This document shows positions 1 through 64,000 of a stretch of 64,000 bases of DNA, one piece after another. The stretch comes from Eledone cirrhosa (taxonomy: Eukaryota): assembly GCA_964016885.1 (NCBI GenBank), contig OZ024747.1, positions 21,266,001 to 21,330,000 of the forward strand. The letters run 5' to 3'. The translations under genes and the position numbers were made by a program. The notes under the pieces are model-generated. The model did not search any database, was not told the origin of the DNA, and saw nothing but the letters and a program-made list of their open reading frames with translations. Numbering within the stretch: position 1 is the first letter of the stretch; the number at the start of each line of letters is the position of its first letter.

Positions 1-227
1 CTCTAATTAATGTTGATGAGGAGTGAAGTTGGTAGGACTGATGGTTGTTTCTTTTTCCTTCCCTCCTTTACACACCATGGAGAGACTGTTATCAAATCTT
101 AGCTTACAGGACATTATGTTTATATAACACACATAAAACATGTGCAAACCCTACCACACCTACTAACTTGCCCTGTACTGGTGTGTGTGTGTCTGTTTGT
201 ATATACATTTGTATATATATACCCAAC

Positions 228-265
<38 letters not shown>

Positions 266-349
266 GTATAGGGTTGGGTGTGGTGGATGAAGGGGCTGAT
301 GGGGTGAGAGATTAGTGAAAATTATTTAAGAAAACAAAACACATGGCTT

Positions 350-600
350 GGGCAGTTTTTGATGGTGGTAATGGTGGTAGTGGTGGTGTTAGTGGTGGTG
401 GTGGTAATGGTGGTAGTGGTGGTGGTGGTGATGGTAGTGGTGCTGGTGGTGGTAATGGTGGTAGTGGTGGTGGTGGTAATGGTGGTAATGGTGGTAGTGT
501 TGGTAGTGTTGGTGGTGGTGGTGGTGGTGGTGGTGGTGGTAATGGTGGTAGGGGTGGTGCTAGTGGTGGTATTAGTGCTGGTGGTGGTAGTGGTGGTGTT
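350..600. repeat. (GGT)n-derived low-complexity tract
   Basis: Degenerate GGT/GGTAAT/GGTAGT triplets; the Gly/Val/Pro-rich ORFs here are its by-products. Confidence 0.9.
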
Positions 601-1914
601 GCTGAGAAAGGGGTGTGTAACAAAATTCTAGAAATGCTATTGGTGGCTTGGATAGGTGAATAGGTGGGTGGTGATTTCAGTGCAAGTGTCCCCAGTACCC
701 TCACCACTACCACCATCACCACCAACGATGGATGGGTGTATTGTGTAGTGGTGTAGGTGGTAGGGTAAAGTGTGTGGAGTTGGAGTTAGGGTGGTGTGGA
801 TGATGGATTGAATAGTTGAATAGCAATCTGTTCTGAGAAGGGCGGGTGTAGACAGAACAGGACAAGACAGGAGAAAAGGGTATACAAGGTTTGCCTGTGG
901 GACCAGGTTGAGAGCTGGGGAGTAAAATGGTGGTAGATTTTTGAAGATTGAAGGATAGGCTGTTGAATGAGAAATACAGATGAATAATGTTTGTAATAGT
1001 CTTCATGAAAGATAATTGAGTAAAAATATAAGGGTTCCTGATATATTCTTCCCACCTCCTCCACACACATATACACTGCAACCCTCACTGGTGAGATTGG
1101 GTGGGGTAAGTTGTAATGGAGTTGTTTGGGTGTTATGTGAATTAGGGAGTCAAGGAGAGTGTGATTGATGGGTGAGTTACAATGGTGACCCATTTTTCCC
1201 TTACACAGTCACACACACATCTACCCCACCCTACTCTCAATAAACAAATATACATATAAAATGTATGTACATATACAAAAACAATCCCAATCCTTTGAAC
1301 CATAACTCTTTCTCTTATAACACTACAAACTATATCTTATTTCTTTTTCTAGTTGTAACCCCCCTCCCATCCCCACCTCAAATATTTCCATTCTTTCCCC
1401 ACTTCATCTGACCCTCCTTTGCAACCAACAACTTCTACTCAGAGTGAGATTCCACAGTGCCTCCACTCCATCTTTTAATCACTCAATCATTTCTTTTTCC
1501 ATGACTTAATCAGATGGAAAAGGGTAACATCCATGATCTTTTCTAGAGTCTCTGAAACTGATGAGATGAAGATAACCTCAGGCTAGAGACCTGGCCTAAG
1601 TGCTTGCAACAGAAAAAGATTCTGCTAAATGCACCCACCATACTAAGCAAACTGGAACCTGATTTATACCCTTATTATCAACAACTCTTGGTCTGTGTAT
1701 TAGCAGAGTCATAAGAGTGTTGAACAAATACTTAGCAGTATGTTCTGAGGTTATATCTTGCCATGGTCAACTTTGCTTTTCATCTTTCTAAAGTCAATAA
1801 AATAATGTACCAGTCAAGTACTAGAGTTGATATAATTTGCTGGCCTTGTGCCTAAATTAGAAATCATTTATCATTTCTCTGTATTTTGGCTAAGGTCAAA
1901 GTGTAGTATTATTA

Positions 1915-2100
1915 GTACCGGTAGAGGGTTGGATGCCATGCTTTGTAGCATAGAGTTACGGCCCTTTACGGCCTGAGTTCAAATTCCGCTGAGGTTAACG
2001 TTGCCTTTCATCCTTACCAGGTTGATAAAATAAAGTACCAGTAATGCACTGGGATAATAAAGTACCAGTAATGCCTTGTGCAAAAAGTAGAAACTATTAT
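1915..2100 (+). mobile_element. tRNA-derived SINE, family A (5'-eroded copy)
   Basis: B box GAGTTCAAATTCC, core GCCTTTCATCCTTAC..GATAAAATAAAGTACCAG, tail CCTTGTGC..AAGTAGAAACTATTAT; matches copy at 28994-29185. Confidence 0.8.
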
Positions 2101-2383
2101 TAGTAACACTTCTTTTTCAATTATTGGATTTGTTGAATAATTTGAAATAACAGTTGAATCACCCATAAATCCCACCCTGGTGTCATCATCATCACCATAC
2201 TCTTTTACATCTATTTTCCATACTTACATATGTTAAACGCTCTGAAATTAGACAAGTCGGATGACTGCAATCATGCTCATAGGTTCCATTACTGGATGCC
2301 CTTCCTAATGGCAACCACATCATGACATGTACCAGTTTTGTTTTATAGTGACACCACTACTACCACCTAATAGGGTAGAATAG

Positions 2384-2880
2384 GTGCTTTTTATCATAGC
2401 ACCAGCACTACAGCTTTAAAGAGTGAACTGTGTGCTTTTTATCATGACACCAGCACTACTGCTTTAAAGAGTGAACTGTGTGCTTTTTATCATGACACCA
2501 GCACTACAGCTTTAAAGAGTGAACTGTGTGCTTTTTATCATGACACCAGCACTACAGCTTTAAAGAGTGAACTGTGTGCTTTTTATCATAGCACCAGCAC
2601 TACAGCTTTAAAGAGTGAACTGTGTGCTTTTTATCATGACACCAGCACTACAGCTTTAAAGAGTGAACTGTGTGCTTTTTATCATGACACCAGCACTACT
2701 GCTTTAAAGAGTGAACTGTGTGCTTTTTATCATGACACCAGCACTACAGCTTTAAAGAGTGAACTGTGTGCTTTTTATCATAGCACCAGCACTACTGCTT
2801 TAAAGAGTGAACTGTGTACTTTTTATCATGACACCAGCACTACAGCTTTAAAGAGTGAACTGTGTGCTTTTTATCATAGC
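2384..2880. repeat. 48-bp minisatellite, ~10 copies, inside a family-B/RTE-tail repeat
   Basis: Unit ACCAGCACTACAGCTTTAAAGAGTGAACTGTGTGCTTTTTATCATGAC, period 48 (2401, 2449 ... 2641); similar unamplified sequence at ~24290-24350. Confidence 0.95.
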
Positions 2881-5000
2881 AACAACACTCTCACTTTACA
2901 TAGTGAGTTGAGGGTCTTTTATTGTGGCACCAGCACTACTATGAATTATTTTTTTTATTGATACATAGGTTACTAAAACAAGAGATAGGATGGTCTCAAC
3001 TGGATGGACTGACATTACAGTTCTAGTTGATCAAGGCTGACTTGAGACTCAACATCCCCAACAGTAAAAAAAACCCTCTCATGCATACAGTGTCTTCTTC
3101 ACTCTACTTTTATACATTATTCCAATGTTTTCTCTCTTACAGCAAGACACACACAGACACACATATATTACCAAAAATAGTGAAATGCCAAAATATTGAT
3201 TATTTTTCCCCTTTTGGCACAAGGCCTGCACATTTATAGCGGATGAGTCATTTATAATCAATTGAATCAATAACAATGTGTAAATGAATGGTACTTATTT
3301 GATCAAGCCTCCTAAAGAGAAGAAAAACATAGTTAACCTTGATGAGATTTTCACTCAGAAAGTAAAGGGATGTAACTAAATACAACAAAGCTAAGCTGAC
3401 CCATTGAAAGAGCCTCTACAGCAGGTGGTAGTTTGACCTGCTAGAAATAGCAACCCAAACTACCTCAATCACACCTTACCTATTTCTAATAAAAGATATT
3501 CTCTATGATTAATTCCTTTTGTGGTTCTAAGCACTTAAAAGATTATGGTACTCCCCATAAAGTCTGCAAAAAAAATGTCATTCATGGAATGACAAATACA
3601 TTTACTTTGATAAAATGGTGCCCTAAAGATCTGCGTATTTTTTTACTAGTTAATCCAGCCCTGGTAGATACAGCAATCCATAGACAGGGTGTCTATGGCT
3701 GAAATGCTTTTGACGATAAGTCTGTTTGATCAAGGGATTAGAGCTAACCAGGGATTAAACAACAAGACAAAATCAATCTCAATGGGAGTTGAAGTTCAAG
3801 TGTAAAGCAAAGTTTGGCACTTCACCCCATCTTCTTAACCCTTGTGTTTATTATAGTTATTGTTGTTTAGTCCTCACATCTATCCTGATCAAATATTCCT
3901 GTGATCAATCCATGTATTGAATTGTATTCAATCCATGACCATCCTGCCTAACGTTTTGTTTATCTAGGGTTACATTGCCCAATATAGTCAAATGTGATGT
4001 GAGAATGATACCTGGCTGTTATTTCTAGCATGTTGAGCAACTGTATAGAGGCTCCATTGTTAGCTTCAGTTTGTTTTGGTAGGGAGATGGGGAGGCAGGT
4101 TTATTTGTTGTTATGGTTCTGTGTCTGGTTTTAAAGTTGCTAAAGTAAGTATGTTGTGTAAATATGTTTATTATATTGAGATAGACTAGTATAGAATCTG
4201 TGATGTATGGTATAATTATTCTGAAACCAGTCACATCATAGTACCAACCCTTCCTTCCTTTCTTTTTACATCATTACTCCCTTGACATAGATGTAAGAAC
4301 CACTTCTATTTTTGTGATAAATACTGCTAAAAACCCCCTAAACTGTTCAGCAGACTAATAATAAGCGATATCTGACATTACAATCAACAGAGATCTCTTT
4401 GTAGGGAACAATCAATGTCGGAACATCCTGTGAGACCCAGTTAATTGAAAACATTCTTGCGAGACACAATTAGTGATAATTTCTTTTATGGGTTCAAAAC
4501 AGTAAATATCTCCATAGGGACTACCAGGGGGGTTTTAATTAACTAAGCTGTGTTTTAATTAACTAAGGAAAAGATATAGCTATTTTTTTTTTTTAAATGG
4601 CTCTCTTTTTGCTTCATTTCTCGCTTTATGCTTCATTATTTTCACTTAACCAAACTGGTTTTTCACTTACAAGAGCTCTCTGGAATTCTTTTCTCTTTTT
4701 CCTTTTTATTAAATAACTTTCAATTTTAAACAAAATTGCATTTCTCTTTAATATTGAATTATATCAATCAAACATGGTTAAATTGAGCCAAGTATTTGAC
4801 TGGTATTTATTTTACCGATCTTCAAAACAAGGAAAGAAATAGTCAATCTTAATGTCATTTGAATTTAAAATGTAAAGTGCTGTAATTAGATACTGTTTTG
4901 TTTATAAATTTCAAGAAACCACTCTAGTTATATGTTAGAAAACTGTTTATTCTAAAGTGTTTATATTTATGGTTTTATGATGCTGAGATGTATATTTTAA

Positions 5001-5221
5001 CCCTTTAGCATTCAAACTGGCCATATCCAGCTAGAAATGCCTCACCTCTTTCTGTTCAAACCAGTTCAAACTGGCTGCTTATACTGATGTTAAGGTATTG
5101 TTCTCAAAATAAATAACATCAAAATCTCATAGATTCGATATTATGTGCAATAATTATGTAAGATAAAGTATTTATTACAAAAATACAATAGAATATATAG
5201 AGTAATGTGAATGCTAAAGGG
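5001..5221. mobile_element. 221-bp TTAA MITE (piggyBac-type termini)
   Basis: TTAA|CCCTTTAGCATT...AATGCTAAAGGG|TTAA; homologous copies at 8405, 12029, 12491. Confidence 0.85.
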
Positions 5222-5552
5222 TTAAAGTGTTTATATTTATTTAAAAGCCTTCCATTATAGTTTTATGTAAGAACATTTATTAAGTCATGTGCCAAATAGT
5301 GAAAAAATTAGTTTATTAATTCCCTCTAAGTTATTGATTATTTTCAAACTGATTTCGAAATTATAAGCAGTGTCTTTCATGAAAAATATGGGAATGGAAA
5401 GGGATAAACTCTGAGTTCAAATATATTCAAAGTCTACACAGTTTTTAACTCTACAGTTTCAATAAAACATTTACTACCCGTGAACTGAGGTAGACGTTAA
5501 GTGAATATACCCTATCTCAGAATTTGAGCCTTGTGCGTATATCAGAAATAAT

Positions 5553-5734
5553 TGTTTCTACTTTAGGCACAAGGCCAGCAATTACTCAGTCCATTACTGG
5601 TACTTTATTTTATCGACCCCGTAAGGATGAAAGGCAAAGTCAACCTCGGTGGGATTTGAACTCAGATCGTAAAGGGACATAACTATGCTGGAAAGCATGG
5701 CGTCCGACCCTCTACCGATACTGCCAATCCACCA
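5553..5734 (-). mobile_element. tRNA-derived SINE family A, near full length, with 18-bp TSD
   Basis: A box TGGCAGTATCGG and B box GAGTTCAAATCC on minus strand; direct repeat GCGTATATCAGAAATAAT at 5535-5552 and 5735-5752. Confidence 0.9.
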
Positions 5735-5924
5735 GCGTATATCAGAAATAATGATAAGACACAATGGAGTAAATAAAATATATACATGTATATATATATA
5801 TATATATATTATAACACCTTATATATATATATATAGAGAGAGAGAGAGAAAGAGAGAGAGGTAGAACACTGGAAGGTAATATCCGTAGTGGTGGTAGAGC
5901 ACTCAGTCGATGGGACGAGTTTGG

Positions 5925-6216
5925 TAGAAGTGGTAACACAGCAGTTAGTTCACCATACTGAGAACATTTGTTTCACCTTATGCGGATCTTCAGCTCGGAC
6001 TGGTCATGGTTATACGGAACAGGAAGAACAACCGTATGAAGGCGCATGCGCAGAAACGGTCAATTCGCTTGGGTGAAGTGACCGTTTCTGCGCATGCGCG
6101 TTCATACGGTTGTTCTTCCTGTTCCGTTTAAACATAACCAGTTTGAGCTGAAGATCCGCTTAAGGTGAAACAATTGTTCTCAGTATGGGGAACTAACTGC
6201 TGCGTTACTTCTTCTA
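5925..6216. mobile_element. 292-bp foldback of Penelope pLTR-like sequence with an HHR in each arm
   Basis: Arms of ~140 bp are near-perfect reverse complements around ~6070; each has CTGAAGA...GAAAC; GCGCATGCGC motif shared with the pLTR region at ~59090; ends at (TA)n. Confidence 0.85.
6138..6188 (+). ncRNA. Minimal type-I hammerhead ribozyme (mirror copy on minus strand 5953-6003)
   Basis: UUGAG-CUGAAGA-UCCGCUUAAGGU-GAAAC-AAUU-GUU-CUCAG; stem I UUGAG/CUCAG; palindromic stem III ACAAUUGU; weak stem II. Confidence 0.7.
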
Positions 6217-6329
6217 TATATATATAAGGTGTTATAATTTGCTTGTGGTATTGTATTGGTATAGATTTAGTAGTAATTGAAGGCTACAACAATGCTTTAT
6301 GGACGGTATTTATCTGTCCTAATATTTTA

Positions 6330-6364
<35 letters not shown>

Positions 6365-7122
6365 AATTATTGTGTAAAGTGCTCAGGTGCACTACAACTC
6401 GTCAATATAGTACATAGAATAATACACAAATGTCAGGGAAGTACATGTGTGTATGTGTCAGCTGTTCTGTTGGCGGATCTCGGGAAGCATGGAGGCCTTA
6501 AAGGATGCAGTGTCTCGACAGCTAACAACTGATGCAGGTAGTTTGTTCCATGCTTCAGCAACTCTGAGCGTGAAAAAATGTTTCCGAAAGTCATGGGAAC
6601 TGTGCTGTTTTCTTACTTTGTGGGCATGTCCACGTGTGTTAGACACATGGAAATCGAAAAGGTACTCAGGGTTGTTGTTGGCAACATGGTTAACAATTTT
6701 GTGGGTTGCCAGTTGCCAGGCGTCGGAGCTTCAATGAATCCATGCCCAGGGAAGCAAGGCGCTCAGAGTATGGTAGATGCCTGATGGAGGGTATTCGCTT
6801 GGTTGCACGTCTCTGAACAGTTTCCAGGCGGTCAATGTCCTGAGCAAGATAGGGGTTCCAGACTGGTGATGCAAATTCTAAGTGTGGTCGTACCATAGCT
6901 GTATACAGCCTTAAATAGATATCTGGAGAGCGGCTGACAAAGGTCTTGCTGAGTGATGCTAAGACACCCTCGGCCCTCTTGACAATTTTAGAGACGTGCC
7001 TCGTCCAACGCAAATCGCTGCTGACCGTAATGCCCAGGTCACGTTCACAGGAAGACTTCTTGATATTAGTGCTGTGGAGGGAGTATGTGGACGTTGGGTT
7101 TTTACTCCCAAAATGCAGTCTA
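6330..7122 (-). mobile_element. CR1-clade LINE 3' fragment with (TTA)n tail
   Basis: RT C-terminal peptides LYTAMVRPHLEFASPVWNPY..LETVQRRATKRIP and TRGH..FFTLRVAEAWNKLP; frameshifted; (ATA)n at 6330-6362. Confidence 0.9.
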
Positions 7123-8404
7123 AAAACCCTCGAAATATTAGGACAAGTAAATATCGTCCATTTTGCATAGACATTTTGTTGTAGCTTTCAAATACTGCAA
7201 TATATACACACACACACACACATATATGTGTGTGGGGGGGGGGGGATAGATAGAGAGAAAAAGAGAGAAAGAGAGTTAGATAGATACTTACACACATGTA
7301 TATGCACACACATATGTGTGTGTGTGTGTCAAAGGGAATAAAGGAAACAAACTAAATAGCACAGTACAAATATGCCAAGAATATTCCAGGTTCTGCCATC
7401 TATCAGCCACCCTCTTAAAACACCCTCTAATAATTGTAGCATTGAATTTCCACCTCATTTTCAAACAGTCTTCTTAATTCGCTTGCATATGGTGATAATT
7501 TTATCAATATTTAAAGTAGTTTGGATTGCCTTTCAAAGGTTAAAAGCTGGAGATATATCCATGAAAAATATTGTAACACCCCCTAACAGATTGCATTGAC
7601 TCAGTTGAGTGCTGCAACACCTCAGTTAAAATGGCACAGTTATATAGTTAATATCTACATTTCACACATAATACACAATACACAGACACTGGCTGGCCAT
7701 TATGGTAACTCAGCACTCCACTAATTTGACCAGATGTCCCTCTTTTTTTTTTATCAAACTTCATAGAAGAGCATTGTATAGGAAATGTCATATCTTTGAA
7801 ATTTCTTCCACATGATAACATAGATATTTCATATCAAATATAATTGATATCATATTTTTTCATATCACTTCTTATATCATTAAAAAATAACAAAAGTGTT
7901 TTCCTTTGATATAATCACATTTTGTTTTTATCATTCTTATCACTTCAAACAGATACAATTTTTTTATCTTCTTTATCTAGTTGACATCGTGTGTTTATAT
8001 ATATATTATCTAATGTCAAGTTTCTCATATCTAATTTAATTGATATCACATTTTATCTTTTTCTTTTTCTCTTCCAAAACAGACAAACTACAACAAATTC
8101 AGAAAAAAACAAAAGGATTATTTTGATTCAGTAAACAGATTATAAATATTTTCACAAAGAGGATTTAAAAAATACTACCTTATTTCTTCACAAATTTATA
8201 CCACTGGGTAAGTTACTAAATTTATTTTCATACTCAGTCAGTCATTTTTTATGTATTTTTAACTCTTGATACAATCCCTCTGAAACTGTCCTAGTTTTAT
8301 GATATAAAACTGGCCGTTTGAAAATGTTTTAACTTAATATTAAAACTTTCTGTCATAATTTTAGGTATGAAATTTTTAAAGTAATGTTCCAAGTATCTGC
8401 TTAA

Positions 8405-8625
8405 CCCTTTAACATTTACATTACTCTATATTTACTATTATATTTTCATGCTGAAGGCTTTACCTCACATAATGATCTCACATAATTTCGAATCTATGAA
8501 ATTTTGCTATTATTTATTTTGAGAACAATACCTTAACATCAATGTGAGTGGCTGATTACAGCCAGTTGGAACAGAAAGGGGTAAGAGAATTCTGGTTGGA
8601 TACTGCTGGTTTAAATGCTAAAGGA
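8405..8625. mobile_element. 221-bp TTAA MITE, reverse orientation, nested in an older MITE
   Basis: TTAA|CCCTTTAACATTT...AAATGCTAAAGGA|TTAA. Confidence 0.8.
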
Positions 8626-9406
8626 TTAATAGTGATTTCTAATTTAAGCACAAGGCTAGCAGTTTGTGGGAGAGTAAAGTCATTTAAATCAACCCTAGTA
8701 CTTGATTGGTATTTTATTTTATTGACCCCAAATAAATAAAAGGCGAAATTGACCTCAGTGGGTTGAACTCAGAATATAAAACACTGGAACAAATATTGCT
8801 AAGCATTTCTCCATCCCTCTAATGACACTGTCAAACTACCATCCTCAATTATCTGATTAATATTAAAAAAGTTAGTTATTATATTAAATTCTTCCGAATT
8901 TTTAATTATTTCCAAAATTAATTAAAATACATAGGCAGTGTATTTCATTAGAAATCTAGTTACAAAAGAAATAATCAAGGAAGAAAGGGCTGTGTCTATA
9001 AACCTTTTTCAAGGTCTCTAAGACTATTTGGAAGGAAGGTGGAAGATATCCTCAAACTGGAGACTTCTTTCAAATGCTCACAACAGAGTGAATTCTGCTA
9101 AAGGCCCGTAAAAGCCAAATGCTAATCTTAAACTGGTTGACAAATAAAGTCTAACCTCAAGCAACAAGCTGGATCCAGTAAATAAAATACCTCAAGTTTA
9201 ACTGACATGTTATCACACCAAATCACAAAAGAAGTGCATTCTTTACCATTTTTTAATTTATATTTATTTTTATTTATATCTTTTGTTTCATTATTAGATT
9301 ATTTTTAAATCAATAATATATAAATCAATACGTCTGTCCTCAGAAATGTTATTGATCCTAAGTTGGCACAGGTTTACATGTTTTGTTGTTTTGTTTTTTT
9401 ATTATT

Positions 9407-9685
9407 TAACACTTTCATTACCATATTTCTTATGAATGAAATTACCTATGATTTTCAAATGATTTTGAAAATAATCACAAATTTGGAAGGATTTAGTAAT
9501 ATAACCAACCCACTTGTTCATTATACTAATGTTTGAAAATTATAATGGAAAGTTTCTAGATAAATATGATATAAACACTTTAAATTATATAGAATAAATA
9601 CTACAAAATAAATAAATAAATAGATAAATAAATAAATATCCTAGAATTAAGGGCAGTTTCAGGTGCTTTGGTATCAAAAGGGTTC
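9407..9685. mobile_element. Second, older TTAA-type MITE family (related copies ~33240-33460, ~37150-37585, ~8260-8970)
   Basis: TTAACACTTTCATTACCA...TGGTATCAAAAGGGTT degenerate TIRs; similar internal sequence recurs. Confidence 0.55.
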
Positions 9686-10971
9686 CGGTGTATCCACAGT
9701 CAATTGAATCAACCTCAATACATTATTAGTACTTACTTTAAATTTACTGGGCCCAGTGGTGATGCAAAGCTAAGTCAGCTTTACTGAGATGTGAACTCAG
9801 AATGTATAAAAGATGTAAAGAAATGGAGTATAGAGTCTGGCATGTTATCATTTCATTTACTACATCCTGCTAGATCAATGGTTCTTAAACGTTTTTGATC
9901 CATTACATGCTGAATAAGGCACTGAAAAAATTATAATCCACTTTCAGCCTTTTACAAGTTTTGTAATCATCATCATCATCTTTTAACATCTGCTTTCTCT
10001 GCTAGCAAGGGTTGGACGGGTCTACATAGACTAAGTCAGTACAGAAGCAGGGCTACAGATCTCTCAAAGAGGCCAAGGGGTCTGTATCCTGCTTATGTAC
10101 TACAGTCATACCAGGTGCAGAGGAGAAGTTGTCATGTCTTTTGACACAAACTGAAGAAGGGTCCTCCCAACCCCTGGTTTGTCAAGCTTTCTATGGCTGG
10201 ATGCCCTTCCTAACGCCAATCATTTTACCGCATGTACTGGGTGCTTTTATTGTGTAGATTACCAGTACTAGGAAGGCTTGATACAACTAAAGATTCCTCC
10301 CAACCTTTGTTTGACAAGAATAGTCATCCTTTTGTTGCTGTGTTTCTAATGAAATATTCTGCCTATGAGTTTCAATTAATTTTGAAAATAACCAAATATT
10401 TTAAAGAATTTAATAAAACAACTAAGTTTTTCAATTTGGTATGAAAGGGTTAAAATTGTTTTAAAACAGAGATGAATGTAAGCAGTGCAGTTTCTTTACG
10501 AAGGAATAAACATGCATTGATGTGGTGCATTAAAAACACACAAGTTTTCTAAACATCCTGGTATATTCTGATTCACCTCTAAAACTCATGGTACACTTGT
10601 GGAGCATCTGCTGCATAGTGATATAAAACATCTGCCTTAAACATAGAAATATGTCAAACATTGAAGTCATAAACAGGCCCAACATATTCTGTCTGGGGTT
10701 AAGAAACAGTAGGTGCTGGTTGTTTGTGGTGGTGGTCGGGATGTTTACTTTCCTTACTGAAACCTATTCACCTACTAAACACACTTGAATGATTTCATAT
10801 ACACACACACATGAGTGCATGCACATATACCCTCTTTCTTTTTCTTTTCTTTATTTTCTCTCTCTTAAATCTCTTATGTACTCTTTATCAGGACCTCTCT
10901 ACTTCTCTTTACTGTACTTATTTTCTTTTTCTCTCTTCCCTTTTTACTTTACCTCAATATTTTCTTTATTT

Positions 10972-11042
<71 letters not shown>

Positions 11043-12028
11043 TATATACTTTTCATATTGCTCTGTCTCTCTTTCTCTCTCCCTTTCTCACCCTCTCATT
11101 TACACATTCTTCTCTCTTACCTGACTCTCTTATATAGAGTCTGGTTCTCTCTGTCTCTCTCTCTCTTTCTTTATCCTTTTCCTTTCTTTCCCCTCTCCAG
11201 ATGTTTCTATTTAAAAAGAACTTTTCCAGCTGGCAGAAAGGAAGTTTAGAATATTTTTTCCAGTTTAGATATAAGGTTTTGAAATAGTTATTAGGATCGA
11301 TATGACTGACTACTAAAAACCCTTGAAGACAGTTTCCTAACATGGCCTGATTCCAATGGGTGAAACTAACAAAATAGAATAAAATATGAACATGTGTATG
11401 TATTTGTGTATTATCACAGTTATGTTCATGTGAGAGTATGTGTGCATATATATTGTAAAGTTGTTGGTGATACAAAGAGCATCAAGTCATAGAAAACTTG
11501 CCAACTAAAGGGTTTAGAGGACTCTATGATTGTGACAAGGACATGGCAACCCTCCCTAATGTTGGTGATCTACATGATAAATGCACCCAGTACTCTGTAA
11601 AGTTGTTGGTGATAGAAAGGTTAACCAGCCATAGAAAACCTGCCAAACAAAGGATTGGACAGATTCCTTCCGCCATACTATGACATAACAACTTCCCTAA
11701 TGCTGATGCCATAATAAATTGTGCTTGGTTCAGCATGGGATCAAATGTAGGTGAGATGTAGGCCCCTAGACTGTCAAAGCAATCAACGGAGTCCAAGTAC
11801 ATATGTAAGCAAGATACAAGCCTATCTGAGAAGTCAGTAGCTATGCTTGAGTACTTACATAGTCTATGTCAAACTCTTGTTAGGAGAAGAAACAGACATT
11901 AAATGATGATTATGAATGAACCAAAATTTGTGTAGGATCAATTTGACAAAGATGATGAAATGTACAACTGACAGCCCAAAGATTGTAAGAAGGTATTCAC
12001 TGCCTGTATCTCATTCTATACAGTTTAA

Positions 12029-12249
12029 CCCTTTAGCATTTAAGCCAGCCATATCTGGCCAGAATTCTCTCCCCTCTTTCTGTTAAAACTGGCCGTAACT
12101 GGCCACTCATACTGATGTTAAAGTATTGTTCTCAAAATAAATAGCATCAAAATCTCGTAGATTCGATATTATGTGAGATAATTATGTGAAGTAAAGCCTT
12201 AACCACAAAGATACAATAGTAAATATAGAGTAATGTAAATACTAAAGGA
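12029..12249. mobile_element. 221-bp TTAA MITE
   Basis: TTAA|CCCTTTAGCATT...AATACTAAAGGA|TTAA. Confidence 0.85.
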
Positions 12250-12490
12250 TTAATCCTGCATTTCAATTTACACTCTCTTATACATTTTCCTACAGGCTTG
12301 TCACCTGGCTTCAGTGCTTGGGGGAGGGGAGCTGCAAAATATTCTGGGTGAGCCCTCTAATTTGTAATAATTCAAGGGCAGAGTTTTGGAATAAGCATAC
12401 CACTACAAATATTTCTAATTCTGGAGCATGATTGAAAAGTAAGAGGAATATTGCCAAGCAGTTCCTCTAACCCTACCGCAACTGCATTAA

Positions 12491-12710
12491 CCCTTTAGCA
12501 TTTAAACTGGCCATATCTGGTCTGAATTCTCTCACCTCTTTCTGTTCAGAGTGGCTGTAACCAGCCACTCATACTGATGTTAAGGTATTGTTCTCAAAAT
12601 AAATAATAACAAAATCTCAGTTTCAATATCATGTGAAATAATTATGTGAGGTAAAGCCTTAACCATGAAAATATATAGAGTATATATAGAGTAATGTAAA
12701 TGCTAAAGGG
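12491..12710. mobile_element. ~220-bp TTAA MITE
   Basis: TTAA|CCCTTTAGCATTTA...TAAATGCTAAAGGG|TTAA perfect TIRs. Confidence 0.9.
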
Positions 12711-13729
12711 TTAACAAGACAGTCTTGAATAATACAAAACAACACTATAACTGTATCACATTAAAAACTAAAGTCTTTACTTTAGATTACTACAAAAATT
12801 TCTCAATGATCTTTCCACCAGTAAAGATACTATAAACATTTTAATTAACAAACCAGTTTTTAGATAGCTTCTGCTAAATCAATGCAGAGTGTTTAGAGTT
12901 AAGCTCTGGCTTTTTTTTTTTTTTTTTCTCTTGACTGCCAGTGTAATTTTAATTAATCAAATACCGTTCTCTACATTTAGAAATTTAGCGCCCACTGAAG
13001 TATTTGTTTCATATACAGGAGATGTCTGTGGATAACCCGATTCCCATGAGTTTTTATTTATTTTTAGAGTCCTACTTTAATGAATTCCTTTGCATTTTCA
13101 ATTATTTTGCTTATTTAAAGCTTCTGTTATCTAACTTCTGCAGCCTTTCATTGTGGATTCTCTATATTAAATGTAATCAATGAGACGCCTGTACATCTCA
13201 ATAGATTTTCACATTGTTGGCTTTCCAATAACGCTTTCACTCCAGAAATTCTATCATCTTCAGGTGAAAATCGTCCAGGTGAACAGCTTTTATGAAAACT
13301 TTTTGTTACTTGGAAATGTTTAATGAAACACACAATGGCACTTACACTAAATGAATTATTATGAAAGATATGTTATTTTATTTTTATAAATACGCATTCC
13401 CTGTTATTACCGGGTTGTTGTAATTCTGATAATAGAATTGGATAATCCGCAGCATTGTATTGAAATCTATAAGCTTCAAAATAATATAAAATTCCTGTAT
13501 TTTTATATATGTGTGTATATATATATATTTATATATATATTTATATATATATTTATGTATATACATACATACACACACATATTTATGTGTGGGGGTGCAT
13601 GTAATATATATATATATCATCATCGTCGTCATTGTCACTTTAATGTCTGCTATCCCTCTGTATGTGTATGTGCGTGTATACGTCTATACATATATGTGTA
13701 TATAAATTTACATATATTTATATATATAT

Positions 13730-13824
<95 letters not shown>

Positions 13825-14564
13825 AAAATTGAGAAAAATAAATTTTCTTTTTGTTTTGATATGTAAAAATATTTTTCTTTGGTGACAAGGCTACCCATAT
13901 GTTTAGTGTATATAAATATATATATGTTTATACGATATTAAACAAATGGAAACTATATTTATAAAACCATATTTATTTCATTATACATATTTCACGGATA
14001 CCATATTAGAAATATGGCATGCCTTCTTCAGATAAAATACAATATATAAGCAGTTTTATAAATAAATTTGACGTACCATGAATATTGTTCAACTTCCATT
14101 TTAAAAAGTTGGTTTGGTAGTTTAATATCGTATATCTACTTGTTGAGTGCTTTATATCAGTTATCAAATATTTATTCGTTGTAACCCAACAATTTTAAAT
14201 AAAACTTTTGCATATATGTTTATATATATCTTTATATACATCGCTATTATGCTTAAACAGTGTTGTAATGCTACTGCCTATTAAATATAACCACCCAAGC
14301 TTGCACTATATGCAAATGTATAATTTCAGCTGATATTTTCTATTTGCTATATGCAAATGAACATCTGCAACATCTGATCATCATGTAAAATTCTATATAG
14401 ACTATAATCTATTTCATGCCAATATGATCTGAGTTGGTGTCACTTACAAAAGATTAACAAATCTACAGTGTGCACTGGTTGCTTTTTGTTGTGATGCCTA
14501 CATGACCACTTTACAGTGTGGGCTAGGCACTCTATACATTTGAATATATACATACACACACACT

Positions 14565-14601
<37 letters not shown>

Positions 14602-15240
14602 CACCCTTGCAAGCAGGGAAAAGCGGACGTAAAATGATGATGATTATATATATATGTATATCATCATCATCATCGTTTAACGTCCATCTTCTACGCTAGC
14701 ATGGGTTAGATGGTTTTGTCCCACTTGAGGCGGGATTGGTCAGGAGACAGTGTCTCGCTCGTACAGTACTGTTTCTGGCAGGTTTTCTACAGATGGATGC
14801 CCTTCCTAACACCAATCACATTTACAGTGTGGACTGGGAACCTTTTTAATGTGTCTCCTACACACACACATGTCATGAACATTATGTACTTAGATATTTA
14901 GAGAGTTGATGACACTCAATATATAGAAGTTGGCAGAAATTCAATCCTGTGTTTCCAATGTTAAGTGTGGATAATAATTATTATTTTTCTTATTGTTTAT
15001 TCAGGATGAGAAGGGCAGTGCCCATGGCACTCTTTAGGGTCTCTAAAAAAGGTTTTAAGGCATTTTCAAACTGGAGATCTGACCTGATTGCCTACAAATG
15101 AAGGACAGACTATATGATGCTTGTATATAAAATGTGGTGTTGATATGGTAGCAAAATATTGGTCTCTGGATGTTTAGGATGAGTGAAGGCTAGAAAGAAA
15201 TGAAATCAACATCCTCCACTGGATGTGTAATATTAGTATG

Positions 15241-15311
<71 letters not shown>

Positions 15312-15312
<1 letters not shown>

Positions 15313-15394
15313 TAGATATATATAGATATATTAAGCTCTGTTACCTACATAGAGCACTCTTTTTTCCTGGACTTTTCCGACGGAATTACTTCAT

Positions 15395-15440
<46 letters not shown>

Positions 15441-15522
15441 GAAGTAATTCCGTCGGAAAAGTCCAGGAAAAAAGAGTGCTCTATGTAGGTAACAGAGCTT
15501 AATATATCTATATATATCTATA
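15312..15522. repeat. Perfect inverted repeat (~90-bp arms) with (TA)n loop and (TA)n flanks
   Basis: TTAAGCTCTGTTACC...TTACTTCATTT is the exact reverse complement of AAATGAAGTAA...GGTAACAGAGCTTAA. Confidence 0.9.
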
Positions 15523-15528
15523 TATATC

Positions 15529-15561
<33 letters not shown>

Positions 15562-15627
15562 CGTAAAATAAGAAAATCTTTTTCAAAAAATTTTTAAAAA
15601 ATTTTTTTCTTACTTACTTAAATTTTC

Positions 15628-15709
15628 ACTCCAACTAATTAGTTTCTGCAATGGGATAAAGAGAGTTACGTAATCCAACCGTCGAGAATTCATTGCGTCA
15701 TCAGGGAGT
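15628..15709 (-). ncRNA. Type-I hammerhead ribozyme, 561-bp family, copy 1
   Basis: ACUCC-CUGAUGA-C-GCAAUG..CAUUGC-A-GAAAC-UAAUUA-GUU-GGAGU; stem I 5 bp, stem II 6 bp, stem III region AACUAAUUAGUU palindromic. Confidence 0.85.
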
Positions 15710-16188
15710 CTATTCTCAGCTAAGTCTCCAGGCAATGCGCGGACACTGGCGGCTCATATAAAAATAATAATAATTCGGTAGATAGAACAGCTGGCGAGGA
15801 CTGAATTCTATGTACTGAAATCCTCACTGCTTCTAGTCAACTGGCCGATTCTAAAGAATCAATCACGTGACACAGAGGCTAGTTAGAAGGAATGGGATGG
15901 TAAGATGACTGACGCCTACTAACACCCTCAAAAAAAATTTTTTTTAGAAGTGGTTTTGGCAGGTTTGCTCGACAAATCAGTGATTTGGAGATAAATATAG
16001 ATAATTTAATATATCAACTAACATAAGCGCACAGATGCACGCCCATGTCAGCAAATACACAGGTTATGTCATAGTGCCTAGGTGGTTCAATGCAGGAGGA
16101 TGCAGAACAATAATATAAAAGACGTAAAATAAGAAAATCTTTTTCAAAAAATGTTTAAAAAATTTTTTTCTTACTTACTTAAATTTTC

Positions 16189-16270
16189 ACTCCAACTAAT
16201 TAGTTTCTGCAATGGGATAAAGACAGTTACGTAATCCAACTGTCGAGAATTCATTGCGTCATCAGGGAGT
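16189..16270 (-). ncRNA. Type-I hammerhead ribozyme, 561-bp family, copy 2
   Basis: Same core; extra GACAGUU/AACUGUC hairpin inside loop II. Confidence 0.85.
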
Positions 16271-16750
16271 CTATTCTCAGCTAAGTCTCCAGGCAATGCG
16301 CGGACACTGGCGGCTCATATAAAAATAATAATAATTCGGTAGATAGAACAGCTGGCGAGGACTGAATTCTATGTACTGAAATCCTCACTGCTTCTAGTCA
16401 AATGGCCGATTCTAAAGAATCAATCACGTGACACAGAGGCTAGTTAGAAGGAATGGGATGGTAAGATGACTGACGCCTACTAACACCCTCAAAAAAAATT
16501 TTTTTGTAGAAGTGGTTTTGGCAGGTTTGCTCGACAAATCAGTGATTTGGAGATAAATATAGATAATTTAATATATCAACTAACATAAGCGCACAGATGC
16601 ACGCCCATGTCAGCAAATACACAGGTTATGTCATAGTGCCTAGGTGGTTCAATGCAGGAGGATGCAGAACAATAATATAAAAGACGTAAAATAAGAAAAT
16701 CTTTTTCAAAAAATGTTTAAAAAATCTTTTTCTTACTTACTTAAATTTTC

Positions 16751-16832
16751 ACTCCAACTAATTAGTTTCTGCAATGGGATAAAGACAGTTACGTAATCCA
16801 ACTGTCGAGAATTCATTGCGTCATCAGGGAGT
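16751..16832 (-). ncRNA. Type-I hammerhead ribozyme, 561-bp family, copy 3
   Basis: Same as copy 2. Confidence 0.85.
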
Positions 16833-18012
16833 CTATTCTCAGCTAAGTCTCCAGGCAATGCGCGGACACTGGCGGCTCATATAAAAATAATAATAATTCG
16901 GTAGATAGAACAGCTGGCGAGGACTGAATTCTATGTACTGAAATCCTCACTGCTTCTAGTCAAATGGCCGATTCTAAAGAATCAATCACGTGACACAGAG
17001 GCTAGTTAGAAGGAATGGGACTCCTGTTGGAGTCATGGTGGCAACCTGGTGGATCCCATCCCTTTTCAGGTCTGAACGCAGCCAATTTCTTCAAAAGAGA
17101 GAGGGAGAGAGAGGGAGAGCGAGAGAGAGAGAGAGAGAGAGATTAAGAAATAGAGAGAAAAAATTGACCACAGTACTTGATTGGTACTTTATTTATTGAT
17201 GTTGAAATATGAAATGTAAAGTTAAATTTGGAAGGATTTGAACTCAATGTGTAGAGAGCCGGACTGAATACCACAAAGGATTCTATCTGACATTCTAATA
17301 ATTTTGACAATTAGCTGCCTATATGTGATGATAGAATGTATGTATAAATAAACCAAGAAAAAGACTAGGCAGAAGAGGAGTCAGATGTGCTGTGCAAAAA
17401 AGAGATTGCACTGGTTAGGATTGGTAATGTATATATATGGAGAATGTTGAGTAAAAAATATAAAAAAATTGCTTTGTAATATATGTGGAAAGAAGTTGCA
17501 AAATTGGAGGAAATAATAGGAAAAAGTTGCAGGGGCTGATATCAAGATGACAACCCTCATGACAGAGATGACAAGGGACCACAACAAATGGCAAAATATT
17601 GTGCTAGGGAATGCCCATTTATACAACCTATGTATGTATGGAAAAGCAGACATAAAACTGATAGTGAGGATAATGATAATACATCACAGATTCACACACA
17701 AACAAACAATATATGCACACATATTCAAACATACACATATACTTAACAGTTGCAATGAAAACTGATAAAAATGACATTTTGGGAGATCATATTTTTCCAT
17801 ATGAATTAATCTCCAGTAAATTCGATGAATATAAATTAGTTAGAAATGATTTTTATCCTCCCACCTCCTCATTTCACAAAATATAATTCGTTATGAATCT
17901 TTCCTTACAAAGTTAAGTCATTTCCCTCCATTTTAAAATGCTGCAAAGAATAAAACAAATAAACAGATATATATGAAACAACAATAATAATATTAATAAT
18001 GATATTTTCTCA

Positions 18013-18572
18013 TTGTGGTGGTGGTGGTGTTGGTGGTGGCGTTGGTGGTGGTGGTGGTGGTGGTGGTGGTGGCGGTGGTGGTTATTGTGTTGGTGTTGTT
18101 GTTGGGGGGGAGGGGTCAGTGGTGGCTTTTCTGTTGGTGCTGGTGGTGTTGTTAGTGGTTTTACTGATGGTGGTCGTGGCAGTGGTAGTGTTGTTGTTGT
18201 TGGGGGAGAGGCTTTGAAGTTGGTGCTGGCAGTGTTGATGGTGGTGGTGGTAGTGTTGTTGTTGGTAGTCTTAGTGATGGTGGTGGTAGAGGTGATGGTG
18301 GTGGTAGTGGTGGCTTTAGTGTTTGTGGAGCTGGTGCTGGTGCTGGCAGTCTTGGTGATGGTGGTGGTGCAGGTGATGGTGGTGGTGCAGGTGATGGTGG
18401 TGGTAGTTGTGGCTTTAGTGTTTGTGGAGCTGGTGCTGGTGCTGGCAGTCTTGGTGATGGTGGTGGTGCAGGTGATGGTGGTGGTAGTTGTGGCTTTAGT
18501 GTTGATGGTGGTGGTAGTGGTGTTGGTAGTCTTGGTGATAGAGATGGTGGTGGTGGTGGTTGGTGGTGGTGG
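18013..18572. repeat. (GGT)n low-complexity tract with internal duplications
   Basis: GGT triplets plus repeated GTGGCTTTAGTGTTTGTGGAGCTGGTGCTG. Confidence 0.85.
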
Positions 18573-18804
18573 TATTATAAATAAATATTAAAACCAATAT
18601 GGGAATAAAAGACTACAAATAGAAAAGTAGATAAATCAATGAAAACGAAAGGAATTGAAAAATGATTTTAAAAAATACAAAAGGAATAATAACATATTGC
18701 ATTAATAATATCATTATTAGCATTATTATTATTATTATTATTATAAATAAAATGGACACCAAATTAAATGTATACATATGAACATATGTCTACCTCTCTC
18801 TCTC

Positions 18805-18835
<31 letters not shown>

Positions 18836-19004
18836 ATATATATATATTGGAATAAATGCTCTGAAATAGCGATATATATGTGAATATAGACATAGAATAT
18901 TCGAAAATATTCTGTATGTTTATAATAAACATTTTGAAGACCTAATCGCTATAGAATAGAATACGTCACGTATTACAATTAGATTCTCGATAAAAGCAAG
19001 GGAA

Positions 19005-19047
19005 GTAATCTACGCGTTTCATTCTCGTAAGAAATCATCAGGACTAC
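19005..19047 (-). ncRNA. Minimal type-I hammerhead ribozyme, 310-bp family
   Basis: Reverse complement reads GUAGUC-CUGAUGA-UUUCU-UACG-AGAAU-GAAAC-GC-GUA-GAUUAC. Confidence 0.9.
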
Positions 19048-19314
19048 ATATCCAGTGCTTTTATCGAGAATGACACAGCTAGAGACTTATAGAATACTTA
19101 GCTGTGTACAGGAACTGATTTGAAAGAGCGGTTGCCGGTCCGGCAGAAATTAGAAATTGGAATAAATGCTCTGAAATAGCGATATATATGTGAATATAGA
19201 CATAGAATATTCGAAAATATTCTGTATGTTTATAATAAACATTTTGAAGACCTAATCGCTATAGAATAGAATACGTCACGTATTACAATTAGATTCTCGA
19301 TAAAAGCAAGGGAA

Positions 19315-19357
19315 GTAATCTACGCGTTTCATTCTCGTAAGAAATCATCAGGACTAC
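19315..19357 (-). ncRNA. Minimal type-I hammerhead ribozyme, 310-bp family
   Basis: Identical copy, +310. Confidence 0.9.
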
Positions 19358-19624
19358 ATATCCAGTGCTTTTATCGAGAATGACACAGCTAGAGACTTAT
19401 AGAATACTTAGCTGTGTACAGGAACTGATTTGAAAGAGCGGTTGCCGGTCCGGCAGAAATTAGAAATTGGAATAAATGCTCTGAAATAGCGATATATATG
19501 TGAATATAGACATAGAATATTCGAAAATATTCTGTATGTTTATAATAAACATTTTGAAGACCTAATCGCTATAGAATAGAATACGTCACGTATTACAATT
19601 AGATTCTCGATAAAAGCAAGGGAA

Positions 19625-19667
19625 GTAATCTACGCGTTTCATTCTCGTAAGAAATCATCAGGACTAC
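19625..19667 (-). ncRNA. Minimal type-I hammerhead ribozyme, 310-bp family
   Basis: Identical copy, +620. Confidence 0.9.
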
Positions 19668-20149
19668 ATATCCAGTGCTTTTATCGAGAATGACACAGCT
19701 AGAGACTTATAGAATACTTAGCTGTGTACAGGAACTGATTTGAAAGAGCGGTTGCCGGTCCGGCAGAAATTAGAAATTGGAATAAATGCTCTGAAATAGC
19801 GATATATATGTGAATATAGACATAGAATATTCGAAAATATTCTGTATGTTTATAATAAACATTTTGAAGACCTAATCGCTATAGAATAGAATTTTATCGA
19901 GAATCTAATTGTAATACGTGACGTATTCTATTCTATAGCGATTAGGTCTTCAAAATGTTTATTATAAACATACAGAATATTTTCGAATATTCTATGTCTA
20001 TATTCACATATATATCGCTATTTCAGAGCATTTATTCCAATTTCTAATTTCTGCCGGACCGGCAACCGCTCTTTCAAATCAGTTCCTGTACACAGCTAAG
20101 TATTCTATAAGTCTCTAGCTGTGTCATTCTCGATAAAAGCACTGGATAT

Positions 20150-20192
20150 GTAGTCCTGATGATTTCTTACGAGAATGAAACGCGTAGATTAC
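20150..20192 (+). ncRNA. Minimal type-I hammerhead ribozyme, 310-bp family
   Basis: GTAGTC CTGATGA TTTCTTACGAGAAT GAAAC GC GTA GATTAC; stem I GUAGUC/GAUUAC; predicted cleavage after 20186. Confidence 0.9.
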
Positions 20193-20459
20193 TTCCCTTG
20201 CTTTTATCGAGAATCTAATTGTAATACGTGACGTATTCTATTCTATAGCGATTAGGTCTTCAAAATGTTTATTATAAACATACAGAATATTTTCGAATAT
20301 TCTATGTCTATATTCACATATATATCGCTATTTCAGAGCATTTATTCCAATTTCTAATTTCTGCCGGACCGGCAACCGCTCTTTCAAATCAGTTCCTGTA
20401 CACAGCTAAGTATTCTATAAGTCTCTAGCTGTGTCATTCTCGATAAAAGCACTGGATAT

Positions 20460-20502
20460 GTAGTCCTGATGATTTCTTACGAGAATGAAACGCGTAGATT
20501 AC
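20460..20502 (+). ncRNA. Minimal type-I hammerhead ribozyme, 310-bp family
   Basis: Identical copy, +310; predicted cleavage after 20496. Confidence 0.9.
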
Positions 20503-22054
20503 TTCCCTTGCTTTTATCGAGAATCTAATTGTAATACGTGACGTATTCTATTCTATAGCGATTAGGTCTTCAAAATGTTTATTATAAACATACAGAATAT
20601 TTTCGAATATTCTATGTCTATATTCATATATATATATATATATATACACACATACATACACATATACACACACACACATATATATATACATATACATATA
20701 TATATATATATATACATATACACACATAACTCATTCAACTCATTCTTCCTCACATCACCCTGTTAAATCCTACTACACTAATCATAGCTTCTTAATTTCT
20801 CTTCTCCTCATCACACTTCATATCTTCTCTTCCTGGCAGTTTATTTTATCAACCGTAGAAGAATGGAAGGCAAAGTAGACCTCAGCTGGATTCGAACTCA
20901 GAACATTGACAGTTGTAACTATATACCACAAAATATTTTGTCTAATGCACTAATGATTCTGCCAATCTACAACGCTACAAACCTCAAAGGCAAATCTGGC
21001 CTTAGTGAAATTTTAACTCCAAGCACAGTAGATCAGAACAAATACCTAGGCATTTTATTTGACAATTCAACAACTGCCAATCCAACCACTCTGCCAATCC
21101 AATCTTTTCTAAATAACTTTAACTCAATCCTAAGGAAATAGGGAATCTCAGAGGAAAATCTTGGACAAAATCAAAATTTGTATAGCTCCAAGGAAAATTC
21201 AACCAAAGAAATATGCTTAAAATAGCATCCATTTTTAACATGAAGGTTTTCACAATTACATTATATTATCCTATATATATTTTACACAGTGCTACCATCA
21301 GTTTCTGTTTGCAAATAACTTGTGCCAAGCAGATCTGACATCACTCACACATTACGTAACAATAAGAAGGATTTATTAGAAAGCTGGACATAGATTTATT
21401 GCAGCAAGATATTGTTGTTGCCCTGAAGGTATTGTGTCAAGTCATTGTATCATCATCATCTTCATCATCTACATCACCATCATTATCATCTGCATCATAA
21501 TCATCATCATTAATTCATCTTCATCATCCTTATAATTATCATAATCATCGTCATCGTCCTCATAATGATTTTTTTTTTAATACAAGACCCTAGATTTGTA
21601 AGGAAGGTTTTATAGGGAATTGAATAAATAAATCCCAGAAGATTCCTGGCATTTATATTATCAACTCAGAAAAGATGGCAGATGAAGAAAAAATGAACCC
21701 CAGTGGGATTTGAACTCAAAATATAGGGAGATAAAACTAAATTCTGAAAATCCTTTAATCTACCACTCTACTCTTTCTGTCACTCCATTGCTTGAATTAA
21801 CCCTAGATATGGTGATGTGATTATGAAGTTCCTTTCATAATCACATGGCTCTAACTTCGATCCCACAATGCAACACATTTGTTTCTGTCTTTGATTTCAC
21901 CTTTAAATATTCTATATTAGATCCTACATTAGTGAATGACATTTGTGCCAGTGTATTAATGTCAAAGTGTATGTGTTGTCCTTTTTATTGCTGTTATGGA
22001 AATTCATTTTCAGATATAAGGTGGCAGCTATTATTATCTATATCATCTTGGAAG

Positions 22055-22262
22055 TGGTGGATTGGTAGAGCATCGGATAACATGCTTTGCAGTATATAGT
22101 TATGGCCCTTTACATTCTGAGTTCAAATCTGGTTAGCTTTGCATTTTAACCTTATGGGGGTCGATAAAATAAAATACCAGTGACGCACTGGTATCAATTT
22201 AATTGATTTTCCCTTTCCCCTTCAAATTGGTGGCTTTGTGTCAAATGTAGAAACAGTTATTA
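22055..22262 (+). mobile_element. SINE family A, diverged
   Basis: GTGGTGGATTGG head, GAGTTCAAATC B box, GGGGTCGATAAAATAAA core. Confidence 0.7.
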
Positions 22263-22277
22263 TCATCTTCAAGTGTT

Positions 22278-22308
<31 letters not shown>

Positions 22309-22309
<1 letters not shown>

Positions 22310-22526
22310 CATCATCATCATCAACGTTTAACGTCCGTGTTCCACGCTTGCATGGGTTTGGATGGGGGTATTCCCACTTGAGGCAAGAGTGGTTGTCTTG
22401 CTCGCATAGGACTGTCTGGCGGGTTTTCTACAGCTGGATGCCCTTCCTAACACCAACCACATTTACAGTGTGGGGCTGGGAGGTTTTTACCGTGTTGCCT
22501 ACACGGACACATTACAGCGTGGACTG

Positions 22527-22527
<1 letters not shown>
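22309..22527 (-). mobile_element. RTE 3'-UTR / family-B tail fragment
   Basis: Near-identical to 25820-26045; (ATG)n tail; similar fragments at ~14662-14860 and ~35330-35480. Confidence 0.75.
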
Positions 22528-22559
<32 letters not shown>

Positions 22560-22959
22560 ATCAATATATGTATATATATATATTTCTTCAAACAATGTTT
22601 TTTCTAACTTCATTTCAATATTTTTATGAAGTATCACAGTAGTTTATTTTGATTCAGCAGGTGTCATGCTACTTCTCTATTCTTCATATCTCTTATAATA
22701 CCTGGCTTTAACATCTCAGGTCTTTTCATAAATATAAGCAAGATATATCAAAAAAAGAAAAAGATGTTACATTTATTCCAGGTATTCAGATGGATATCTC
22801 AATGTTATTAAGTCCATTGATTGCAAAACAATCCAAAAGAAAAAGAATGTTTTCATCCCATAAAACTTGGTAAAACCCCAATCTCATCATAGATGCCATA
22901 AGAAGCTTTTATACACATCAATAACTAATATAATGGTCATGATGATGATGATAATGATG

Positions 22960-22993
<34 letters not shown>

Positions 22994-22996
<3 letters not shown>

Positions 22997-23500
22997 AGAA
23001 TACTGACAGCACGATCAAGGCCAATAGGCCTGATATAATTGTGAAGGGCCATAAAAAGAAAACATGCTTCTTAATTGACAAGAGCATTTCATTAGATTGT
23101 AACATCTCCTGTAAAGAGTTACAAAAGCTCAGTACATATAAATATCTGATAAATGAAATTAAGAGAATGTGGCATCTTAAAGCTGGTACAATACCAGTGA
23201 TGGTCGGTACACTTGAAATGATAAAAAAAGCAATTGAAAAATATTTGGACAAGATACCTGGAAAGCCATCTCTGCAAAAGATACAGAAAATAGTGCTGAC
23301 TGGCACTGTCCATGTCCTGAAAAGGACATTATCAATTTAATTACCTTACTATTACATTTACTATTGCTTATCCTCTGATGGTATCATCTGTATGCCAATT
23401 GATTTTTAAACATGTGTATTTCCAAATTTTGCCTCAGGTGTCAGGTTGACACTCAGCAATATATGGGAGAGAAGCAGAATTCAAAGGAAGTTTCAAATAA
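22994..23500 (+). mobile_element. R4/Dong-like LINE 3' fragment (restriction-like endonuclease domain)
   Basis: IKANRPDIIV..CFLID..K..K.....Y..L..EIKRMW..IPVMVG..IQKIVL.GT..VLKR fits the PD-(D/E)XK C-terminus; bounded by (TAA)n. Confidence 0.75.
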
Positions 23501-25817
23501 TTATAATAATAATTAAAGTATCAAGATAATTCCAATTGTCATCAGAGATTTGGGCTTGATACCACCAAAAATGAGATGGTATCTTTAGCAAACCGACCTT
23601 GAATAACAGTATGTTATAAAAGTCTCTCCTGTAGAGTACTATTCATGCACCCAGAAAAGTACTGTCTATCCATGGTTCTTTTTGTGACCTGATAAGCAGT
23701 AGAAAATCCAGTGACAATCATATTTACTGCACAAGTTCATCATCATCATCATCTTCGTTTAACGTCCATCTTCCACGCTAGCTATAATTATTTCTACTTT
23801 AGGCACAAGGCCAGCAAATATCTTCTTTTTTTTTTGCATTTCATTTTGTTGACCCTGGAAGTCAAATTGACTTTTGATATTTTCTGTTGAATCGTTGCAG
23901 GATTTTAAGATTTGGGTTCAGTTTTAAGTTCTGAGTTCAAAATATCTAAAGTCTTGTCTGTTAATTCAAATGTTTATAGCATCTTTACTAGTGGACAGAT
24001 CACTGAGAAAATTTGCAGTAAATACTTCAATGTTTATATATGATTCAACCGTAGTACAACTATGTAATTTTTAATGCAGTTTCATTCAGTACAGGATGTT
24101 ATGAGTTAAAGAACCAGAACAAATACTACAAGGTATTTTGTCCAACACTCTAGGGGTTCTACTAATCCACCATCCTAATTCGTATGCTCCATTTTCGGAC
24201 TTGGTTTCTATGCCTGGATGCCCTTCCTAATGCCAACCATTTTACAGCATGTATTGGGAATATTTCATTATGACTAGCACAACCACCTTACAGAGTGAAC
24301 TGGGTGTCTTTTGTCATGGCACCAGCACTACTGCCTTTTAGGGTAAACTGAGTGTCTTTCATTGACACCAACTGTACCAACTTATAGTATCATAATTTAC
24401 TTAAGAAGATAGGTTGTGTGATTTTAAGAAGATTTGGCTGCTGCATTTAGCAAGCAAAATACCCATGCAGAGACTCTTTTTTCACTTGAAAGCTAGGTAT
24501 TATTCCCTTCTCACATGGAACACACATTACAAAGGTGACTCTATCATAAATAGTACAAAGGCAAAAAAAAAAAGCAACAGCCTAAATATAAGAACCAATG
24601 TTTAACTAAATTGATTAGTTTTATTGTTTGTTTGTTTTTTACTCTTGCTTTACCATTTTTGTCTTTTAAAATCTTTAAGCTTCTTTTATTGGATTATTCA
24701 ATTTCATTTTCACAATTACGATGTGATGAGCTGTCAAAAAGATCTGACATATAAGGCCTTGTCTGTGACTAGGTCTTCTCAAACAATATTGTTATATACA
24801 TGTTTAGCATTATCTCTGTTTCTGAAGAGATGATGTAAACAAAATAAAAGTAAAAGAGAGCAAAAAAAAAAAAAAAAAAAATGATTGGTGGCGGGAGGGG
24901 GTAGTGAAAGGGAGAGAGAAAATGTGAAAGTGAGAGAGAAAATGAAAGAACAAACAAAGGAGTGAGAGAAAAAAATATGGTTTTTCACAAACTAGTGATA
25001 AACAAAAGCCAATAACCAATCAATGATAAAGTGGTGTGAGTGTGTGTGTGTGTATGTGTGTGAGTGTGTATGTGTGTGTGAGAGTGTGTGAGAGTGTGTG
25101 TGCATAAGCATTTTGAATGACAATGATGTTAACATGTTTGGTGGTAAATGTATTGAAAGTGATATGAGGACTTAAAAAATAATAAAAATTAAAAGGTGTG
25201 GAAATGGCACAATGAAATATTGCTGAATATATCAAGTATGGCTTGCCCAGAGGAGATTAGAGATTTGCTGTGAATCTTTACAGGTATTCTGTAAGGTATT
25301 AAGAAATATGAGGTCAGAAAAAGCTGCCAGATTTCTAAGTGAAAAATGTTAGAAGAATCAAATAGGGTTGATCAGTTGAGCCCTGATAAAGCACACTTAT
25401 GATCAAAGGAATTCCAGCTATGGCCATCTCCTTTCTGTCTGTATATCCAGGACTACATTGTTCAATGTGTCTTTTTTTTTAAGTAGTGGTTTGAGGGAGA
25501 TTTGGCAGCTATTTCTAACATAGTGGGCAACTTTGTAGAGGCTCCTTTGTGTCAAACCAATATTGTTCTATATTCTCCTCTCTAGCAATATTTCCTACTT
25601 CTTCATAACAATAAATTCCATATCACCCTTTTCTAAATAATTTGACAATTCTAGGCAATGTATTTTATTACAAATATGGTAATCGAAGTGTTAACCACAC
25701 AACCATCCATTAACAGCTAATGGGTAATAAACAGAGGGAGGTTGTATATGGGAAACGAATACCACAAAGCATTCTATCCAACTTCTAATGACTCTGCCAA
25801 TTAACTGCTATACTCCT

Positions 25818-26745
25818 TCATCATCATCATCATCATCATCATCATTTAACGTCCATATTCCACGCTTGCATGGGTTTGGACGGGAGTTTTCCCACTTGAG
25901 GCAAGAGTGGTTGTCTTGCTCACATAGGACTGTCTGGCAGGTTTTCTACGGCTGGATGCCCTTCCTAACACCAACCACATTTACAGTGTGGGACTGGGAG
26001 ATTTTTACCGTGTTACCTACACGGCCACATTACAGCGTGGACTGTGTGTTTTTTTGTCATGACACCTACACGACCTCATTTGTTTCGGCCTGGATGTTGT
26101 GGTACCAACATAACTTTACATTGAAAGGGGCGGTGTGGATGGGGTGGGGGTAGTGGGACGGGGGTGTATTTTGTTAGAGGTGCCTACTGACTGTAGTAGG
26201 TTTTACTTTGTATTTAGGTAAGGCGGGTCTTCTCTATTACTGTGTACTGCCAAAGATCTCGGTCCAGTGACATTGTCTTGGAGAGGTGTAAGTGTGTGAG
26301 GTCGGAATTTATCAAGTCGTCCCAGGTTTTTCTGGGTCTGCCTACTCCGTGGCTACCGTCCATTTTTATTGCCCTGCACTTTTTTATACAGCTGTCGTCT
26401 TTCATGCGCATCACGTGACCATACCAACGTAGCCTTCTCTCAAGTAAACAACATCTGATCCCTCTTATTTCTAATTTTTCCCTTAGTTCGTTAATGCTTT
26501 GCCGTTCACGTATATTACTATTACACATCCAGCGGAGCATGCAAGCTTCGTTCCTCTCTAGTCTGCATATATCCTCTGCACACAATGCCCAGGTCTCACT
26601 CCCATGCAACATTGCTGTTCGTATGCAGGCATCATACAGCCTGCCTTTTATTTTAAGGGAGAACCCTTTAGCGGCTAATAGTGGTATAAGCTCTCTGAAC
26701 TTTTTCCATCCAGTTCTGATTCTAGCTACTGTACTTTCACTCCTT
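25818..26745 (-). mobile_element. RTE-clade LINE 3' end: ORF C-terminus (26214-26745), 3' UTR and (ATG)n tail
   Basis: RIRTGWKKFREL..LYDACIRTAMLHGSETW..RRLRWYGHVMRM..GRPRKTW. Confidence 0.9.
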
Positions 26746-27014
26746 GTGTAGCCAATTCCAAATGGAAAAAAGGTATAAAACAAATTCCTAATGAAATAAG
26801 AAAATCTAAAGACATGTAGTGAGAATGTCAAAGGAATGAACAACTGGACAGATTTTACAGGGCAAAGCCAACTGCCAGAAGATCAAGGGGTAAGCTAGGA
26901 GCAAGATGGTTGGGTCATTTGGAGACAGTTGCTTCTGATAAAAATCTCTGGCACTCTGATCCAACAACCCTTTCTAAAAGTAGTAGTAGTAGTAGTAGTA
27001 GTAGTAGCAGTAGT

Positions 27015-27077
<63 letters not shown>

Positions 27078-27643
27078 TTATTTTTAGAATCAGGTATTTG
27101 ATAAAATTGAGTTAATTGTTGGCAACTGATATTCTAAAAGTAAGATTTAAATTCAAAACTCCAAATATACTGAAAGAGCTCATTAAGAACCAGCTGGAAT
27201 TTACAAGCTTTTTATCTCAGCTATAAAAACCTTTAAAGAATATATGTTAGTATGAAAGTGGGGAAATAGAGAAAATAAAGGGGTAGATTTTATTTGAATG
27301 ATTCATTCAAAGGTGAGGTCTGCATCAGAAACTTTATACCTAGTCAAATCCCTTAACACAGTGAAAAAACTATTCTAGATTAGTCGAAATGAAATCTCTA
27401 GAATTCATGTAACTCTAATGTTTAATGCTACACTGATAAGTGATCCTACTCATACATGTACCTAGCATACATTCCCACATCATCCTTCAATCTCTCTCTT
27501 TAGTTCTCTCCTTTTCTAGCTCTTTTTTTTTCTAGCATCCACTCTCTATCTAGTTCTCTGTCTCTTTTCTTCCTCTCTCACCTGCTAATTCACTCACTTT
27601 AGCTCCCTCTATAGCTTCCTAGCTCTCCTTCTCTGTCTGTCTT

Positions 27644-27691
<48 letters not shown>

Positions 27692-27837
27692 TCCCTCTCT
27701 CTCTCTCTTTCTCTTTCTCTCTCTCTCTCTCTCTTTCTCTTTCTCTCTCTCTTTCTCTCTCTCCAGCTCTCTCTCCACCTCTCTCTATCCCTAGCTTTCT
27801 TTCTCTCTCTAGCTAGCTTTTTCTCTTTCTCTAGCTT

Positions 27838-27904
<67 letters not shown>

Positions 27905-28094
27905 GTTCTCTCTCTCCCTCCTCTTGTTCTATCTCTCTCTCTCACTGTAACTTTTTTGATGAAGATTTATACACATATAAATATGTTATCAACCATACCT
28001 TCAATTATATATACCCCAAAACCAAAGCTTGTCTAAGCATATGCTTATAAACTTTGCACATGTTTATCACACATACATACATAGACACACACAC

Positions 28095-28137
<43 letters not shown>

Positions 28138-28766
28138 ATAGAGAAAGACAGAATCAGAGACATACGCTCATGCACAGACACTATATACATATCCATAAAT
28201 ATTCAAAAACAGGTAAATTAAATTGACACACACACAATATATACATACATAGATATTTAAATACACATGCATATAACCTTCACACGTATATATGCACACA
28301 CTGTTCATTTGTTGTCACACAGATTTATGTGTATACTAATGTGTATATTGTACAATATTATACAAAGTCCAAACACAGTACAAAATATATGTACATGCAC
28401 ATATATATCACACATACATACATAGATACAAAATATAGGTATTGTACAAATAAGATTAAAATTCTTTAATGGTTTCTAATTCAGGCACAAGGCCAGCAGT
28501 TTAAGTGTGGGGGGAGAGGGGGGGGGGGGGGGCAATTAAATCTCCCCCAATATTTGACTAGTACTTAATTTTATCAACCTCCAAGGAGGAAAAACAAAGT
28601 CAACCTCAGCAGGATTTGAACTCAGTATGTAAAAACAAGTACCAAATACTGCAAAGCTTTTTCTTTGATGTTCTACGAATTCTGCCAATCCCCTGTACAC
28701 ATGTGTATATTATACAATATTTATAAATCCAGGCACAGTACAAAATATATGTACTGTGCAAATTTA

Positions 28767-28958
28767 ATAATTGTTTCTACTTTAGGCACAAGGTCAGCAA
28801 TTACCCAGTGCATTACTGGTACTTTATTTTATCGACCCCGTAAGGATGAAAGGCAAAGTCAACCTCGGTGGGATTTGAACTCAGACCATAAAGGGCCGTA
28901 ACTCTTTGCTGCAAAGCACGGCGTCCGACCCTCTATTGATACTGCCAATCCACCGCCC
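28767..28958 (-). mobile_element. SINE family A, full length (left member of inverted pair)
   Basis: Reverse complement of 28994-29185 with few mismatches. Confidence 0.9.
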
Positions 28959-28993
28959 TATTCTATTATATAATATTATTAAATTTGTACATA

Positions 28994-29185
28994 AGGCGGT
29001 GGATTGGCAGTATCGGTAGAGGGTCGGACGCCATGCTTTGCAGCAAAGAGTTACGGCCCTTTATGGTCTGAGTTCAAATCCCGCCGAGGTTGACTTTGCC
29101 TTTCATCCTTACGGGGTCGATAAAATAAAGTACCAGTAATGCACTGGGTAATTGCTGGCCTTGTGCCTAAAGTAGAAACAATTAT
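28994..29185 (+). mobile_element. SINE family A, full length (right member of inverted pair)
   Basis: A box TGGCAGTATCGG, B box GAGTTCAAATCC, core GCCTTTCATCCTTACGGGGTCGATAAAAT, tail AAACAATTAT. Confidence 0.9.
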
Positions 29186-29335
29186 ATAATAGAATGTCTT
29201 CTCAAGATGGCTGCCTAACAATAACATACACTTTCTCTCCAATCTTCATTTCCCATTTTCTTTCATTTCTTGTTTTTGTCTATCTTTCTTTTTCGTTTTA
29301 TCTCTCCCAGATATCCTCTCTTCTCTTCTCTCTTT

Positions 29336-29426
<91 letters not shown>

Positions 29427-29773
29427 ATTCTATCTTCTGATGAGGGACTAGAATCTGAAATAGTAAGACTCTTTCCCAAATATATCAAGTGTTAAACTAA
29501 TATACCATCATTGTATTGTATTGTTTTCTTGTGTTGTTTTTCATGGTTGGCTTTCCTTATTTGCTTATATATAATAAAATGTCCATGTTTATGTGTGGAA
29601 TAGAGAAGGATAATAATGTTATCTGAGAGTTACATATAAATATATATATATATATAAATATATATATGTATGTATATGTATATATATACACACGCACACA
29701 TATAGATGATGATGATATACATATATATATATATATATATCATCATCATCATCTATATGCGTGTGTGTATATG

Positions 29774-29869
<96 letters not shown>

Positions 29870-29891
29870 ACGAGAAAGAGAGTGAGGTGTG

Positions 29892-29924
<33 letters not shown>

Positions 29925-30256
29925 TAATAAATGAAAACAAACAAACACATATGCAGAGATCAAACAGAGAGTATTTCTCACGTCAGAACAAATAAGAAAG
30001 AATCCATAGATGAGAAAAATCATAGAGAAAGACAACGGTTATGTGGAGGTATGTGGAAGGAGGGCAAAGGGGCAGAAGCAGTTATATCTTCAGAACTAAA
30101 TATACCACTCATAATTCATTCCTTTGATTTAATCCTTCAAAATTATGTCTGAATGGTCTGTGATTATGCACTAAATTTCATTACTCGAAACAGTTTGCCT
30201 ATGTATATGTACACACACATTCAAATATATACATGCATAATGTACATACACATATG

Positions 30257-30349
<93 letters not shown>

Positions 30350-30433
30350 ATATATATATACACACATGCACACACAACACACTCTGCACATAAACAATAA
30401 CATTAATATTTGTCACCAGATACCCTTCACACA

Positions 30434-30514
<81 letters not shown>

Positions 30515-30608
30515 GGTGATTGAACCCTGAGCTGATCGATATCAAAAGAATTATAATATGCAAATATAGTTTGTACATATGCTGCAACACTGACTTCGAC
30601 TCTTTTAA

Positions 30609-30639
<31 letters not shown>

Positions 30640-30974
30640 CATATATCATCATCATCATCATCATTATCATCAACATCATCACCATTTAATGTCCATTTTG
30701 TGTTGTCCTGTTGTAAGACAAGTCAGATCAGATGACTGTGTCTTGCTCATACAGAACCATTTCTGACTTGGCTTCTACAACTGGATTCCCTTCCTAATGC
30801 CAGCCATATTTATTATGACTATGTTGTGAATTTTGTTACTCTGGAGTTTCATCTGTATACCCACATGATCATCAGACCTAAAGAATACCCACAACTCACA
30901 TAAAGATACACATGTATATACACACACACAGACACAAACCTATCGATTATATATATTTTATATTCTTATATATA

Positions 30975-32788
30975 TTAGCAGAGGTACTCGGTGTTGACCT
31001 GATATTGGATCAAAGTAACACTGTGCAGTAATGTGGAATTTCAGCATGCATTACATAATTTATGACTGTTGAAGAAGGGCCTATATGTATTGTCATTGAG
31101 ATACAATAAATATTTTTGATTTTTCCTTGTGATGTTATGATGAAGAGAATATCATGTTTCCCAACTCTTAAAATACACACATTAAGTTGACCATGTGGAA
31201 AGACAAGGCCCATTATATTTATTCTAACAAATTTCATTGATTGCCCTTCAGATATATTTATGGTCATAGTGAAGCTGAGCGTGATATGAAATTAAAATGG
31301 CAAACCAGTCAGCTTAAGTAGTATTCAGGGAATGAAATAGTTATCACCAGAAAATTTTCCTGACAAAATTGTAACCTCCAGGATATGACAGATTATATTT
31401 TTGATAGTAAGTCTTAGGTCGTTGCAAAGTTTTGCAGAAACAGTTATAAATTAGCATACCAATGCTTCAAGCTTAAGTGTCAGATTGTCTTGAGGGCTTC
31501 CTTCTGGCATGGTGTTGTTCAGAAATTTTGTTGAATAATTTACATGGTTCCACAAACTGACTGTGTAGCAGCTTTCCTTTCTAAGTGACATATCCAGTAA
31601 ATTTCCATTTATACTTTCACATTTTTAGATACTAAGATTTCTCATTCATAGAACCATCTGGATTCACACTGTCAGATGTGGATGTTAAGAAAGACTTTGG
31701 CAATCAGTTCATGTTTTGTTTCAAATATTATTGTTGAATGACAATGCTATCAGAAGCATCAATGAAGAAGAGTCCTCCTTTATCATTTTCAATGCTTTTT
31801 ATGATACTGCAATAGCATGTTTCTAGTCCTCAACCAATTGAGTTTCATTTTTATTCACAATCTAGCATAAGACTTTAATATAATAGCTTGGCTCCAGAAA
31901 AATATTGTGTACTATTTCAATTTTTACATCTTGTGACACATATCAATTAGACAATGTGCTATTTAGTGCCTGAACTTGGTGGGACAAGCTGAAGAGAGCC
32001 CGTCTCCAAAGAGAGGCACTGAATGGCTCTGCCTCCTACCACCATCCATTTAATGGTGCACCCTCAGATTTAAAAAGTAGTGTTTATAAAAAAGCATTCT
32101 GAAACATGTTCCTTGAATTAGAGTGCCTACCCTAAAGTGGTGAGAGCTGACCTCAAATTGCTGAAGCTCACAGAGGAGATAACAAAAGAACACAATGAGT
32201 GGGGGGATGCTTTGCTGGGAAAGACATGTCCAACCCTTGCAAGCATGGAAAATGGATGTAAAATGATGATGATGATGATGATGATGATGAAGACAGTAGA
32301 AGTGGATGAAAGTGACACATTTGAAATTTAGACAAGGAATAATTGTAAATATATACATCTAATTTGGCTTTCCTTCATTTACTAAAACAAATAAGTTAAA
32401 ACTTCAAAATACATAAATCATAACCTCTCACAAAGGTTTGTTTTTAGCAACTTTTATTCCAAAATAGTCTTTGGAATTCAATGCTTTGAACATCAGAGAT
32501 TCCGTTTGTGCTAAAAAAATTGTCTTCTCTGCCCTCCCCTTCACTGATAACATATATGCTTTGATGTTTCTGTTTCTATCTATCGGCTATATGAAGCAGT
32601 TAAAAAATTACTATGACACAACTTACCTCAAACTTAAACCATTTTACAACTAACAAACAACAGATTTTGACTGAAAAATTGCTGTCACAGATAGCAATTG
32701 TTATTTCAACTCATAAAACTGCCATAGGAGAAAGTGATAAAACTGTAAACAAATGGATTGCCATTCACCATCATTCCCCACCCCTCTT

Positions 32789-32830
<42 letters not shown>

Positions 32831-33210
32831 ATACATCTTTATCTCTCTATCACTCTTATTAGTTACATAAATACTTCACCTTCTGTTCTCTGTCTCTCTC
32901 TATATATATATATTTATATATGTCTCACCCTTCAATTATCTCTTGTCCCTATCTTTGTATATTTCACTTCCATTTTCTCATATATTCTATCTGTGTGTCT
33001 ATTTTCTCTCTCTCATTCAATTATTTTAACATAAATTTGTAAATACAAAAAATTGAATTTAGAAACATTGTTGCTTTATATTTCAAAATAAATGTTTTAA
33101 AACCTTAGTGCAATGACAAATTATATTGTATACAATTTTGTTGGTGTGTTTTATAGTTTCTGAATACAATGCAGGCATACACACAGACAACTCATGATTA
33201 TATATACAGA
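30975..33210 (-). mobile_element. Decayed, internally deleted Helitron (Pif1-type helicase C-terminus at ~31100-31700)
   Basis: MTINISEGQS..VFPHGQLNV..RVG resembles Helitron MTINKSQGQS..VFSHGQLYVA.SRV; minus-strand 3' end CAGGTCAACACCGAG..CTAA|T; candidate 5' end A|TCTGTATATATAA at 33210 (boundary less certain). Confidence 0.6.
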
Positions 33211-33871
33211 TTACTACATAAAGAAAATGAGCTTGCCCTGTAACCCCTCAACCATTTCATTACCATATTGCTAATGAAATACACTGTATTTGAATTAATG
33301 AAGAATTTACAGGAGTTACTAAAATTATTAATTATTTCATTATTAACATAGTGTTTGTAATGTATCTAGATAAAATGATTTCATATCAAATTTAATTTAA
33401 ATAGGAATCCTATGAAATAGAACCAGAAGTGGTTTGGGGTAGGTTGGTATGAAAAGGATTGATAAATCTTTGAATCTCCAATGAAAGCTAATGGAGTCTT
33501 ATCTATATTTGGGTTGTTTGAGTTTCACAGAAGGACATAGATATATCTGAAAAATTTCATTTGACAAATGTAATTTGATGGATATATATATGGCTTGTAG
33601 GAACTCCATTTTATAAATTACTTTCAATTTCAGAAAGTCAAATGTTGATTCCCAAAATATTACTATCCCCATTAGTTGTTAATTTTAGATTTTAAGCACC
33701 CCAAGAGGAAGCTTTTGTCAACAAATTGCATAGTTGATCTCAATTGATAGATGTTTCTTAGCATACTATATTATATATCGAGCTAATTTATCTGTTAGAC
33801 ACAATTTGGACAGAAACCATTTATTAATGGTGATGTGGTCTGATGAGTTTCGTTCTCTTAGTACCAATATA

Positions 33872-34061
33872 GTGGGTTGATGTTACAGTATCGGTAGAGG
33901 GTTCGACGCCATGCTTTCTAGCATAGTTACGTCCCTTTACGGTCTGAGCTCAAATCCCGCCGAGGTTAACTTTGCCTTTCATCCTTACGGGGTCGATAAA
34001 ATGAAGTACCAGTAATGTACTGAGTAATTGCTGGCCTTGTGCCAAAAGTAGAAACAATTAT
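33872..34061 (+). mobile_element. SINE family A
   Basis: Same head, core and tail as 28994-29185. Confidence 0.85.
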
Positions 34062-34291
34062 CTTTCTTTAAGATGTTTACATTTGGATTTGATTTATTTT
34101 TAGGTTATGAGCTTCAGGATTTGTTAATTAGTCATGAAATATTTGGTGAATGATTTTGCTTGTGGTGAACATTGTTTTATAATGTTAAAAGTTATATTTT
34201 TGTGACTAATTGTATGTGTGGAGGGTCTTGTCTGGTTTAGGTTTGTTGAATGGTTTATTAATTTGTTATTGAGTGGTGTTGTGAGAGAAAA

Positions 34292-34630
34292 ATGGCTTAG
34301 TGGTTAGAGCATTGGCCTTGCAATCGAAAGGTTGTGAGTTCAATTCTCAGACCAGGTGATGTGTTGTTTCCTTGAGCAAGACACTTTATTTCACATTGCT
34401 CCAGTTTACTCAGCTGTAAAAATGAGATGATAGGGACTGGAGTCCCTATCATTCCACTGCAAAGTGGTCGTGGAGGTGCCACGGCAAAAAAGCACCCAGC
34501 ACTCACTGTAAAATGAGGTTGGTGTTAGGAAGGGCATCCAGCTGTAGAAATCAAGCCAGAATCAGTTCCCGTCCCACCCTTGCAAACAGGGAAAAGCGGA
34601 CATAAAAAGGATGATGATGATGATGATGAT
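34292..34630 (+). mobile_element. tRNA-derived CORE-like SINE, family B, (ATG)n tail
   Basis: A box TGGCTTAGTGG, B box GAGTTCAATTC, CORE-like CCTTGAGCAAGACACTT; 3' half shared with RTE 3' UTR. Confidence 0.8.
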
Positions 34631-35475
34631 ATATAATAAAAGTGGTAATGCTGGTGCACCCCAAGTCACAATAAAATGTTCTCAGTACATGCTGTAAAGT
34701 GGTTGGCATTAGGAAGAGTATTCAGCCATAGAAACCAAACCAAAATGGAGCATATGTTCAGAGTATGGTCACCTGACTGATTTGGCCTCAGCATGCAACA
34801 ATCTGTCTAACCCATGCAAGCAAGGGAAATACATGTTAAAGTATGATGATTATCATGATGATGATGATGATGGTGAGACCCCATATTGAGTATTTAGAAC
34901 ACTTCTCCAAGTTACTTTCCTCCAGCCATATTATTTATATGTAAAATCAATTACATTTCTTCTATTTCTAAATATACTCATCATTTCTATATCTTGCCAA
35001 CAATAAAATATGCTATGCTAAGGAGATCTAATGTGATTAAAACATATCTATTGCTTTTACCAGTTTTAAAGAGATTCTCATCTTCTTTATTTTCCAAAAA
35101 TTCCAGTTGGCTGATTTTATTGGAGTTTATAGAATTTAAACACCACAGCGGGAGTTTTTATTTACTAATTTCATGGATAATTACAATTAATTGAACATTT
35201 TCAACTCACTATATGACATATGTGAGACTCTCCTATATAATCATCATATATATATATATATCATCATCATCATATATATATATCATCATCATCATCATCA
35301 TCATCATAATCATCATCATCATCATAATTGTTTAACGTCCATTTTCCATGCTAGCATGGGTTAGACAGGTTGTCCCATTTGAGGCAAGTTGGATTGGCTG
35401 ACCATGTCTTGCTCATACAGAACTGTTTCTGGCTAGGTTTCTACGGCTGGATGCCCTTCCTAATGCCAACCACAT

Positions 35476-35527
<52 letters not shown>

Positions 35528-35829
35528 ATGTGTGTGTGCGTGTGTGTGTGTGACCAATAACACTAACACAGCATGATTCAGAATAAAGACAGATATGGAA
35601 ACATACACACTATATTTATTTATAATAAACATTCATATAATATTCTTATGAGAATTTTAAACTCTTATCATATCATAGCTACCCCTGTAACCATATAAGA
35701 GCACTACATGTATACATGTATTTCAGTGTTTCAGGGTCATTAATCCATCTTCAGCAAACATTACTTATTATGATATTGAGGTACAGAAGCTAATAGCTTC
35801 TTATATATAGATTTTGTAATTAGCAATAA

Positions 35830-36410
35830 CAACAGCATCATCATCACCACCACCAACATCAAAACCAACACCATCACCACCACTATCTCTATTGCCATCC
35901 CCACCATCATCAGCACACCAACTACAACTACCACCACCACCACCATCATCACCACCATCACCACCACCTCCATCACCATCACCACCACCATCACTACAAC
36001 CATAACCATCAACACCATAACCATCACCACCATCACCACCACCACCACCACCATAACCATCAACACCATAACCATCACCACCATCACCATCACCACCACC
36101 ATCACTACAACCATAACCATCAACACCATAACCATCACCACCATCACCACCACCACCACCACCACCATAACCATCAACACCATAACCATCACCACCATCA
36201 CCACCACCACCACCACCACCATAACCATCAACACCATAACCGTCACCACCATCACCACCACCACCATAACCATCAGCACCATAACCGTCACCACCATCAC
36301 CACCACCATTGTCATCATCCCCCATTATCATTACCATCACCACCATCACCAACATCACCATCATCACCTACATTCTCCATCATCATCAGCACCATCACCA
36401 TCACCACCAA
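35830..36410. repeat. (ACC)n/(CAT)n low-complexity tract with higher-order units
   Basis: Repeated CCATAACCATCAACACCATAACCATCACC. Confidence 0.85.
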
Positions 36411-36675
36411 TTGTACCTGCCAGGTGACAGCTCACTTAGCTAGCTGCTGAACATCCTTCCTTTGCACCCCAACACCTTTCTTCTTTCCTTCCTGGGGGAA
36501 GAGAACTAATAGTAGGATAGGTTTGGATTCTGAGAGAGGCATCAAAGTTGGGTGTGTTTGTTATTGTTGTTGTTTAGCCCTAGGTTAGCTATTATTGAGC
36601 TATCTATGATCAAATTGTTCTAGCTGTGACCATCTTTCATTTAAGAGGCATGTAGAACTACATTATATAATGTGA

Positions 36676-37038
36676 CGGACGCCATGCTTTGACGCATAGA
36701 GTTATGGCCCTTGCCATTCTGAGTTCAAATCCCGCCGAGGTTAACTTTGCCGTTCATCCTTACAGGGTCGATAAAATAAAGTACCAGTAATATACTGGAT
36801 AATTGCTGGCCTTGTGCCTAACGTAGAAACAATTATATAATGTGACGGGCAGTGGATTGGCAGTATCGGTAGAGGGTCGGATGCCATGCTTTTCAGCAAA
36901 GAGTTACGGCCCTTGCCATTCTGAGTTCAAGTCCCACCGAGGTTAACTTTGCCTTTTGTCCTTGCGGGGTCGATAAAATAAAGTACCAGTAATACACTGG
37001 GTAATTGCTGGCCTTGTGCCGAAAGTAGAAACAATTAT
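36676..37038 (+). mobile_element. Tandem pair of family-A SINEs (5'-truncated plus full length)
   Basis: ATTATATAATGTGA at 36662, 36832 and 37034 brackets both copies. Confidence 0.9.
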
Positions 37039-38369
37039 ATAATGTGAACTTCCATATAATGGTAGGCTGTAGATTGAGGGAGATGTGGCTGCTATTTGAA
37101 GCAGCTCAGACAATTACATAGAAGCTTTTTCATAGTTAACTTTTTGATTTCAACCCTCTCAAAACCAGATCTGTTTCTATAAAACAAAGCAACCCATTTT
37201 AAAGTGTTCCTATTTAAATTGAATTCTTCCAACATGAATTTATGTAAGAGTTGTATGTTAAGTTACTATCTTAGTAATGAAATACATAATTATTAATTGT
37301 AGGAAACCTTTTAAAATTCTTTGTTAATTACCATGTATAATATAAGCTGACACAATTATAGGCTGAATCAACTATTTCATGTTTGAGAAATGGGCAAAAA
37401 TCCAAACCTTATTTACATAGAATTTGGATTTAGTGAAAATTTTCAACATATTGTCCCGAATATAAGCTGATGTCCCACTATACCATCGATTTTATGGTCA
37501 TATATTACTTAGCTTATATTCAAGTATATATGATAATTGAAATAGTGTGTTTATTTCATTAGAAATACTGTCATAAAAGGATTACAAATGTTATATTAAG
37601 TTGTTGTTTAATCCCTATTCAGCTATTGTTTGATTGTTTGTTAAACCTATAATCAAAACAGTATTTCAGTCATCACCAACCCATCCTTCTCACAAACATG
37701 ATATATAATAAGGATTATATTTAAACAGGACTACATTAGATAATGTGTTTGTACCTTTTTAATACGGTAGGGTGTAATTTGAAGGAGATTTGGTTGAATG
37801 ATTACATAAAGGTACGCCCCTCTGGATTGAGGAATATAGGTGGGGTATCTAATTACATTAGGAACATAAATAGTTACATTAATTGAAGTTTACAAATCTT
37901 TATTGGAAATCAATGACAAATAATTTCATAGTAAGAAAGAAAAAAATTAAATGAAAATAGGGGAAAGCGGGAGGTAGGCAGTATACTCTACACTCCTGTC
38001 TATATGTTATATCTCAGCTGAGCCCTACGGAAAAAAGGATGAAAGCTTTGCCATGGATAACAGCCAGCGAAACATGCTACATCAGCCACTCCACCTCATG
38101 AAGCTCTTTCTTAGGTAGGATGCACCCCCTCTCAATTTTATGGAGGAAAATGGCAATTCTGGGTCTGGGGACACTGGAGATCTCAATGGTGAATGACACA
38201 AAAAATAAGTAATCAGTCAAGACTCAGTATTTGGATATCTTTTGCTCCTCCGTCACGGGTAGCAATGTCTGGGTTTGTTGAAGTGACACGGCTGGAGGTA
38301 CAAAGCATGTCACACATGTCACATCCTTGTTTAGAGATTTACCACACACCCACCCCCTGTAAGCTGTCT

Positions 38370-40410
38370 GGCTGATTGGTTAGTTAGATGACTGGCTGAT
38401 CAGCTGACTAGCTTGTAGATAAGCTAATTGATTGGTTGGGTGGGAAAGTGATTAGTTGGTGGGTAAGATGGCTACTTGATCAGTTAGCTGGTTGATTGGT
38501 TAGCTGGTTGTTTAATTGGCTAGCTGATTAATTAGGTGACTAGTTGTTTAGATGACTGAGTAGTGGGTTAGTTAGCTGATTTGTGGGCTGGTTGGTTAGT
38601 TGACTAGCTGGCTGGCTGACTTGATGGCTGGTTGTTTGGCTGGTTGGTTGGTTAGTTGACTAGCTGGCTGGCTGACTGGATGGTTGGTTGGCTGGTGTTG
38701 GCTGGTTGTTTAGTTGACTAGCTGGCTGGCTGACTTGATGGTTGTTTGGCTGGTTGATTGGCCGGTTGGTTAGTTGACTAGCTGGCTGGCTGACTGGATG
38801 GTTGGTTGGATGGCTGGTTGATTGGCCGGTTGGTTAGTTGACTAGCTGGCTGGCTGACTGGATGGTTGGTTGGATGGTTGATTGGCCGGTTGGTTAGTTG
38901 ACTAGCTGGCTGGCTGACTGGATGGCTGGTTGTTTGGCTGGTTGATTGGCCGGTTGGTTAGTTGACTAGCTGGCTGGCTGACTGGATGGCTGGTTGTTTG
39001 GCTGGTTGATTGGCCGGTTGGTTAGTTGACTAGCTGGCTGGCTGACTGGATGGTTGGTTGGCTGGATCACTGGTTGGTTGGCTGGATAGTTGGCTGGTTG
39101 GCTCACTGGTTGGTAGGCTGGTTGGCTGGTTGGCTCAATGGCTGGTTGGCTGGTTGGCTCAATGGCTGGTTGGCTCACTGATTGGTTAACTAGTAGGCTC
39201 ACTGGTTGGGTGGCTGGTTGGTTGGGCAACAAAGCCTGGGCTGGTAGTCGAACCCAGCAGGTTGCGCTAGAGAAGGTATCACAACCTGGCATCCTACATA
39301 AAGGGCCTACCCCAGTGAAACAGAAAGATTGTCATGCCATCTGGCCTTTTACCATCATTTCAGTTCAGCCTCAAGGAAACACCAATGTACAACAGTTACT
39401 TGTCAAAAGTGGTGGTACTGTGTTGTGCCAAGTGCCTCCATGGGGTTGGGAGGCAAAGTGAAACCATCCGGATGGTGCTGGGCAAGCCAACACACCAGCC
39501 AGTCTGAGGCCATGTTGGTTAGCAAGTTGACTGGTTGGTTGGGTAAGTAACTGGTTGGTTGGGTAAGTAACTGGTTGGTTGGGTAAGTAACTGGTTGGTT
39601 GGTTAAGTAACTGGTTGGTTGGTTAAATAAACGATTGGTTGGTTAAGTAACTGGTTGGTTGGTTGGTTAAGTAACTGGTTGGTTGGTTAAGTAACTGGTT
39701 GGTTGGTTAAGTAACTGGTTGGTTGGTTGGTTAAGTAACTGGTTGATTGGTTAAGTAACTGGTTGGTTGGTTAAGTAACTGGTTGGTTGGTTAAATAAAC
39801 GATTGGTTGGTTAAGTAACTGGTTGGTTGGTTGGTTAAGTAACTGGTTGGTTGGTTAAGTAACTGGTTGGTTGGTTAAATAAACGGTTGGTTGGTTAAGT
39901 AACTGGTTGGTTGGTTAAGTAACTGGTTGGTTGGTTAAATAAACGGTTGGTTGGTTAAGTAACTGGTTGGTTGGTTAAGTAACTGGTTGGTTGGTTGGTT
40001 AAGTAACTGGTTGATTGGTTAAGTAACTGGTTGGTTGGTTAAGTAACTGGTTGGTTGGTTAAATAAACGGTTGGTTGGTTAAGTAACTGGTTGGTTGGTT
40101 AAGTAACTGGTTGGTTGGTTGGTTAAGTAACTGGTTGATTGGTTAAGTAACTGATTGGTTGGTTAAATAATTGGTTGGCTGGTTGGCTGGTTTGTTGGTT
40201 GGTTAGTTAGGTGTCTGGTTGGCTGGTTGATTGGTTGGTAGGTAGATTGGTTAACTGACTTGCTGGTTTGTCTAGTGACTGGTTGGTTGGTTAAGTGACT
40301 GATTGGTTGATTAGCTAATTGGTTGGTCGGTTAGCTGGCTGACTGGTTTGTTAGCTGACTAACTGGCTGGCTGGTTTAGTGACTGTTTGGCTGGTTAGCT
40401 GACTGGTTGA
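38370..40410. repeat. GGTT/GGCT-based compound minisatellite (~50-bp units 38590-39060; 20-bp unit GGTTAAGTAACTGGTTGGTT 39530-40170)
   Basis: Direct periodicity visible; interrupted by unique sequence at ~39240-39520. Confidence 0.9.
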
Positions 40411-41041
40411 CTGGTGCTATAGATGATAGATCGATAGATAAGGCAGGTGGGCAATTAAGGTAAATCAATGTGTGTAGTCAGGTAGATAGAGAAAGAGAAT
40501 GATGATGTATTTTAAGGGAGGGGACCAACTAAACCTGATAGCTAGATATTTAGGCAAGGGGGCAGGGAGGCAAGGATGCTGATAGTCTGAGATGGCAGTC
40601 AGGCAAGAAGACAGCAAGGCAAAGTAGAGAGCTTTGGTATGATATATATTTCTATTGAACTAGGCACCTGGCCAATTTTCACATGGTGGATGAGTGAGAA
40701 AAGGAGTGGGGGGGGGGGGGGGGGGGTATCATGATAAGTGGGAGTATTAATAGTGGTGGTGGTGGTTGTGGTGTTGGTGTTGGGAGGGTGCTGTGCTGAA
40801 TGTCTATATTTAAATGAAATAACACATTATATTACAGGTACCTCTGACTGATTTATCCTAGAAATAAACATAGAGAGATAGAGAGAGTGAGATAAAAGTC
40901 AATATCTGCCAATGCTATATTGTATTGCACATTACCAAACTAAGATCAACGAGAACAACAAAGAATACTACTACTACTGCTACTACAACTACTACTACTA
41001 CTACTTCTATTATTATTACTACTACTACTACGACTACTACA

Positions 41042-41081
<40 letters not shown>

Positions 41082-43315
41082 ATACTACTACTACTATTAC
41101 TACTACCACAACTATCAATACCACTACTACCACTACCACTACTACCAATACTAATACTACCACAACTATCAATACTACTACTGCTACTACTACTACTGCT
41201 ACTACTACTACTACTACTACTACTATTCTGATATTCCGATACTTCAATATTCGAAGAATGTTTGTTGTTTGATATTTTTGTTATTTTTTTAATGTTTTAT
41301 TTTTCTTAAATTCCATTATTTGTTGTTTTATTTGTGTGTATATGTGTGTGTGTGTGTACTTGCATGTGTGTATGTGTACACTTGCATGTGTGTGTGTATG
41401 ATCATGTGTTTGATTGTGCAGTGTATGTGTGAGTGTGTGTGTATGATCATGCGTTTGTGTGTATGTCTCTGTGTGTGTGTGTGTGTGTGTGCAGTTGCAT
41501 GTGTAAGCGTATATGTATGACCATGTGTGTGTGTGTGCATGTGTGTATGCATGTGTGTATGTGTGCATGGGTATGCACTTGCATGTGAGTGTGTACATGT
41601 TGTGTTTGAGTGAATGTGTGTGTGTACATGATGAGATGTTTGAGTGTATGTTTGTGTACTTGCATGTGTGTGTACTTGCATGTGTGTGTACTTGTATGTG
41701 TGTGCAGGTGTGTGTGTACATGATGATGTATTTAAGTATATGTATGTGTACTTTCTTCTTCTTTACTATCACAATACAACTGACTGTGTAACATTAGCAG
41801 ATTGATTCAATACTCTTGTTTGTGTTTTGTTTTATTGTTTTCTTACAGTATTTTTTTCTTTTCTTTTTTGTTTCAATTTTTTTTTTCTGATGCAATTTTT
41901 TCTTCTTTTTGGTTGTCGTTATTGTTGTTGTTGTTCATTCTATACACAGATTGTTACACAGACTGACAAGTAACGTATTAAAAGAGAGAAGGGGAAAAGA
42001 GAGAATAGAGAGAGAGAGGGAGAGAGGGAAGATGCTGGCTGTGAGAAATTAGAAAGAAAAGAAAAAGAATATGAGAATGTAAGAGGTAGTGAAAAGTGGG
42101 CGGTGGTGTCGGTGCGATGCTGATAGTGAAAGTAAAACTAGATGTATGAGGGTGGGGGTAGGGAGGTGGAGTTCATGAAAGTGAAACTAGATGGGATAGA
42201 GAATGAAGGGAAATAGATGATATACAAGGAGAATTAGAGAGTGGTAATAAGAGGGGGGAAGTATAAGTAAAGAGGTAAAGAAGATGAGGAAGAGGGAGTT
42301 GGTATGAGAAGAGGGGAAGAGGAAAGATATGTAAATATACTCTGTAAAGGGATGAAAATAACAAACATGTAAAAGGATTAGGAACATGAGAATAAAATGA
42401 AAGAATAGAAAGAAGATGAGGTGAAAATAAAAGTAGAAACGTGGGAACAGACTGAAATGAAAATATTTGCAAAAAGAGAGGAGGTGGGTGAGGAAAAGAT
42501 AGAGAGTAAATAAAGATGAATGGATAAAGGAATCCCATCCTTATAGTTGATAGTTGGGATAGGGGCCTCAGATATGACCACCACTCTTCTAACCATTCCT
42601 AGTATAGTGTTCTCTTCAGAATGAATAGAGTTGGTGGGCCCCAAGTTCTCTCCTGACTCGATTTACAGTATGGGATTGACTCCCTTAGTCTTCGCCTCTC
42701 ATAGACACTCTCAGGTAGTAAGAGATTATAAGTACAAAGAGAAAAAGCTAGAGAGAGAGGGGGGGGAAGAGACTGGGGAGTATAAAAACAGGAAAGGAGT
42801 GAGGAGAAAATGAAGAGTGAAATGAAAGAGGATGAGTTGGAGAGAGAGAGAGAGTAGGCAGAGGAAGAGACAGAGAGTGTGAGGAAAGAAAGTAAGAACA
42901 GAACAAGGTGAGATGAAAAGAATAGCAAAGTAGAGAAAAAACTGAGAGGAAGGGGTAAGAGAGGAAGAGTAAGAGGGAGTTGAGAGAGAGGGGAGAGAGA
43001 GGAGAGAAGAAAAGTGAAAGAGAAAGAGCAATAAGAGAGGAAAATGAAAATAAATAAGAAGAGTGAAGAAAAAGACACCCCACCACTCTTGAATGTTTGG
43101 CAGGGTGGGTACTGTTAAAGACTTATATATATACATACACACATATATTTGTGTGTATATATATATATATATATATATACCTGTAAGGGTAAATATATAT
43201 ACATACACCTGCACAAACACACACACACACATATATATATATGTATGAATATACCTGTGTGTGTGTAAATATATATATACATACACATGTACGAACACAC
43301 ACACACACACACACA

Positions 43316-43373
<58 letters not shown>

Positions 43374-43433
43374 CCTGTGTGTGTAAATATATATATATGC
43401 ATATATATATATATATATATATGCATATTTATA

Positions 43434-43487
<54 letters not shown>

Positions 43488-43498
43488 TATATATATGC

Positions 43499-43587
<89 letters not shown>

Positions 43588-43844
43588 CATATATATATAT
43601 TTACACACACAGGTATATATATATATATATATATATATGTGTGAGTGTGTGTATACATCATGGAAATTAGAGAGAAATAGAAGATGGAACAGACATTGCA
43701 AGGGAGGTGGGGGGTGATGGCAATGGGGTGGGGTAAAGAGTAAGATAAAGAGAAAATAATATTGTAGTTGATGGCAGGGAGGGAAGTTTGAACTGTATCT
43801 TGTAAGCAGAAAAGAAGAAAGGTAAACAAAACACACACACACAC

Positions 43845-43887
<43 letters not shown>

Positions 43888-44676
43888 CAACACATACATA
43901 CGCACACGCATATATATATATATATACACATGGTGGCTGCCAACTCATTTTCGAGTACGGCCACTACTTTATATCCATGTAGGAGAACCCCTACCGATGC
44001 GCTGAATGTGTGTGACTTTTTAGTCCAGCCAGCGACTTGAAAACTCTGGTACAAACACTACACTTGTGACAATTATTGACACATAGTGCTGGGCCCATGG
44101 TACCATGTGACGACAAGTGCAGAGAGATCTCCAGATATAAAGTAATGCCTGTGCCGTCAAGCTTTTATAGTGAGCAAAGGCACTGCACAAAGCCAGTCCC
44201 ACTCTCTTAACCAAGATGATATTTACCAAAAAGAAGAACAAGTCAACATCATTGGATACCATCAGGGTTGCAGGTGTTATATCAGAGTTTTCCTTCTCCT
44301 AGAATTCTGCCTTGACAAAGGGCAAAGGAGCTCTTAAGAGTCAATGGCCATCCAAAATCACCGGGAGAGATGACCCCTTAGCCTTTGTCATATATACACA
44401 TACACACATACATACACACACATACATACATACAAACATACACACATACACATACATGAACGCATGCACACACATACACATACAAACACACATATACACA
44501 CACACAAAAACAGACACACATACACAGACATTACACACACATGCACATACATACACATATACATATACATATGCACATGCACACATACACACACACACAT
44601 ATATACACACACATACATACACACATATACATATACACATGCACACATACACATACACACACACACACATACATAC

Positions 44677-44732
<56 letters not shown>

Positions 44733-44811
44733 ACACACACACATGTACAAACCAAACAGCTGTATTAACCAAAGACTAACCAAGGACTGTAAAACAAAAA
44801 TAATAATAAAA

Positions 44812-44976
44812 ATAATTGTCTCTACTTTAGGCACAAGGCCAGCAATTATCCCAGTGTATTACTGGTACTTTATTTTATCGACCCCATAAGTATGAAAGGC
44901 AAAGTTAACCTCGGCGGGATTTGAACTCAGAATGGCAAGGGCCGTAACTCTATGCGTCAAAGCATGGCGTCCGACC
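44812..44976 (-). mobile_element. SINE family A, 5'-truncated
   Basis: Reverse complement of the 36676 subfamily (GGCCCTTGCCATTCTGAG variant). Confidence 0.85.
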
Positions 44977-45696
44977 TTAAAACAACAACAAATAAATCTA
45001 ATGATGATGATGATGATGGTGGTGATGGTGATGATGATGATGATGATGGTGGTGGTGATGATGATGGTGGTGATGGTGGTGGTGATGGTGGTGGTGATGG
45101 TGGTGATGATATGAGGATAGTGGTGATGGTTATAATGATAATGATGAAAATGATGATGGTGATGGTGATGAAGATGATAAAGATGATGATGATGATAATG
45201 ATAGTGGTGATGGTTATGATGACAATGATAATGATGATGATGATGATAGCAGTGATGGTTATAATGATGATGATAGCAGTGATACTGACAATAAGAACAA
45301 AAGAAACCCAGTCAATGAACAAGTCCAAAAACAAACAGTAAATAAATAAATAATTACCTATAAATATGAAAATAAAACCAAACAACAACAACAACAATAA
45401 TAATAATAATAAATAATAACAACAATAATAATAATAATAATAGCAACAAAAACAACAACAACGATAATAATAACAATAATAATAATTATAATAGTAATAA
45501 TAATAATAATAGGAATGAAGAAGAAGAAGAAGAAGAAGAAGAAGAAGAAGAAAAATATGAATGAATGAAAAACACAAACAAACAGTGAAAAGCTAAATTG
45601 TAAAAAGTGGAAAGAAAAAGAAAAAAAATCTTGTAGTATTTCATTGAGTACATATATTGTATATTGATGACAATAAAAGGGAAAAAGAACAAGAAA

Positions 45697-48071
45697 CACT
45701 GCAACAACAACTGCAACAACAACTACAATAACAACTGCAATAACTACTACAATAACAACTACAATAACAACTGCAATAACAACTATAATAACAACTACAA
45801 TAACAACTGCAATAACAACTGCAATAACAACTATAATAACAACTGCAATAACAACTACAATAACAACTGCAATAACAACTACAATAACAACTGCAATAAC
45901 AACTATAATAACAACTGCAATAACAACTACAATAACAACTGCAATAACAACTGCAATAACAACTGCAATAACAACTGCAATAACAACTGCAATAACAACT
46001 ACAATAACAACTGCAATAACAACCGCAATAACAACTGCAATAACAACCGCAATAACAACTGCAATAACAACCGCAATAACAACTGCAATAACAACTGCAA
46101 TAACAACCGCAATAACAACTGCAATAACCACTGCAATAACAACTACAATAACAACTGCAATAACAACTGCAATAACAACTACAGTAACAACTGCAATAAC
46201 AACTGCAATAACAACTGCAATAACAACTACAATAACAACTGCAATAATAACTGCAATAACAACTGCAATAACAACTGCAATAACCACTGCAATAACAACT
46301 GCAATAACTACTACAATAACAACTGCAATAACAACTATAATAACAACTACAATAACAACTGCAATAACAACTACAATAACAACTGCAATAACAACTACAA
46401 TAACAACTGCAATAATAACTGCAATAACAACTGCAATAAGAACTGCAATAAGAACTGCAATAACAACTGCAATAACTACTACAATAACAACTGCAATAAC
46501 AACTATAATAACAACTACAATAACAACTGCAATAACAACTGCAATAACAACTGCAATAACAACTACAATAACAACTGCAATAAGAACTGCAATAACAACT
46601 GCAATAACTACTACAATAACAACTGCAATAACAACTACAATAACAACTACAATAACAACTGCAATAACTACTACAATAACAACTGCAATAACAACTACAA
46701 TAAAAACTGCAATAACAACTGCAATAACAACTACAATAACAACTGCAATAACTACTACAATAACAACTGCAATAACAACTGCAATAACTACTACAATAAC
46801 AACTGCAATAACAACTGCAATAAGAACTGCAATAACAACTATAATAACAACTGCAATAACAACTACAATAACAACTGCAATAACAACTACAATAACAACT
46901 GCAATAACAACTACAATAACAACAGCAATAACAAATGCAATAACAACTGCAATAACAACTGCAATAAGAACTGCAATAACCACTGCAATAACAACTGCAA
47001 TAACTACTACAATAACAACTGCAATAACAACTGCAAAAACAACTGCAATAACAACTATAATAACCACTGCAATAACAACTACAATAACAACTGCAATAAC
47101 AACTGCAATAACAACTACAATAACAACTGCAATAACAACTACAATAAGAACTGCAATAAGAACTGCAATAACCACTGCAATAACAACTGCAATAACCACT
47201 GCAATAACAACTGCAATAACAACTGCAATAACAACTGCAATAACAACTGCAATAACAACTGCAATAACCACTACAATAAGAACTGCAATAACCACTGCAA
47301 TAACAACTGCAATAACAACTGCAATAAGAACTACAATAACAACTACAATAAGAACTGCAATAACCACTGCAATAAGAACTGCAATAACCACTGCAATAAC
47401 AACTGCAATAACAACTGCAATAAGAACTACAATAAGAACTGCAATAACCACTGCAATAACAACTGCAATAACAACTGCAATAACAACTGCAATAACAACT
47501 ACAATAACAACTGCAATAACCACTACAATAAGAACTGCAATAACCACTGCAATAAGAACTGCAATAAGAACTACAATAAGAACTGCAATAACCACTGCAA
47601 TAACCACTGCAATAACAACTGCAATAACAACTACAATAAGAACTACAATAAGAACTGCAATAACCACTGCAATAACAACTGCAATAACAACTGCAATAAG
47701 AACTACAATAAGAACTGCAATAACCACTGCAATAACAACTGCAATAACAACTGCAATAACCACTGCAATAACAACTGCAATAAGAACTGCAATAACAACT
47801 ACAATAACAACTGCAATAATAACTGCAATAACAACTGCAATAACAACTGCAATAACAACTGCAATAACCACTGCAATAACAACTGCAATAACAACTGCAA
47901 TAACCACTGCAATAACAACTGCAATAAGAACTGCAATAACCACTGCAATAACAACTGCAATAACAACTGCAATAACAACTACAATAACAACTACAATAAG
48001 AACTGCAATAACCACTGCAATAACAACTGCAATAACAACTGCAATAACAACTACAATAACAACTACAATAA
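45697..48071. repeat. 12-bp satellite (AATAACAACTGC)n, ~198 units
   Basis: Strict 12-bp phase over ~2.4 kb. Confidence 0.97.
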
Positions 48072-48298
48072 CATGAAGAGGAGAAACTAAAGAAAAACAC
48101 TCCACCTTGCAAAGCTTTAAAATAAATAAGAAAAACCAATAAAATAAAAGACAATAGAAAATTAGCCATTTCTTTTTCTTCGTCTTCTTAATCTGTTTGA
48201 TTTTACCCCTCCTTCTCCGCTTCCTCCTCCTCTCTCTTCATTTCTATTCAATCATTACTCTTGCCTCTTGCCTTACCTCATACTACCGCTCATGTCTA

Positions 48299-48359
<61 letters not shown>

Positions 48360-48481
48360 GGTGCATGTGTATGTATATATATGTTTTAATACATGCATAC
48401 ATATATATATATATATATATATGTGTAGATTTAACACTTCACTGGTCGCAAGTGTTTTTTAAACTTCATATCATCTCTCCC

Positions 48482-48552
48482 TATTTTATCTGATGAGAAC
48501 GCAAGTATCATCCCATGATGATATTTGTTTTTGAAATCCGCATAATAAAATA
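48482..48552 (+). ncRNA. Single type-I hammerhead ribozyme in a short insert between (TA)n tracts
   Basis: UAUUUUAU-CUGAUGA-[CAAGUAUCAUC/GAUGAUAUUUG stem II]-GAAAU-CCGC-AUA-AUAAAAUA; 8-bp stem I. Confidence 0.75.
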
Positions 48553-48581
48553 CATGGAACTCTTTTAACCATCTTTTGATC

Positions 48582-48617
<36 letters not shown>

Positions 48618-48658
48618 AGTATACCTTATATACAAGTATATATATACACACACACATA

Positions 48659-48993
48659 TCATCATTTCATTTTACGTCCGCTTTTTCCCTGCTTGCAAGG
48701 GAGGGACGGGAACTGGTTCTGGCTTGATTTCTACAGCTGCATGCCCTTCCTAACACCAACCTCATTTACAGTGAGTGCTGGGTGCTTTTTTGCTGTGGCA
48801 CCTCCACGTCCACTTTACAGTGGAAGGATAGGGACCCGAGTCCCTATCATCTCATTTCTACAGCTGAGTAAACTGGAGCAATGCGAAATAAAGTGTCTTG
48901 CTCAAGGAAACAACACATCACCCGATCTGAGAATTGAACTCACAACCTTTCGATTGCAAGGCCAATGCTCTAACCACTAAGCCATGTGCCTCC
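48659..48993 (-). mobile_element. CORE-like SINE family B, full length
   Basis: Reverse complement of 34292-34630. Confidence 0.85.
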
Positions 48994-49018
48994 ATATATA
49001 TATATATATTATATATAT

Positions 49019-49052
<34 letters not shown>

Positions 49053-49992
49053 TGTATGTATGTATGTATGTCTGTCTGTCCTGTATTTTTGTATGTGTCT
49101 GTCTGTCTTCTGTCTATGTATCAATATATCTATCAATATATCTATCAATATGTCTATCTCTCCACATGCTATAGATTTCTCAACAAACCCACTTAAAACA
49201 AGTGTTTTCACTTTACATAAGGTTGAATGTTATGAATGAACTAAGAGAGAATGTGATGGATAGAGAGAGGGGGAGATAGAGAGAGAGAGAGAGAGAGGGG
49301 TAAAGAGAGATAGATAGAGAGGGAGGTAGAGAGAGAGGGGGGATATAGATAGAGAGAGAGAGGGAGAGATAGATAGATAGATAGAGAGAGGGAGGGAGAG
49401 ATAGATAGGTAAAGAGAGATAGATAGATAGAGAGATAGAGAGGTAGAGAGAGAGAGGGGGAGAGAGAAAGAGAGAGAGAGGGAGAGATAGATAGGTAGAG
49501 AGATAAAGAGATAGCGAGGTAGAGAGAGAGGGGGAGGGAGGTAGAGAGAGAGAGAGAGGGAGAGATAGATAGGTAAAGAGAGATAGATAGAGAGGTAGAG
49601 AGAGAGAGGGGGAGAGAGAAAGAGAGAGAGAGAGGGAGAGTTAGATAGGTTGAGAGATAAAGAGATAGCGAGGTAGAGAGAGAGGGGGAGGGAGGTAGAG
49701 AGAGAGAGAGAGGGAGAGATAGATAGGTAAAGAGAGATAGATAGAGAGGTAGAGAGAGAGAGGGAGAGATAGAAAGAGAGAGAGACAGAGAGAAGTGACA
49801 AAGGGAGAGAGTCAGAGAGACACATAGATAGATATGCACTGAATCACACACATACACATACACACATTCACATATGCACATACATATACGCTCATACACG
49901 TGCACATACATACACAGGTAGGCAGAACTAGGAAAGCTGCAGTGGATATGTGTGTGTGGTGAAAGTAATGAACCACCTTCATCACCATCTCA

Positions 49993-50036
49993 TACTACTA
50001 CTGCTACTACTACTACTACTACTACTACTACTGCTG

Positions 50037-50071
<35 letters not shown>

Positions 50072-50225
50072 GCTACTACGACTACTACTGCTACTACTCC
50101 TGCTACTACTGCTGCTACTACTGCTGCTACTACTACTACTACTGCTACTACTGCTGCTACTGCTATTACTACTGCTACTACTGCTGCTACTGCTACTACT
50201 ACTGCTGCTACTGCTACTACTACTG

Positions 50226-50262
<37 letters not shown>

Positions 50263-50330
50263 TACTATTACTATTACTACTACTACTACTTCTACTTCTA
50301 CTACTATTACTACTACTACTACTACTACTG

Positions 50331-50364
<34 letters not shown>

Positions 50365-50377
50365 TACTATTACAACA

Positions 50378-50414
<37 letters not shown>

Positions 50415-50424
50415 TTACTATTAT

Positions 50425-50460
<36 letters not shown>

Positions 50461-50673
50461 TACTATTACTACTACTACTATTACTACTACTACTACTACA
50501 ACTACTACTTCTACTACTATTACTACTACTACTACTACTGCTGCTACTACTACTACTACTTCTACTACTACTACTACTACTACTACTATTACTACTACTA
50601 CTATCTCTACTACTACTACTACTACCACTACTATCTCTACTTCTACTACTACTACTACCACTACTACTACTAC
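49993..50673. repeat. (ACT)n microsatellite
   Basis: ACT/GCT triplets. Confidence 0.95.
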
Positions 50674-51019
50674 TTGAGACTTCTCTCACTTTCTTGTCAC
50701 TTTATTCCCTGTTTATATCTATTTCCTTCTCTCCCTCTCTCTCTCTCTCCCTCTCCCTCTCTCTCTTCTCGCTCTCTCTCATCTCTTCACCTCACCTCAA
50801 TACCCACCTGTCATCTCTCACATCAAACTACAGGTGTATTTGTCTCTTTCCACCAACACACCACTTTACAATGAATACTTTCACTTGACATAAGTGAGTG
50901 GTGGCGGCGGGGGGTGGTGTGGCAATAGGGGAGGGGAGGGGCGAAGAGATATAAGGGAGAATGTAAGACTTAATGAGAGGGTGAGATAAAAAGAGTGAGA
51001 GAGAGGGAGAGACAAGAAG

Positions 51020-51026
51020 TCAATGT

Positions 51027-51057
<31 letters not shown>

Positions 51058-51270
51058 GTTGACAGAGAGATTGAAAAAGAGAGAGACACAATGTGTGTGC
51101 ATGACCAGAGAGAGAAATGCAGTGTGTGTGTGTGTGTGTGCGTGTGTGTGTGCGCGCGCACGCCCGTGTGTGTGTGTGTGTGTGGTTGACAGAGAGATTG
51201 AAAAAGAGAGAGAGACACAATGTGTGTGCATGACCAGAGAGAGAAATTCAGTGTGTGTGTGTGTGTGTAT

Positions 51271-51308
<38 letters not shown>

Positions 51309-51410
51309 GTGTCTGTGTGCGTGTGTGCGTGTGTGTGTGTGTGATAGAGAGATTGAAAAAGAGAGAAAGAGATAGACACAGTGTGTGAGCAGGGCCAAAG
51401 AGAGAGAAAG

Positions 51411-51451
<41 letters not shown>

Positions 51452-51588
51452 GTGTGCGTGCGTGTGTGTGTGCGTGTGTGTGCGTGCGTGTGTGTGTGAT
51501 AGAGAGATTGAAAAAGAGAGAAAGAGATAGACACAGTGTGTGAGCAGGGCCAAAGAGAGAGAAAGACTGTGTGTGTGTGTGTGTATGT

Positions 51589-51627
<39 letters not shown>

Positions 51628-51707
51628 CGTGTGTGTGTGATAGAGAGATTGAAAAAGAGAGAAAGAGATAGACACAGTGTGTGAGCAGGGCCAAAGAGAG
51701 AGAAAAA

Positions 51708-51750
<43 letters not shown>
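51020..51750. repeat. Compound minisatellite: (GT)n blocks alternating with a conserved AG-rich spacer
   Basis: GAGAGATTGAAAAAGAGAG..GACACA.TGTGTG recurs five times. Confidence 0.85.
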
Positions 51751-51752
<2 letters not shown>

Positions 51753-51991
51753 AGAGAGAAGGATTAAGACTGTGTGTGAAAGAGAAAGAAGGAAAGAGAG
51801 AAAGAGAGAAAGAGAAAGTAAGTGCAATGACTACAAGGAGAGTTCAGTCCCCAATTTCATCTCTCATCCCCCTCTCTCTCTCTCTCTCTTGTATCTCTCT
51901 CTTTTCCCCCTCCTCTCTCTCACATCCACCTTTTCACATTTAATCACTTTCATACAATCAACTCTCCTCATACTTGTTCTCCCTCTCTCCC

Positions 51992-52040
<49 letters not shown>

Positions 52041-52334
52041 CTCTCTCTCTCCTCCTCCTCCTCCTCTCCCTCTCTTTCATTTCTCTCTCTCTCCTCCTCC
52101 TCCTCTCCCTCTCATTCCTTTCTCTCTCTCTCTCTCCTCCTCCTCCTCTCTCTCCTTTCTCTCTCTATCTCCATCTTTATCTCCATCTTTATCTCCCCCT
52201 CTCTCTCCCCCTCTCCCCCTCACATTTACAACACCCCACACACCTCACTGGCTATTGTCTTTTATATTTTTACACTCATCTTTTCTCTTAATTATCATTT
52301 TTTTAAAATTAGCTTGTTCGTAGAATTCAGAGAT

Positions 52335-52920
52335 AGAGAGACAAACAGGGAGAGAGAGGAAGAGAGAGTGAGAGAGGGACAAACAGGGAGAGAGGGGAAG
52401 AGAGAGAGTGAGAGAGGGACAAACAGGGAGAGAGGGGAAGAGAGAGTGAGAGAGGGACAAACAGGGAGAGAGGGGAAGAGAGAGTGAGAGAGGGACAAAC
52501 AGGGAGAGAGAGGAAGAGAGAGTGAGAGAGGGACAAACAGGGAGAGAGAGGAAGAGAGAGTGAGAGAGGGACAAACAGGGAGAGAGGGGAAGAGAGAGTG
52601 AGAGAGGGACAAACAGGGAGAGAGGAGAAGAGAGAGTGAGAGAGGGACAAACAGGGAGAGAGAGGAAGAGAGAGTGAGATAGGGACAAACAGGGAGAGAG
52701 GGGAAGAGAGAGAGTGAGAGAGGGACAAACAGGGAGAGAGGGGAAGAGAGAGTGAGAGAGGGACAAACAGGGAGAGAGGGGAAGAGAGAGTGAGAGAGGG
52801 ACAAACAGGGAGAGAGGGGAAGAGAGAGTGAGAGAGGGGAAGAGAGAGTGAGAGAGGGGAAGAGAGAGTGAGAGAGGGGAAGAGAGAGTGAGAGAGGGGA
52901 AGAGAGAGTGAGAGAGGGAC
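52335..52920. repeat. 38-40-bp purine-rich minisatellite
   Basis: Unit GTGAGAGAGGGACAAACAGGGAGAGAGGGGAAGAGAGA, ~13 copies, then 20-bp subunits. Confidence 0.9.
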
Positions 52921-53017
52921 AAATAGTGAGAGAGAGGAGAAGAGAGGAGGGGGTGATCAAGGGAGAGAAAGAAAAAGGCAGACAGGCAGACAAAGAAGAT
53001 CAAAGGAGAAATATATA

Positions 53018-53082
<65 letters not shown>

Positions 53083-53280
53083 GAAAAAGATACAAAAAAA
53101 AAGAACACAAATAAAAAAAATAAAAATAATAATAAATAAAATCAAGAAATTGATCATTGGGTAGGGGGTCCAATTAAATGGTAATTAATTTACTTCTTAA
53201 TTAGATTTCAATCAAATAGATTGATAAACATTAAATGATGTGGAGAGGAGGGAGAACAAAAAAAATACACACACACACAT

Positions 53281-53351
<71 letters not shown>

Positions 53352-53717
53352 TACTCACACATAGACACTCTCACACACTTAGATACACGCATAGACAAAC
53401 ATGTACATATACATACACAAGAAGACAGAAGACAATACAAAACAACAATAACAATTACAATCGATTTTATAGATCGGTGGATATGTATGTGATTGTCTGT
53501 GTATGTGTGTGTGTGTGTGTATGTGTGTGTGTGTGTAGTTAAAACACCTGAGCTCAGCATTGGGCTTCGCAGATAATAAATACATTTATACTGCATTTTA
53601 AAATGAACATATTGAGTACTTCATTAATTATTGGTCATCCTTGTTATGACACTGTGAACATCCTATCTATATATCTGTGTGTTCATTATTCTATCTATAT
53701 CTATATATATCTATCTA

Positions 53718-53748
<31 letters not shown>

Positions 53749-53764
53749 ATTTATCTCACTCTCT

Positions 53765-56030
53765 CTTGCGGTCTACTGCAACTGGCAACAGAACGGGAGA
53801 ATTCCCTGTGCTGTGACCAAGGGCGTAGTCACGCTAGTGAGGAAGGACGAGAACAAGGGGGACGATATAAATAATTTCAGGCCCATAACTCTGCTAAATA
53901 CAGAGTTACAGATTTTGGCCAAGGTGCTAGCAAAGAGGTTGGCGCTTGTCGTGGGCAACCTGGTGGGAGATGCGCAGACATGTGCTATCCCGTCCAGGTC
54001 CATCAACGACAACCTCCACCTCATGCGATACAACATAGAGAGGGTTGGGAACGAACCCGGCTTTGGTGGGGCCCTGATCAACTTGGATCAATCTAAGGCG
54101 TTCGATAGGGTCGACCATGGTTACCTGGATGCGGTGCTAGTGGCGGCAGGCTTCGGACCCGTTTTCAGGGGCTGGATCAATGCCATGCACAGCAGCCGCA
54201 TCTGCTCTAGGGTCAAAGTGAACGGCTACCTCTCGGAGCCGTTCGAAATCGCGCGGTCCATCCGACAATGGTGCCCTCTCTCCTCCCTTCTGTATGTGAT
54301 GACTCTAGAGCCACTGCTGCGGAAGTTGGAGTTGTTGCAGGGCATCCCGTTGGAACCGGGATTGCGGAAAGTGGTGGCGGCCTACGCCGACGACATAACA
54401 GTAATGGTGTCGACGGCTTCGGAAATCGGGGCGATCGGCACCTTACTGGAGGAGTACGAAAGGTTTACAGGGGCTAAGCTGAACCGGGACAAGTCGATTG
54501 GTCTGCAACTCGGCACGTGGAGGGGCAGATCGATGCCCTCCGATGGCATCGTCGGGTGCTGGACGGAGGCCCCGGTGAAGTTGCTCGGGGTCTGGTTCGG
54601 ACCAGACCTCCAGGTGGAGAAGAACTGGGGTGAGGTAACGAACAGGGTGTTTGCACTGACCCAGAAGTGGGCCGAGTGCAAACTGTCCTTGAAAGGTCGG
54701 GCGGAGGTGGCGAACACTTATATAGCGTCCGTCATCTATTACCGCCTGACCGTTGTGCCTTGCCCAAGGGAAACGCTTGCCAAAATGGAGCGCGCACTCT
54801 TCCAATTCCTTTGGAAGAAGCGGGTTCCTATGGTGAGGAGATCCATCTGCTGTCAACACCCTTCGAAAGGAGGGCTGGGATGCTGTGGCTAATGATACGT
54901 AAACACGCATTAAGGCTACGGCACCTCCAGGTATTCCTCACCGGTCAACCGGTGTGGGCCCCATTTGTGAGGCGAGCCTTTCCCAGACTCGTCTCACTCA
55001 CCGAGCTGCAATCCTGGGTCAAGCAAAGACCGAGAAAACTGGGCGCCTGGCACACCGAGTGTGCCCAGGCGCTCACGGCTCTCTGGCAGGCGGACCCGGC
55101 TGTCAGTGGAGCATCCACCTCGTCATTCTATAGAGGGCTGGTGGTTAGCAGGTGTGACGATGCCCTCGGAGAAGCCCTAGGCATGGAGGAAGACAAACTG
55201 GCCAACCTGTTCGGTAGGACATTCAGCCCGGGACCCATGGATAACTTCCAGAGGTCCCTGGCCTGGCAGTGCTACTGAAGAGCTCTGCCCGTTCGAGAAA
55301 GGCTCTACAGACACGGGCGCCCGGGTAGGGACCCCTCGAAAAAGATCTGTCCCAGATGCGTGTGTGACGAGGAAACCATTGCACACGCATTGGTACACTG
55401 CTCGGGCATTGCCGATCTGTGGGGCTATATCGAACAACTGCTGTCAAGGGTGGGACCGATCCGGTTGACCACCGAGTCTATTGTAACGATCAAGCCGCCC
55501 CCCCTCTTCAAAAACGATGGAGAGGCGGTGTTTCTGTGCGTAATAGCCATGGCAAAAGAGGTTGTATGGTGGACGCGTCTGAAAGGACTGAGGTCAGACA
55601 CCTTTCTCTCTGGCCAACAACTGGTCCGTTTCTTCCGATATCATTTCGGAAGTATCAGGATGGAGAGAGAGGTGCTGCACCCTAGCCGTTTTTATGAAAG
55701 ATGGGTGAAAGGGGCGAGAATGGCCCGTATGAATGGGCCTTCACTCTACATCAGACTATAGGTGAGGAAGATGAAAGACCAAGGGAGCACCTCCTCTCTG
55801 TGCTCCTGAGGAGAAGGGTTGCACACTTTTTTTCGGGGGGGGGTGCAACCCCCAAGGCGCCTCCTCCCTATTGAGGATTTTGTTACAAAATTTATTTTGT
55901 TATATTTTATTTTATTTTTATACTTTTATATCTTGTTATTGCCTCCTCCATATTGAGGACGCCTTTGCATGTAAACTCCCCCTTTGTACTTGTCCCACTT
56001 TTGATGCCCTGGTGGCAAATAAAAAGAAAG
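53765..56030 (+). mobile_element. Tx1/L1-clade LINE, 5'-truncated ORF2 (RT plus C-terminal zinc knuckle), pseudogenised
   Basis: FRPITLLN, LDQSKAFDRVDH, SIRQWCPLS, YADD, CPRC..ETIAHALVHC; frameshift ~54885 and stop at 55278; GC-rich; AATAAA at 3' end; (CTAT)n flanks. Confidence 0.9.
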
Positions 56031-56145
56031 TTATCTATTTATCTATCTATAGTGGTTCCATTTAAGTAATGTTTTAGTCTGAGATGACCCACCCAACCTT
56101 TGATATCAGGGAAAACAGGACTTAAGTAATGATGTTGATGATGAT

Positions 56146-56253
56146 AATCGTTTCTACTTTTAGGCACAAGGCCAGCAATTATCCCAGTGTATTACTGGTA
56201 CTTTATTTTATCGACCCCGTAAGGATGAAAGGCAAAGTTAACCTCGGTGGGAT
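56146..56253 (-). mobile_element. SINE family A 3' fragment
   Basis: Tail and core only; TTGATGATGATAAT on both sides. Confidence 0.8.
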
Positions 56254-56569
56254 TGATGATGATAATGATGATGATATATACATAACTGGAAAGTTCCTCT
56301 TCCAGGTGAAGCCTAAGCATAGGGGTTTGTGGAAGACCAGCAGTTGCCTATGTACATATGTCTCACCTGTCCATGACACCAATGTTGTCCAATTGAAACG
56401 TATAAGTCAATACAACTTGGTACCAGTGTAAATTAGGTAATTGTAACCTATTTTTACGAGCTGAGGTGACTACATATGAAATAAAGTTTCTTGACACAAT
56501 TTGCAACCCAGTCCAGAAATTGAGCTATATATAGATAAACTCCTTGCTAACACTTTAGTTTTCACTAAG

Positions 56570-57060
56570 TATACTGTCAGCAGATTTGATTCTAAATTCT
56601 GGTTCCACAGTCAGAACTTATTTTCTAAATCTTTCAGAGATTCAGCATAAAGAGATTCCCATGGACCCCCATGTTGTGGCATGGAGAACCCTGGTGCATT
56701 CCTAGATGTACCTTGAATTTCTCCCTAAACTCCTTTCCTACTCTCGGTTTACTAACAACCTCTCAGTACATGGTTTGCACTGCTCTCACAAGCAATATTT
56801 TTAGACCTAATTCTTTAAGGAACGCTAAATGACAGATCAAGAATCTCTGTCAAAGGCCTTCTCTACATCAATGAAATCTAAATATAGAGTCGTAGTCTCA
56901 CCTAGAAACTTTTCTTGTAGTTGTCTCACTAGGAAGAGGGCATCTGTAGTACTTCTTCCTGGCACAAAACCAGACTCCATCTCATCTAATTTGACTTTTT
57001 CCCTAATTAGTGTGCTAGAACTCTTTCTGTCACTTGCATAACTTGGTCCATTAGACTTAT
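56570..57060 (-). mobile_element. Old RTE RT fragment
   Basis: GFVPGRSTTDALFLVRQLQEK..FIDVEKAFDR. Confidence 0.75.
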
Positions 57061-57429
57061 TTCCCTGTAGTTGTTCCTTTCTAAGTTTTGTGGCAATTAG
57101 TGCTGCAGCACCAGCAGTTGGGTATGATTCCATCCTTTATTATCTGATTGATTATGTGGGAGACTAGCTCAGCTTGTGTATATATAAATATATAATATTT
57201 ATAATATAAATATATAATATAGTAAAAATAATTGAAGTCAGATTTGCAGCTTGTGTAGAAACTTTATTTGCATGTTACAATTGTTTCCATATCGATCAGC
57301 TTGGGTGTGATCAAGGCGATCGAAGCCCGACACTTCTTTGACATCTCCTCAAATATGTGAGTTTACAAGCATGATTCACGTAACCTATATATGTACACAT
57401 ATGTATATATATATATACATGTATATATA

Positions 57430-57766
57430 CATGGCTTAGTGGTTAGAGCATTGGCCTTGTAATCGAAAGGTTGTGAGTTCAATTCTCAGACCGGGTGATG
57501 TGTTGTTTCCTTGAACAAGACACTTTATTTCCCATTGCTCCAGTTTACTCAGCTGTAGAAATGAGATGATAAGGACTGGGGTCCATATCATTCCACTGCA
57601 AAGTGGTCGTGGAGGTGCCACGGCAAAAAATACCCCAGCACTCACTGTAAATGAGGTTGGTGTTAGGAAGGGCATCCAGCTGTAGAAATCAAGCCAGAAT
57701 CAGTTCCCATCCCACCCTTGCAAGCAGGGAAAAGCGGACGTAAAATGAAATGATGAAATGATGAAT
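57430..57766 (+). mobile_element. CORE-like SINE family B
   Basis: Same as 34292-34630. Confidence 0.85.
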
Positions 57767-57835
57767 GATATATATATATGTGCACATATATACATATGTA
57801 CACATATATATATATGTGCATATATATACATATGT

Positions 57836-57903
<68 letters not shown>

Positions 57904-58367
57904 TAATTAAAATAACAGATAAATATTTGCTCTACGGTTCTTATATATTTGATATATATTTATCCTTATCGAGCCCTCTTTGGATTTTAGTCTTCAAATT
58001 TATTATTATTACTATATATATATATATATATATGTACATATATATATTCTTTTTTGAGAATCCACAAGTCTGATGAGCTATCGATTCCAAAGTCAGGTCC
58101 AATCACTATTGATCATACCTTGAACTGGTCGATCTCAAAACTCGTATCATGTGCGAATAAGCATAATGATGTTATATTGATACTTTATTACTGCTCGTTA
58201 TCATCACCACCACCACCACCACCATCATCATCATTATTAACACTCTACTTCTTACGGATACTGACTATGGTGAAATACCAAAAGCAGATCAGTAGCCAAA
58301 CCTAAATTTTAGCATTGATTGCTCAAACTGGAGACCATCAGTATCTAAACATTACACACCAATATAC

Positions 58368-58468
<101 letters not shown>

Positions 58469-58560
58469 GTATCATCATCATCATCTTCGTTTAACATCCA
58501 TCTTCCATGCTAGCATGGGTTAGACCCATATATATATATATGTGTGTGTATATATATATA

Positions 58561-58599
<39 letters not shown>

Positions 58600-58666
58600 T
58601 TATGTATATATATATACATATATATATATATATTTATGTATATATATATATACATATATATATATT

Positions 58667-58706
<40 letters not shown>

Positions 58707-58735
58707 TATATATATATATATATACATATATGTAC

Positions 58736-58810
<75 letters not shown>

Positions 58811-58815
<5 letters not shown>

Positions 58816-60265
58816 ATACTTTGGGAGGGTCATGTTGCCAATAAGAAACACACGCACCAGTTGCTTTCACTTCAATTTATTATAATAAATTTATAAATTT
58901 AGGAATTTATAAATTTCCGGTTGGTTGGTTGGTTCCACAACCAGATAGTTGTTTATATATTGTCAAAGTTCTTTCGTCACACATTCTGTGACATCTTCAG
59001 TGACTGGGATTCTTTTCTTTGTTTTTGTGCCTCTCCTTTGTTCTGTCCTACACCATTTTGTTTCTGTGTGTGTGTTGTGTGCTCAGTCTGCGCATGCGCC
59101 ACATCCGGGTGTCTGTGTGTGTTTATATTCGTTTATTTATTTGTTTATTTACATGTTACAGGTTGGTTGTTTGTTCTATGTGTGTGTGTGTTTTCATTTT
59201 GTCCTTAATTGTAAGTTGTGATGTTGCTGTTCCACTCATATTTTCTATTTAATTTTGGTTGTAATTCTTTTATGTTTATTGCCTCTGTGATTTGTCTAAA
59301 CATTGCGTCTTTTCTGTGTGTAGATTCTATTTTTATTTCTATGTTCTCTAATTTACCCTTATGTTCTATTTTAGCATGTTGGTAGAGTACAGATGATTCT
59401 TTACTATCTTGAAGGTCTCGCCAGTGTTCATTTATCCATTCCCCTACACTACGAGCTGTCTCACCTATGTACACTATATTTTTGTCTCTACATTGTCCTT
59501 CAGTACATCTTATGCTATATACTACATTTCTAGTTTTACAGTTAATATGGGGGCTTAATTTACAGGTTATACATTTCTTATCTATACAGGGGGGTCTTTG
59601 AAAAGAGTATGTCTTGCTAAAAAGTGTTTTTACCGAGGTACCTGGTCTTTCTACTATCTTAATATTGAGTTTATGTTTGTCTAGGGCCCTTCTAAATTTG
59701 TAAGCTAATTCACCTCTAGGGGTGGTATCGATGAACATTACACTCTGGTATTTATTGCTATCATACCATGAGTTTATTCTATTAGCCTTGTTCCTAGTTC
59801 TTTTTATTCTATTCCAAAATTTGCTCCTATACAAGGGGCAGGTCCCATTTATGTCATTATTTACCATTTTTTCCCATTTGGTTCTGGCTCCTCTATACAC
59901 TCTGATTGTATCTCTCTGATTGTAACCAGATAACTGCATACGGTGGATGAAGTGTTGTATGTGTCTCTCTAGTTCTTCGGGGTTGCACATGCGGGACACG
60001 CTTCTCATCACCCGTACCAAATCCGCAATCAGTATGTTGATTTTGGTATGGTCCGAAACAGCTGAGTTTCGGTGGATCAGATGTTTGGAAGTCATGGGTT
60101 TGGCATAATGGGAATGGAGGATTTGTTTTTTGTTATTAATGGTATCTAACCAGAGCTCTGTGATAGTACAGGTAATCGATGGTTGGGGTGTTTACCTGGG
60201 TAGTCTATAGTAACTCTAATACTCTGGTGGATGGAGTTAGCTATTTGCTGGATGCTTTCCAACAT
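58811..60265 (-). mobile_element. Penelope-like element 3' part: RT thumb, Cys linker, GIY-YIG endonuclease (ORF 59205-60095) and pLTR
   Basis: [59 protein letters not shown]; both ends in (TA)n. Confidence 0.9.
58962..59004 (-). ncRNA. Minimal hammerhead ribozyme in the Penelope pLTR
   Basis: GUCA-CUGAAGA-U-GUCAC-AGAAUGU-GUGAC-GAAAG-AA-CUU-UGAC; same strand as the ORF, ~200 nt past its stop. Confidence 0.8.
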
Positions 60266-60338
60266 ATATTTATATATATATATATATATAAATATATATA
60301 TATATTTATATATATATATGTATATATGTATATGTATA

Positions 60339-60385
<47 letters not shown>

Positions 60386-60808
60386 ATATATATATATGTG
60401 TATCATCATCAGGTTTAGCGTCCGTGTTCCACGCTTGCATGGGTTTGGTATATATATATATATATATATAAGCACATCTTAGCACGTTCCAATTTATTCA
60501 TCTACACTCTAAAATTTACATAGATGTCCATGTTCTTCATAGTAATATATTTATTTTACTATATTTCAATATATTATTTCCTTTCATCTTTTGTTTATCT
60601 GACAAATTTATACAGCACAGCTTACCAGCCACACATTACTAATATATTTTCATATCATTTTACTTGAAGCACAGTCATATCACATTTAGTTCTATAAAAT
60701 ATGTTTTAATAATGCAAAGTGTTTTTTGCATATATATATACAATATATATGTGTGTGTGTACGTATGTATATATATATGTATATGTGTATATATATATAT
60801 ATATATTA

Positions 60809-60855
<47 letters not shown>

Positions 60856-60887
60856 GTATATATACATATATATATATATGTATATAT

Positions 60888-62198
60888 GCTCTGTTCTTAG
60901 CCCTCTCCTGTTCATCATAGTCCTGCAGGCAATAACGGAGGAGTTTAAGACCGGATGCCCATGGGAACTCCTGTATGCTGATGACCTCGCACTAATAGCT
61001 GAATCTATGGTAGAACTAGAGAAGAAATTCCAAACTTGAAAGAAAGGGTCTCAAAGTCAACATGACAAAGACTAAGGTCCTTGTAAGTAGATGAGAAAAC
61101 AGAACCCAGATCCCCTCAGGGAAATGGCCTTGCTCAGTATGTAGGAAAGGTGTAGGTAGGAACTCCATTCTCTGCCCCAAATGCAAACAATGGGTACACA
61201 AGAGATGTAGCAGGATCTCAGGAAGCTTAATTAAGAATGTAGGCTTCACATGCAGCAGCTGTGCTGGGACAGCAAGCAGCAAACAGCCACAGGAAACAAG
61301 TACCACCAATCTCTGGGAGGGCTCTGTAGAAACAGAAGGCAGCTTCTGCTACCTAGGTGACCGAATTAGCATCAGAGGTGGGTGTTCAGAAAGTACAATA
61401 ACTAGGGTAAGAATAGGATGGAAGAAGTTCAGGGAACTACTGCCACTGCTAGCTGCAAAAGGCTTCTCCCTCAAAATGAAAGACAGACTGTATGATGCGT
61501 GTATCCGAACAGCAATGTTACATGGTAGTGAGACCTGGGTGCTGAAGGTGCAAGACTTACGTAGATTAGAAAGAAACGAAGCCTGCATGCTCCGATCGAT
61601 GTGTAATAGTAATATACGCGAACGACAAAGCATAAATGAATTGAGAGAGAGACTGAGCATAAAAGGAATCAAATGCTGTGTGCAGGAGAGGCGGTTGCGT
61701 TGGTATGGACATGTGATGCGTATGAAGGATGGCAGCTGCATATAAAGGTGCAGAGCACTAGAAGTCAATGGAAACCACGGAGTGGGATGAGGTGATAAAA
61801 GCCGACCTTACCCAATTACACCTCTCAAAGACGATGACACACAACCGTGACATCTGGCGTCACGCAGTAATACAGAGTACCCGACCTCCCATGGGTACGA
61901 GCTGAAGCATATAGACAATATGCCCCCACACCCTCCCACTGCAAAGTAGTCGTGGAGGTGCCACGGCAAAAAAGCACCCAGCCCACACTGTAAAGTGGAC
62001 GTGTAGGCGCCACAAAAAAGCACCCAGCACTCACTGTAAATGAGGTTGGTGTTAGGAAGGGCATCCAGCCAAAATCAGTTCCTGTATGAGCAAGGCATGG
62101 TCAGCTGACCAGACACTGTCCACAACAGGACAACCCGTCTAACCCATGCTAGCGTGGAAGAGCGGACGTAAAACGGTGATGATGATGATGATGATGAT
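60888..62198 (+). mobile_element. RTE-clade LINE, 5'-truncated, with 3' UTR and (ATG)n tail
   Basis: [20 protein letters not shown], Cys cluster CSVC..C..C..WVH..C, LYDACIRTAMLHGSETW, RRLRWYGHVMRM; in-frame stops. Confidence 0.9.
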
Positions 62199-62332
62199 GT
62201 ATATATATATATATATAAATGAAATGTATATATATGTATATATATATGTACATATATATATGTATATATATATATATATATGTGTGTGTATATATATATA
62301 TATATAAATACATATATATATGCATATATATA

Positions 62333-62384
<52 letters not shown>

Positions 62385-62417
62385 ATATATGTGTGTGTGT
62401 ACGTATGTATATATATA

Positions 62418-62450
<33 letters not shown>

Positions 62451-62452
62451 TA

Positions 62453-62495
<43 letters not shown>

Positions 62496-62658
62496 GCTCT
62501 GTTCTTAGCCCTCTCCTGTTCATCATAGTCCTGCAGGCAATAACGGAGGAGTTTAAAACCGGATGCCCATGGGAACTCCTGTATGCTGATGACCTCGCAC
62601 TTATAGCTGAATCTATATATATATATACATATTTAATTATATGTCTAAACTTTGCTAG

Positions 62659-62705
62659 TGCTCCAATGATTCCAAACGAAAGTTTGGAAGAAACGATTGT
62701 CAGCA
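62659..62705 (+). ncRNA. Hammerhead ribozyme relic with mutated core
   Basis: UGCU-CCAAUGA-UUCCAAAC-GAAA-GUUUGGAA-GAAAC-GAUU-GUC-AGCA; stems intact, CUGAUGA reads CCAAUGA. Confidence 0.6.
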
Positions 62706-62741
62706 ATAAAATGTTTTGAACATAGTTTTGATTATTGTGTA

Positions 62742-62781
<40 letters not shown>

Positions 62782-64000
62782 ATCATAATCCTTTGTGATA
62801 TAACATGTTTTATAGGTCCAAATATGGTATCAATGTGGCATATGCGTTATATATATGTATATATTATATGGTAATAGATAGATGATTATGGTTTGAATTG
62901 CAAGGTCGTTATATGTCATATTTATGTGTAGGTGGATATTTGTCTATGTGTCTGTGTATGATTTCTACTTCTTGATATTATCTAACTGAACATTTCATAT
63001 GAAATAACACTCCCATATTGTTACTTGATAGCAGTTTTCCCATTTCAAAATGTTTCCAAATAATAATTAAATGTTATGTTATCCATGAAGTAGTTGTTTA
63101 TAGACATTGCAGAGAAATCTCCCTCGGAAAAGATTTATGCTAGACATACTAGCTTCCCATTTAAAAAGTAGTTTGCATGTAAGGAAGTAAGAGAAGCATG
63201 TATGAATAAAATGTGTGTGCCATCAGAAAGAAATGTGACACGTAAACAGGGAAATTGCCCCAGGCCCTCTGCAATGGGGTACCCCACCACCAACAGCCAT
63301 AGCAATTTATTTATGCCCTCAGCTGAGCTTTTTAGTTTTAGGATGGTTAGAATTTTTTTTGTTTAATACCAGTGTGTAAAACTTTTCAATTCCAATAACT
63401 TGAGCCAAACTGACTTTGATATATATAATTGGGGAGTTTGCTGTGTATTCTAATTTTTGTGTATGAGGGCCCTCGAAAGTGAAGTACCCCGGGCCCCCTA
63501 AGGTCTAAATCCAACCCTGATCATCATCATTATCCTCACTGTTGAATGTCTGTTTTCCATGCTTGCATAGGTTAGACAGGCTGTCACATGCTGAGGCTAA
63601 ACTGGTCAACTGGTCTTGCTTGTACACTCCATTTTTGGTTTGGTTTCACAAGCTGGATCTCTTTCATAATGTCAACCACTTTTCACCATGTACTGCACAA
63701 GGATCATTTTCTCATGACTCCCAAATCACTGCCTTACAGGATGGACATGTAATGTTTATCACAATACTATCACTACCTCATTACAACACTTGGGTGCTTG
63801 AGTATAATTATACTTAATCTATTGCCCATTTTAATATTACCACCTAGTTTAATAAACCCTTCAGACCATGCTCGCCATTGAGAGTGCCTTTCTTCCATAT
63901 CAGAGGCCTTGGAGCAAGGGTCTTATGAAATAGTCTGCTTTTCTTGCTTTAAAAAGGATAATATAGCCAAATTTTGCTGGCATAAACACACTGTAAAATA

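What the first reader, a model, noticed from the sequence alone, without database searches (positions are those of the whole stretch)
18847..20627. 310-bp hammerhead-ribozyme array with an inverted half: candidate retrozyme making circular RNA
Seen: apparently identical 310-bp non-coding units, each with a complete HHR core (CUGAUGA/GAAA, GUA site, 6-bp stem I, palindromic ACGCGU stem III). The HHR sits atop a 15-bp helix (TTCTCGATAAAAGCA/TGCTTTTATCGAGAA). The rest of the unit is also hairpin-rich (ACACAGCTA/TAGCTGTGT, GAATATT/AATATTC, TGCCGG/CCGGCA, TAGCGAT/ATCGCTA). Three HHRs lie on the minus strand and two on the plus. Known: Penelope-like elements carry minimal HHRs with a palindromic stem III that act as dimers; metazoan non-LTR retrozymes are tandem HHR repeats processed to monomeric and circular RNAs. 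Inferred: transcripts from either strand would release 310-nt monomers, and the multimer could come from rolling reverse transcription of a circle by a PLE enzyme. I cannot tell whether this family is already described.
Basis: partly seen in the sequence, partly recalled or inferred. Interest (0 to 1): 0.92.

Follow-up and report, generated by a model that had tools for sequence, protein, structure and literature searches.

The report
Ribozyme repeat inserted by Penelope machinery
This is one of over a thousand genomic insertions of a small self-cutting RNA repeat (a retrozyme), and their back-to-back layout and fixed ends suggest that a Penelope-type reverse transcriptase copied a small RNA circle round and round from both sides of a DNA break, a route long proposed but not shown.

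Summary
Observation confirmed: 18846-20626 is a mismatch-free head-to-head array of a 310-bp unit with five type I hammerhead cores. It is a young non-LTR retrozyme family: 18,942 hammerhead-pattern hits genome-wide against 37 control hits. The new part is the insertion signature. Both outer ends are RNA 3' ends fused to (TA)n, at two fixed sites 35 nt apart, one of each per array: 55 of 55 outward-facing end pairs on 184 Mb, none like-with-like. This is the Penelope 'tail', which marks two RT start sites. Arms reach 27 units, cross the cut site without scars, and share array-wide variants (118 fixed in both arms). The window's haplotype was absent from the 10 other loci read that carry its marker base. 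Best reading: twin-primed rolling-circle reverse transcription of a monomeric circle by a Penelope-like RT/endonuclease. A young autonomous family (PLE-B) shares a 22/3/3-nt structural module at the long end but no sequence similarity; the partnership is unproven. Cleavage and circular RNA were not tested. New variant of a known kind; interest 0.7.

The parts
18846..19892 (-). Left arm: 3.38 units, ribozyme-sense on minus; outer (RNA 3') end at unit position 165 ('long' end), inner end at position 49. Unit position 1 = first base after the cut (20187).
19892..20626 (+). Right arm: 2.37 units, ribozyme-sense on plus; inner end at position 16, outer end at position 130 ('short' end)
18846..18880 (-). 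35-nt Penelope-type tail (unit 131-165), present at this end only
   Evidence: tail as described in PMC8557442 and PMC11167929
19892..19924 (.). Inversion centre: 1-nt overlap of the two inner ends; 19893-19924 is an unpaired spacer between the perfect inverted arms
20131..20213 (+). Hammerhead 1 (+) with its 15-bp supporting helix; core 20156-20180; predicted cut after 20186
20441..20523 (+). Hammerhead 2 (+); core 20466-20490; predicted cut after 20496
19017..19661 (-). Three hammerhead cores on minus (19661-19637, 19351-19327, 19041-19017)
20187..20496 (+). Predicted 310-nt cut-to-cut monomer (34% GC), the proposed circle
20025..20071 (+). Proposed RT-start module (unit 149-195; repeated in every unit): 5-bp helix, 22 unpaired nt holding the long start site, 5-bp hairpin with 3-nt loop, 3 nt, closing helix
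   Evidence: function inferred
19955..19993 (+). Two AT-rich hairpins (unit 79-117) just upstream of the short start site; compensatory changes in sister families
18805..18847 (.). Left (TA)n target flank
20627..20720 (.). Right (TA)n/(CA)n target flank

Best explanation
A non-autonomous non-LTR retrozyme that borrows a Penelope-like (PLE) RT/GIY-YIG protein. Steps: (1) an array is transcribed and paired hammerheads cut out 310-nt monomers (inferred from the motif and from known retrozymes); (2) a host ligase closes them into circles (inferred); (3) the PLE protein, probably a dimer, binds a structured module, cuts both strands of a (TA)n tract, and primes one strand at unit position 165 and the other at 130-139, where AUAUAUAU can pair with the target (end positions and the one-of-each rule are shown; enzymology inferred from PAc); (4) each RT runs round the circle up to 27 times (multimer arms shown; circle inferred); (5) the two cDNA ends are joined at arbitrary phases by 0-6 nt of microhomology or a short insert (shown), giving a head-to-head array with a 35-nt tail at one end. 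PLE mobilisation about 0.9, circular monomer template about 0.7, PLE-B as the partner about 0.5.
For: Family size 18,942 vs 37 control. Long-end/TA junctions 1,143, short-end 1,497, control 0. On C1 1-184.4 Mb, 72 long and 100 short ends gave 55 outward-facing pairs, all mixed, 0 long-long, 0 short-short (about 6e-18 if independent); 62 ends had no listed partner. Of 40 arrays chosen without regard to ends, 32 had two head-to-head arms, 30 long+short and 2 cut off by a contig or fetch end. 71 of 71 complete arrays have TA-rich flanks on both sides. 118 variant sites are fixed in all units of both arms; within-array minor-base rate 0.07%; 26 distinct majority units in 60 arrays; two random arrays share a haplotype 6% of the time. 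6 of 737 cut-site crossings deviate, 6.4 expected; 2 of 146 inner ends lie near the cut, 5.7 expected. The window's 203T occurs in 36 units genome-wide and fills all or nearly all units read in several arrays on different backgrounds; none of the 10 other loci read has the window's 203T/292T/295G. In 41 arrays picked by their ends, the only core position with a fixed change is the free N7. Two autonomous PLE families here make the same inverted pairs in (TA)n; PLE-B 8 of 8 one short, one tailed. The 22/3/3 module occurs once in the unit and once in 3.1 kb of PLE-B, at the long end in both; PLE-A has a 29/5/2 version. PAc cuts and extends both strands from two starts that bound the tail and is modelled as a dimer (PMC11167929).
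Against: No cleavage or RNA was observed. No Rfam hammerhead hit. The ribozyme looks weak, and 8 of 9 Xenopus dimers did not cleave in Li et al. 2026. PAc does not need its ribozyme in vitro and uses unprocessed RNA. L164 has the same ordered haplotype switch in both arms and L171 has one arm-specific fixed base, which one monomeric circle does not explain. No sequence similarity to the PLE-A 3' region beyond 10-mers, no PLE-A or PLE-B hit overlapping an array, and no chimeric arm. The module pattern was defined after seeing the match (0.25 chance hits per 3.1 kb in shuffles); tails differ (35 vs about 40 nt); only two young PLE families were examined. PLE-B copies read have CCGAAGA for the core, so the 164-nt cut-to-end distance rests on my placing of its cut.
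Confidence: 0.7

Rival explanations
1. Same PLE twin priming, but the template is a long uncleaved linear transcript of a parent array; the ribozyme is incidental or slow.
For: PAc uses unprocessed RNA; weak helix II/III; L164 mirrored haplotype switch.
Against: Of 96 sporadic variant bases with a mirror position in the other arm, 14 are mirrored: 12 in L164 and 2 an alignment artefact in L154. Rare variants fill whole arrays; no parent for the window haplotype among the 10 loci read (a haploid assembly may lack it). The catalytic core is conserved. Arms of 27 units need 8-kb uncut RNAs, and arrays could only shrink over generations.
Confidence: 0.14
2. A linear cut monomer is copied repeatedly by precise end-to-end template jumps.
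For: Explains the monomer bottleneck; one 10-nt deletion spans the cut site in L038; 1-nt insertions just after the cut are fixed in 311-nt subfamilies.
Against: 6 of 737 crossings deviate, equal to background; inner ends are not enriched at the cut.
Confidence: 0.07
3. A monomer or solo pLTR inserts, then grows locally by unequal crossover and is homogenised by gene conversion (satellite model discussed by Li et al. 2026).
For: Later DNA-level duplications do occur: 7-unit period in L141, about 4-unit period in the older L218.
Against: Both inverted arms are multimeric and carry one haplotype; partly spread variants are rare (5 multi-copy in one arm vs 118 fixed and 113 singletons); the youngest, mismatch-free arrays are already multimers.
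Confidence: 0.05
4. The inverted arm arises by self-priming/fold-back of the first cDNA (suggested for Penelope inversions in PMC3846280).
For: Two junctions use the 15-bp helix as 16-nt homology.
Against: A copied arm cannot exceed its template, yet the long-end arm is over one unit longer in 31 of 71 arrays and the short-end arm in 19 of 71; flanks are not palindromic.
Confidence: 0.03
5. Assembly or long-read fold-back artefact.
For: Palindromes are a known artefact type (own knowledge); no read spanning this locus was seen.
Against: Over 1,100 loci with asymmetric fixed ends; contigs of run X1 show many minus-to-plus joints at varied phases (X1 may be the source sample).
Confidence: 0.01

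Closest known systems
Metazoan non-LTR retrozymes (Cervera and de la Pena 2020, PMC7229834; coral, mussel, axolotl)
   Same: 150-450-bp non-coding tandem unit, one type I hammerhead each, GC below 50%, self-paired monomer; U-U at the base of helix II and 2-bp helix III as in axolotl HHR_Amex2; palindromic loop III as in HHR_Amex1.
   Different: Described as direct tandems; 'inverted', 'head-to-head' and 'microsatellite' occur 0 times in the main text. Here arrays are head-to-head with two fixed ends in (TA)n. RNA and cleavage shown there, not here.
Li, Clavereau and Pollet 2026 (bioRxiv 10.64898/2026.07.22.740005)
   Same: Concludes that animal retrozymes are non-autonomous partners of PLEs.
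   Different: Argues from co-occurrence and pLTR homology in vertebrates and discusses local growth by unequal crossover; 'tail' and 'head-to-head' 0 times. Here the link is the insertion scar and RNA structure, without detected pLTR sequence homology.
Endonuclease-bearing Penelope-like elements (Craig 2021 PMC8557442; Arkhipova 2013 PMC3846280; PAc, Frangieh 2024 PMC11167929)
   Same: Inverted 5'-truncated copy, 30-40-bp tail at one end, AT-rich/microsatellite targets, ribozyme upstream of the RT start sites.
   Different: No ORF; canonical rather than minimal ribozyme; both arms are long multimers; the one-short/one-long pairing is counted here as near-absolute, whereas the passages read call the tail optional or often at one end.
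Non-autonomous Chlamys elements such as MRC1 (PMC8557442 passage)
   Same: Non-autonomous PLE derivatives with multicopy insertions.
   Different: Those resemble their autonomous family at the 3' end, are head-to-tail, and the clade lacks canonical hammerheads.

Membership tests
Non-LTR retrozyme | Tandem 150-450-bp unit with a type I hammerhead in each copy | tested here: met
   310 bp, five cores; covariation; Rfam gave no hit
Non-LTR retrozyme | Non-coding | tested here: met
   No stop-to-stop frame of 120 aa or more overlaps 18846-20626
Non-LTR retrozyme | No LTR, PBS or PPT | not tested
   No unique internal region between repeats is seen; no tRNA-complementarity search was run
Non-LTR retrozyme | GC below 50% and highly self-paired monomer | tested here: met
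   34% GC; circular fold z -4.1; linear z -4.2
Non-LTR retrozyme | Dispersed, multicopy, mobile | tested here: met
Non-LTR retrozyme | Self-cleavage, better as dimer | not testable with these tools
   Only indirect: core invariant except N7 in 41 arrays; helix III self-duplex -9.5 kcal/mol
Non-LTR retrozyme | Expressed as linear and circular monomer RNA | not testable with these tools
   Only contigs of runs of unrecorded kind were available
Non-LTR retrozyme | Target-site duplication longer than 4 bp when present | tested here: inconclusive
   3 of 14 arrays with imperfect flanks show 11-21-nt repeats, inside repetitive tracts
Autonomous Penelope-like element | RT plus GIY-YIG ORF | tested here: not met
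   No ORF; no PLE-A/B hit overlaps any array
PLE-mobilised element | Inverted 5'-truncated copy joined head-to-head | tested here: met
   32 of 40 arrays not chosen by ends; 73 of 81 in all
PLE-mobilised element | 30-40-bp tail at one end | tested here: met
   35 nt (positions 131-165); 55 of 55 pairs
PLE-mobilised element | AT-rich / microsatellite target | tested here: met
   71 of 71 (41 of these were selected by patterns that include TA)
PLE-mobilised element | Sequence homology to the pLTR of an autonomous PLE | tested here: inconclusive
   None to PLE-A or PLE-B; structural match to PLE-B only; other families not inventoried

The most novel reading that the evidence does not exclude
A viroid-sized RNA circle with no sequence kinship to its helper mimics the folded RT-start module of a PLE, and a dimeric telomerase-like RT copies that one circle by rolling from two start sites onto both strands of one break. 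The same two-site twin priming would explain the tail and the inverted copy of Penelope elements in general, and the 47-nt module would be a portable signal for writing multimers of any small circular RNA into (TA)n.
Probability: 0.4. Interest if true: 0.87.

Novelty: new variant of a known kind. Interest (0 to 1): 0.7.

Why it matters
How animal retrozymes get back into genomes has been a proposal since 2020, and how Penelope elements make their tail and inverted copy is called an open problem in PMC8557442. This family records both in over a thousand young insertions, gives exact predicted start sites (165 and 130-139), a candidate helper with intact 900-aa frames and a short candidate recognition module, so the rolling-circle and twin-priming ideas become directly testable in the existing PAc-type assay. 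It also accounts for roughly 0.2% of this genome (about 19,000 units x 310 bp of 3.0 Gb; my arithmetic).

Tried and rejected
Rfam: no hammerhead at either threshold; the miRNA hits are just the long palindrome and TA tracts. Expression: no RNA holder listed; the four runs laid are contigs of unrecorded kind; X4-X6 each hold one 340-nt contig, a closed unit that tandem DNA or a circle would give alike, so this says nothing on expression. Partner hunt: PLE-A (window 58808-60261) has the same end rule but a roughly 60-nt tail, a 29/5/2 module and cut-to-end 200; searches with P0121 and part of P0185 returned PLE-B again plus one old relative; no retrozyme-PLE chimera in 110 loci plus the window. 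Named clade for PLE-A/B not assigned: homolog lists gave no clade names. TSD search inconclusive. My attempt to score the monomeric active fold used an invalid structure string and gave no usable energy. The first junction count (73 of 737) wrongly counted array-wide insertions and was redone. Earlier findings of this scan: nothing. Rows dropped before counts: L089 (not this family), pieces under 100 nt or 90% identity, the first copy in L146, inner fragments of L032 and L082; L032 and L100 left out of end and length statistics because truncated. The supplement of PMC7229834 could not be read and those of the 2026 preprint are closed; either might show inverted arrays or cephalopod examples.

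Full report
Observation. The window holds two mismatch-free arms of a 310-bp unit, 18846-19892 on minus and 19892-20626 on plus, between (TA)n tracts. I number the unit from 20187, the base after the predicted cut. The ribozyme is the canonical metazoan type I form described in PMC4209133 (part 1 of 4 read): 6-bp helix I, helix II with a U-U at its base, 2-bp helix III with a palindromic loop suited to dimer cleavage. Rfam does not detect it. The circular monomer folds at z -4.1, and on 11 units from this and an older sister family 22 of 65 named pairs change on both sides, including helices I and II (kinship and my choice of structure inflate this).

Family. The host is a 3.0-Gb animal genome; the only named close homologs of its PLE proteins are from Octopus species, so an octopus is likely, not established. 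A hammerhead pattern finds 18,942 sites against 37 for the reversed control (a few are other elements, such as L089). I analysed 81 arrays: the window, 20 from the best DNA hits, 19 from the hammerhead list and 41 chosen by their ends. 73 are two-armed and head-to-head, with ribozyme-sense 5' ends at the centre; among the 40 not chosen by ends the figure is 32. The other 8 are single-armed, stubbed or run into a gap.

Ends. Outer ends fall at two sites: position 165 (little homology to the target) and 130-139, where the unit's ATATATAT matches the target. Genome-wide there are 1,143 long and 1,497 short junctions with TA, control 0. Along the first 184.4 Mb of C1, 72 long and 100 short ends form 55 outward-facing pairs, every one long plus short; 62 ends had no listed partner. 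In the unselected set 30 of 30 complete arrays agree. The 35-nt offset matches the 30-40-bp PLE tail found at one end of insertions with an inverted copy (PMC8557442, passages; PMC3846280, passages). In the lizard element PAc the tail is the stretch between two internal RT start sites, both target strands are cut and extended, and the protein is modelled as a dimer (PMC11167929, parts 1-2 of 4). Two young autonomous PLE families in this genome behave alike: PLE-B (900 aa, RVT_1 plus GIY-YIG) gave one short and one tailed end in 8 of 8 inverted pairs fetched; most PLE-A inverted pairs show the same contrast, though in L077 and L078 both ends run on into tail sequence whose extent I did not follow. 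Inner ends are at scattered phases, joined mostly by 0-6 nt of overlap or short inserts. Either arm can be the longer (31 vs 19 of 71 by more than a unit), which excludes simple fold-back and points to two priming events.

Template. Arms reach 27 units from a fixed start. They cross the cut site 737 times with 6 deviations, 6.4 expected, and inner ends are not enriched there (2 of 146), so the template has no visible end at the cut. Arrays are internally uniform (0.07%) yet differ from each other: 118 variant sites are fixed across both arms, 113 are singletons; 478 of 556 full units equal their array's majority, with 26 distinct majorities in 60 arrays. Sporadic variants are not mirrored between arms except in L164. 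The window's marker base 203T occurs in 36 units genome-wide, fills whole arrays on several unrelated backgrounds, and its full haplotype is in none of the 10 other loci read. Each insertion therefore seems to pass through one monomer that is multiplied during insertion, which a circle explains most simply. In 41 arrays picked without regard to the ribozyme, fixed changes in the core touch only N7. Against: L164 shows the same ordered switch of haplotype in both arms, L171 one arm-specific base, L141 and L218 later periodic duplications; PAc needs no cleavage in vitro; 8 of 9 Xenopus dimers did not cleave; and no RNA evidence was obtainable here.

Helper. An older sister family (313-320 bp; 5,787 motif hits) keeps a 15-nt motif and ends 11 nt past it despite divergence elsewhere, as expected of a protein-defined start. 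Around the long end the unit folds into helix, 22 unpaired nt, 5-bp hairpin with 3-nt loop, 3 nt, helix. A mechanical search finds these dimensions once in the unit and once in 3.1 kb of PLE-B, at its long end; PLE-A has 29/5/2. Cut-to-long-end distance is 165 here, about 164 in PLE-B and 200 in PLE-A. PLE-B has about 1,200 long ends (604 on the forward strand) and arm-to-arm identity of 98.6-100%, so it is coeval. There is no sequence similarity and no chimera, the pattern was set after I saw the match, and other PLE families were not inventoried, so PLE-B is a candidate at about even odds.

Comparison and novelty. It meets every testable sequence criterion of a non-LTR retrozyme (PMC7229834, parts 2-4 of 6; supplement unreadable) and fails membership of autonomous PLEs. 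PLE mobilisation and rolling-circle copying were proposed there and in reviews (PMC7761336, PMC11722881, passages), and a 2026 preprint adds phylogenetic support (parts 1-3 of 5; supplements closed). Eight library searches listed no paper on a cephalopod retrozyme or on retrozyme arrays with inverted arms and a PLE tail; subscription journals and repeat databases are not covered. The terms twin priming and template jumping are recalled from LINE-1 and R2 work, not from a call.

Verdict. Real, young, high-copy retrozyme; new variant of a known kind. Shown: architecture, end rule, target, haplotype uniformity. Inferred: cleavage, circle, dimeric twin priming, identity of the helper. Interest 0.7.

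Noticed in passing
window 58808-60261 (-): 5'-truncated copy of PLE-A (C-terminal GIY-YIG-type region with an upstream Cys cluster), minimal hammerhead in its 3' repeat near 59000, short end in (TA)n; very abundant family (38,869 first-look candidates).
   Followed up: partly
L191-L198, L138: PLE-B: young Penelope-like family with intact 900-aa frames, head-to-head pairs, 3,127-bp tandem period in L191, about 40-nt tail; its ribozyme core reads CCGAAGA in the copies read.
   Followed up: partly
L093:4381-4694, L109, L134, L136: Older sister retrozyme families of 313-320 bp with longer helix III; several have a UUGAUAA core, the U3-A8 covariation noted in PMC4209133.
   Followed up: partly
L164 (C1:136719200-136726200): Both arms carry haplotype X in units 1-2 from the outer end and haplotype Y further in; not explained by one monomeric circle.
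   Followed up: partly
L141, L218: Variants recur with 7-unit and about 4-unit periods, suggesting later DNA-level duplication or multimeric circles.
   Followed up: partly
71 complete arrays: Lengths of the two arms are correlated (Spearman 0.37, p 0.0015), as if made together; sampling could contribute.
   Followed up: no
L082, L092, L158, L160, L166, L172: 311-nt subfamilies carry a fixed 1-nt insertion (C or T) two to four bases after the cut site.
   Followed up: no
L089:4870-4920 (C1:18735881): A solitary canonical hammerhead with the same ACGCGU helix III but no similarity to the unit; may mark a third PLE or retrozyme family.
   Followed up: no
L211: Decayed older relative of PLE-B with a canonical CUGAUGA ribozyme core.
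   Followed up: partly
runs X4-X6: Runs labelled as three other organisms each hold a single closed 340-nt contig of the unit; contamination, diet or RNA circle cannot be told apart.
   Followed up: no
window 19191-20626: A transcript through the centre would fold into a perfect hairpin of about 700 bp, a likely small-RNA substrate (inference).
   Followed up: no
window 53552-55761 (+); 6690-7187, 22864-23340, 26214-26882, 61095-61745: LINE-type RT fragment (RVT_1) and other retroelement-like remnants without Pfam hits; also a 12-bp minisatellite of 198 copies at 45698-48073.
   Followed up: no
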